Assembly: GCA_043228905.1 (NCBI GenBank)
Contig: JBHGNT010000010.1
Span: 20,460,001 to 20,524,000 of the forward strand
Reading direction: 5' to 3'
DNA from: Azolla caroliniana
Lineage: Eukaryota > Plantae > Polypodiophyta
Length of the DNA stretch: 64,000 nt
The translations under genes and the position numbers were made by a program. This document shows positions 1-64,000 of this stretch, piece by piece. The notes under the pieces were generated by a model, which saw nothing but the letters and a program-made list of their open reading frames with translations, ran no database searches and was not told where the DNA came from. Position 1 is the first letter of the stretch. Each line of letters begins with the position of its first letter.

Positions 1-1484
1 TCTTGATTACAAGACTTTGAATAAACTGAGATCATGATCGTGTATGCTTCGATATTTGGTTTGATACCAAGTTTTTTCATGTGGTGCCAAACTTGCTCGG
101 CTTTATCCAAAAAGTCACATTTCTCTAGAGACGTTAGCAAAGCTCCATAAGAAATGAGGCTCGGTATTTGACCTTTCTCTACCATTCTCTCAAAAACAAG
201 TAATGCACCATGGAGATCAGCTCTCTTAGCACAAGTTATGAGGGCAGTATCCCATGCATATTGATCAGGTGTAATACCGCATGATTCCATCCTCTCAAGA
301 ATTTCTACACTCCAATGGCTATTGCGAACCTCCCGAGACGAACTCAAAAGCAAGTTAAACTGTGACCTTACTATAATATACGAATCCTTATCAGGGACAG
401 GGCCATCGGCTAGCATCCGTTCAAAAATCTCTAATGAAGCTTCCCATTTCCTTGCTTTACCAAGGATATTCATAGCATGGTTACAAACACCAACCGAAAC
501 TGGATAATTCGAGCCCTTTTGCATGCGAGTTAGCATCCGGTATGCAACCATATGATCTTCAGGGCCCGGCCCACAAGACCATATAATCCCTTGATAATCC
601 CCTAGGCATAGATTTGTTATGGTATCTTCTACCTTTTCAATAAGACCAAGTATTTCGGCGTCGGATCTTCTACGAGAAGACAACATGCTTCGGATGGATC
701 GATAAGCTATTCCAGAAACCACGGCTTTGAATTGTGAAGCAATCTCATTATCCAAATTCGCTTTTATTGAAAGTTCATATAGTTTCAAACCACTATGTAT
801 ATCAATCATCTTTTCTGCGCCCTCGAGAAGCGATCGGAAAGTTGCCGGATCATCTAACACAAAACCCTTCTCATTGAGTTCTTTAAGAGTACCCATGGCT
901 TCTTCATGAAGGCCCATGCGCTCATAAGATGAGATAATGATCTTATATGCAACAAGGTCAGGTTCTACATCATTCACCTTCATGTGTTCAATCACTTTGC
1001 TTACAAATTCAAACTGACCACTTCTATGAATCACGCCAAGAATACTGGAATAGATGAATATATCTGGTTTTTCTTCTCTTGTGTGCAGCCATTCATATAC
1101 AGAGAACGCGGATTTCGTGAGCTTAGCGCTGCCAAGCTTCCTTATAACTGTACAGAACACTGGTAAAGGAAAATACAAACCATCAAGGAGAGACTGTACC
1201 TGGTCCACGTCTTGTATAGATTTTAGGGAATTGAACAGAACTCGAACGGAAGGAGCAAAGGGTCTCTTGTCTTTCTCTTTCTCTAGTTCAAGAGCGATCT
1301 GATGGAGGAGAAGCTTCTGCTGGCCATGGATGTCATGGTCAGGCTTTGCTAGGAAAACAGAGGTGTTGAAAGCGGCAGCATCAGAGCAAGAACAGAGGAA
1401 GGGGGTTCGAGGGAGAGAGTGCGATGGAGTGATGGGGAAGGAGAAGGCATGGGGCATGAGAAAGAAGGTCTCGCTGCCCACCAT
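1..1484 (-). CDS. LPE1: P-type pentatricopeptide repeat protein, LPE1/At3g46610-like (likely chloroplast); 3' end beyond window start
   Basis: Reading frame starts at ATG 1484 (MVGSETFFLMPHAFSFPITPSHSLPRTPFLCSCS, Ser/Pro-rich and transit-peptide-like) and continues into PPR motifs, e.g. KPDIFIYSSILG and GQIPSLISYGALLTSLEKCDFLDKAEQVWHHMKKLGIKPNIEAYTIMIS. This closely resembles At3g46610 as recalled (GEKPTVISYGALLSALEKG..VWNHMIKVGIEPNLYAYT). It is absent from the ORF track, presumably because the stop lies outside the window. Confidence 0.85.
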   Translation of the reverse strand, partial: MVGSETFFLMPHAFSFPITPSHSLPRTPFLCSCSDAAAFNTSVFLAKPDHDIHGQQKLLLHQIALELEKEKDKRPFAPSVRVLFNSLKSIQDVDQVQSLLDGLYFPLPVFCTVIRKLGSAKLTKSAFSVYEWLHTREEKPDIFIYSSILGVIHRSGQFEFVSKVIEHMKVNDVEPDLVAYKIIISSYERMGLHEEAMGTLKELNEKGFVLDDPATFRSLLEGAEKMIDIHSGLKLYELSIKANLDNEIASQFKAVVSGIAYRSIRSMLSSRRRSDAEILGLIEKVEDTITNLCLGDYQGIIWSCGPGPEDHMVAYRMLTRMQKGSNYPVSVGVCNHAMNILGKARKWEASLEIFERMLADGPVPDKDSYIIVRSQFNLLLSSSREVRNSHWSVEILERMESCGITPDQYAWDTALITCAKRADLHGALLVFERMVEKGQIPSLISYGALLTSLEKCDFLDKAEQVWHHMKKLGIKPNIEAYTIMISVYSKSCNQ

Positions 1485-1825
1485 AGCTACAACAAGACTG
1501 TGTACAACAGTTCCTGGCCTGGTATGGAAGGAAGTATGTATGTAAGTTCATGCCATGAATTCTTCATCAAATCAAGCTTATCAATACCAATATGAAGACA
1601 TGGCTATGAATGAATGAATGAATATATGAAGGCCTTCTTCTTTCCTTCATTTTTTTGGCATTGGGTATTATACATAATGTTATAGGTTGGGAGTTCGAAT
1701 CCAGACATGGCCATTCGGGTATAATTTTGTAGCCTTCAATTGTTCACACCAACAATTGCTTGGTTTGTGTGTGGGTGTGTGCACATATGTGAGAGTGTAA
1801 ACCCTAAACACTAAACCCCAAACCC

Positions 1826-2320
1826 CCAATGCCAATGTCTCATGACATGGGATAAATGTGGAAGCTCAGACTTTGTACATTACATATGTTGTACCTAGCT
1901 ACAAAACCATGTTCTTTGAGAACGAGGAAACAACACATATCAATACATGTTAGAACCCATCCATTTGTCTGCCATCTGAACCATTGCTTCTATGTGACTC
2001 TGCTCACACTCACTATGATGTAACATGAGGCATTGGGGCACAAGTGATGAGTGTTATTAACTACGTTGCACGCTTTGCCCTAAATAGGAGTCTGAGCAAC
2101 ACTTTGATATAATGTTCCGCCTTTTATCACATCCGACTATGCTTCCCACACATCTTTAACCAAACCCAAGCCTTGCATGAACTTCTCTCACAATCACGGT
2201 GTGCACTCTCGATTGTGACTTTCATTAGTAAAGTTCTTGAGCATCGAGAGTCAATACTCATTTTCACATGTACTACATGAAAATGTTATATTTGTTTGTC
2301 TTATGGGTCAGATTTGTTTG
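1826..2320. mobile_element. Dispersed repeat family A, copy 1 (degenerate TE remnant, class unknown)
   Basis: Colinear similarity with 34890-35300: gccaatgtctcatgacatgggataaatgtggaagctca vs gccaatgtatcatgacatgggaaaaatgtggaggctca, and cattttcacatgtactacatgaaa vs cattttcacatgtattacgtgaaa. Confidence 0.7.
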
Positions 2321-3711
2321 TCTCACAATCACAATGTGCACTCTCGATTGTGACTTTCATTAGTAAAATTCTTGAGGAAATGTAATAGGGTCATTATAGG
2401 ATAAGTAGGTTGCAAATATTACAACACAACATCATTGAACTAATTATTAGAGAGCTCACAAGGAAATGTGGCTAGCTATTAAAACAAGTTCCTCCATATG
2501 TCATTTTGTTAAGAGATCCTTGGTTGAATGTAAAATTTACATGTTCTTCATTGTAATGACATTTAATTGATGTGGTTTTCTAAAATCTTCCCTAATTTAA
2601 GTTTAAATACAAATTAAGCCATTTTACTATAGCTATGATATAAAAAAATTTAACTTGATTAACTTCTATATAAAATAATTGATATATTTTCTAAGCTATT
2701 GGTGACAATTAGGGCATTACAAAAAAGGGAGCTAACCGATTGATACGGATTAAGACATTTTCCTACATCTAACATAAAAATTCTAACTTATCAAACTTTT
2801 ATATATACATGACCATAGATGAATGCATCTTCTAACATATTTATGCCAATCAAGGAAACATAAGAGGAACAAACCAAAATTGATAGGTCAATGTATAAGA
2901 AAGATGTCTTGGAGTCAACATATTTTCTAACGTATTGATACCAATGAGGGAAACATAAAAAAGAGGAATGGATCAAATATGATAGATCAATGTATAAGAA
3001 AGATGCCTTAGAGTTTATTGATAAGCCATAGATGAATGCCTTTATTTATAGACACATTTGTCTCAAGTATAGCTAAGCAAGCACATGGAAGTCTCCATAC
3101 AACTTCGGGTGACATGGTTTCTAGATTACTTCATGTGACGTGGTTTACCACAAATCAAAATCCTACACTTTGTAAATCCCTAAAGGAAAGCATATGTGGT
3201 GATATCATCATAAAGGCTACAGCATATAATAAGCTTGCCCTACTACCACGTCAAACCAACAAGCCTCATTATCACTCAACATATGGTAGAAATTTGCTAC
3301 TTTTGTTTGCCACCACATGATGCCTTTAAATCAGAAAAAGGCAACAATAGAGACAAATTACAATATATAGCAATCAATCAATGTCTTACACCAAACACCA
3401 GATCCATAACACATACCAACAATAAAATATAAATTTTAGGTAGTGCAAGCAACTTTCTCCATCATACATTATAACCTAAATTCTTGTACAATTACACAAA
3501 GGGAATTGATGAACCCTAGTGAGTATGATGTAGTTCAAGTCACAGTATTTTCAAATCATGGGTTGTAAATTACATGATACAATACATACAAAGTGAAAAC
3601 TGAGAAAGGAATGAAGAAATAAATGTTCCAATAGTAGAGGGCAGAGCAGAGACTCTACTGATCCACTTGCGTCGGTGTATGTTGATTTGATCTGGAGGGA
3701 TAAAAAGAGAT

Positions 3712-3759
3712 GCAGTGGGTTGATCCCATCATTCAGAGGTTCGAATCCTTCCATGCGAG
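3712..3759 (+). pseudogene. trnQ: Degenerate 3' part of a plastid-type tRNA-Gln (trnQ-UUG), probably a small NUPT
   Basis: gcagtgggttgatcccatcattcagaggttcgaatccttccatgcgag aligns to recalled plastid trnQ (GC..CGGGTTTTGGTCCCG..ATTCGGAGGTTCGAATCCTTCCGTCCCAG). The T-arm is intact, the anticodon loop is damaged and the 5' half is missing. Confidence 0.6.
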
Positions 3760-4583
3760 AAACCCAAACATCTTTTATCCAGCCCAGCTAAATCTTAAAA
3801 TGTTGTGTCGTCTTCAATAGAACTCGCTTTCTACTGAACTTTTTATGCTTCAGTAGAAACTTAACCTTATCTCACCTAATCAATTATCTACTTATCTGGT
3901 TTTCACAGTCTACACATGAATATGGAAAGACTTAAGACTACTTCAAAGCTAACTGCATTGTTCAGCCATCTGCTTATCTGATTTTCATTCAACAAACTAC
4001 ACATGAACATGGAAAGACATTAGCAGCACACATTTTAGAAGAAACCGTGTTCATCCCAGATCATGCATACATAACTTTTTATTCCATTCAGTGAACACAA
4101 ATTCCAAATAAACCTCTCAATTTGTTCCTCTGAACATAGATTACAAATATAATTTTTAAACAACCATATAAGCTTTTAGCACAGGTATCACACTCTATGG
4201 TTCTTCCACCCAACACATGACCTCTACAAGGATTATAACACAAAAATATGCTCTCTGCAAGAAAACAATATGTCTAGACTTGTGTAAAAGCAGTATATAA
4301 TAAATAACCAAAAAAAACCATAGTACACTTGAACCAAACATACACAAAGCCCTTATGTTGCTCATATAATTATAGAGCATATAGGAATTCCTAGATCCTT
4401 AGAATATTGCTTATATAATTGCAGAGCACATAGCATTGGAAGATCTCCAATTATTGCGCAATGTGTGTGCATTGAGCAGCAGACCAGAAAGCTCCCTCCA
4501 AGCGGATTGGAAAATAAGAGTAATAAAATAGGTAGACCAAAGAATATGCAAACCATGGTTATCTTTTGAATCATCAGATCATT

Positions 4584-7500
4584 TCACATCTTGTCAAAAG
4601 GAGTGTAGAGCATCTTCTGAAGACCACATCCAGTATAAGGTCCAGCATTGTCTCTTCCAATACCGATCAAATCCAAGAATGTCAAGTAATGAGAGATCCT
4701 ATCAGTCATTCGGATATCCTCCCCATGACCACATTCAACGAATCCATTGAGAATGTTAATGGTCATTCCAAACCCAGGGGTGATGTTGTTGACTGTGTCA
4801 TTCTTTGAAGGCTTCCACTTTCCTGTCATAACGTCATGGCAAGACGGTTGTTTCTCTCTCACTGGAAGCATCCATGTTGCAATTGCAGTTTGGAATGCAA
4901 TCGTGGAATTGGATGCAATCCAATCAGGCCTGTGGAGCAAGTTCAGTTTCAAGAACTTCCCTAATCTTCCGTAGTTGTAGTTCCTAGCAAAAAGCAAAAG
5001 AAGAGTGATATATCAAGTCACCATTTTACTGCAATTCTCAAGCACAAACCGTAAGAGATCATGCAAGACACATACTACAAAGCGAATTAAATCAAGTTGC
5101 TCACATATCTAACTCAGTATTAGCCAGAATCTTGCAAACAAAGTTTGAGGAGAGTAATATTAGTTAGGAATGTACCAGTAGACAGGCAAGGCTCCTCTAC
5201 CATGATAGCTAACTCCTGGAACACAAGGATACTCGACACTGGCCTCACAGTAAAGCTGAGCTGGTGCAAGCTCCTCATTATAGCACAAACCCCATGCAAA
5301 AGGTCCTTTCAAAGCCATTGACCAGCCACCTACATTGTACACGGCTTTATAATTAATTCTCTATACTAAAGACTATTTTAACTCACACATACACAACAAA
5401 CTTTATGGTGAACTTTCTATACTCAACCATATACACTCGACATTCAATATTGATGACTCGATAATAAATACTCTGTACTTAGCACTTTATACGTGATATA
5501 GGAAAACAGACACATTTAACAAGATTTTACATAAAGATGCAATATAAAAACTTCAACGAGAATCTATAATATACATACATGTGGTTTCGTGGGCCACGTG
5601 AGCAAGGAATGCAGCAATCTCTGTCTTTTGCATCTCATCTCCACCTGTTGTACCAAATCCTAGGTGTTCAAAGGTCGATGCAGCAAGTAAGAAATCATGA
5701 TAATTCCAGAAAAAGTTGGCATGTGCCAAGGGGTTGTTCCTCATTGGGAAGAATCTCTCAAAGTGTTCTGAAGTAAAGATTTCTGCAATTGTCTTGTTTG
5801 CAACACAAGCATGCCCTTTCTCACAGACAGCATTGAATGCTGAAGCTCCAGGGACCATCAAAACAGCAACGAATGCAAGTGAAAGCATGTTATATATCTT
5901 CATTGCTCTGCACATGAAAAGCATACATAATATGGAAAATGCTTACTGAATTAAATTGTTCTAGACATTACATGGTTGGAGAACAGTTTTCACATCTAAA
6001 AACACCAATCTAGATTTTGTTAGAAATATTAATTGAATTGAGTTACCTTGATCTGAGTTTTCTTAGAAATATTACATGTATTGAGTTGCTTCCATCTAAA
6101 TTATGTTAGAAATATTATTTGAATTGAGTTGCCTTGATCGGTGCGTGTGGGTGTATGTGTGATAGAGAGAGGGTGAGTGAGTGAGTGAGCAAGAGAGAGG
6201 TGGAACCAAATCCAACAGAAAGGAATCAATTTGCTACCAAAAATCTACAAATTGGTGGTATTCTCTCAAAAACACAGGTAAGTAAAGAAAATTTTCAGAC
6301 ATTGCTACTACGCTTTATGCAAGAAATGAAATGATCCAGCATTTAATATCTTACCATATCAACTTATTCTAAAAACTACCTCTAAACTTATGATGAGTAA
6401 AGCCAAGTCTTCCCATCACTACTTCTCCCACATTATGTGGCGAATGCAACAGTAATTTAAGATTGGATTCTTTACACAAAGAGACCAGCATTTAATCTTC
6501 AATAACAATACGTATATCTAGCATTTAGTGTCCGAGTAACATATCTAGATCCACTATTTAATACCTAAAGACTATACATAGGTCTAACATAACCCTAGTA
6601 CTATGATATAAGAATGAGTATCCAGATCCAGTATTAAGTGTTTGTAGACCATACGTAAGTCTAACATAACCCTGGTAATATGACCTAAGGGTGGGTATCC
6701 AGTCTTCTAAAGAGGTAGAAACAAAACAGACCTCGCCTGAAACAGTGTCGACTAAGTAGATCTTGTTGTTCTATTAAATAAGATAAACAAATTTGGGTTA
6801 CCAATGTGGCATTAAACGTGGAATGATATTATTTGTTGCTACATAGAGAGAAAACCGGCATTTCAATGACCAAAAACCATCTCTGGTTCTTACGTAGCAG
6901 GAAAGCAAAAATATTTCATGATACTGATGTCTCCTTCGTAGAAATTATTTGCGTCGGGATACAGATGTTACTACGTTAGACAATGACGCATTGAACGTAG
7001 AATGTGATAAGACGGTGTTTACGCACTCAGAGATCCACTATTTAAAATCCACAAACTATATCGGCATCTCACAAACTCTGGTAACAGAGTGCAGAACGTG
7101 CTAAATAGCAGAAATTTTGCCTCCTGGCGCATCCTCTGTGTACAATTCGTTGTTATACCTAGCATACAGCCATGTTAGGTTTCACAATGTAAGAGGAATT
7201 AATTGATGGATGGATGGAGAGATAGGTAAACCATCTCCAAGTTGGATCCATGTGTTTTCTACGTAGATTTATAAACAAACCAGAAGAAAGAAAACGCTAT
7301 GCTTCAGAAAAAACTGGACAAAAGGTGTAAAACCAATTTGCAAGGCTAGATCAAGCAGAGATAGGTGAAATAAAGGCAGATCAAAGGAACGACAAAATGA
7401 GGATCCCAATCGCATTGACTAAATACAAACACTGATAAACATAATGTTTTCTTAGGACAGTGACTAGTATGTAAAATTTGTCGATGCGTCAGGCATAAAT

Positions 7501-8261
7501 CTATGCCTAAGTTAAAAAGTCAGGCATTAAAACGTGGAATAAAATAGAGAGATAGAGAGTTCATCCAAATGAAATTCAAAGATACTGCATTCCCTTTGAA
7601 TGCTTTTATACACAAATCGGAGACAATTAACTTAGCATCAGAACATCATAGCTAAAGACAGAAGAAGGGGGCATTACACCGGCAAAACACAACCAAAAAT
7701 TGTGAATTTACAAAGGCTACGCCACATAAATGAGGATAAAGAAGAACTGCAGAAGGCAAATGAGAGTCCAGATAATACCAACCAAATTCCACAGGTAGAA
7801 AGAGGAGGGGGTTAATTGTAGTGATACACAGAAATGGATACAAAATACTAAAAAGAGGAAGGAGAAGGAGACAGCAATTATCTCTCCATTATTATACAGA
7901 CGGAGATACAGAAATTTTGAGGATACACAGACGATATACAGAATCTACTCTAATGAGTCGCGGAGCAGACAAAGAAACTCCACAACAAATAGAAAGAGAT
8001 ACAAAACCCTAAGGGGAAGAAGAAGAAGAGGTATAAGAGAAGGAGGAAGACGAAGAAGGGAAATGTGCACAAAAACCACAATGATTCACAGACAGAGATA
8101 CGGGAAATGTGCACAAAAACCACAATGATTCACAGACAGAGATACGGGAAATGTACACAAAAACCACAATGATTCACAGACAGAGAGATACGGGAGAAGA
8201 AGAAGAAGATGAAGAATAGAGAGAGAGATATGAGACTATTTTACCTGCAGGAAGCTTCCAT
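4584..8261 (-). CDS. GH19 chitinase-like protein (CTL1/CTL2-related); exons 8245-8261, 5579-5907, 5176-5329, 4584-4983
   Basis: Splice phases join cleanly: MEASCR|AMKIYNMLSLAFVAVLMVPGASA (signal peptide)...FLAHVAHETTC|GWSMALKGPFAWGLCYNEE...GRGALPVYW|NYNYG...ECGHG...stop. The first exon (8245-8261) is less certain because downstream ATGs exist at 5903 and 5888. Confidence 0.9.
6540..6702. repeat. Diverged ~77-bp tandem duplication in CTL intron 1
   Basis: atctagatccactatt...gtctaacataaccctagta is followed by atccagatccagtatt...gtctaacataaccctggta; a further partial copy lies near 7030. Confidence 0.6.
8058..8193. repeat. 44-bp tandem repeat, 3 copies
   Basis: gggaaatgtgcacaaaaaccacaatgattcacagacagagatac starts at 8058, 8102 and 8146; near-identical. 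Confidence 0.95.
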
Positions 8262-8499
8262 GGCGAGAGAGAGAGAGAGATTTGTGGCGAAGCGAAGGTA
8301 TGAAGACGAAAGGAAAGGGAAGCTTTGGTGATAACTGAAGAGAGAGAAAGAGGGAAAGAGAGAGACAGCCTGGTTTCCTTCAGTGACCGGGGGGCCACCG
8401 GCTCCTTCGGTCACCGCTTGTCTACTCTTCTCACCGACACTACTTTTCTTCGCTTTTTGTTTACTCTCCGATTCAGAAAGCGACATCTCACCGGAATCT

Positions 8500-9125
8500 A
8501 TTTTCTATTTTCTATTTTCTATTTTCTATTTTCTATTTTTATTTTTTTCCATTTTTTCTTTTTTCTTTTTTCTTTTTTCTTTTTTCTTTTTTCTTTTTTC
8601 TTTTTTATTTGCCGGCCGTTCGCATTCTTTTCCCGCCTTTTTTTGGGGGGTCTACTGCGATTGGGAATACGACGTTCCACCAGGATTTTATTTTTATTTT
8701 TATTATTTACTATATATTTCCTTTTATGTTTAATAATAAATAATAATATATTTATTATTTATTATATATTTCCATTTTTTCTATGTTGAATTTCATCGCC
8801 GGACTCCCCGTAAAAAATCATTTTCCTCTGTCCCGTCTTCCCCGAAAAATCCTTCTCTTTTTTTTTATTTCTTTTGTTAAAAAAAAACATTCTTTTTTCT
8901 TTTTCTTTTTCTTTTTCTTTTTCTTTTTCTTTTTCTTTTTCCCTGTTTTTTTTTTTTTTTTGACTTCTTATTTTTTCATGCAGGAAAATAAAATAAACAT
9001 TTCTTTTCTATTTTCTGTTGCCACGTCAATTTCCTTAACACTATTTGTTTATTATGTATTTCATTCATGCCTTCCCTTTTTTCGCCATTTTTCTTTTTCA
9101 ATTTTCTTCTTTTGTTTTTTTAATT
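8500..9125. repeat. T-rich low-complexity region with (ATTTTCT)n and (CTTTTT)n tracts
   Basis: Directly visible simple repeats upstream of the CTL gene; they explain the Phe-rich spurious ORFs. Confidence 0.85.
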
Positions 9126-11689
9126 AGATGGGGGGTAGGGTCATATGTAGGGGCCCATATTTTGCCAGAAGCTCACTCTAATGTCTCCATTTTTTTGAGG
9201 GGAAAGGGGGGGGGGGGGGCGGGGGCTTTGTCTTAGAACGAATAGAAAGAAACAACAACACAAGGATTTGGATTTTACACACACATTCGGCCTACCCACA
9301 TACATACATATACAAATGCACCACCAACTTTTTCTTGCTTTCTCGTCACCATTTGTGGCTTTTACCTTGCACAACTCAATCGTACTAATCAATACCTCTG
9401 AAGCATTGTAAGATCTTTCTGAATGTAGGAGGCCTTCGGGTAATTGAAATATCGGTTGATAAGTTGTTCCCCACGAAGGATAGCTAGCTTCCCTAAAATG
9501 TAGATATTTGTTCCAATATGGCAGTCATCTCATTTTGGCTTTACAATAATTTATGTACATGAAAGTAACTCCAACTTTTGCCTTAATGATTTTCACATCA
9601 AGTTTGAATTTGTGTAATAGCACTGGTGCAATAGCAGTGTCAATAGGTCCTCCTCTTGCCATGGACCCTACAACAACAAAAACAATATTTATTGACCTAT
9701 GATATTGCACGAACAAGCATTTGAATTGGTGTAATAGCAACGTCAATAAGGCCCTCCTCTTGCCATGCACCCTACCCCAAAAAATGATTTATTGACCTAT
9801 GATATTGCACGAATAAGCTTGTACAACTATGCATATAGACATAAACTCATGTGGCTATGGCTCCATAGCGAGAAATGGTTCTTCCATATGCATTAAGGGG
9901 TAAATGGGGGTACAATACCTAAGTCCAATCTAAATGTATTCACATGCCCTTTTGTGTGTATATATCTTCCTTATTGATGTGGAAGCCTTGTATGTGAAGC
10001 AAGTAGTCATATATTTCAAACCTTGGACAACTTTATTTTTTTGCATTCATGCATGTTTTCTTCTCTTGAATGATGTGTGTGTTCTGTCCATGTGCATTAC
10101 AATCCTTAGGTCTTACTAGGTGGGATTTTTATTTATTAAGAGGAATGTACTTTGTTGATGGCGTGATTAGAATGAGTGCAAGTGATATTAGAGCTCCACA
10201 ACAGAGATATTCTTAAATACGTAAGTTGTTGTGAGCTTGAAATTCCCCACTACAAGGAGTAAGAAATGAATACATGTTTCTAGGCTACGAGGATGTCAAT
10301 CATAAATGACGTCATGTAAAGCATCCTTTGAGGAATATGTTACATGAACAACATAGGAAGAATAACACGAAGAAGGTAGATGAAGAAGAAGAGGGTGACT
10401 CAAATTTAATCGTCCTCAAAATGGTGGAGGGTGTACTATTCAATTATTGTTGTGTGCTTGATGTGTAAAGTATGGGTATAAAGACCATAAAGTATCACTC
10501 GTAACAACTTACATTCAAGTCTTGAGGTTGAAAAATCTTGAAACAGGGAGGGGATAGACAGTTTACCACTCATAACACTAATTTGTGTTCGTATGCTATG
10601 TCATCTTCTTGTTCCAACTTTCTGTATTTCATGTGCTTCACTCGCCAACCTTTCCATTCTCGTATCAACATTACGCCTAATCAGAGGATTGTAGCATGTC
10701 AAAACCACACATTGTAGTGTCATACCACCTCATGCAATTTCTCCCCCCTATTGATTTCATTGGATATTGCATCTTCTCCCCGTCATGTGCACATGTTCTC
10801 CATGTGGACCTGAGGCTCACAAGTGAATTCTGGTAGGTGTTTAATCAACAAATTCGAAACTCTACATTGGTAAAGCAACAACACAATATACTTATCCACA
10901 TTTTTGTCTTCTTGTTCTCAATATATCATTGGAATCGAAAAACAAACCTTTGTAATACAAATTTAGGTGCTAATTTAGGAGGTGCAACCCATTGAAATAT
11001 AGAGGAGCATCCTAACTACCGAGTTGGATCATCCCTTTGATAATAGCGTTACCTATTTTGTGTGGATTTTCTCAATTATCTTCAAAAAATCAATGCATAT
11101 ACTACCTTTTATTGACATGATATACATAATAACTTGTTTGATTACGAGCTCTACTTCAATTTGATGCCATCACCATTGTTATTTCAAATATCTATCTTCA
11201 ATTATTACAAATTAAAAACATTTACAACTCATTCTACATCTTTTTGCACGTTTTTTCACATTTTACAAACTTTGCAAGAACAAGGACATCAACCTTGTAT
11301 GTTCATAGGTGATTTTTTACATTGATAATTGCCCACTAGATCATTGCGCTCGAGATAATAAGACTTATGCACACCTAAATGAACAAGGCGGACTACTTAA
11401 TCCTAAAAATTTATCATTTGGTAATACAATTGGTAACAACAATTCAAATGAAATGGATCAACGCTATCCTAAACAAAATGTTATTGGCAATAATTGGGTA
11501 ACACTTCTTGATCATTTTGTATGGAACGAAAGGTATTTTGATTGGATTAAAAAATAAAAATAAAGCCAACCTATGTATTGTTAGGAGGAGCACGTCTTAC
11601 TTGGTACACTAGGAGCATTATTAGTCACTAAAAACACATAGAAGGCTAGACTCACATTCTCCACCCATTCAAAATAAAACAGTGTCACA

Positions 11690-11997
11690 GAGTGGTAGTG
11701 TATGTTTAGACATGTTGTGTATTGTGGAGATAAAACTAAGCGGTGGTGATGGTATGGATATGTCCATGCATGCAAGTGGATAATGAATCTTAATTTGTAA
11801 AATATATGCATGGACATATCCATACCATCACCACCACTTACTTTTATCTCCACAATACACAATATGTCTAAACACACACACACATCTTACAAATTAAGAT
11901 TCATTATCCACTTGCATGCATGGACAAATCCATACCATCGCCAGCACTTAGTTTTATATCCACAATACACAACATGCCTAAACATAGACTACCACTC
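11690..11997. repeat. Long inverted repeat (~111-bp arms at 11690-11800 and 11887-11997) with an extra partial arm at 11806-11874
   Basis: The left arm gagtggtagtg...gaatcttaatttgtaa is the near reverse complement of ttacaaattaagattc...actaccactc. The ORF track shows YKLRFIIHLHAWT on both strands. Confidence 0.9.
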
Positions 11998-12804
11998 ATG
12001 TGGAGATGACAAAAGTTATGTTGTTAATTTTCACAACGTTAAAAAATGATTGTCTGAAAGTATGATGATCCAAGTAAAAGAAGAGAGATGGCACCTTCCC
12101 TTATAATGCTTAAGTGCTAGCCCAAATTGTGCACATTGTTCGTATTTTATGTCCAAATATGGAATGAATGGAAGCGTCATCAATCGAGAGCCAGAATGAG
12201 TTAGAGCCAACACTTTGAATCCATTGCATGCGTGTTGTTGAATATGTGGATTAATGAAGACTAATATTTGGAGCAACTTTATAGCACGTGAAACATGTGC
12301 GATAGATTGTGGAGGAATCCAAGTGAGTATGTGGACATATATTTGAAAATCGCAACATCGTTTGTAGAAAGTGTGGACAAATCGAAAACAATGTCGAGAT
12401 TGTGTAATATATATTTGAAGTTGCTTTGCACATGGGCTTGAAGCAAGAATTAGTGGACCATTTTTGGAGTCTACGATGTCATTAATCTAGCATGGTATGG
12501 AATACATTCGGAAGGCGCGTACCCAAGAGGGTATACGCATCTAGATGCGAGCGAATGAGCGAATTGCATTTTGTGGGAGCTATGGTGCTGATGGGCAAAG
12601 GGTGTGAATGGATCGAAGTCAAGGCAAGGGTCTTTTGGGGCATGGTGGATGGTGTTGTCTGGAAGGAGCTTCGTGGATGTGGTCTTTCCGAAGTGTGGTT
12701 TAAACCTTGAAACCTAACCCTAAACTAGATCCTAAACCCTAAAGTGGTCCAAGCCGGACACAACTCATCATGGATGGGCTCACAACTCACAGAGTCACAA
12801 AGAT

Positions 12805-13173
12805 TCTCTCTCTCACACACACACACACTCTCTCTCTCTCTCTATCTCTCAACACACACAGTCTCTCTCTCTGAACACACACAGTCTCTCTCTCTGAACA
12901 CACACACACACACTCTCTCTCTCTCAACACACACACACACACACACACCCTCTCTCTCTCCCTCAACACACACACACACACACACACCCTCTCTCTCTTT
13001 CTCAACACACACACACACTCTCTCTCTCTCTCAACACACACACACACACTCTCTCTCTCTCTAAACACACACACACACACACACACACTCTCTCTCTCAA
13101 CACACACACACACACAATCTCTATCTCTCTCTCAACACACACACAATCTCTCTCTCTCTCTCTCACACACACA
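12805..13173. repeat. Compound (CT)n/(CA)n microsatellite array immediately upstream of P5CS
   Basis: About 370 bp of alternating CT and CA dinucleotide blocks. Confidence 0.97.
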
Positions 13174-13183
13174 GATACAGACG

Positions 13184-13190
13184 TATAAAT
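13184..13190 (+). promoter_or_regulatory. Candidate TATA box of P5CS
   Basis: TATAAAT ~155 bp upstream of ATG 13344, followed by a pyrimidine-rich leader. Confidence 0.5.
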
Positions 13191-13343
13191 ATCCAAACTC
13201 TTCGCCCTGAGGTTTTAAGCTCCCTCGTTCATTTACTGAGCTTCCTTTCTCCATCTCCATCTCCATCTCCATCTCCGACTCCTGCTGCCTGCCTCTGTGT
13301 GTGTGGTGGTGCCGTTCCGTCTGTCTCTTCTTCCTCTCTCGCC

Positions 13344-16300
13344 ATGGACCAGACCCGCGAGTTTCTGAAACAAGCGAGAAGAGTTATAGTCAAGGTTAAG
13401 ACGTTCGTTTGTTTCTACATCTCTTCTCAAATGCATGTATCGTGATTGGTGCTGTATATACATAGCCGTCTAATAGATAACACCCCTTCCTTGTTTCTTT
13501 CTCTGTGTAAACTTTGCTTTCCTTCGTAGGTTGGAACAGCAGTTGTCACACGAGCTGATGGCCGTTTGGCTGTAGGAAGAATCGGATCTCTTTGCGAACA
13601 GGTTGGTTTGGTTTGGATTCTGATTACTGAGTTTTCTCTCACCTAAATGCAACCGAATTTGAATGGGTTTTACCTTTTGTAAACCAAATTGCTCTAAACT
13701 TGTGATGTTTCGTCAGAACATTCTCTACCCTTTCATGCATGACCTTCCTTCCTGTAAAACATTGAAATCATTCCATCATCTCATCTAAAAAGCTTCGGTC
13801 AAGTTTTTTGAGCTTCATGGCTGAAAATATTCATGAAGGGAAGAAAAGTCAGCCACACACACACATATACATTTTCTACGTGAAACCTGTAAATTTTGTG
13901 GAACTCTTTCATAACCTTATTGTTTTGTACATGGAATTTCTTCTTGTAAGTCAATTATTTGAATATTATGTTGGACATGTGAATAAAGAGAAAGGAATTC
14001 AGCCACACATATGTATAATACAGTTTCAACCAGAATCCTGGAAAAATTCTGGATCTCCTTCATAAATCCCTATTATTTTATACGTGGATCTTCTTCTTGT
14101 AAATGCATTTAGATCATTATCTCATCATTCAGTGTTTCGGTAAGAAATATTGGTCTCTTAATCAAAACATCAATAAATATTTGCACTTGCTGGCCAGGCA
14201 TATTTGGAATCCGTGCTGAATTCTGTCACTTTCTGGATCCTTTTTCATAATTTCCAATTATTTTGGAAATGTATTTTCGTGTTGTAATTAAAGGCATTCA
14301 TATCATCATCCTGTCTTGGAGTGTTTAGGAACAATGGTTGCCTCACTCACTAGAGTTCTTACCAAAATTTTGAACTTGCTGAATATAAATTGCACAAAAT
14401 CAGATAAAATTGTCGAAAAATTTACACCAGATTTCTGCAAAATTTTCTAATAATATCCTATAATTCCACATATCTATTTTTCCTTCTTATAAATGCTTTG
14501 AGATCATTTGATCATGCAGCATTCAAGTAAAAAGGTTTCTTATTCACTAAAATATTGGAATATTTGAATCGGCTGGCTGGAAATATATTCAAGCTAAAAT
14601 GCAGGTTGAACTTTTCAAACTGTCCGTTGAAACTATTTGTCAAGGGAATAAAAAAATAAAAAAATGTATAAAGTTTTATTTCTTGAACTAGCTGCTTGGA
14701 AATGTTTATGAAGGGAATGCAATTAGGCAGAAAGGTATAATATTTCAACCCAAATCCTGTACACTTGTAGTATTAATATTTTTTTTCCAGATCATCAGTT
14801 TTCTGTGGTATTTTTTGACCCGATACCTCATATAACATGTTATAGGTAAAAGAATTGATTGCTGGTGGAACTGAGGTTATAATGGTAACATCTGGTGCAA
14901 TTGGTGTTGGTCGGCAAAAACTGCGATATCAACGTCTCATGAATAGCAGGTTGCTGCTTGTTTTTACTGATTTCACTATATGCATTATACTTCTATCGTG
15001 TAGGTTATTATTTATTTTTAGTGATTGATTGTAATTTAGAGGAGTTACACCTTGTACCATCGTTTTATTTTCTGTGTTTAGGTTTGTATTTGTTCAGTGT
15101 TTGCAACGTAGGTCCTGCACATCGTACCAATATGTTATGTTCTTTGTATGTTGGTGTGTATAGTTTTGCAGATCTTCAGAAGCCTCAACTAGAGCTAGAT
15201 GGAAAGCCTTGTGCGGCTGTTGGTCAGAGTGGCCTAATGGCTCTCTATGATGGTCTTCTAACTCAGGTAAGAAAGTAAGTTCTTCATCAATTTTAGAAGA
15301 TTCCAAATATCCTTATTGAAGAAAAATCTCTTGGTAAATTATCTAAATTTTTGGTGGATTGCCAAATAGTGTCTCCTGGAGCTTTTGATTTTTTGTGAAT
15401 GTGGCTGCATACCAAAATTTTTTCACCATCATTACATGTTTAAGATGCATGCAAATGTATCTACGATCATTATGAATTTTGCACCAGCTGAAGGCTGATT
15501 TTTCAAGAAGAATCAATATGATGGGGCAATTGGAACACATCCCTAATATTATCTGAATATGAGAAAAATTATTTTGATTGATAATCCAACAGAAGCTCCA
15601 GAAGAAAATATCTTCAATGATGGATATTTTATGCTTTGTGAAATCTCAATATCATTCAAGGGGAATCATTCTTTATCCTTAATGGTTGCACTAATTAGAT
15701 GCTTGTAATGCCACAAGTTTCAATATTAATGAGATATTTTTCCTTATAGATGAAAGGAGGTAAATGAAGCTAGCATGGAAGTAACCGAAATATTTATGTT
15801 TTAATGTGTTCTCATTGATGTGTGATTAGGCTTCTTTTGTATGCAGCTGGATGTGCAGTCATCTCAGATACTTGTTACAGATCAGGATTTCTCAAACGAA
15901 GATTTCAGAAAACAACTCTCAAAGACAGTTGATGTCTTGTTGGGATCACGTGTTGTTCCAGTATTCAATGAAAATGATGCAATAAGTACAAGAAAAGCTC
16001 CATATGAGGTTCTGTATATGAAGAAGATTTTCCGTATATACTTTTGAGGTTGGAGTTCTGAGAGTATTGAACAATTTTTTCAGGACTCTACAGGCATATT
16101 TTGGGATAATGATAGCTTGGCTGGGCTCCTTGCAGTGGAACTAAAAGCAGACCTTCTTATCCTTCTTAGTGATGTTGAAGGACTATATAGTGGGCCTCCA
16201 AGTGATGTAAATTCAAAACTCATTCATACATATGTGAGAGAAAAGCATGTGGAGACTATCACCTTTGGTGAAAAATCCAGAGTTGGCAGAGGTGGCATGA

Positions 16301-19300
16301 ATGCAAAAGTCTTGGCTGCATGGACTGCTGCAAGTGCTGGAGTTCCTGTTGTGATAACAAGGTATATTGGGTAATTTTCATTGAGTGTATCAAATCATTA
16401 CCAAATTTAGCACGTATGAGGCATATGCCCAACTAACAATTTCCATGTCTCTTGAAGTGGATTTACTGCAGATGGTATACTGAGGGTGATGAATGGTGAA
16501 TACATAGGAACTCTTTTCCACAAGGACGCTCATTTATGGATTTCAAATAAAGAAGCTAATGCTCGTCAGATGGCTGTGGCATCTAGAGATGCAAGCCGGA
16601 AATTGCAGGTAATTTAATAAATATTTGTTCTTAGTTAGGGAAATTGACCCAATTTTCTTAATCGGTCATTTGGTACAGAAACTCAGTTCTTCAGAACGGA
16701 GCAGCATATTACAGCGGATAGCAGATGCCCTGGAAGCTAACATAGAAGTGATACTGGAGAAGAATGACATGGATATACAAGCTGCAGAAAAAATGGGTCT
16801 GTCTAAGTCCTTGTTAGCACGACTGCAAATCAAACCTGGAAAGGTTAGATTAAGTTGATTGAATGAAGAGTGATGATGGATCAATGCGTTATTTTAATGA
16901 ATCACAGCTGTATAATTCCATGGATGTATAAACTTTACTGTTTTCCTGGGAATTATGACATAAGCTATATATTTGATTTGCTGTGCACATACTTATATTT
17001 AAATGACTTATAAACCTTGTGTGATGTCCTCAAAATGCTCAAAATATGAGCATGCATACATGTATGTATGTATGTATGTATACATAATGGCAAAGGATGT
17101 AATTAGGCCAGGTCCTGCACTTATCCTGCATCAAATATCCCATGCATTAAAAGATATGAAACATTTTCAAATTTTTATCCTTAACTTTATTGGACATACA
17201 TTGCAGATAACAAGTTTGGCAAACTCATTAAGGATGCTTGCTGATATGGAAGAGCCTGTTGGAAGAATTCTGAAGAGAACCATGGTGATATGGCAGGCTT
17301 AATTTTGTTTTAATCAGACATCTCTCTTACTATTCACATATTTAACATTTCCTGCAGAGTCTCTTGTTGAGTTGATATCTTTATATGTATTCTAGATTGC
17401 AGATGATCTTATATTGGACAAGACTACGTGTCCTCTAGGAGTTATTCTTGTCATATTTGAATCTAGACCTGATGCCTTAATCCAGGTTTCTGTCACCTTT
17501 TTTCCTGTCAATTTGTAAATACTTTCTGTACTTGTAATCCTGTAACAATATGACAACCCTAAAACCTAATGTTCCAGATTGCAGCACTGGCCATCCGTAG
17601 CGGTAATGGTCTGTTGCTGAAAGGCGGAAAAGAGGCTGCTTTTTCGAATACGATACTACACAAGGTACATAATGATAAATTTTAATATTGTGTGTCTTAC
17701 AACAAATCAGACACAGGGTTGTTTCTGAAAGTTTGATTATGTCTGCCATTTTTTCTGTGAAAAAATGCATGTCACACTTGATATATATCAACTTGAAATT
17801 CTCTTTTTAATAATGTATATTACGAAATGATATATATTTTGCTTACATCTGAAATGCGAACACGTCAGGTTCTCTCTGATGCCATTCCTAGTTCAGTTGG
17901 AAAGGAGCTTATTGGACTTGTATCGACAAGAGATGAAATCCCCAACCTTCTTAAAGTAATACAATTGTCACATTTGTTGAAATTCATTTTGAGAGCATTG
18001 TTTGATTGTGATGGTGTTCATGTAGTTGGATGATGTCATTGATCTGGTGATTCCTAGAGGAAGCAATAAGCTGGTATCTCAAATCAAAGAGTCCACAAAG
18101 ATACCTGTGCTTGGTCATGCTGGTAAATGTTATTACCTGCTACTTCCAACTATTTATATAGAAAATCCATGTCTCTTTGCCTATGTTCAGATTAGGTGGT
18201 TAATTCTAAATACTAATAATCCATGTTGATGAAGCAATATCACTGTTTTCACATTCTCTTTTTGATTGACTAAAACCTGAGTATAATTATGAACATCCAA
18301 CAACAATAACCCTTACCCTACCAGATTTGATTTTAAGTCTCACCTTTTTTCCAAATATGGTAGGTCAAAAGTCAAGCGTGCCATGCATGTATATGAAGGA
18401 GAGTTGTTGCATATATCATTACATGCAAGTGTAGATATGTCTTTTAATAGGCCAACTTTTCCTTGATGGAAGTTTCCATTGGATACATGCTTCCTTTGTG
18501 AAGCAAGTCTGCATGAAATTCTATGTATTGCAGCAGGTCAAACGTCTTAGAATTTCTTTAATTGTTACAAAAGTCATGCAATCTAAGAAAGTCTGCATGA
18601 AATTCTATGTATTGCAGCAGGTCAAACGTCTTAGAATTTCTTTAATTGTTACAAAAGTCATGCAATCGAAGAAAGGCCTTTCCTTGTTCATTTAATACCT
18701 CGTATGGTTCTTGTGATTGACCTTGGTTATGCTTTTGTTATGAAACATCATTAATGAGTAACAGTGTCCTGTGTATGTTTCATTTTACACTCACAAGAAG
18801 TCATGTACAGCCCAAATGTGTTATCCTAAATGAAACATAAAATGAACTATTTGATTTCAGACAATGATGCTAGTTTTATGTTGGTATCAGATGGTGTGTG
18901 TCACATTTATGTGGACAAATATGCTGACGTTCAAAAAGCTGAAAGAATTGTAGTAGATGCAAAGGTTGATTATCCAGCTGCTTGCAATGCAATGGTCAGT
19001 AATTATTGATTTTATAAAATGATGAAACATGTAACAATGTAATATTTATTGATTGATCTGCTAAGTGATTGATTGCCACGGTTCCTAAAACCATCTCCAG
19101 GAGACCCTGCTTGTTCATGAAGACTTGGTTCGATCAGGAGTAGTCAATCAGTTGCTATCTGCTTTACAGTCTAAAGGTTGTGTATTTTAAGAGCTAAATA
19201 CATTTTACCACATTTTGCCATCTTTTTGAACTCTTAAAAAAGTGTTGTCCCTGTAGGTGTTACATTGTATGGTGGTGCAAAAGCTTCTGCTCTTTTTAAA

Positions 19301-21203
19301 ATTGGGAAGGCAGTAGATCTTCACCATGAATATAATGCTTTGGCTTGCACTGTTGAGGTTGTTGAGGATGTTTATGCAGGCATTGATCATATTCATCTAT
19401 ATGGAAGGTTAATTTTCTTAACTACCATTTTGTTGTGTTTTATTTTAAATGAGGAACACTAGCTTGTTCTAACATGAGTTTATTGAGTACAGTTCCCACA
19501 CAGAGTGCATTGTGACAGAAGATGGAGACACAGCAGAAGTCTTTTTAAGTCAAGTTGACAGGTACGTATGAAGTCAACACTTGGGATAGTCTCGTAAATT
19601 TAGAATATTTCAAGTCATCAATACTAACAAAAATTATGCATCAAGATTCGTCGTTGATAACTTGATTGTAATAGCAAGGTGACTGTCTACAGTATTTGAT
19701 ACTATCTATGTAGGGAAACATTTGGAACCTCTGCACTTAGTCTTAGGCAGCAAGGATCTATCTTTCTGAATTTCATTAGATTTTTGTTTTCAGTAATCTT
19801 GGAAATAAGCTGCAGAATTCCTTTTTCTGTAAAGATTTGGATGTCCTCTTTCACCTGGATAAGGCAGAAAGATTCATGGTAGACTCTACTCAATAGGATT
19901 CCCTGCCCTCCCAGAGGAGATGGAACTGAAGCACCTAATAAGTCAGGATTGCTTCGCTCGTGTCAGCTATTTCACTTGCAAACCAATATCTTAAGCTAAA
20001 CATACATCTCATTCTGTTGACTTTCGTACTCTAGGTGGCCCTCAGACAAACGGTTTTTCATACAGAGAGTGATTGAATAGATTTACTGAACACCCCTGAA
20101 TGACACTGCAAGCCTCTCAGAGATTGTCACTGAGATGAATCCTGGGCAGATCACCTCAACAATTTCTCCTTTACCTAATAGAGGGAGACTGTCTATGCTA
20201 CATGTGACGAGTGGAGTCTATGCTTCATGTCTCCCCCATAAAGCACAGGACTATTCACATTTGAAGGGCATTCCACTTAGATTGATTGTACACTTCTTAT
20301 TGCAAATAGTAGGCATTCACATTTTAGAAAGGTTTTATGAACACGGTAAATTCCTTCTTTTTTGCAGTGCTGCAGTGTTCCATAATGCTAGCACTCGCTT
20401 TTGTGATGGAGCGCGCTTTGGACTTGGAGCTGAGGTATTCAATGACCACTCATTCATATGAAAATGAAAACAAACTGTGATTCTGAAATTTATACAGTAA
20501 GAGATTCACGTTCTGGTCAAAGGATTTTGACCTGATTTTAGAATTGTGTGATATGAATCAGATAACTATTTTGAATCATGTTATGGAAGTTATATGTTTG
20601 CAGGTCTCTTCATAAATCTTGAACATTCTGTGTTGTGTTTTATTTTATATTATTTGGTCTGTTTTCTACTGTCAACTGCATTATTCATTATCCTATATGA
20701 TCATAGGTTGGGATCAGCACAAGCAGGATACATGCACGTGGTCCAGTTGGTGTGGAAGGCTTGCTTACAACCAGATGGTAAGTGACTGTATTGTTAATTC
20801 AGTATTGAGTGCATCTTAAGTTATCCTTGTACAAATTTCTACATTGGATTGCCACATGCATATATACTTACTTTTTGATATATATGTAGTACAAAGCAGT
20901 CCATGCATATGTGACATTCCACAAAAGTAATATCTGCATGTACATCTGTACATACATTTGAGCATATGCATGCATATGCAAATTTAGTACCTCATCTCTT
21001 GCCATTTTAATAGTAGAAAGTTACACCGTCAGCATCTTGTGTGAAGAATTTTGCTAATATAGAAGATAATTTGCAGGCTACTAAGAGGAAATGGGCAGGT
21101 TGTAGATGGAGACAAAGGTGTGGAGTATTCACATAAAGAATTGCCAATTGATAAAAAAATATATGCCGTGAGTAATGGTGTCAAAGCCAATGGCACAATA
21201 TAA
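13344..21203 (+). CDS. P5CS: Delta-1-pyrroline-5-carboxylate synthase, 20 exons: 13344-13394, 13530-13601, 14846-14949, 15164-15266, 15847-16008, 16084-16361, 16458-16608, 16679-16843, 17207-17284, 17396-17485, 17578-17664, 17869-17955, 18026-18122, 18891-18994, 19101-19176, 19257-19407, 19493-19561, 20368-20434, 20707-20777, 21077-21203
   Basis: Glutamate-kinase motifs: [63 protein letters not shown]. Reductase motifs: [57 protein letters not shown]. All introns are GT-AG with consistent phases. Confidence 0.97.
18505..18674. repeat. 84-bp near-perfect tandem duplication in P5CS intron 13
   Basis: aagtctgcatgaaattctatg... starts at 18505 and 18589. Confidence 0.95.
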
Positions 21204-21267
21204 TATTGGGAAGTGAGTCTGAAGTCACAAGATGCGAGTAGACCTGCTTATCTTATATGACTGTTTA

Positions 21268-21508
21268 TATCGTCTTTGGTCTATGCTCAATAAATTCTCT
21301 TTTGTCTTTCCTCCACAATATCATTAAAAGGAAGACATTTGAAGTAATGGAAATCAAATCTAGCTAGTAGATGTGTGCTTATGAGTCGTTGTAAAATGTC
21401 CCTCCACATATAACGGTTCATATTGTCTTTCGTCTATGCGCAATAAATTTTCTTTTGCCTTTACTTCACAACATCATTGGAAGGAAAGCCATTTGAAGTA
21501 ATGGAAAT
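21268..21508 (+). repeat. Duplicated ~87-bp segment in the P5CS 3' region, each copy with AATAAA
   Basis: tatcgtctttggtctatgctcaataaatt...tttgaagtaatggaaat (21268) and tattgtctttcgtctatgcgcaataaatt...tttgaagtaatggaaat (21421). Confidence 0.85.
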
Positions 21509-22509
21509 ATGATTTATGTTTTACAATGTTTATATGTGAGCATCACAACCATTTCTAGAATAGTTTGATGTATCAAGGTCTTTGCACACTTTTGCCTAAA
21601 TACGTTATTATATTTTCCTTACTAAGCAAGGGAATTAATATGGGCCTTAATTATAAGGTGAAAACTTCACAATGATATATCTCCTTTAGTTTGCAAACCC
21701 CAATTAATACGTCAATTGGGTGGCTATATCAATGGATAAATGATTTCTATGCTGTTGGCAGAGTAGTTGAAGTATGGCAAAGGTAATAGACAAACAAACA
21801 ATGGTGAAGCGTTTGGTTTTGTGAATATTACAAATAGTGGCAAGCAATGAAAGATGATTGGCTTATGGTGGTGCTATGCCATACTATCATTTAGAATTGA
21901 AAGGTGTCAACAACTTAAGAGGAAGATGGTCAATCTCATGATAAGAAAGATTCATACTTATGATGAGACATAATAAAATCTGAAATGAACAAAAAGATGC
22001 TCATTTTCATGTAGAGAGAAGCATGATTTCAAAAAAAAATGATATGGAGGATGCTATATAGAACACTTATATACCATCTTGAGGTATGAATGTGTATTGG
22101 CTACAATTGTGGGTATCAAGTAGTGTTCACAAATGAGGATCAGCGAGCATCATAGATGTTATTCTTAAAAGCGAGGAAATTATGAAAGACCTTGGTCTGT
22201 GATTAGTGGATATTTCCAAATGGGCTTATGTGTTTATTTTTTGGGCTTTTGTGAGTTCGTTTTCCATGTGAATTTTGTACTTTGGCTAAAATTTAGCACA
22301 ATCTATTTTGTGATATATAAGTTTATAACCATGCACACTTCTTGTAATTTAAAAGAAGGGAGCAAAAATACAACATTTTTGACATTTAAAAGTTAACAAA
22401 TTGTTGCATCAACATATGTACACATAGACATGAGCGCATTATCTTTTGCACCATGATGACCCTTGTGTTTTCTTTGTGTGTGCGTGTCTTGTGTCACATA
22501 GAAAGGAAC

Positions 22510-22790
22510 TCATGAACTTGAAATTTGGAGTCCAAATAACAATAACATGCAGGATATTGAAATGCCCCGATCGATCGATCGATTGAATTGTCAGCTCGAT
22601 TAATAGTTAAGTTAGAGAACTAACCACATATCATCGTGGTACACAACACACATCCTTTTTTCCTAAATCATGAACTCGAATTTTTGGTGTCCAGATAACA
22701 TGCAGGATATTGAAATGCCTGATTAATCAATCGAATCATCATCGGCCCGGCTAATAGTTAGGGAACTAACCACATATCAATATGTTACAC
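22510..22790. repeat. Diverged ~158-bp tandem duplication upstream of the DnaJ-zinc-finger gene
   Basis: tcatgaac...ataacatgcaggatattgaaatgcc...gaactaaccacatatca occurs twice. Confidence 0.8.
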
Positions 22791-23499
22791 ATACACAAAT
22801 TAACACAATACATATCCTTTTTCTTCCTACCACATTGAGACTTAGTTCCCTGCTCTTTCTTTGTATGAAACAGAATTGAAGCTTCACAACCATTTCAACC
22901 CTCCATCATTTGCTGCAGGCTTCCATTCCAGGTCAGCTTCTTCTCTCTTCCCCTCGCGAGTTGTTTCCCAAAACGCAAGTAGGTTTTTTCGTTCCCATGG
23001 CCTTTTTAGCAGGATCGGCTGCCAAAATGTTTGCTTCTTTCGTTCTTTTCCCGAGTGAGTGAGCAACCCTAAACCTTGTTTCGTCGGTCGTTAGAGAATG
23101 TGCCAGAAAATGTAAAGCTGTCAGAAGATGGTCATATTAATGTTGTTTGAAGAAAGGAAAAAGAAATGCACGACTTGAGGGGAACATTATCTCGAGGTCA
23201 TTTTATGCATTAGGTATATGTTATGAAAGAACGAAATTTAGGCACATATATTGTAGTAATTTATAGCTTCTTATCCAGAAGACGAACCTCAGTACTCTAA
23301 AGTGGTGGATTCATGGAAGAAGAAGCTCCCAGGGCGACCATCAATTCAGAAACACATTTTTGAGCAAAATTTGTTATTGTATAAAATTATATAACATATA
23401 GTCTTTTAATTATTGATTTGAAACACGTCTTTTTTTTGCAAAATAAATCCATCTATTGCCTTGTCATCAATAATGTGTTGTGTGGATGCAGAATTGAAA

Positions 23500-25420
23500 A
23501 TGAGAGGTGGTCCGTTGAAATTAGTAGCAACAGTTGGAGGTGTGTTATTGGGTGGTCTCTTTACATTATCATTTGCTACATCAGTTTCTATGCATGCTTT
23601 TCAAGCAATCATCGAAGCCAAAAAGGTTCAAGTTTACCCTTATGATTTCTGGAAGTATCGTTTGTATTATTCTACAAATCACTCATCTAGTCCTAAATCT
23701 TACCCACGTGAAGCTACTTCTAGATTCATTAATCATAATTATAATTAATATATCTCTAGGGAATTAACAACTAGTTAGTGCCGGTTAAAGGTAGAGTCTT
23801 GGAGTCCTTTTGTCTACCTTTACTACTAGGGTAAGTTGATTACAAGAAATAAAACAGAGAGAACATGCCAAATTTATGATGAAGTATTTGCAATCTTTCA
23901 AGAGCACAAAGGGTTTAGGGTTTATGTATATTCATGGAAAGTCAAGCACAGGTAGCAGCCCTTAAGAAGACATGAAGCCTTGTGAATGTTACACCTAGGT
24001 ATGTGTAGGATCGTTGTGTGCCACCTTAATAATCATTATTCAGGTGTGGTATTAATTATGCAGGATAAATATTTTCCTCAAGTTGTGTATAATGATCTTT
24101 GTAATCACTTTTTGGTATAAGTCACTCATTTTGGTGACGATGTATGGTTAGTGGGGATGTTGGCAGATCTTGAAACATAGTTGGCATTCTAAATTGCCAC
24201 TTGTAACAAAGGTTTTAATTTGGAGAGTATTGATTGGGGGTTTTCATATTATCTCTAAAGAGAGTTGGACAAGCAAAAAGCAATTGTTTCTTTTGCACAT
24301 ATCTAGTGGAAGATATTAGTCATCATTTCATACAATATCCGATGGCTCATCAGATTTGGGGTCACATTTCTTAGATGTGACAAGTTTAGTGATATTGTTA
24401 TTTGATGTTAAGAGAGTGGGTGTCTGTACAATTCACATAGCTCAATTTGAGATCAGAGATGAAGATTGTTTTCCTCTTTCTGAGATATTGGGGTGAGTCA
24501 TAATTGGGATAGGCATAATGCTTTCACATTTGATAGTAGGCATGGAGGTAGAGCATATCTACGGAAGTGAAGGGAGTATTGATGTGAAAGTTTATTTATC
24601 AAAGCAAGTTGAAATATTTTTCTCACTGGAGTATGGATCTTGCCTATTGGCAATTCAGCAGGCCCCACTACCCATGTACCAATGACACTACTCAATTGTG
24701 GTATCGTTGTAGTGTTTTTCACACATTTATTGCTATAATTGGTTTTTCACCAGAAGGAAAAAGAGATTTTATTATCATCGTTGAAGGTCAAATATGACCA
24801 ATGGGACCAAAATAAAATATTTTGGATAGAGATTAATATGAATAGAAAAGGAAATATGAAAGATGTTGAATTTTCTGTATATATTGACATTTATAAGATC
24901 GTAATGAGATATTTCACTCGATGTAATGGTAGGCTTAAATCTGGTGTATCACATTATTGATTTAAAGTTGTTTCATCATTGGACGAAGCTGAATACTATC
25001 AAATTTCTATTATGCTAGACCAAGATGAATATCAGACAAAGTTCTGTTATGCTCTTATGATTTTATTTTTGTGATTGTGATATATTTAGCTATTTAGTCA
25101 GTTTCCTTGTTCTGCAGAAGAAAACTGCACCTTGTTGTTGGATTTGCAAAGGAAAAGGACACGTGGATTGCAAATTATGCTACGGTAACATGACTATTGA
25201 CTGGACACCACTATATGATCCTGTTATTACAAAACCGTGTGTTTGTCCCACGTGTGATGGAAATAGGTAAATTATAAATTCTACATATGATAAACTATGA
25301 AGTGACTTTTAATATACTTTTCTTACAATTTAATACATTATCTTAGTGTATTGCATCCATTTTGTCTTCCTGTGCAGGTTGCAACGCTGTTTGAATTGTG
25401 CTGGGAGAGGATATGCATGA
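23500..25420 (+). CDS. Small DnaJ-type cysteine-rich zinc-finger protein with N-terminal hydrophobic segment; exons 23500-23625, 25118-25266, 25378-25420
   Basis: Spliced product: MRGGPLKLVATVGGVLLGGLFTLSFATSVSMHAFQAIIEAKK|KKTAPCCWICKGKGHVDCKLCYGNMTIDWTPLYDPVITKPCVCPTCDGNR|LQRCLNCAGRGYA*. It has four CxxCxGxG-type motifs and no J domain. A likely non-coding first exon ends near 23054. Confidence 0.88.
24460..24730 (+). mobile_element. Dispersed repeat family B, copy 1 (in intron 1 of the DnaJ-zinc-finger gene)
   Basis: gagatattgggg...cataattgggata...tagagcatatcta...gggagtattgatgtg is shared with 47340-47620 (+) and 36370-36570 (-). Confidence 0.7.
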
Positions 25421-27040
25421 TTTATACGCTAATGGAGTTTTTTCTTCTCAGTTTGTAATTGAAAACTTAAACCAAGGACTACCTGTTCTAATATAAAAAT
25501 AAAGTATTCTAATAAGAATGAGCACATTCCTTACATTACTTAGCCCTTGTTTATTTTGATATGATAGCATCTAATTCTTGTTGCATCTTGCTGCATTTCT
25601 TTTTAGGTAATCATCATTTGGAGAACTTTGGCAGGATCATCCCTGGGTGAGGAATAAATTGATCATGTTCCTTGCCTGATTACCTTTAACTTTTGAGCAC
25701 TAAATTTGTTTTTTAAGTGCCAGATTCTTTCCCCCACACAATTAGGAAACCCAGCTCTCATTCTTCACATTATTTAGTTTGACCTTATAAGTCATGGTGC
25801 ATCATCTTATCATTGTAACTTTGACGTTATAAGTTATGTCAGCTTTTCCTTACAATATCACATGCTTCGTTTGATCTCTCCCAGGCCCACCATCTATCCA
25901 CCTCTTTCTAGGAAAAGTTCAATTGCTGCCCAGTTAGAAATGAAAGCCTTGCTGAAAACCCTCTTTATTACGAGCATTTACATAACTGTGTTACAAGGGG
26001 TTCAGGGTTCAGGGTTTAAGTAGCCTTATTAAGCTATTTGATGGTCAATTGAGCATGTAATTAACTATATTAGCATCATTGAGCTATTGGATGATTGACC
26101 CTGTAGTATTTATGGCAGCTAAGGGATTATTGATATATGATGGTCTAACTAACCTAGTGCATGGCTCTATTTTGTCAATAGACTAGAGTAGCCCCATTAA
26201 GCTATCAGAGGGCTGGTCCTGGTTAGGGTATACATTGATGGCCAATCATTCTCCGTGACGAACCTTTTCTATCTATGGACAACTTCCATAAAGTATGAGC
26301 TGGAGAGATGAGAAATCAAGGATACTACAGCCATGAGCAATCTTATAATGATAGAAACCCTAAACCCTTACAAGGATAACGAAGCCTCAAAATTATTTTT
26401 CGCAAATGTATACTTAGATGTAAATTTTTTTGTGTTGCATGGTTATATTTGGATTATAACAAAACTTTCATGTATGGATATCTGGCACAGCACATTAATC
26501 TGTGCTTGAATTGTTTCCAGAAAATGTAGGCATGCATGTGACTTGATTGCATTGTTTTGTTGCAGGTACATTATTTTGTTGTAAATCAACATCAAAGCTA
26601 TTATCAAGTTCTAGCAATTATCAGAAAAATGTATATATTGACAAATTCATTGTTCCCTGTTATTCATGTTCTTATAGAAAAATCCATGTTACCTTATATT
26701 TAGTTGACAACATACATAAATAACTGTATTGTTCCTATGTGAAATTGAATCTCCAGGCACCTTTTACGTCTACAAAGGATCCTTAACTATCCTTAATAAG
26801 TGCTATCTTTGAAAGTGTTCTATGCAAGTGTCTTCAAATGATGATACTAAATTATATATATCAACCATGGATGGAAACACAGCACTTCCCAATGTACATC
26901 ACCAGTTTGAAAGATAAGCTTATTCAAATTAGTCAATCTTCCTATATAATATGCACAAATGTTTGATTATTACAAAATTGGTTCTCCTGAGTAACATTGG
27001 CAATATTGCACAAACTTGATTTACAAATTACTATTTATAT

Positions 27041-30000
27041 TTATGGGATGGTTAATAAATGAAGGGCTTGTTTTAGAAATGATACAGCAGATGGTACATC
27101 ATCAAAGGCAAGGGCACTCACAGCCAGCTTTGAAATTTTATGTGCTTCAGCTATTTTTGCAGCTGAAGGCCTGAACATATTGCATTCAATGGGAATATGA
27201 TCATTGTCTGCCAGATCACCTTCGATGACATCATTTTCATTATAGACTCTGTCTGAATCCTCTTGCAAATCAAAGGAAGAGCTTGCCAGAGATACAGGCA
27301 AAACAACACTACGACTTGATGATTGATCTATCTCAACATCTAACAGATGAGATGCAGATACAGGATCAATATCATTCTTAGAAGAGGATGTGTCTTCTTC
27401 ATCTACTTCGATATCTGATTGATCAGATGTATATACACCATCAATATCATTTATTGATGAAGCTGCATCTTCCCATACTTCGTTCTCAGAATCGTCATTT
27501 GATGATTGCTCTGCCCTCACTTCTGATGCCTCTTTCACCAGTTCCTCTTCTGATGTCTTTTTATCTGGTAGCCCATCTCCAGGAGCCTGATAATAAGACA
27601 AAAAATCAGTACAATAAGCAGCATCAAAGAATAACTTTGATACAACAGATCCTACATGAACTACAACATTTCATACAAGACTTACTAAAGGAACTCAACT
27701 TGAGACAAAACAGGATAGAAATCGTGATACATGCAGATCCTTCAAACTCAAACAAGAGTTTGCACAAATTTTATGACAATTTGTTTAACATGCCCATTGC
27801 AAACACTATACAATCTGATGGAAAAACAGAAGTAAGCATCACTCTCTCTTTTCTGTTTGTGTATTCTCGAACACCTTATAGCACTAGCTCTGTGAATGGT
27901 AACCAGGGAACCCCAGGTGACAGGTATGATTATCAACACAATGAAAGTTTTAATGACCTTTATTAGAAACAAAACTTTCTTCCCCAGTGAGAGTCCTATT
28001 ACAGCACATATTTTCAAAATGCAAACATATGTTACTACATCTAGGGAAACTTTCGTGTTCAAGAATGACAAATGTGACTAGTATTTGAGACCAGCATACA
28101 TGGGACAACCAAATGCATCTCATCACAATGTTGTAGATCCTAAACAAAGATCCAAAATCATGATCCTACAATATCACTGGTTTTTGTTGTGCTTCTGATC
28201 ATCAAAATATATCAGAGTTTGTACAAGGTAAGAACTAAGTTATCCTTCATTAGCCATTGGACACTTTCATATGTCAAAAAAGGGAAAATCAACAGTTACT
28301 GCAAGATATATGCATAAACAATAAGTAAGCATTAAAAAAACTCGCACTGTAAGGGGAGTATTGAACCTAACACTTACAAAACTTCCAAAACCATACAAAA
28401 TGGAAAAATAAAGTACAATGACACCTCATGATTGGATAATTTCCCTTCATTCCAAGGAACTGAATCTGGTACAGACTTCCTTTGTCCAAGCACAGCTTTC
28501 CGTATTTCTGCTGCTCTCCATGCAGCATATTTCTGTTTTTGTTCAAGCTGTGCACATCGTGCATAACCAATGAGATAATTATCCACAAAAAAAGGAAGTG
28601 TACTTGAAATAGTGGGTGGGAGGGAGAACTTACATCAGACTGTATTTCACCAAAGCTATGAAGAATTTCAATAAATAAACTAGCTGCATAGAATGCCTTG
28701 GCAGTGTCTCTGAATGATGGAAAGATGTGTACTTAAACAAAACCACCTTTAAGAAACAATAACATAACTTTGAACTAACCCTGAGTTTTTCTTTATTTCC
28801 CCAATCGGCCCCTATCTTTTTATTATTTCCTCAAATGCCTTCAGTCAACCCTGCCTTGACCAATTATAAAATTATAGCTATGTGGGCATTGTATGATCAG
28901 TTCATCTTCATTTCCACATTTGGGGGTTGATCTGGATCACTGGGCAACTAATAAAAAAACTAGGGCCATTGGGAAAATAAGTAAATTCAGGGATTTTTCA
29001 GAAATTTCCCTTAATTTAAATTCTGTTGTCTCACATACAAATCAGCTCTTCCAGCTCTATCCTGCTTGTCAGCTTTCATGAACACATCCATTGCAAAATG
29101 AGAAACATAAAGTTTATCTTCGGTGCTCCGTTTACCAGAATCTTTATCCTGCATATTACTTCACATAAACACTTTGTAAACATTTGAATCTAAATCTTTT
29201 CAGAGTAGAAGTTGCCAAACTAACCAAGATACACCATGCTCTCACAAGACTTTTAAGTCTTCTGCGATGTACTAAATCTATATATCGTTTGTTATAGTTC
29301 CTAGGACATCCTACTGCATATGACCGATTCTCATTTTGATGTGACTATGTCTAAGTTGGCCAAACAATGAAAGGATCAAAAAGTAGTACACTACTTTTAT
29401 TTGAAAAATATGTCACGTACATAAATTTCTTTGTTAAAGCAAAAGCAGATGGCAGAAAACGATTATCAATCTAGAATTCAATTTATATTTGGTCATTTAC
29501 AAAATAAATTTTCTATTCAGTAATTTGCAACATTAGGTATTACATAGTTATGAAGCATCCCATATGCTTACATACAAAAGGAATATATAGCACATTCTCT
29601 CTTGTATCGTATGACATTGGTCAAACCGAACCTAGAAAGCATTCCCAAATAGCACTCTTGATGATTCAAGTTTTCAACATGCAGACTATATACTACAAAA
29701 TCAAACTGAGTTTGATGTGAATATATGAGCCTTTGCCTCTTATCAACCCTAGGCCCTAGGTATAGTGTCCAAATGTTACCTTTTCCAGTTGATGCACCAG
29801 CGAGAGTAGAATTTCATGAGTTGTTTTTGTGCGTTCCTCAAGGGGAATCTTTAGTCCGCGCTCCAATGCATAAAGCCTGCCTGCCAGCCACGGAAGAGAC
29901 TCAATAAAGAAAGCTATCAAGCAAGAATGCATTCAGATCGATATTATAGAAACCATATACATGCAAATCTCAGCATATACATATGAAAAATATATTCAAA

Positions 30001-33000
30001 AATTACACAAATACAATGAATGTTATCACATTCTTCCTTGTCAATAAAGTATTTGACATATATACATGAAAATCTCAGCATATGTGAGCTTGTAACACCA
30101 TGTCCAAATGTAAGAAATTAAAAATCCCGTGTGATGTGGTCATATAAGAAAAACAATGTTATTCTATCCTTTCCAGCACATTGCAAAATTACAGAGAAAA
30201 GATTGTACAAGCATTACATGATATGCAAAAGATACGTGAGTTTAAAAGGATAATGATTGTTTAAGGAAAATGCATTGAGATACCTGAGTATCTGTGGTTC
30301 ACAAATGACAGAATTCACAAACATTAACTTCGAAATAAATTGCGATTTTGGTGAAGAAATCCATTGGAAGGCATCCAAAATGAATTAGGATCCTTGTAGC
30401 AATATATACATATATTCTCGCATATCCTTTATTTCTCAATCTCATGGAATCGTAATGCTATGGTTCAGACACATCAGGTAAGATGTTCAGAACTAATGGA
30501 TTATGGATTAACCATATCTTTCAAAATGGAGACAAACACTATGGCACAGCATGCAGATTCCCATAACAATACTACTGCTCCAAGACATAGCCCAGCCTCT
30601 CTGCTTCTTATGCGAGCCATCTTATGGAGGGTATTGCTGAATGATTGTCAATGCATAATGATACCGATGCTTCTGTGGCTTGATGATAGCCTAAAACGTT
30701 AACTTGATCCAGAATATTTGCAGTAGATGCAATTCCAAAACAAATAACTAACTTGTTCATGAGTTACACAATTATGGTCTTATCCATCATCTTGTTGTAG
30801 AAAGGCAATTCCGCTTGATCTGCCATGGTAAAAGACTTGATTTTTTATTCTTCTTCTCTTACCCTGTCTGATTATCAACCGACAGAGTAAGATTCAAATC
30901 ATTCAGTCAGCGAAAATTGGGGTAAAGCTTCTTCACCCATTTAGAGGACGTGTAAAAGAGACTATTTCAATACACCCAGCATAGCTTCTCGTCAATGCTG
31001 ATTGAACAAGATATGACCAACTGTTTCTCATATATACACACAAAGGATAGACGCTTCTCTGGATTCTCTCATTTGATAATTACCCTAAGAATGCAAAGAG
31101 GTTCCTAAGGCTTTATACTGCGATTCAACAGGTAATTCAAGCATTTTTTAACTGATCATATGCAAATCATAAGTGTGAAGTCTAACGATAAAATGTCTCA
31201 TACATCCTATTCTGCAAGCAAGAGTTGGCCCTCTTTCCGGTATCATTCCTCTTAGCTTAGAAAATGATGGCTTACTCTTCAAAGGGGTGACTAAGAATAG
31301 TATGGAAAGGGTTAAAACATCGTAAAAGATATAAAAGACACTTTTTAACAGTCTTTTAAGATTCTTCTTGTCTTCTAGAGAACATGAGCTATAATCTAGC
31401 CCTTAAGCTTCCATCATTGTAACTTGTTAGAGTAGCTCTCTAATACCAACACACTTCATCTTTCCTTCAAACGGTTGAAGTGGCTGAAGAACCACGTAGG
31501 AGTCAACTCACAGCTGCCCAAGGTTGGCATTAGGATAGTCATCAGTTTTGGCTTCCTGAGCACAGTCAAGTGCACTGCACAACTAAAGTATGAGTAAGAG
31601 GGTACAAAAGCATTCAAAAGTATCTAGCCATATTGAGTGCCCATTTAAGGTTAAAAAAAAGGCATATTCATGAAGAAAACAATCTTCGGCTATCAAAAAG
31701 AGCAAATAAATGCCGTGTGGCAAGTCTTGCAGATTCTCACAATGAGTCTAGGGTGGTTTAGGGTTTAGGGTTTAGGGTTTAGGATGAGAATTATCATCGT
31801 ATGCAAGTAGTTAAAGATAAGGCAGGCTAAACCATAGTATAGAGAAACCTACAAATTTGATACGAATAAAAAGGTCAAATCAGGGAATGACTGCTACTTC
31901 CCTCTTCACCTTCAGCCCAGCTTAAATTTTCAGGAAAACTTTTAGAATGACCAGGAGAAACATTTGGAACAGAAGCAATCTTGGGCAGGAATCTGTTCAT
32001 AAATTGACCAAGGATGAAGTCATTTTCATAATTATCCAACCAGCTGCACGATGAGGTCAGCCTGTCTAGGGATGGATCTGGATCTGGATCTGGATACTAA
32101 GTTGTATCAGTCGAAGATAAACCACAGACCTCTTTGTGAAGCATACTCAGTAAACGATAGCTTGTACTGTATTATAGTAGAAATAAACTCAATAAGCAAG
32201 ACTAATTCGAGGAGTCATTAAAAATAGTTAAAAGAAATTGGAGAGATAATTATGCATTTTTGAACTGGCACCCTGATCACATAGCAAGAACTCTACGATG
32301 TATACTGCAATTTGACAGGTAGTAATTCATGCAATTTTTGAGCTTTCATACTGAAAAGGACTCTACTGAATAGACAAGGGACTTTTCATAGGGTTTAAGC
32401 TTGTCACAGTTTTTTCCATTCAGATACTCAGAAATTGAAACCATTCCAATGCTACCTTTAACATGCATGAATCAAACTAACAATTCATATAAGCATGCCG
32501 AAGATTGTTTCAATGAAGATGAATAACCCCCCAATTTATTGGTTATCTGAAAATAACTTCAATAATGTATATTGTATGAACAATCATGGATTCTTGGACA
32601 TTATATGATTTGGTGAGGCAAGATAACTCTACTAGTACATTACTCTAGGCAATTACCACTCACCCATTTTATTATAGTTCAATAATCTTGTGACATCTGG
32701 TCAATTACATTGGTTACAACTTACAACCATCAAAATGGAAGGGATCTTGTGCCGTAAGCTTATGGAATGACTCTTTGAAATCGTCGCCTAAGGATGGACA
32801 AAGACTATCTCGATGAAAGGTATATCCTTTAGTTTCAACACCTGACTCATAAGTTAACGTTTCTGGTCCTCGTGTGTAGGGGCAATAAATCTGGGATTGA
32901 AAGACCTAGGTGAAGAATTCATATTTATGAAGCAGAAATTTTCAGATACTCCTTCACAGTTTGAATTTCGTTTAACTGCTGTGTCACAGTATGTGCAACA

Positions 33001-34087
33001 TGCTTTATTTTTTGAGGAAAGCCCAAAGTAATGTTTTGCAAAAATTCCTTGATTACACATCATTGTGGTAGAACAACTGATTATTGATGCATCCGTGTTT
33101 TTGGAGACTATATATCAGCAAGCTAATGGAATGAAATAGAGAACAAATGTTTTACCCAGCCATACTATAAGCACTCTACAAAAAATGGAAAACAGCCCAA
33201 CGTAGATCTAAGTTCAAGTATTCATATTGGGAAAATTAGTAAATATCAGAGGCAGGTCCCCAGTCAATTGACAGAAGTTCAGATATTGAAAATAGAAGGT
33301 GACAATTGTCTCAATGAACTAGAAACAGAAGAAGATGTTGCTGTAAATGCCGCACACGTGAGTATATCAGACATGATTTTCAGAAATACCTACAAGGTTA
33401 TACTAGCTTTGAGTAACTCCTAATGAGAATGAAACCATCAGTGACAACAATATGAATGTTCTCTGCTCATCAATTCGACCACAGAACCAAACTCATCGAG
33501 AAATTAGGAAACAAGCTTCGTTTTTCATTGCCACTTTTAATTTAGTTTTTCTATATGTTCTACCAGTTTAAAATCCCCACCTACAGGACTGGGAGAGTTC
33601 TTTGTAGGGATTTTCTTGGTTGTATGGGTCATGTTGAATCACCCGAGAATATGAATATATCACCATCATCATCATCATCTCCCTTCCTTAATGTTCTGCT
33701 TAAGTCTCATTCTAAAATTTAATTCCATATTTATTATCTCTCTCTCTCTCTCTAGTTTCACTTCATCTGTGCAGTACAGTATAAACATATATGTATAAGA
33801 AATCATAGGATCCTCAATTTGTGCCTATCTAGGAGGTGTACAGCGATTACTATATACGAAGACTAAAATTCTCTCTCTTTCTCGACAACAGATGGAATTT
33901 TTAGTCAATCATGGAACGTCTCGTGTCTGTATATTGTCTGCAACATTCTCGTCAAGTTTTTGAAGTGCGTTAAAAAGCAGGAATGGAACTTACAGTAATA
34001 GGAGATGCGAGGCTTGAACTTCTCAACCTCTCGTGCGCGATGAAGGTAGGGGAGAAGGACCTTGGAAGGCTCCTGTTCATCCACCAT
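27041..34087 (-). CDS. LIP5: LIP5/VTA1-like protein (MIT domains plus C-terminal VSL); exons 33994-34087, 29780-29880, 29039-29148, 28634-28709, 28425-28547, 27041-27586
   Basis: Spliced product: MVDEQEPSKVLLPYLHRAREVEKFKPRISYYC|RLYALERGLKIP...QLEK|DK...FAMDVFMKADKQDRAGRADL|DTAKAFYAASLFIEIL..FGEIQSD|LEQKQKYAAWRAAEIRKA...; VSL region KIAEAHKISKLAVSALAFDDVPSAVSFLKQALHLLTIP*. Phases are consistent. Confidence 0.92.
30545..30826 (-). pseudogene. rpoC2: Nuclear plastid DNA (NUPT): 5' end of plastid rpoC2, 94 codons with 3 stops
   Basis: Translates MADQAELPFYNKMMDKTIIV*LMNKLVICFGIASTANILDQVNVLGYHQATEASVSLCIDNHSAIPSIRWLA*EAERLGYVLEQ*YCYGNLHAV. This is gaplessly colinear with the recalled RpoC2 N-terminus ([76 protein letters not shown]...HYGNVHAV). 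Confidence 0.92.
30970..31140 (-). pseudogene. rpoC1: NUPT: 3' end of plastid rpoC1
   Basis: Translates ELPVESQYKALGTSLHS*GNYQMRESREASILCVYI*ETVGHILFNQH*REAMLG, matching the recalled RpoC1 C-terminus (EVPIEVHYES...[23 protein letters not shown]). It sits just upstream of rpoC2, as in the plastid operon. Confidence 0.85.
31757..31783 (+). repeat. Interstitial telomere-type repeat (TTTAGGG)x3 plus TTTAGG
   Basis: Direct reading; plant telomere consensus. Confidence 0.9.
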
Positions 34088-34318
34088 GGCGAAGAATGGT
34101 GATGTCGTAGAGAGAGAGAGAAAGAGAGAGAGGAGACTGGATCAAAGAGTACGTCCCTCTCTGTTAACGACGTCCTTTCCCTTCTTCCATAGCCACATCA
34201 TTCACCTGTCTGCTGTCTGCTAGATCTTTCTGCTTCTGCATTTGCGTCTTCTTCGTCTTCTTCTTCAGCTTAATTTTAAGGAAGTAAGGCCTTTTACCGT
34301 ATGCATAATACATATATC

Positions 34319-34321
<3 letters not shown>

Positions 34322-34351
<30 letters not shown>

Positions 34352-34374
34352 TGTATGTATGTATGTATGTATAT
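34322..34374. repeat. (TATG)n microsatellite upstream of LIP5
   Basis: Direct reading. Confidence 0.95.
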
Positions 34375-34889
34375 GTACCATATGATATGATGAATGAATG
34401 AATGAGTGAATGAAGGAATGGTATGTGTGAAACCCTTTCCTTTTGTGCTTCCTGAAGAAGAAGAAGACTCTGGTGGTATCTCAGAAGTACCTCGTAACTC
34501 TCAATTGGCCCGGTAGTGATCACTCGTGAGGCAATCAATGCAACATAGTCATTTGCGGCAATGCAATAATGGAACCTTCGCCGTAATACCCCCCTTGCTT
34601 TATCTACACGATTATTAGATCCTGGAGTAGTAGAAAATTCAGTTCGCTCTCAACGGACACATTGTCTACTACACACCCACTCGGTCCACCAAGCTCGATG
34701 GGAAGTGCAAGAGTTTTAGGAGGTGCGTCGAGAGGAAACCCAAGCTCGTTGGAGATCCAAATGACACATTAAAGAATCTTTTTTGCATTATAGTTGGATG
34801 CAATAGACATGGAAAAGGGTTGGGAAGATGGGATACAACGCCCTTGCCTTGTGATCCATCAATAGACCTCAATGAATAGGGACTTTTTG

Positions 34890-35300
34890 CAACGCCAATG
34901 TATCATGACATGGGAAAAATGTGGAGGCTCACATTTCGCACATTATACTACATATGGTGCACCTAGCTATAGAACCATAATCTTCTTACTTGAATGGGGA
35001 GATCTTACATATCAATACATGTTAGAGGCTTTCCTATTGTCAACCATCCCATCCGAATGAGACATTGGGGCACATTTGATGTGAGTAATTGACTATGCAC
35101 ACTTTGATACAATGCTCTACCTTTGATCACATTCGACTATGCTTTCCACACATGTTTGACCAAACACAATTCCGACCTTCACAAGGTGCTCTCTCAATTG
35201 AGAATATATTTTTAAAGTTCTTGAACATCAAGTGTCACTAATCATTTTCACATGTATTACGTGAAATTGTTACATTTTTTGTCTCATAGGTCATATTTGA
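34890..35300. mobile_element. Dispersed repeat family A, copy 2
   Basis: Same-orientation similarity to 1826-2320. Confidence 0.7.
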
Positions 35301-36369
35301 CCTTGAGTCCAATCAAGGACCAAGCATACATCTTCATTTTGATAGAATTGTGTCTCCTTATGGAGATTGTTTGTCAAAGGGCCAAAATCATTGTATACCT
35401 TGTTGACTGCGAGCTCGACAAGAATGGTTGTCAAGCACTTTCTCGTCACTAACCTCACATATCTAGACCTAATAGATGCTTCTTTGTCTCTCTCAAAGGG
35501 ATGCCCTCACTAAGAAACTAATCGCTAATATTAAGGCTTAAGCATGTGCTATATAGCGCAAGTGAGGAGAATACGGGTAAATAGGCCACCCACACATCCA
35601 TTAATTAGGATAACCACAATCATACACTTTAGAGAAAAAGATTATGGTTTGGTTGTCAATGTGCATGTAATACTCATTTCTCAAGAGTATGAGAGGGATG
35701 GCTCTAAGTTAAGACTTTGTAAAGAATCGGTGATGATTCTATGCAGCAGAAGAACTCTGTGTGTGTGTGTGTGTGTGTGTGGAGAGAGAGAGAGAGAACT
35801 CGAGCGTTACAAAAAAACGGTATTAACAAGAAGCAAGCATAAGCCAACAATTACAAAGAGAAGGAGAAGGTGCTTATGTAGTCACCTTCTCTCTAGGTTC
35901 TCTCTCTCACTAGAGTTGCCTCTTGGGAAAGAGGTTGAGTCTTAACTACTTAAAGAATGTGTCATAGGATATTAACTTCTATGACACACTCACTAGTTAC
36001 TATACAAGGAGGTGGGGTGGTCACACACTTGAGTATCCTAGAGTGTGTTCCCACACAGCAAGTTGAGTTTGATTCTCAACAATCTTAAAAGAGATACCAA
36101 GACGATTTAGAAGAAGGCTACAAGTGATATTTATAGTCTATTGCAAAATTATTAACCCCTTTCGCACTAGGATCGGCATAAGTCTTAAGCTCTAGAATTA
36201 TTTCTTTTGTGTTCTCTTCTCTTGGGCTCACACTTGCAATTTTGGTATCAACGTCGATATTCTCAATCATGCTAAATTCGTCAGGTTACAAGTACTTAAC
36301 AGACCTCCAAAGACAATAATAAAATCTATCCATCTTCCTTTACATGGGTAATGGGACATGTTAAATCAC

Positions 36370-36570
36370 CAATAAACAATATCAACGCTCCATTGAGGGA
36401 AGATATTTGATTTGCTCTAATATAGAAATTTGCCACATCAATACTCCCCTTAGCTTTTGTAGATATGCTCTAACTCCCTACATGCCATCCAATAAAAAGT
36501 ATTATGCATATCCCAATTATGATGCAATCCCCAATATCTCAAAAAGAGGAAAATGATCTCATTTTGAGAT
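36370..36570 (-). mobile_element. Dispersed repeat family B, copy 2 (inverted)
   Basis: The reverse complement contains gagatattggggattgcatcataattgggatatgcataa...ggggagtattgatgtg. Confidence 0.7.
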
Positions 36571-38254
36571 ATGTAATTTGTGAAACACCCATTGTTCTTG
36601 TTGTCAACAAATTTTACTTGCCAAATCTGAGAAATGTAACCCCAAATTTGACAAGAAATCATACACTGTATGGAACTATATATACTTTGGTTGACTTTAG
36701 TGCAAATTGTGTATATCAAGATAATTTGATTGCAACAACTACAATCCTCAAGAGAACATTGTTGCAATAATAAGCCCTCTTTGAATAATTGTTATACTTC
36801 CCATCCATGAATCACCTCTTAGAATATAAGAAAGTTATAACGGTGTCCTTGTGTTGATCTTCTTGGTAGTTGTTTGTGGCAAATAGAGCTTTTACCAAAG
36901 AGTAGATGCAAGTGATTTTAGTATAGTGTCAATATTAGCTTCCCCTAAGCATGTTGTTGCGATGTGGGAAGCTCACAAGTGGAAATACGTTAAACTTAAG
37001 AGTCTTAAAATATTGAAAGGTAGGGCAAAAGTACGACAAATGGAAATGGGAGATGACGAGGATAGCTCAATCGTTAAGAGCTACCCTATAAATGGAAAGG
37101 TTAATGGTTTGAGTCTTGTTTGGGCTGTGAGAGGTCAAGTGAACATCAACAAGATAAGTGAGAGGAATTTGAATGGATTGACAAGGAGATCGAATATGTT
37201 CCGTGCTTTCTTTTATAATTTCTTCTCCATGACTTCAATCTACTCCATGTAATGGGGTCAAGCATAACTCATTTGTATCTCAACTATTACGAGAACCTTC
37301 GGTGTATTCAAGAATTTTGATATATAATATATTTTTCGGTGAATCATCCATGTATTATGATTTGTAATTGAATATGGATTGTAATGGATTTTTCGGAGCT
37401 TGATAGTTCATTCTTAGAAATATGAACTATCATTCTAGCTTTAGAATCCAAGGTTGAGCCCTCAATTCCAAGCACTTTATTTTTCCTTTCACTCCTATGG
37501 TGGGCAGATCCTCATCAGGGCCTCAATGGAACTACCAAGCACCCCGATGGTTGCTTCCGGTTTCCAACAATGTCTAGGTGCTGTAAATCTGTATAGATAT
37601 GGTACAAATTATTAGGTTATTGGAGTTGTTTGGATACGTTTGTTGAAAATGAGGTGGGGACTATGTCCACTTTGGTGGGAAGGCCAAAGTGAGGGCTGGT
37701 GAGAAGAACTTTGGGTGTTCTATGATGTAATTTTGTTTGCTAACTAATGCGAAGTAGTGTTTTTTTGGAAAAAAAAAAAAACTTAAACTTTAGACCCTAC
37801 CCACATAAACTAAACCTTCCCATTTCGATGAATGCCCTCCTATTTCCAACAAATATTCACTCATACAAGCATACCTAGACTTTCACACTTAAATACTCAC
37901 ACATTGAGCCATACTAAAAACACATAAATTTTTATATTTATATTTATTCAGACCCTAAATTCACACGTATGAACCCTCACACCTTGATACAAGTTAAGCA
38001 ATTATGAAACACATCATTCCATTTGTCTATGTGTGTATAAACTTACATTAGTAATTACATACTTTTATTGCTCTTTGAACGGTGAATACGCACACATGTA
38101 ATATATCAATATAATTAAAACTACTTGCCACCTCATATATCCTTGCCAAACACAAATTTACAAAGGAAGCAAAAGTAGATTCGAGGTTTGGAGATGACAG
38201 GCCAAACCCATTCCTTCCTCTCTAGTTCAAGTCCTTTGTGGACCCGCTCACAAC

Positions 38255-39412
38255 TTTTTTTTCCATAGAAATATCCTCCATTGGTATTAAAATAGTCCAC
38301 TATTACAATGAATATTGCATGTGAATGTGCGTTAGGTTTTAGACTTGATTTCAACATACATTTGAGACGTTGGACAACCTTATATCCATCTTGGTTTATT
38401 CCAAACATTCCATAACACATATCCCATGCAAAGAGACCCTAAAGATAATCCATACTTCACGGGCTTCACCACATTTTGCATATAATTCGACCAACACATT
38501 TTGAATACATATCAACCAGGGCATTCCCAACAATGCAATCTGTCTCAACCAGACCTTTTCTTTCATTATCACCATGTATTGACTTGCCCTTACCCATGGC
38601 TCCAATCCTACCACAAGCTATTAACATGCATGTGTAAGTGATAACATCCGGAGGTACTCCTCTTTCTTGCATCTGCCCAAAAATGTTCAATATTTCCTCA
38701 CCAAGACCACCACCATGTTTCATGTATCCTACTGACCAAGGCATTTCCAGCTCTAGTATATAGAATTTGTTTCAAGAGGCTTGTTGTTTCAATCATAGCA
38801 TGTATTCCCCTACCCTTCCTAGTGGATTTAATGATACTAGAAGCTTTCAAGGTACATGCAAATGTTAAAATATCTTGAGAAATACCCTCAAGCTGCATTT
38901 GCTTAAAGCACATAAGTGCTTCCACAACATGCCAATTTTCAGCATACCCAGGGATTTGCATATGCTCGAAACAAATCAATGCTTCCTCATGATGCTCATG
39001 TTCAACATATCCAACTATTAATATAGTCCACAAAACTACACTTTGGATTGGATGCTTGTCAAACAAATCTTGTGTTTGTGTTTAAGGAACCGTTTTTTGC
39101 ATACATGTTAACTAATACGTTGCCAATAACTGATTTTCTGTCTACAAATGATGCCTTTTCAATCACACAATGTATTTCTCTGCCCTTCTGAATGGCTCGA
39201 ATGTTGCTACAAGCCTTCAAGCTACATGCATATGTGATGATGTCAGGAGTAATACCTTCTAATTGCATTTGTTTTAAAAATTCCAATGCACTTTCATAAT
39301 GCTCATGTTTCATGTAAAATGTAATGAGATTGTTCCACAAAGCCTACATTCTTTTGTGGAATCACGTTGAAGACTTCTTGAGAATCCTTTAAAGAACCAC
39401 ATTTGGCCTTCT
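38255..39412 (-). pseudogene. PLS-class PPR pseudogene (frameshifted fragment), probable retrocopy
   Basis: P/L/S motifs are spread over several frames: AKCGSLKDSQEVF, WNNLITFYMKH, GITPDIITYACSLKAC, GNVLVNMYAKNGSL, GVPPDVITYTCMLIACG, GNALVDMYSKC. Flanked by a 16-bp direct repeat and a T8 tract. Confidence 0.9.
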
Positions 39413-40574
39413 TTTGTGGACCCGCTCATAATTTGCAAGCGCATGTGTTATTGTGCGACAACATTAGTGTAGAGCTACATCGAGAACATTAGTGTAGGGC
39501 TACATCCAAAATAATATACTTCTTTAGCAAATTATTTATTGCAACAATTTAGTTTCTTTCATTTATATGGTCCAGATGTATCCCTCGAAATATTGATACA
39601 AAATGAGATTTTTGAAGATTTGGACAATGATGATTATATTGACAATGAATTTAAAAATGGCAAGGACATTATGACTTTAGACTTTCAGTAGATGACAACA
39701 ATCATTGAAATGTTTCTCGTTAAACTAGGAAATGTTTGTAAATACTTCTCAATTCACGTAAAATTGTCCTATCAATAAAATGCAACAATTTAGTTTTCGA
39801 TTTCATTATAAATCGTGACATGCATTTGTCCTAAATATTCAATTTATAGTTGCAAGCAGTCCTTGCTCAATCTTCTTCATGGTTTCCTCCCATTAGTGCA
39901 TGCACTCATTCTCATTCATTTCCATATTTACTTTTCTTTCCACACTTTTTAACATGCTTTGGAAATTAGTTATAAAGCCATCTACCAATGTTATTTCACC
40001 TACTTACAATTTTATAGGTTCTCGACGAGTTGGACTAATTGAAGTGGATCCAAAGGATAAATACCCTAAACATAGAGACATTTTGTGTCATATCTGCAAT
40101 ATTAAAGAACAAACATGATATTTTTACGTGTACATATGTACAAGCGATTTAGAGAACTTGTAATTGAGAGACAAAGACTTAGGTTCAAATTTGAATGTGA
40201 CCTTAATTAGGATGCATTCACACTCATATGAAGATTGTAAAGGGATTTAGGCCAAAAGAGACTTTAGGCTAAAGTGTTCTTTCCTCCTAGTGTTTCACAT
40301 GCCACACCAATTATAACTTGAATGATCCTTCGAAATTCTCATATTCAGCTATCAAATCATACAAGGATCTACGTGAGTGTTCTCGTTGAATCTCCAACCA
40401 TTCCTTTAAGAAGTGAATATGAATGATATTGCATTTAGATGAGAACAGGTGGTAAATGGCCCACCTAGCTTTCAACTCATGTTTAATGCACCTCTCTCTC
40501 ATCCCATTTCCTTCTTCTATTCGCCGGATCAGAATTAAAAATATGGTTTATATGATGCGCTATTATGTTGTTGC

Positions 40575-40790
40575 CTCTGTGGATAATATGGAAAGCGAGA
40601 TGTGATTTTGTTTTTGACAATGTTCACATGCATTCACACACTATGCTTATTGACTTCTAGATGTTATTTGCCCACACATTACGTGGTCAATATGATGATA
40701 TGCAAGTGGCCTTTAAGAACCGATGGCAAGGACTTCACTTATTTTCAGATACAATTTTTTGTATGAAGTGGAATTAGGTCATACATTCTT
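40575..40790 (+). mobile_element. L1-type LINE ORF2 C-terminal remnant
   Basis: Reads LWIIWKARCDFVFDN...LFAHTLRGQYDDM. The W-x-x-W-x-x-R motif is typical of plant L1 ORF2 C-termini, and the segment is similar to the remnant at ~53300. Confidence 0.65.
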
Positions 40791-40809
40791 TTATGTTGTA
40801 TAGCTTATA

Positions 40810-40970
40810 TTTATTGTTCTACTTGTTTCATATATCACAACATATGCTTGACCATATGCTTATACTAGCCTTTGTATTAGAATAGAAGTGAGATGAGATG
40901 TCTCCATTAGTTTTCTCCATGTACAATTTTTAAGTAATATACTAAGGTGAATCATTCTCAAAAAAAAAAA
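40810..40970. repeat. Dispersed repeat family C (second copy at 49905-50055), possibly a LINE 3' UTR
   Basis: tattgttctacttgt...agaagtgagatga.atgtctcc...aagtaatatactaaggtg is present in both copies, each ending in an A-rich tract. Confidence 0.7.
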
Positions 40971-43492
40971 ACTCATGTTTAATGCACGCCACCCCAATTT
41001 TATTGGTTTGTGAATAGATGAACATTAACATCTTGGGACGTCATCACAAACTCGATAGCTTCACCGTTGTAAGCATGGGTAGGCATCTACATATATGATT
41101 TTGGCTTATATATGTATGAAGGGAATTTAGAAACATTGTGGTTGATGTTCGATGGAATCTTTCATTTAGCTTAAGATGATCCTTAATAGCCTTGTTTTCA
41201 TTCCAAATTAATGTCATATTATTCGACCCATTCATTTAAACTTCATTATGTATGATCATGCCTCTAATACCAATACATGTATGATCCTGAGTGATACTTT
41301 ATTGTCAACAAGAGATCAAAATGAATATATTTTGTGCATGACTTGTGAATATTCAACTTCATTGGAATAGGATCGAGATGTCTTTTATTCATTGAAAAAA
41401 GGATATATACATAATGGTGGTAAGTTGATGATTAATAAGCATTATACTAATTATTCATTTAAAAAATTTATGGATCTCATTACACTACTAATTTAATTGT
41501 GATGCCATTTGAAATGTAGTTTAGCATAATATAGGAACCTATTGTTTTTCAGTAAAAGTTCACATAGACCTTTTCTTACTTGAACGCAAGACACAACGTC
41601 AAAAGTTAAGACTGTCATTCAAACCCTCGTTAGGTGAATTCCAAATGTGTAAAATCTACTAATCAATCCAAATTGTAACATTGATACATATAAATAATGT
41701 TTTGATGTGTGCATTTACTCCAAGTGCAATACAACATTTATAACATAAGCATGATAATGTATGCTTGACTAAAGCATGAAAATATATGGATAGTGTATGT
41801 TAACAATGACCATTGAGCATCAAAGCTGGTAACAATGTCATGGTGTAGACTAAAATATCTATGTTCATGGGTTCACATTAACTACATGACGAAGAACAAA
41901 AATATCCTAGAAGTAATCATGTAGTACATGACAAATCTCTCAAATATTGATTCAAGTTGTGTAGTTACCTTCAACCTAACATGCACATAAGGGTGAAAGA
42001 TGTATTTTTTCAACAATTTGTCCCAGGAAATACCATTACCTCTCATTTCGAAATTTAGGAAAACAATGAAAATGCATAATTTTGTACAATAATTTACTAT
42101 CATGACCATAAGATCACATCACCTTTTGATAAATTTCTAGGTCTAAGAAAAGTATAGTTTTTTTTTTTGGAAAAAAATGAAAAAGAAAAGTATAGTATCG
42201 TCTTTCCACTACATATATGAAGGATATTTGTGAATTTTTTTTCCAAAACAAATTTTTGTGTTTATTGTTTGGTTATTTAATTTAATTATTGGATCTCTTT
42301 TATGGGTTTCAGACAACTATATACTGATCATATTTACAAACAATGAGAAAATGCATCACATTATGCCTTGTTTATTTTAAGGAACAACGAGGATTAGTTG
42401 TTGATTCTTCAACAAATACTTAACAATGCGAATGTGAATTGGTGTCCAAGAAGAGAATGAGTTTTTATCTACAATGTAATGGGTTGGGTTGGAAGAATGT
42501 AAGTGGAAACATGGATTAAATGCATGAAAGTGATGGAGGCAATTGGGAAGATTAAAAGTACACACATGAATCCGAGTGCCAATAGATATCGTATGGAGAA
42601 GATGCATGTACGAAACGTAAATGATAGGACAGATGATGAGATTAATAGAGAAGGACAAAAGATGGAAGATAAATTATGAATGTGTGATGGGTGTGGCCCA
42701 CAAATTGAAAAGAAAGACGGATATAGATAAATCCACACAGGACATACGGAGAGGGGGGACAAAGCTTGGTGGAAAGAAATGTTGTATCTAGCAAAGCAAG
42801 AGTAGGGCCTCTAGTGGTCTTATTGTTTACTTTATAAGGTGACAAGTCATGTGACATGAGATGCGAATGCCACCTTTATGATGGGAAAGGGTGGGGGACA
42901 AGGACAACAATTTGTGGTGAGCAAGAGACGAACTTATTCAGAATATCTTTCTGCGTGTGTGTTTGTGTTTGTGTTTGTGTTTGTATGTGGGGGAGGGGGG
43001 ACATAGGGTAGATGGACATAACTTTCATTCAAATAAAATGAAACCAAACAAAGGTTGCATTAGGTATGGCTAGAAGAACTATTATAAAGGATATGGCAAC
43101 TTGGGTGCAATGTAGGCTAAAAACAAAATCTCTCTCTAACGTTGTAGGTAGTGAACCAAATATTGGGTGTGATGTAGGATAAAAGCAAAATCTATCTCCT
43201 CCTCTCCCCCCCTTCTCTCTATAAGGTTATAGATAGTGAAAATAACACAAGTAGGGCAAAGGGAAAAAACTATCTTGTGTGCTCCCTCTCTCTCTACCCA
43301 CAGACAAATATATATGTATGGTGGTATAAATACACAAGGATAGGGAAACTTCTATCCTATGCTCCTCTCATTCTATATCTAATATTTGTATTGTTTATGG
43401 TAATCTAAGGATAGACCCAAGGAGATATTAGACTTAATCAATCTCTCTCTCACTCACACTCACACTCACACACACATACACACAATTTCATC

Positions 43493-43990
43493 ATGAAGAT
43501 ACAACAAATTGTTCGGCTTCGTAAGATGGTGAAGGAATGGCGGAGAAAGGCCGCCTCATCCACCTCCTCCTCCACTGGTATGGAGATCCCACGTAAGTTG
43601 GCACCGCCGGGACATGTAGCATTGTACATAGGGGTTGATGGAGAGAGGCAACGATTCGTGATAAAGACGAGTGTGCTCACACATCCACTCATGAAGGCAC
43701 TCCTTAGGAAGATGGAAGAAGAAGTAGGGTTCAAGCATGAAGGAGCACTATCTATACCTTTTGTCTCTCCTACTTTCTTCCAACACCTCCTCTCACTCAT
43801 CCACCATTCTCCCACTTCTTTCTCTTCTTCTACTTTTTCTTCCTCCAATTCTTCTCCTCATGATCACCATCTCCTCCTTCACCTCCTCAACCTTTGTTTC
43901 ACCACCCATTCATCCTCACCCTCATCAACCCACCCTTGTCATAACTCTCACCACCACCACCAACAACTCACAATTACATGTCCTCTTTAG
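43493..43990 (+). CDS. SAUR: SAUR (small auxin-up RNA) family protein, intronless, with Ser/His-rich C-terminal tail
   Basis: MKIQQIVRLRKMVKEWRRKA followed by the SAUR domain PPGHVALYIG..RQRFVIKTSVLTHPLMKALLRKMEEEVGFKHEGALSIP. TATAAAT at 43325. Confidence 0.92.
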   Translation: MKIQQIVRLRKMVKEWRRKAASSTSSSTGMEIPRKLAPPGHVALYIGVDGERQRFVIKTSVLTHPLMKALLRKMEEEVGFKHEGALSIPFVSPTFFQHLLSLIHHSPTSFSSSTFSSSNSSPHDHHLLLHLLNLCFTTHSSSPSSTHPCHNSHHHHQQLTITCPL

Positions 43991-46189
43991 GACACACAAA
44001 TCATATCAACCCACAACTTGTTGGTCCTTAGTAATGCACATTCCAATTTCCCAAATCAAACAACATTTTAATTGTCCTAATTAAGACACACTATCACCCA
44101 TATCATTGCCATGACCCGAAGAACAAACAATTGACTCACAATTTCATGCCCTAATTAACCATTATATGCCCAACCTCTCCTCCCCCAACCAAGAGAAACC
44201 TTGAAGTTTTTCCCTAACCAAACTTAGTTAGCCAAGTGATTCTAGCACCATCTCTAAACCAAATTTAGTGAGCCTGAGTGCTTTTCGGATTACTTCATTG
44301 CTAGTCATTGTTTTAAATTGAGCATTTTGCCCACTACTTTTAGAGTTGTTACTACCTAGCATAGTTAGCCAAATGGCTTTATAGCTTTTTTTCACCACTA
44401 CCTCTAAGCAAGCCGGTTGGTTTTTACTAAGTTATATAATATTGAAACATTAAACTCAATGTAAGCCAATCCATAATATTATATAATAATTGTTAAACTG
44501 CCTCATCATTTCTTATTCCCTAACGTCCCACGCATCAAGGAGCTCTCTTGTCAAAACAATCTCGTCAATCTTTAGTACTTATCAACATTCATTGTAATTT
44601 CTTTTTTACCGCAATAGTGTACATATCCAAATGATTTTATAATTGGAGTGTATCATGTAAGTGTATCATGTGCATTCTTATTCATCAAATATGTAAGTGT
44701 ATCATGTGCATTCTTAATCATCGGAGTATGTTTCTTTTTCCTGCAGAAATGATTAGACACTACTTTTTTTTCCATAAAAAATATGATTAGACACTACTTA
44801 AAGTCACTAATCTTGAACTATTGTCTATTTGGAACATTAAGTCCATAGAGCATTGCCTTCTAATAACCAAAGGTTTTGAGAGGGGATGCCCAAATGGCAC
44901 AAAAGAGGGAGGCCAAAAGGATAAAAGGAAACGTACTGAAAGAGAGACGGGTCACGATAGGAAAATGTTTTTACTTTCAAAATGAAATATCTACTTTGTA
45001 GTGGGCAAAGGCTTTTGAGGGGATCCAACATGGTTAAAAGACAGAGCTTTCAAGGAAGTGCCACATGGCAATGCTTGCACAATCGAAATACCACCCTTTC
45101 TCGATTTGCACACAAAGTACTTCAATTTTATAGCTACCCAAAGTGGTGTAAGAGTTGTTGTTTATACACCTACATATAATAATACATTGCTCATAACTTA
45201 TCATCCAAATTCAATGTTGGGCTTTTGAAAAGCATAATTTCCTTCAATTGTGATTGTAAGAAACTCAATTTGAGCCTTACTTTTAATTTACTTTTACATC
45301 CATGATTGAAAGAAATAATGATTTTATGATGTGGTCTTGTGGATTGTTGGCAAAACATGAAGACACACTTCACTATTGGCATGTTAAGATGAAAAGTAAA
45401 CAGCAAGGCTGGATTTTAAGATCAAAAGTATTGCCAAATTCATGTCTAGACTTCTTTAAGATAGTTATTTGCCATGATGTATGCTATGGTACTTTCATAG
45501 TGGATATGAATGCACAGATGGCACTCCTCTAATGGTTAAAGCATGATATCCAAAGCCATGTAAACCTCAACATCAATATCTATGTACTTGCTTTACCCAA
45601 AAAACACATTAATTATTTGTTACTAATGTAGGTAAACATTTGCATATGGGCTCAACCCGAAGAACATATGTGATGAAATTCCAACTTAGGTTCAGATAAT
45701 CACAATTGATGACATGCCATTGATATACCATGCAACATGCCATCATGGTATATAGAAAGGATCCACACATTCACACACATACCATAGTGACAAAGTTCTT
45801 AATGACCCATCATAAATCCACATATTCATGTTGTATATATACCTTAGTAGTGCATGTTGCATGAAATGTATTCGTTATCTAATTCAAACCACGATCCAAT
45901 TTAAAAACAAGAAATCATGGCTAAGGTACAACTTTAAAACATTGCTCAAAGGTACATTCATTCACATGGCCATAGTTCTGATTTTGATTGTTTCTCTAGG
46001 ATTGGCCAATACACTATCCTTGAACATGTGTAGGTATGCGAGGATGTTGAAGACAAAGTTAATACCTTGGTACCATGTTGTTCCCATGAATATTATATTG
46101 TGCACAAACATGTCAATAGTGATAAAAATGTGCACAAAGACACAATTGGTGTTCATCAAGTGCCACATGGAGACATACTGAACGCATCA

Positions 46190-46550
46190 TTTTCATGGGG
46201 TTACCATTACCATAAGTAAGTGAAGGTAGCTATGGATAAGTTTAAGCCTTGGTATTAATAATTTGGTATTCAATATATAACCAATGGAATAAGAAATTGT
46301 GCAGCTATATGCATTTGCCAACCATGCGTGGGACTATATGTGACCATATCTATTGTTGCAACTTGTATCATTTTGAAGACATAATTTTCATGGGGTTACC
46401 ATTAGCATAATTAAGTGACGATAGCTATGGATAAGTTTAAGCCTTGGTATTAATGATTAAATATTCTATATATAACTAGTGGAATAAGAAATTATGCAAT
46501 TATTTGTATTCACCAACTATGTGTGGGACTATATGTGGCCATATATCTAT
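46190..46550. repeat. ~195-bp tandem duplication
   Basis: ttttcatggggttaccatta...gctatggataagtttaagccttggtattaat...gtgggactatatgtg at ~46190 and ~46385. Confidence 0.9.
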
Positions 46551-47339
46551 TCTAGTTTCTTGTACCACACTTCAAATTGTGTTAATTTACTGACAACTTG
46601 ACATTTGAGTGTTTTGTATTTAATATGATGTCACAATTGATTTGTTCAAAGTTAGGGTTAACTTTGTAACACATATATTGTTGTATCATGCGACATTCAA
46701 TTCTTTTTCTTAACCATGCCATTTTGTTGTGGGTTACAAGGATGCTCTTCTACGATCATTCCTCGTGAGCAAGAATCATTCAAATCATTTGAGAAATATT
46801 TGCCTCCATTATCATTTCCAATTGTTTGAAACTTCAAATGTCGACACACAATACGCATCCCACCCAACTATGGGTTTATCCAGCAACAATGATGCAAGGT
46901 CCTCTACAAATTGAAGATAAACCGTTGGTTGATTGGAATTTACGAGCTCAGATGAAATTTTTACAACTAATTACGTGTAGCATTGTTTTGTTGATGGTCT
47001 TCAATGGCTATATTCTAAGTTTGAACAAGAAAGGATGGTACATAGCTCTTATTATGGATGATGACAGATCTTGAAACGTAGTTGGCATTCTTTCTCTTAT
47101 AGCAAAGCTCTTCATTTGGAGAGTATTGATTTGGGATTTGCTTTTGGATTAGTCCTAAAATTATGTGGACTAGTAACATATAATTGCTTCTTTTGCATTG
47201 TTCAAGTGGAAGATAATACACATCGTTTTGTACAATGACTGATTGCTTTTCATATTTGAGCTAGATTTCATTGATTTGACAATGTTTGACACCAACACAA
47301 ACGGGTGTTTACACAATTTACATAGGTCGACCCAAAATT

Positions 47340-47620
47340 AGTGATGGAGATTGTTTCCTATTTTGGAGATATTGGGGGTTGCATCATAATTGGGATATGC
47401 ACAATGCTTTTGTGTATGATGGTAGTCATAGAGTTAGAGCATCTCTATGAAAGTTGAAGGGAGTATTGATGTGACAATTTTCTTTTTTTGGGGCAACTAG
47501 AAATTCCTTCCTCGATGCAATGTTCATCTTTCCTATTTACAATTAAACGTGTTCCACTACCTTTGGTGATTGTACTTGATATGGTACCCCTCAATTGTGT
47601 AGTGTTTTTCACACACATCT
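47340..47620 (+). mobile_element. Dispersed repeat family B, copy 3
   Basis: Similar to 24460-24730, including ctcaattgtg...tagtgtttttcacaca. Confidence 0.7.
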
Positions 47621-50600
47621 ATTTATATACATACTTGTATGTTTTTACACACAAACCGCAACATAATATTACCAAAGACAAAGTATATTACAAAAAATGG
47701 CATCCACTACCATTTGAGGGATTGTGGGTGGATGGGTGTCCAATCAAACTTGTCCACCCTAGGTTCATGGGTGTTGTAGTAGGCATTTGGAGCTCTACCA
47801 TAAAATCTTAAAAGGTCATGATGGTTATACATGCTTTAAAGAAAGAACTACACAGTCACGTTATTTATAAGATGGGATCTTACTATGTCTTGTTTTGCTA
47901 GATTCACATTTAGGTGGGGTATAATTTTAGTATAGGATGTATAAGCCACAAAAATGTTTCCTTTTCCCTTTATTTCAGTGCAAATATTTCGTGGATTGGG
48001 TTCCATTTAGTTGTTATTCACTTTGTGAAGTTGATTATGAATTATGTTTTTACCTATAAGAAATAATTTATCCTTTCATTTAGGAAGTTCAAACCATATT
48101 TTGACTTGGTTCTCTACCATATTTCAACTAGACTTGACTGCACACTACCGAAGGTGGGAGACAAATGGGAGTCCCCATCATTGTTGTATACTACTGAGTT
48201 CGGATATGGATCATACCTTGGGTTTGAAGAAGAAGGAGACACACGTGTATGAAGCTAGAGCTTTGCCACACTATCAAAGTTTTTATGAAAATAATAAGAA
48301 ATGAACCCTTTCATGAAGGTAGTTGACCTTAGTATATAGGCTTGAACCCTTGGCCCTTGTTTGTTTTACGTTTAGATGCTTTATTATAAGTGGCAAAACG
48401 ATGAAACACTCTAAAGTTATCTCCCAATGTAGGATTGAGATAACTCAATACTCATCCTTTATTCCTCAAGAATTATCCCACACTTAACCCTAAGGTTAGA
48501 GAACTACATTTACAATTATGTTCGTAACAACAAGCCTTGAAGCAACTACATGTGCTACATCCCTAAGGGTCCCATAAGTATGTGAGTGGTTGTTTGACCA
48601 TTGTAGAAAATGACTTGGTGTGGATAAATTTCTAGGAGATAACCTCACTACTTGAGTGAGTCTACAATGATCGTAAGCTCTTTGTCATGAATGTCATGAT
48701 TGATCTTTGCAACGTCAAAATTACACAAATGAAAAGCTATTGGAGGTAGCTTATTGTCATTTCTTGTTTATGATGAAACGGCTAGGTCAACATGAATAAA
48801 AAATAGGTCAAAAGTAAATACTTGATTTAAGTTGTCAAACACTTCAACAACACGGGAACGACACTTGAATCTAGTCCTCATCCATGGAATGGTAGTCAAC
48901 ATTAGCACACAATTCATATCATGGATTGCTAATTTTAGTGCTTCATCAATTGCCAACAAGATGATTGGGCTAATTTCTTACATTATTGTTAGCCAGTTGG
49001 ATACACAAGGTATAAAGGTAGACAAAGGAGTTGGAGTTGGAGTTGGAGTCGGACTCGGAAGAGTATGAAAAGACAGAATTTGAAATGTAATTTTTGCGAA
49101 GTATAAAAAAATAGAGTAATTTACGAAATAGATGGTTTTGTATAAGTGTAGGTTCTTGCCGAACAGGCAAGTGTAAAATCTTGGAGAAGCCTCTCAGGTC
49201 GCCTATAAAAAGGGATCGAGAGCATTGTATCGTAATTGTTCTGTTTTGGGTTTTAATAAAATTTTGGTAGTTAGAGTATCTATTGTATCGATTGTTCTGT
49301 TTATCATTCTATCTATTTACTGTGTCGAATGATTGAACCTATTCTCTGCTACACAAATTATGTTTTAACTAATAGTCGATCAAGGATTGTATGTTCTAAG
49401 CTTAATATTAAGTTCTGTGTGATCAATGTTTACAAAAACTTCTGAGATAGTGTCAACACATACCATCTCCCAACCACAATCATCTTGATAGAACGTTCTT
49501 GGAAGTAAGACGTTCAACCTATTTTGTCTGTCAGTTGTCGGCATAACAACAATTATGTAGAGTTCTTTTACTACAATGATACTATAAATTCTTCCATCGA
49601 ATATACTCCATTATTCAAAAATATAAATCACCACCCTAATTGGACCATGCTTGAGCATCCCAAATCTTTGCAGATCTATTTGTTAAGGATCATCTAGTTC
49701 AACTCCACCTGATTCAAGTTGAACTTTCACACAATTTACACAATGCCCAAGCCTCACACAAGCTTGTTACATATCCATGTTGTCTAGAACTATCACTAGA
49801 GGTATCTGAGTTTCCAACTCATGATTGTGTCTAATTGTTATGATACAATGTGAAGACCACTATGCAATATGATACCTTCATTTATGTTGGATAGTGGATA
49901 GTAAGTATTGTTCTACTTGTTCATATATGACATCATTTGTATCATCAGATGTACTAGCTTTTGAATCTTACAAAAAGAAGTGAGATGAAATGTCTCCTTT
50001 TGTTTTTCCTATGTAGACTTTTCAAGTAATATACTAAGGTGCATCTTCCTTTAAAAAGAAGAAGAAGAAAAGACCACTATATCAATGCTTTGTTCCATTC
50101 TTGATATTTTGACTATATAAATGGCATTGTATTTCACATGGATCTCCATTTCCATATGTATCTTCGTATGGCTTTCTTTGTATCACAGTTGGAATTGTAT
50201 GCATCAAACTCTAGTATCCCATATCATATCATCCCTTCATCCACCTCCTATTTAGCTTGCAACTAAACTAGAGTACAAGGCTGAAGCCATTTTAGTTTTC
50301 AAGATCATACACAACTATATTACTTAGTGGATTGGACTTGGGAACTTCTTGAGAATCATGCTAATGCCCCAATTCTTGTTGACGGATTTCATCGTTGTTA
50401 TCCCAACATGACAAATTTCAGCCCTTATCCATTAGAATATATTGTATTATATAAAAATGTTGTAACATTTCATAATTAATCCTAGATATATTCACATTAA
50501 TGTAACATTCTCGGATATCGATGATTTCCTAACTTATCTATTTATCTATTTATTTATCTACATACATACATACATATAAACCCTTAACCCTAATCCTCGA

Positions 50601-50859
50601 CGTTGGAATCCAAATTGTTGTTTTTTGTTTGGTTTTGAAGATTTTGTATGAGAACCTCATGAACTACTCATTAAAAAAAAAGGATGCCTAGATTTAGGTT
50701 TCAAGAATTCCTTGATTCATTTACATAAACATGTATGGATAAAATAGTTATATATGTACCTAATCAAGTATTAGAGATGAAATGCCTATAGGTGTTAAGG
50801 GCGAAGTCTTTGTATGCATTAAGGAAATATCCCTTGAAGCTATTAAATAAAGATGAATA

Positions 50860-51580
50860 AGTGAAGCTTTAAAATACTTCGAAATGATGCAAAAAGAGAG
50901 CATCTCTTATGATACCATTAACTTTATTTGCATCTTCAAAGCATGTGACATATAGCAAGAGATGTGGAAATGGGCATAAAAATTCATGTAAAGATTGTTT
51001 CTAATTGCTTTCTATTCAATCGCACTTGGAAATGCACTAGTGGATATGTATGCCAACTGTGGTTTGAGTATTAAATCACAAAATGTACTTGATGAGCTTC
51101 CACTCCGAGATGTAGTTTCTTGGTTCATATGTATGCTACATGTGGTATGCTTGAGAAAGCAAGAAAAGTATTGGAAGAGCTTCATCTTTGAGATATGTTG
51201 TCTTGGTCAGCCCTTATTGTTGGCTATGCTCAACAAGGACAAACACATGAAGCCCTAGAGTGTCTCAAACACAGGGAAAGTGAGGGCATATCTCTTGACA
51301 ACATAACATTAGTATGTGTGATGAGTGCACGTGGTCACATTGGGCTCGTAAACGATGCCAAAATGCCTTTTCAGATTATGACCACAAAATATTGTATTTC
51401 TCCAAACTTAGAGCATCTTAATTGCATGGTTGTAGTATTTGGATGTGGGGGATAATATGATAAAGATATTTCAGTGATCAAGGTAATGCCATTTTTTGAG
51501 TATTCAGTCATATGGATTTCATTATTGGGTGCTTCTAGGAAATGGGGAAATGAGAAGCTTCGGAGATTATCTTTGCAATA
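50860..51580 (+). pseudogene. PLS-class PPR pseudogene running into an E-domain-like end
   Basis: Frameshifted motifs: LGNALVDMYANCG..SQNVLDELPLRDVVSW, SWSALIVGYAQQGQTHEALECL, ISPNLEHLNCMVVVFG, WISLLGASRKWGN. Confidence 0.85.
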
Positions 51581-52479
51581 CAACTACATAATAATGGTAC
51601 AATGTCATATGTTCTCATGGTTGATATATTTGGAAGTGTTGGTAACATGATTTGAATAAAACATTATTCTTAGCGAAAGCAAGAATATGAATATGCCATG
51701 GATGTTTATGTCAATGAGGATACTATGGTTGCATATAATGATCATGGATGAATTGATGAATTTGGTGGGTTCTGACATAAACATGAACATACCATTGATA
51801 TCTATATCAATGAACATGTCATGGATGCTTTTACTGATGAGATTAACTGGGATTTCTATATCGATGGTGGTTGTATATAAGGGAACCTGAATCTGCAACC
51901 TATGAACATGAATATATCATGAATGTTGATGAGCATGCAATGAAATTTCTGCCCATAATGCAAACATCTAGGGAAACTTGACATCACAAATCAAGGGTCA
52001 TGATTTTATAATACCAAGGCATATCTTTTAGAAAAAACAAAAAGAAAAAGAAGATGAATAAGTTGTACGATGTAATGATGAATTGTCAATATGAAGCATC
52101 AATGACTCATTTATATTAAGTATTGACAAATCAACTATACAAAGCATTGGCGAATCAACTATTAGAAGCATCAATCAATCATCCAAATGACATATTAGTG
52201 AATCGTTAACATGATGCGTTGATGAAGTGACTAATGATGCAACAATGAACTGTCTATATGATGTAAACATGACTTGGCGATAAAGGGGTAGCCTTGTTGA
52301 TTTAAAATACTCTTATCTTAATTTTGCTCACAAGTCATTTAGGATTGGAGTACGTGAAATATATTGTCATGTAATAAATGGAGCCAATGATCTTGGAAGT
52401 GTTCCACGAAGAAGGCATCTTTTGCTCTTCTTCTATTTTATCTTCCATTGTTGTTTTAGTTTCAATAGATTTTTTCTAC

Positions 52480-53520
52480 TACCTTTGTTATGAAGGCGAG
52501 TAGGGATGAATGTCTAGTTGAGGCTACATTAAAACTTATTAGAATTCTAGCTAAGGTAGATAAGATTTGAATACTTGATCATGATCCTAATGTGGTTCAT
52601 CCATGGTGGGATCTATGGGTAGTGGGGAAAAAACCATTAGGTGAATTGGAATGGGATCTATGGGTAGTGGGGAAAAAACCATTAGGTGAATTGGAATGGG
52701 ATCCAAGGGAATAGATGTAGTTACCTACATCATATTATAGGGAGGATGTTCGGCTAATACCGTTTTTTCAACATTCGGTTTGATTGGGGAGGGAGATGAT
52801 AAGACGTAGGGTACCCCACTAGTCGACATAAGCAAAGACATGGTTGAGTTATATTATTGATCCTATTCACATTATTCACATCATTGAGCTATGGGTCATG
52901 CAAATTCCAAATAATATTATTTTATTAGATGGTTGATTCTTCATTATGCGGTTCTTGTTAGAGTTTGGATGTATTCTAAGGACGTGGATAAGATGTGTGA
53001 TTTATGTGGATTAGAGATGGAATCCCTTCATCACCTATTCTGGTTCTATATGGCTACCCTTGCATGAGGTATATGGCTCTAGAATATATAAATGAGGGGT
53101 AGTGATGTGAGTCGATATTAAGGGTGAGCTACAAGATTATGCAAAAGAAAAGGCTAACTTTGCACTGTATACAAGAGGTCGATATGTCGAGGAAGGGTCG
53201 CCATGTATGCACATTAATTCAGTATAGAATGAAGTGGTTTGGGAGACGATTAGTTCAATAGTCTTTTGGGTTTTATGGACTAGTACATGTTGAAGCATAT
53301 TTTAGAAAATGCAATGGATGTAGTGAAGGAGATTTGGCTGACTTTGGGGCATACACTAAAAGGTGAATATGATGCTATCAAGGGTCATTCAAATGTAGTC
53401 TTTCGAAGGCAAGAGGTTTTTAAGAAGAGATGGGAAAGGATGAATGTCTTCTGCATGGTTAATTTTTGTATACATTGGAGGTATCAACCACCTCTCTAGG
53501 TATTTCCTCCATCGACATGA
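52480..53520 (+). mobile_element. L1-type LINE remnant (zf-RVT and C-terminal region); contains a 45-bp tandem duplication at ~52607-52702
   Basis: Zinc-knuckle-like DKMCDLCGLEMESLHHLFWF at ~52987, then VFWVLW...EIWLTLGHTLKGEYDAIKG...FKKRW. Many stops and frameshifts. The 5' boundary is approximate. Confidence 0.75.
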
Positions 53521-54114
53521 GGCATGTCCCCATGTACAACTGTTCTTGGTAATGCTTTGGGAGATATGTATGGCCGTGGCAGCCTAAGAGCAGTTAACAA
53601 GGTAAAAACATGTGTTGAAGTATCGTGTAAATTGCTTTAGACATAATATAAATCATAGTTGGCCAAAAAAAGAAGAAAAAAGAAGTTGTCACAATGCCTA
53701 TAACACCTTGGTTGAAGCGAGATACCAATGTTATCAACATGTTTGTTGTTTGTTTGCATCATTATTCCCATTATTCAATAGAGGTTTATGACCTTCCAGT
53801 TATGAAAGGAAGTTTGGTTGGGTCATGTGTGGTCTGTCTACTTGGTGGTGGTGCAATCAAACTGCAAATATCATAAGGTCCTGTAGCTTCTCTACATTCT
53901 TCTCTTATGCCACAAAATCGATGTTCCCGTCACAACATATATATGTATCTCGGAGAGACTACTCCAATTTGTCATTCCAAAATATCTTGGACGAAAATAT
54001 GCACTATTTTTCTCAATATTCTGTTGAGCCATGCAAGAAAATGGACTCCATTTTGGCTCCCTAATGGAAAGGAGAGGGAAAACCTACTTCTAATTATCAT
54101 TACAAAAACCCTTC

Positions 54115-54245
54115 CATTCTTCTTCTTCTTCTTCTTCTTCTTCTTTATATTTATTATTATTACAAATACAAATATTATTATTATTACTACAATTTACAAT
54201 TTACAATTTACGATTATTATTATTATTATTATTATTACTGTTATT
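54115..54245. repeat. (TTC)n and (ATT)n trinucleotide microsatellites upstream of H2A.X
   Basis: Direct reading. Confidence 0.9.
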
Positions 54246-54342
54246 GTTTTTATATTTTTTGAAGGAGCGGCGGTGAAATTTTATTAATTTTCGAAAATAA
54301 GCGGAAGCAGAGTAAGTGGAGACTGCAAGCACAGTGGCGGCT

Positions 54343-55886
54343 ATGGCGATGGTGAGCGATGAAGAACCCGAAGGCGAAGAAGAACGAACGGGAGATGAAG
54401 GGTCTGAGCAAGAAGAATCAGGAGAAGAAGAAGAAGGAGGAGGAGAAGGAGGAGGAGGAGGAGGAGGAGCAGCAGTAACGAAAGGACGAGAAAAGAAAGA
54501 GGAAGGAAAACCGAAGAAGAGAGAAGGAAGGAAGGAATCGAAAGGAGCGAAGGTTAGAAAACAATCGGAAGGAGCAGGCGAAAATGGAGGTGAAGAAGAC
54601 GAAGACGAAGACGAAGGTGAAGATGAAGATGAAGAAGAAGAAGAAGAAGAAGGAGAAGAAGAAGTAGCTACTGCACCTTCCCCTGCAGCGAAGGTTGTTC
54701 CTGCAACCATACCTTCGCATGGGGGAGGAAGAGGGAGAGCCGTGGGGAAAAGAGCCTCTGCTTCTGTGTCAAGATCGACTAAGGCGGGTCTCCAGTTCCC
54801 TGTAAGCAGGATCGCAAGGTACCTGAAGGCAGGGCGATATGCAGAGAGGGTCGGATCGGGAGCCCCTGTCTACCTGGCGGCGGTCCTAGAATACCTAGCT
54901 GCAGAGGTGAGGCATAAGCTTAGGTCTATCAATCCATGGATATATCTCTGTCTCCATTCCTCTCTTCTTTCGTCATTGTTTTCCCATCATCTTCTTTGAT
55001 CATATTCATCACTGTCATCATCATCATCCATCTCCATCTCCATCTCCATCTTCATCTCCATCTTCAGACTTCTTTCATCATCTAACTTCTTTCATCATCT
55101 AACTTCTTTATTATCACCATCTATCTCTTCATCTTTCTGCCTTATCATTATATTTGTCTTATATCATCTTATGCATCGTCAATGGTCTTCTTCATTCTTT
55201 AGTAATCAATCATCGTTATAACGTGTGAATTTTGAGTGGTCGATACATGTTTCTTATTCACCATCTGTTCTTTAGGGTTTATGTAAACTGCTAAAATCCT
55301 CATAGGCGTTCTTTTGAGCAAGGTTATTTTTATAAGTTGTTCGGGTTTCTATGATTATATAGGGCTTGTTCTTATTCTAGGGTTTCATGGCACCACCGTA
55401 TTGAAAACAGTTGTGATTGGTTCAAGAAGAAAACCATTCGGTTCGATCTGGGCCATTAAAGCCTAGGCTTGGACGGTTTGGACAGGACGAAAAATATCCT
55501 CTTCTTTGATCCTAAGGGTCTCTTAAAATACTCACACCCGGTCATGGTCATGGTCATGGTCATCGGTGCGATATGTCCTTGGATGGGCATAATGCCTAGT
55601 GTCTAGTGACCACCCTAGTGCCTAAATGTCCTTTCTCTTTCTCTTGAAGGTATTGGAGCTTGCCGGGAATGCGGCACGGGACAACAAGAAGAGCCGTATC
55701 ATACCCCGACACATCCAACTAGCAATCCGTAATGACGAGGAGTTGGCTAAGCTACTCGGCCATGTCACCATCGCCAACGGGGGGGTCATCCCTAACATTC
55801 ATTCCGTGCTCTTGCCCAAAACCCAAACCTCTTCTTCGTCCAAGAGCTCGGGCCTCGATCCCATCAGCCAATCCCAAGAGTTTTGA
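54343..55886 (+). CDS. H2AX: Histone H2A.X (C-terminal SQEF) with a long predicted acidic N-terminal extension; exons 54343-54906 and 55650-55886 (266 aa)
   Basis: Histone fold [46 protein letters not shown]|[37 protein letters not shown]...LLPK, ending SQSQEF*. The intron is at the usual plant H2A position. The only in-frame ATGs before the fold are 54343 and 54349; the H2A.X identity is firm, the start less so. Confidence 0.93.
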
Positions 55887-58502
55887 TTTTTTTACATCGA
55901 TGATACACCCTGTGATAGTGATCGGATCGGAACTTTCTCCGCCCGTGTGATCGGATCGGAACTTGGATTGGAACATTCTCCCCCCATATGAGCTTATATG
56001 TAGAGTGATTATGTATGATGAGAGGTAATTAGTATGAATTTGCTAGCATGACCTCTTAGAGAGGAAACCCATTGTTTTGTTATTTTTGAAAGCCTCATCC
56101 GAAGAAACTAATATGTAAAGACCGAAAACTTTCCGAAGGAAGGAAAACAAAATTATGATGATAGGTAGTACAAAAGTCTTTTGACCGTCAGGAGTCTGGA
56201 ATCTGCCTCCCTTTTTATCGAGGGCACATTATGTTTTATATATTTCTAGTGGCAAATGTCACATCTTACTTCACATGAAGAGGTAGAATTGTTTGAGAAA
56301 ATAGGTTTGGTCATTTCTAGTTTCTGTTTTGTCACAAGATAAATTACATTTTGAGCATCTAAAGTCCTTTGTCTAGTGTTGATCTTGGAAAAAATTGTTG
56401 GGAACCATTGTTGAATGTCATTGTCTAGTTGGAAGGTAGCAAAGTATCTTTACACCTGCCACAATATCTCGTTGGTGGTAAATTGTAATTGCTAGGATAC
56501 TCATGCCTGGTATATCAATGGGTGCGAATGAAAAATGGATAAATATAGTCAATAGTTTAGGAAAATGGTCATTTCCAAGTTGTAAATGTTTGTGATGGAA
56601 AGATCAAATTTATGAAAATATGAAAATATTGGAAAACACAAGCTTTACTATGGACAGATATGCAGATGTCTGATGAAGAATTTGCAAATGATTGCAACTA
56701 CGGATAGGTGCATATGATTTTCTGTGCAGTGTTCTAAAGTTTTCACACTTGTGGTGAAATTATGTTTAGGAGTTCCGCAAGGTCTCCAAAGGAGTCTAAT
56801 AAGTCCTTGGATTGTGACAACGAAAACTATTTTCTAGGAGATCAATAAGTCATTTTGGTACTAGGCATGCTAGTCATGGATTGCAAGTGAGGCATATTTA
56901 TGTATTAAATCACTTTATGCAAACATGTGAGAACAAATCACTAATACTAAATCCAACAAATCTAAGTATTTTCAATGCATTCACTATTAGGCTCCTATAC
57001 AATATAACGTGAACAAAAAGAGTGATGAGTATGTATCATAATCACACCATCGACTAATTACTATTGTATTAAGGAAATGGTAGATATATAATAAAAACAA
57101 TAAATGGTAGAAATGATTCCATTGTAGCCAGAGGCCATTTATAATCAAAATGATTACTTTGAAAATTTTGAACTTCAAAAGTCATACATATTTTTTTTCT
57201 TTTTTGCTAAGAAAAATGAATTACATTGTAACATAGGTAGGCCCCAAAATAAGTGAAGCCAAATGACACGCGGCATAATGGTCATTGGAGAACTATTCTT
57301 GGTGCACTATCATACAAGGGGGAAAATGAATTATGACAAGGTAGGGTTGAATTTTCAACAAGATCGGCTACACATATCCATTGTTTTTGCATGTAATAAA
57401 TATTGCTTAAAGACAATCTCTGCCTATTGTGTGCAACTTCTTGGAGATTTTTGGCACATGGATGTTTTGAACCATGCACATGGTTTGCTAAAGTCTCATA
57501 AAACATACAATACAAGATGCATGGCCGTCGTGGTGAGTCCCACACATACATGGGGGTATCATTTGGAACTTTTGAGACTCATAAACCCTTTTGCAATTTG
57601 CCTCATCTCTTTGATGGTGATGGATTCCTTTCAACCCTATTATCCCTACCACCATGGAGCACTCAGCAAGTGATATGGTTTGACGAATAGATTGCGGAAA
57701 ATGAGATGGTACAACAAGTTTGTTTGGGTGGCATACTAATATGCATGTGTTTTATGTTGGTAATTGCAAATGTTGTAAAGAGAGTACAAGATTGGCTCGT
57801 ATCTTTCTCGTAGAGATTCAATTTCCAACCCGACTCTTTGATTGTTCGAACATATTGAACAATTTGTGCATTTTATGCCCTAAAAAATATGGCTAAGTTC
57901 AACTTAGAACCCTCTCTATCATCAAAGAAGAGCCTAACCACTAGTGCCCAGGTGCCCTCATGTCTTAGGTTACTTTCGTAAGCATTTTTAAGTAAGTCCA
58001 TGATCTTCATCATGTGTACTAACTCATTTTTCATGTGTTCGTTCATTATTCATGCAATTTAAAAATATAGTGTAATGCACATGGAGGATCATGTGTAGTT
58101 CCTTACTGCGTTGGTTACCACAACATTAGCAAGAAATATAATTTAACATTATAACCTTGCCAATCTATGACCATTAAGGAGGCAAACGTACCTTCCAACT
58201 TTTCAAATCGATCTTCTCGTGATCGATATCTACGCACCTGGCGCATCAATGCAAAATCCCACATGTGCAGTCGATGGGTTAACACCTTAGCCGATATAAT
58301 CAATCCCCTTTAGATTGGTCGGCAATTGCAAAGTGCGGCCACTATGTTGGCTTGCGAGGAAGCTATGCCTATATAAGGGATGCTTGACTTGATGGGAAAC
58401 AACACATGCTAAGCACCACCCAATTGCAAGTGTGGAGACACTTCAATGGATAGTACATACATACATACATAACAACATACGGACAGGCATGCATACATAA
58501 GG

Positions 58503-58523
58503 TACATACATATACATATACAT

Positions 58524-58571
<48 letters not shown>

Positions 58572-58602
58572 CATACATATACACATACATATACATATAC
58601 AC

Positions 58603-58661
<59 letters not shown>

Positions 58662-58698
58662 CATACACATACATATACACATACACATACATATACAC

Positions 58699-58746
<48 letters not shown>
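58503..58746. repeat. (ATATAC)n hexanucleotide microsatellite upstream of the 14-3-3 gene
   Basis: Direct reading; source of the MY/CI spurious ORFs. Confidence 0.97.
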
Positions 58747-58747
<1 letters not shown>

Positions 58748-58980
58748 ATAAATATATGTACATTATACTGTATACATATATCAATATGTATATATAATTT
58801 GTACATATATAATAATGCATTGCACCCTTTCTTCTTCCTCCCTTTTTCTTTTCTGCTTTATTTCTTTCCACCAGCGAAGCAGAAGCAGAAGCAGAAGCAG
58901 CAGAAGAAGACAACGAAGTAGAAGACGCAAGAAGAAAGAGAAAAGGAGATACTGTGTCTGTTGCAGCTCTCGCCATCGCC

Positions 58981-61945
58981 ATGACGAACGAGAAGGAGAG
59001 GGAGGCGCATGTTTATTTGGCCAAGGTCGCTGAGCAAGCTGAGCGTTATGAAGGTACTCTCTCTCTCTCTCCCCTCTCTTGACTGTTTCTTCTTGTTCTT
59101 TTGATCCTACCTTCTTCATCCTCCGTTAAGTGCACTAGAAGATCTCTAGTTTCCTCCATGCTTTTCTTGACCTGAATGTCGAAGTCCAGAGTTGTCAAGC
59201 TTTCTGCGGACATTTTCTGACCTGGATGACTTGAAGAGAAGACTCTCTAAAATTTATTGGCTAAAATGTTGGGAAAACAGGATATTATTTGGGGTTTATT
59301 TCATGTAAATGTTAAGAAAACGAAATATCTCAAAGTTCAGAGTCTCTTTGGCCTGAATGTTAAGAAAAAAATACAGATCGAAAATTTCCCTGCTTCTTTT
59401 TGGCTTAAATTTTCAGAAGTTGAAAGTTTTCAAATTTTATAAGCATTCCATCATCTGAAGATTGGGAAGAAGAAATATTTCGTAGAGATTTTTTACTTCA
59501 AGAAGAAGATGACCAAAAAGCTCCAAAATGTTCTGCATCCTTTTCTGACTTAAAAGTTTTGAAGAAGAAACGTTTTAGATAGTTGGCGATTTCTTTGATG
59601 TAAATGCGAACATCATGAAAGTTGTAAACTTCGGAAGTTTTTCTTTGATCCAAAACATTGAGAATAGAATTTTTTTGATTAATTCATCAATTACTAACCT
59701 ATATGCTACATTTCTGAACAGAAATGGTGGAGTTCATGAAGAACGTGGCTAAACTTGATGTTGAACTCACTGTTGAAGAAAGGAATCTTCTCTCAGTGGG
59801 ATATAAGAATGTTATTGGTGCTAGAAGAGCTTCTTGGCGCATATTATCTTCCATCGAGCAGAAGGAAGAGAGTAAAGGAAATGAACAACACGTGCAACAG
59901 ATAAAAGATTATCGCAAGAAAGTAGAAGGAGAACTTACCGATATCTGTAATGATATCTTAACTGTGATTGATGAGCATCTTTTACCATCATCTAGCTCGG
60001 GCGAGTTTGCTGTCTTCTACCATAAGATGTATGCCAAATTGTTTTTTCGGTCTTTGTTTTATTATCATGAGATGTATACTATCGGCTTGTTCTTCTGTCC
60101 TAAGATATCTTTGAATCATAGTTATATTTATGATTAGAATACGTTTTAGAATGCTCTGAAGTATTTAACATGTATTCTACATTTTAGAACCGTTATTTAA
60201 AATATCCACGTATTTATTGTAGTCCAAACGTCTACATATTTAAGTATTTTTATGTTCTGTAAAAAAAAGTTCTGAAAAAAAAATGTAAAAATAAAAAATT
60301 GGCCGAATTTCAGTGGTAGATGCAAGGCAAATATAAGAAGGGTGAATACTCTGAAAATACTTGGCGTCAATATTCTACAATATTCTATGCATATTGTATG
60401 CTAAGCATTTTACAACTGTGATTAGAATGTTCTGATATGTTATCATGATATGTATTATCAAGCTAGATATTACAATTTTCCATACGGTGTAGTGTATCCA
60501 TGTTGTCATCTTTCTGTAATATTGCTGTTGTCAATGGATAGTTCTGATATGCATTGTCTTCTCCATTTTTTTAGGAAAGGTGATTATTACAGGTATTTAT
60601 CTGAGTTCAAAACTGGAGAGGAAAGGAAACTAGCTGCTGATCAATCTCTGGCATCTTATCAAGTATGTTTTGAAGTCGTAAATTGTTCATAATTTTGTTC
60701 AATATAAATGATCGAATAAATTAATATATTATGAAAGCATAAACAATATAAATATTGGGTGAATGTTTAACTTCCTGTAATGTGCTTATTTTATATTATT
60801 ATTACCACTGCATTCTTGAAATTTCGTAAAATTTATTTGATCTTTCAAATTTTATGATGGAAATGAAAGGGCAAAACCATGATAAATAGTTAGTGAATAT
60901 TTCCACCCCATTTTGTTTGCATGGCCTTGGAATTTACCATGGAAGAATGTGTTAGTTAAGTTTGGTTCATGTGTTAGTTAACTTCCTGTAATGTTCTTGA
61001 CGTAGATCAGAGGTGTGATGTTGATCTTTTGGCAACTCTGAACACTGAAATCAGCATGATGCTGCTCTCTTTGTGCTGTTTTATGTGTTCATTTTTTTGT
61101 TCTGTTAATTTCTGTGTTTATGGAAGGCTCTAGTAATTGTATGTGATCATTTTTGTTCAGACAGAATAATATCTAAACCATAGCCATGAGAATATTTGCT
61201 AATATTATAGATATATATAAGACAATTTTACTAATCGTGGACCCACTGGTTTGGCAGGCTGCATCTACCACTGCATCTACTGAATTATCTCCTACACATC
61301 CAATTAGGCTTGGCTTGGCATTGAATTTTTCAGTGTTCTATTATGAAATTGTCAACTCACCAGAGCTGTAAGCTGATTCGTGAATATTGAAGTACTATAA
61401 AAGTTAAAATTTATGGGGAGAGCTCCTGAAACTGTGTTTTTCTTATATACCCCAATAACTATGATTTTCGTTGTTTGCCCAAACACCCAGGTTCGATCCC
61501 CAAAAGAGAGAAAAGGGGGATGAATTGACCTTTCAATTGCTCAATATAGTGAATATGATTTCTTGGCTGGGTGTTTACTGAGGGCGTTTGGGAAACAATG
61601 AAAAGTAACTAGTGTTTGTGAGGTAAAGAAGAATTTCTCATTTCACATCCAAATGTTGATTGTTTATGTCAGGGCATGTCAGCTTGCAAAACAAGCATTT
61701 GATGAGGCTATTGCTGAACTTGATACGCTCAGTGAGGACTCTTATAAAGACAGCACTCTGATTATGCAACTCTTGAGAGATAATCTCACTCTTTGGACAT
61801 CGGATCTGCAAGATGATGGAGGTTTGTGATTCAAATCTCATGCATTTGATTTTTTTGCATTTAAGTTCTAGGTGGTATTGAGTGTTTTTGTTTTATGCAT
61901 TCAGGTGATGACATAATCAAAGGTGAAGAGAAAGAGGTAATTTAA
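58981..61945 (+). CDS. 14-3-3 protein, epsilon-type exon structure; exons 58981-59053, 59722-60028, 60575-60662, 61258-61367, 61673-61821, 61905-61945
   Basis: Spliced product: [24 protein letters not shown]|EMVEFMK...[20 protein letters not shown]...YHKM|[11 protein letters not shown]...|[19 protein letters not shown]...|[22 protein letters not shown]...|[13 protein letters not shown]. Confidence 0.96.
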
Positions 61946-63249
61946 CCTTTTCTTGCTCAATTAAAGGCCAAGTGAAATATCATTGTTTATAATTCCTTGT
62001 ATGTCAAGTCCGTAGTTATAATGTTGCATTTTCCGATGATTATTTTGTAAGATTAATGTTTGTCTCCATGACTTTTGTGATGTGCAGTAATGTAGCCCGT
62101 GTTTGTTCAACAAGGTCTTTGGAGCTCTGTTGCAGCATATTTTCAATTAAAGCATTAGCTATGACAAGTTCGGTGCATTTTTCTTTCCATATTTTTAACG
62201 TGTTGCCTAAATTCTAGCCATGGATATCTATCATCACATTACCTAATGTCAAAACAGAATATCAGTGGGCCATTCGGTATAATGGTAGTGTAAAGTTGCA
62301 TGATAGATCAAGACCATTTGTGATCTAGTTTCATGACCTAACTGTTGGTCGTTGTGTTGGTCTTGAGACATCAAATGAACCTGTCGTTCAGGCTTAAGAT
62401 TTACTGATTCCCTGATTCATCTTTATATTTAGCTTGTGTTGGATGTCTGTTGTTTGCAAAAATATGTTGATAATGATCCAGCTTAATTTAGGGTTAATAT
62501 AAAACGTCACTATCATTTGGTGGTAAATTGAAGTTCCATGTTTGTATCTGTTATAATAGAAATGCTCAGTTTTCCTTTCATTCAGCATCCTACTTTATTG
62601 GCCATTTCATTGTCCATTCCATGTTATTTGTGGCTTACAATTTGATTCTATATTTTTCATTGGGGTATAATAAAAGTTCAATTGGGTTCATAAAAGTTCT
62701 AAATACATGCATTTTTCCTTTTGTCAATGAAGGTTATTGACCGAAATAGAAACATCATGAAGTAGAATTTTATGTGCAACCTTCCTTTTCATGGGATGTA
62801 TTTTTAAGTCATGTCCCCGTATCATATGACAGATTTCTACCAATGGCAATCTCATCATTTGCGTAATAAGTTTTTGTTATTTATTGAGAAATATCTTCAG
62901 ACGTTTTTGTAAGTTGACATGAATGATTTTGTAGAAAATGTTGCCTATTGCTTTTATTATTTCCTATTGTGTAAACATTATAGATAGTTGATTAACAAAT
63001 AGAAATCTATAGCGTTCACAAAAAGGCCAATCTTTATTCATGGAACACAAGTTTTCTTGATATGTGGTAAACTGAATAAACCCCATGCAAAATAAACTCA
63101 CTTTTCATTATAGAAAGAGGCTATTTCAAAGTTTGGTAATTGACCATGCTTTTGTGCAATTTTCATCATAGAATTTAGGACAAATGAACTATTGAGTCCT
63201 ACATGGCCCTGGCCCTGGCCCTGGCCCCCCACATATAGTGGAGTAATTA

Positions 63250-63520
63250 TTACAATGTACATTTGATGTAGCTTTAGCCTAAGTGGATCATTTATGTTGT
63301 GACATATTGGGAATGGCAACAACTTATGCTATATAAAATCAAATAAATTATGGATTCTATTCCAAAACTTTGTTGCCCCCTATAGCAGGGTAATTCTTAC
63401 AATAAACATTTGATGTAGTTTTAGCATCAGTGGATCATTTCTTGTGTGATATATTGAGAATGGCAACAACTTATGCGATATAAAATTAAATAAGTTATGA
63501 ATTCTATTACAAAACTTTGT
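63250..63520. repeat. ~147-bp diverged tandem duplication
   Basis: catttgatgtag...agtggatcattt...gaatggcaacaacttatgc.atataaaat...aaaactttgtt occurs twice. Confidence 0.85.
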
Positions 63521-64000
63521 TAGTTGTTGGTAAGATGTAGTGTTCAATTGTGCCATTTCATTGACTTCATTCTCGTGCTTATAAGTAGAAAGTCAATGAC
63601 TCACAAGTTGCAAAGGTTGATCGACAATAGCTCAAGAGATTCTTATTACTAGTTGTAAGTTGTATGAACAATGATGAGTGATGAGAATCATCCTTGTTAA
63701 TTGCTACTAGCTAGGAACCTACATCGTAGATCATCCACACAATATAAATATGCATCTTATTACCATGATTGTTATTGCACATGTCATGTTTTGTTTTGGA
63801 CAGCTTTTAGTTGCTTGCTTTAGGACCATAGACCTATTTCCTCCCCATTCTTGTTGAAGGGTGAAAGTTTTCCATTTGTCTCCTATGACTCTTTCAAAAA
63901 TGTTGTTACATGCAATGTGATATTTAAAAGGGCTTGGATGGTTGGAATGTTGTCAAATCCTATCATTGTACACCATGCTAACCTTTGTTTTCAATGTATA

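What the first reader, a model, noticed from the sequence alone, without database searches (positions are those of the whole stretch)
54343..54906. H2A.X with a ~125-residue acidic-Gly-basic-acidic N-terminal extension: candidate undescribed histone variant
Seen: the fold and C-terminal SQEF define H2A.X, but the only in-frame ATGs lie ~125 codons upstream of the normal tail (GGGRGR at 54721). ATG 54343 has a good context (gctATGGCG). The extension is modular: acidic block (DEEPEGEEE...EEEE), poly-Gly, basic NLS-like block ([17 protein letters not shown]), a second acidic block ([24 protein letters not shown]), then an Ala/Pro linker. Roughly 45 residues are D/E. Established: plant H2A.X proteins are ~140 aa with short basic N-tails, and such acidic tracts typify histone chaperones (nucleoplasmin, nucleolin, NAP1). 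Inference: this could be a histone with a built-in chaperone or chromatin-loosening arm tied to DNA-damage signalling, possibly born by capture of GAA/GGA microsatellite 5'UTR sequence. I know of no described H2A with this architecture. Caveat: purine-rich repeats rarely contain stops, so the open frame alone is weak evidence.
Basis: partly seen in the sequence, partly recalled or inferred. Interest (0 to 1): 0.9.

Follow-up and report, generated by a model that had tools for sequence, protein, structure and literature searches.

The report
Fern H2A.X with acidic N-terminal arm
An expressed, evolutionarily constrained fern H2A.X (DNA-damage histone) gene has lost its usual start codon, so its messenger most likely encodes the histone behind a 125-residue, strongly acidic, disordered arm, which I found described for no histone, although translation of the arm itself is not yet shown.

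Summary
Observation confirmed. This is a two-exon, fern-type H2A.X gene (54343-54906 and 55650-55886, ending SQEF). It has no in-frame ATG near the usual start. Only ATG 54343 and 54349, 125 codons upstream, open a stop-free purine-rich frame (about 1% of shuffles).

- **Transcript:** public-run contigs show the spliced mRNA, with the GT..AG intron 54907-55649 removed. They show collinear RNA across the extension from 54344, and no splice removes it.
- **Frame:** the G5 run that puts ATG 54719 out of frame is identical in independent DNA and RNA runs.
- **Selection:** a diverged relative (dS 0.20, dN/dS 0.1) shares that frame. Its five differences just upstream of the tail are all silent in the histone frame.

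Translation must therefore begin upstream of about 54709. By ribosome scanning that means 54343/54349, giving a 266-aa H2A.X of net charge -20 with a 125-aa arm of net charge -30.

Not shown: the transcription start, translation of the arm, selection on it, or its presence beyond near-identical relatives. No homologue of the arm was found, and its codon use looks microsatellite-derived. A chaperone-like role is speculation.

Best reading: a real, lineage-specific extended H2A.X (about 0.58). Rivals are a non-AUG or downstream start, a rare splice, or a decaying copy. The scan also noted another acid-tailed H2A in this genome (untested).

The parts
54117..54262 (+). Upstream region: (TTC)n pyrimidine patch 54117-54145, AT-rich microsatellites 54151-54253, and a TATA-like ttatatttttt at 54250-54260. 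Presumed core promoter; the transcription start is not mapped.
   Evidence: No RNA contig covers 53950-54343 in the RNA runs. The promoter role is inferred.
54343..54351 (+). First two AUGs of the transcript region (54343 and 54349, M-A-M). Both are in the histone frame and both have G at -3 and G at +4.
   Evidence: The most 5' RNA contig begins at 54344, directly behind adapter letters, so at least AUG 54349 is in the RNA.
54343..54717 (+). 125-codon purine-rich extension: acidic 54343-54432, Gly-rich 54433-54477, basic 54478-54567, acidic 54568-54663, Ala/Pro linker 54664-54717. Net charge -30, pI 4.1.
   Evidence: Transcribed and collinear with the genome. No Pfam family and no homologue.
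54359..54667 (+). Five frame +1 ATGs (54359, 54395, 54584, 54623, 54629) that open short reading frames ending at stops 54476 and 54665. They would trap ribosomes that skip the first AUGs.
54719..54725 (+). ATG followed by a G5 run (54721-54725), one base out of the histone frame. Possibly the relic of an ancestral start.
   Evidence: Identical in independent DNA run X3 and RNA runs X6 and X11. Also out of frame in relative L001, where the G run is interrupted.
54718..54906 (+). Rest of exon 1: the H2A.X N-tail ([24 protein letters not shown]) and the first part of the histone fold.
   Evidence: Window versus L001 gives dS 0.20 and dN 0.021. Five of five changes in 54705-54741 are silent in this frame.
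54907..55649 (+). GT..AG intron, T-rich (39% T).
   Evidence: A joint 54904>55648 (cut +2) appears in contigs of X6 and X8, and X6 has no depth over the intron. Composition.
55650..55886 (+). Exon 2 coding part: the rest of the fold, the H2A C-terminal docking domain, SQEF (55872-55883) and the stop codon.
   Evidence: (PF16211, 64.4 bits).
55887..56121 (+). 3' untranslated region, at least up to here.
   Evidence: The X6 contig runs to 56121.

Best explanation
This is a functional, expressed H2A.X gene of a fern with no usable AUG at the normal position. The mature mRNA carries the 375-nt purine-rich stretch. Its first AUGs (54343 and 54349) are in strong context and in frame with the histone, with no stop between. 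The default product of ribosome scanning is therefore a 266-residue H2A.X of about 28 kDa and net charge -20. It consists of a normal tail, fold and SQEF end behind a 125-residue arm that is probably disordered (two acidic blocks around a basic patch, net -30).

The origin of the arm is inferred, and two routes fit. In the first, a GAA/GGA-rich 5' leader was captured after the old start was lost; ATG 54719 is one base out of frame within a G run. In the second, GGA/GAA repeats expanded in frame inside the tail-coding region behind an ancestral ATGGCG start.

The function is inferred with low confidence. The arm emerges where the H2A N-tail leaves the nucleosome. It would act by charge: shielding the basic surfaces of the H2A.X-H2B dimer and repelling DNA. 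That would loosen or speed the exchange of these nucleosomes and alter how the N-tail is read. It may equally be a tolerated passenger.
For: Shown:
- A spliced mRNA exists, and RNA contigs are collinear across 54344-54437, 54366-54647, 54505-54623 and 54641-54904. Their contig depths are similar to or higher than those of the histone exons, and no joint removes the stretch.
- The G5 run and all of 54673-54904 are identical in an independent DNA run and two RNA runs, so there is no assembly error and no correction at the RNA level.
- The only in-frame ATGs are 54343 and 54349. All other ATGs are in frame +1 and end in stops.
- The frame is stop-free in only 1.1% of shuffles.
- Relative L001 differs at dS 0.20 and dN 0.021, so the gene is under purifying selection. 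It has the same frame relation to ATG 54719, and its five differences in 54705-54741 are all third-position silent changes that preserve [14 protein letters not shown].
- Exon 2 is conserved in a far more distant relative, at dS 1.7 and dN 0.035.
- Other fern H2A.X proteins begin MAG.. or MAAG.., and ATGGCG here gives M-A.

Inferred: initiation at the first AUG, from the scanning model; disorder, from composition (mean hydropathy 0.31 against a boundary of 0.50 at this charge).
Against: - The transcription start is not mapped. The most 5' contig ends at 54344, one base inside ATG 54343, and contigs cannot show ends.
- No single contig spans the whole stretch.
- No protein-level evidence exists.
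- No selection on the arm itself could be tested. The relatives that hold it are nearly identical, and L001 begins only at 54701.
- Codon use in the arm (GAA 37: GAG 2; GGA 19 of 24 Gly codons) differs from the histone part (GAG 6: GAA 1) and marks it as repeat-derived.
- The arm has no homologue in 5.8 or 1.84 billion proteins. Annotated fern H2A.X proteins are about 140 aa.
- The five silent changes lie at a density (12.8%) close to that of the intron, so that test is moderate rather than strong.
- L001 has an in-frame ATG at 54742, where the window has GTG.
Confidence: 0.58

Rival explanations
1. The purine-rich stretch is only a 5' leader. The functional histone, of about 130-145 aa, is made from a non-AUG start (AUA 54709, or GUG 54742 in good context) or from shorter transcripts that begin inside or behind the stretch. 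The long reading frame is then incidental.
For: GAA-type purine-rich leaders occur in this genome; the 14-3-3 gene next door has one at 58876-58950. The stretch has repeat-type codon use and no homologues. In-frame near-cognate codons exist at 54709 (ATA) and 54742 (GTG, gccGTGg), and L001 has ATG at 54742. Transcript ends cannot be read from contigs.
Against: Transcripts that carry the stretch start with two in-frame AUGs in strong context, followed by six out-of-frame AUGs. Scanning ribosomes could hardly reach 54709 or 54742. Contig depth over the stretch is not lower than over the histone exons. A start at 54742 would leave GGGRGR untranslated, yet four nucleotide changes inside that motif are all silent. 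AUA is among the weakest near-cognate start codons (established knowledge). The frame is open in only 1% of shuffles.
Confidence: 0.2
2. The gene is an expressed but redundant or decaying copy. A second H2A.X with a normal start does the work, and the long product is noise or is degraded.
For: Run X8 holds a second H2A.X-like transcript: a 124-nt contig with 7 differences, of which the 4 listed are all silent. So more than one copy or allele exists in the group. The usual start is lost.
Against: Purifying selection has acted since the frame change, which L001 shares: dN/dS is about 0.1 over exon 1, and dN is 0.035 at dS 1.7 over exon 2. The intron, splice sites, SQEF and frame are all intact. 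The scan has noted no other H2A.X in this genome so far, though that is weak evidence.
Confidence: 0.1
3. A minor spliced form joins ATG GCG ATG|gtgagc (54351) to aag|GTT (54694). This gives a near-normal protein that begins [18 protein letters not shown].
For: The donor fits the consensus, the join is in frame, and contigs drop rare variants.
Against: No such joint appears in any of four runs. Contigs run unspliced through both sites at exon-like depth, while the true intron has no depth in X6. The would-be intron has 6% T against 39% in the real intron, and is made of GAA repeats. Plant introns are U-rich (established knowledge). The first AG after the pyrimidine run (54687-54688) would give the wrong frame.
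Confidence: 0.05
4. The frame is an assembly or sequencing error. The true sequence has six G at 54721, so ATG 54719 starts a normal protein beginning MGGGRGR.
For: One extra G would restore a textbook start.
Against: The G5 run is confirmed with no gaps or differences in independent DNA run X3 and RNA runs X6 and X11, from three different studies. Relative L001 has GGAGG there, in the same frame relation. The changes behind the ATG are silent only in the histone frame.
Confidence: 0.02

Closest known systems
Plant and fern H2A.X (Adiantum P0051; Ceratopteris P0135 and P0136; Arabidopsis HTA3/HTA5)
   Same: It has the H2A fold, the docking domain, the acidic-patch residues, the intron after ..LEYLAAE, a GGGRG(R/K) tail motif, and a terminal SQEF preceded by SQ, as in the other ferns.
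   Different: Those proteins are 140-142 aa, with the start Met 5-10 residues before GRGK. Here no in-frame AUG lies there, and the frame runs 125 codons further upstream.
Arabidopsis H2B.8, a plant core-histone variant with a long disordered N-terminal region (PMC9668745, PMC11351261)
   Same: It is a core histone of a land plant that carries a long, low-complexity N-terminal region changing chromatin behaviour. It is the nearest precedent for the architecture.
   Different: It belongs to a different histone family (H2B). Its region is conserved across flowering plants and drives compaction by phase separation. The arm here is strongly acidic, apparently young, and of unknown effect.
Acidic stretches of histone chaperones and chromatin proteins (nucleoplasmin, NAP1, FACT tails, HMGB1 tail, prothymosin alpha); recalled from general knowledge
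   Same: Long Glu/Asp tracts next to basic patches, of the kind that bind or shield basic histone surfaces.
   Different: There is no sequence or domain relationship (no Pfam family; no homologue). The resemblance is compositional only. Those are separate proteins, not parts of a histone.
The basic-and-acidic (BAR) motif in the H2A.Z N-tail, which blocks TONSOKU binding, whereas H2A.X and H2A.W tails bind it (PMC12710692)
   Same: It shows that mixed acidic and basic residues in an H2A N-tail can change which repair factor reads the tail. It also shows that the H2A.X N-terminus is needed for repair in Arabidopsis.
   Different: The BAR motif is a short motif inside the normal tail of another variant, not a 125-residue addition. 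No test was done here.
Purine-rich GAA-type 5' leaders of plant genes, such as the 14-3-3 gene in this window
   Same: Same composition and same position behind a pyrimidine patch.
   Different: The 14-3-3 leader is about 75 nt, has no AUG, and carries a stop codon (TAG). The H2A.X stretch is 340 nt, starts with two strong AUGs, and is stop-free in the histone frame.

Membership tests
Histone H2A.X | H2A histone fold with the H2A C-terminal docking domain | tested here: met
   PF16211 scores 64.4 bits against a cut-off of 20 on exon 2. PF00125 matches both exon pieces (20.9 and 23.1 bits); each is below the cut-off of 26.4 only because the intron splits the fold. Identity to H2A/H2A.X proteins is 75-95%.
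Histone H2A.X | SQ(E/D) plus a hydrophobic residue as the last four residues | tested here: met
   Exon 2 ends ..ISQSQEF followed by a stop.
Histone H2A.X | Acidic-patch and L1/docking residues of a nucleosomal H2A | tested here: met
   Read directly from the translations: [21 protein letters not shown] and NDEEL are all present.
Histone H2A.X | Short basic N-tail, with the start codon a few residues before the GRGK motif, and total length of about 135-145 aa | tested here: not met
   The only in-frame ATGs are 54343 and 54349. ATG 54719 is in frame +1 in DNA, in RNA and in a relative. The model is 266 aa.
Histone H2A.X | Phosphorylation of the SQ serine by ATM/ATR after DNA breaks, and incorporation into nucleosomes | not testable with these tools
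   This needs a western blot or mass spectrometry after DNA damage, plus chromatin fractionation.
Acidic histone chaperones (nucleoplasmin, NAP1/SET and similar) | The family's folded core domain (for example the Nucleoplasmin or NAP Pfam domains) | tested here: not met
   The extension matches no Pfam family at E up to 1. It has no homologue in 5.8 billion proteins or 1.84 billion representatives.
Non-coding purine-rich 5' leader | No AUG in frame with the main reading frame, or an in-frame stop before it | tested here: not met
   Two strong in-frame AUGs and no stop over 125 codons. RNA contigs reach 54344. Whether 54343 itself is transcribed is not settled.
Processed or decaying pseudogene | Relaxed selection, a broken frame or lost intron, and no expression | tested here: not met
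   dN/dS is about 0.1. The intron is present and spliced, and the gene is expressed. The frame is intact.

The most novel reading that the evidence does not exclude
A lineage of ferns uses a net-negative core histone. Here H2A.X, the DNA-damage-signalling variant, carries a translated and functional 125-residue acidic-basic-acidic disordered arm on its N-tail. The arm acts as a built-in chaperone or DNA-repelling element. It makes H2A.X nucleosomes more open or faster to exchange, or it gates which repair factors read the N-tail. A second acid-tailed H2A noted elsewhere in the same genome would make this a lineage-wide trend.
Probability: 0.3. Interest if true: 0.85.

Novelty: new variant of a known kind. 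Interest (0 to 1): 0.6.

Why it matters
Core histones are among the most conserved and most basic proteins known. I found no described H2A-family member with a long acidic N-terminal arm, in four literature searches or in protein searches.

If the arm is translated and the protein enters chromatin, it would be a natural experiment on three questions:
- how much negative charge a nucleosome can carry at the exit point of the H2A tail;
- whether chaperone-like acidic tracts can work in cis;
- how the H2A.X N-tail, recently shown to recruit the repair factor TONSOKU in Arabidopsis (PMC12710692), is read.

It would also be a clean, datable case of new protein sequence arising from triplet repeats in or next to a highly constrained gene. 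If the arm turns out not to be translated, the gene is still unusual: a constrained histone gene that depends on non-AUG or otherwise unconventional initiation.

Tried and rejected
**Assembly error (one G missing at 54721).** Rejected: independent DNA and RNA contigs and a diverged relative agree with the window.

**Splice 54351>54694.** No joint in four runs, contigs run unspliced through both sites, and the composition is unlike a plant intron.

**RNA-level repair of the frame.** None: RNA contigs equal the genome over 54366-54647 and 54673-54904.

**Homologues of the arm.** All searches were blank or uninformative:
- The search for homologous proteins with exon 1 found only H2A folds. The hits with 50% coverage are tandem H2A-H2A fusions such as P0008.
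- The arm alone found nothing.
- phmmer against 1.84 billion representatives gave 0 hits.
- The ESM Atlas gave no usable hit.
- Exact look-ups of four window reading frames on both strands were not in the collection.

**Exon 1 of more distant relatives.**
- L002 and L003 hold only the intron and exon 2.
- So dN/dS on the arm itself could not be computed.

**Arm as a duplicated H2A tail.** There is no similarity to the Adiantum H2A.X. Internal repeats are only triplet-periodic low complexity.

**Single-sequence AlphaFold of the exon 1 product.** Mean pLDDT was 49 with no structure in the arm. This is uninformative, because the histone part scored low too.

- The joined two-exon protein was never assembled, searched or folded. 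Exons were handled separately by reference, and charges, lengths and codon counts were summed over the two pieces.

Full report
**What is there.** The region holds a two-exon H2A.X gene on the + strand. Exon 1 runs from ATG 54343 to 54906 (188 codons). A GT..AG intron spans 54907-55649. Exon 2 spans 55650-55886 (78 codons plus a stop) and ends ..ISQSQEF. Pfam finds the H2A C-terminal domain in exon 2 (PF16211, 64.4 bits) and partial core-histone matches in both exon pieces. It finds nothing in the first 125 codons. The closest named proteins are fern H2A.X-type histones from Adiantum and Ceratopteris. These are 140-142 aa, start MAG.. or MAAG.., and share [20 protein letters not shown] and SQSQEF with this gene. 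The organism is therefore a fern; its name is coded in the tools.

**Check of the observation.**
- The only in-frame ATGs before the fold are 54343 (gcggctATGGCG) and 54349.
- Every other ATG up to 54839 lies in frame +1 and ends in a nearby stop. This includes ATG 54719, which sits one base out of frame in front of a G5 run.
- Frame 0 has no stop from 54316 to the exon end. The other two frames have 3 and 8 stops over 54352-54717.
- Dinucleotide-preserving shuffles leave frame 0 open in 1.1% of cases and any frame open in 3.3%.
- The arm has 39 E, 7 D, 24 G, 11 K and 5 R, and net charge -30. It is built of an acidic block (-14), a Gly run, a basic block (+9), a second acidic block (-24) and an Ala/Pro linker.
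- The DNA is triplet-periodic GAA/GGA repeat with interruptions. It is the only 300-nt stretch in the window with at least 85% purine or pyrimidine.

**Transcript evidence (contigs of public runs, so presence only).**
- Two runs guessed to be RNA behave as RNA. They carry the exon-exon joint 54904>55648 (GT..AG), and X6 has no depth over the intron. DNA run X3 covers the intron and has no such joint.
- RNA contigs are collinear with the genome across the arm:
  - X6 covers 54344-54437, 54505-54623, and from about 54641 through the splice to 56121.
  - X8 has one 282-nt contig matching 54366-54647, with repeat lengths identical to the genome.
- Contig depths over the arm (26.5 and 21.9 in X6; 6.6 in X8) are not lower than over the histone exons (12.4; 7-9).
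- No joint removes the arm, and no contig shows the 54351>54694 splice proposed as a refutation.
- The most 5' contig ends at 54344, directly behind Illumina adapter letters. This is a fragment end, not proof of a transcript start; a second such end lies at 54505.
- No RNA contig covers 53950-54343, so the transcript start probably lies shortly upstream of 54344. It is not mapped.
- No single contig spans the whole arm. Continuity rests on tiling across runs of nearly identical organisms.

**Is the missing start real?** Yes. Positions 54673-54904, including the G5 run, are identical and gap-free in an independent DNA run (X3), in X6 and in X11, which come from three studies. A more distant relative was found through the protein database: ENA contig L001, 854 nt, aligning from 54701 with 87% mean column identity overall. 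There the run reads GGAGG, and its ATG is out of frame in the same way.

**Selection.**
- Over 54703-54906, the window and L001 differ at 13 sites. Ten are silent and three are replacements in the histone frame (dS 0.20, dN 0.021). In the other two frames, 10 of 13 and 13 of 13 would be replacements.
- The five differences upstream of codon 54742 (54705, 54723, 54735, 54738, 54741) are all third-position silent changes that keep [14 protein letters not shown]. Under no coding constraint this has a chance of about 0.004.
- A caution applies: their density (12.8%) is close to the intron's, so I rate this test as moderate. Its weight comes from the fact that the preserved peptide is the universal GRG(K/R) tail motif.
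- Exon 2 of a much more distant relative (JGI contig L002) gives dS 1.7 and dN 0.035.
- The gene is therefore under purifying selection after the frame change, and translation in the histone frame must start at or before about 54709-54718.

**Where can translation start?** In-frame candidates are ATG 54343, ATG 54349, GTG 54352, ACG 54388, ACG 54478 and ATA 54709. GTG 54742 lies behind the conserved motif and is ATG in L001. Transcripts that contain the arm begin with two strong in-frame AUGs. Ribosomes that miss them meet six out-of-frame AUGs before the tail. By the scanning model (established knowledge), the main product of such transcripts is the long protein. It is 266 aa, with masses summing to about 28 kDa over the three pieces and a net charge of -20.

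**What is not shown.** These points remain open:
- the transcript start;
- translation of the arm;
- any selection on the arm;
- its presence outside near-identical relatives.

The arm's codon use is GAA 37: GAG 2, and GGA accounts for 19 of 24 Gly codons. The histone part has GAG 6: GAA 1. The arm is therefore young repeat-derived sequence. It has no homologue in 5.8 billion proteins or in 1.84 billion representatives. The neighbouring 14-3-3 gene has a shorter purine-rich leader of the same kind, without an AUG and with a stop. This shows where such sequence comes from and keeps the 'mere leader' reading alive.

**Origin (inference).** Two routes fit.
- *Capture of a leader:* the old start was lost first. 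Adding one G at 54721 would give MGGGRGR, and ATA 54709 could be a decayed ATG.
- *Expansion inside the tail:* GGA (Gly) repeats expanded in frame within the tail-coding region behind an ancestral ATGGCG start, and G>A changes turned GGA into GAA.

Outgroup sequence of exon 1 would decide between them.

**Mechanism (inference).** The H2A N-tail leaves the nucleosome next to DNA. An arm of net charge -30 with a central +9 patch would most simply act by charge. It could shield the basic surfaces of the H2A.X-H2B dimer, as chaperone acidic tracts do. It could repel DNA and neighbouring nucleosomes. It could also change access to the tail. In Arabidopsis the H2A.X N-tail recruits TONSOKU, and a basic-and-acidic motif in the H2A.Z tail prevents that binding (PMC12710692). 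The nearest architectural precedent is H2B.8, a plant H2B with a long disordered N-terminal region that alters chromatin state (PMC9668745). I found no paper describing an H2A-family histone with such an arm. That is no proof of absence.

**Verdict.**

| Reading | Probability |
|---|---|
| Long protein is the main product (best reading) | about 0.58 |
| Non-AUG or downstream start | 0.20 |
| Redundant or decaying copy | 0.10 |
| Rare splice form | 0.05 |
| Sequencing or assembly error | 0.02 |

Its functional interpretation remains untested.

I class this as a new variant of a known kind, with interest 0.6. It is surprising if translated, and cheap to test with a western blot, one diagnostic peptide or a 5' end map.

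**Procedural notes.** The spliced protein was never joined for any search or fold; exons were handled separately by reference. The scan had noted this same stretch once (s1-504018) and another H2A with a partly acidic N-tail of about 90 aa elsewhere in this genome (s1-508947, untested here).

Noticed in passing
window 58826-60140: A 14-3-3 gene on the + strand. Exon 1 runs from ATG 58981 to 59053 ([24 protein letters not shown]..), followed by an intron to 59721. Exon 2 continues ..[40 protein letters not shown]. Its leader (58876-58950) is a purine-rich (GCAGAA)n/(GAA)n tract behind a CT-rich patch. This is the same layout as upstream of the H2A.X gene, but about 75 nt long, without an AUG and with a TAG.
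   Followed up: partly
window 54751-54873 (run X8): A second H2A.X-like transcript in one RNA run: a 124-nt contig with 7 differences. The four listed (54804, 54834, 54835, 54843) are all silent in the histone frame. So an expressed paralogue or divergent allele exists in that organism. Whether it has a normal start is unknown.
   Followed up: partly
L001:42-44, equivalent to window 54742-54744: The diverged relative has ATG (gctATGg) where the window has GTG (gccGTGg). This creates an in-frame AUG 8 codons behind the GGGRGR motif in that lineage only.
   Followed up: partly
window 54344 and 54505 (run X6): Two RNA contigs end directly in Illumina adapter letters at these positions. These are short-insert fragment ends that were assembled. 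The one at 54344 lies one base inside the first ATG and may or may not mark the 5' end of the transcript.
   Followed up: no
L003:743-1120 (protein P0121): The database protein for exon 2 of the same species reads through the TGA stop (..SQEFWFLYNDD..) and does not translate under table 11. It is evidently a metagenome gene call made with a TGA=Trp code, an annotation artefact rather than a read-through.
   Followed up: partly
window 50995-51455: ORFs with PPR-protein-like sequence (..LGNALVDMYANCG.., ..SWSALIVGYAQQGQTHEALECL..), broken across frames. They look like a fragmentary or decayed PLS-class PPR gene upstream of the H2A.X gene.
   Followed up: no
window 58369-58810: A long (TATACA)n/(TACA)n-type microsatellite of about 440 bp lies between the H2A.X and 14-3-3 genes. 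The H2A.X intron also holds (CATCTC)7, a 17-nt repeat and (GGTCAT)4. Part of the intron repeat region (about 55020-55070) aligns poorly with relative L001.
   Followed up: no
L002 (JGI metagenome 3300047537 contig, exon 2 at 241-477): A distant relative's H2A.X exon 2 keeps the unusual C-terminal tail ([22 protein letters not shown] against [23 protein letters not shown]) despite saturated silent divergence (dS 1.7). This Ser-rich tail before SQSQEF is therefore conserved in the lineage.
   Followed up: partly
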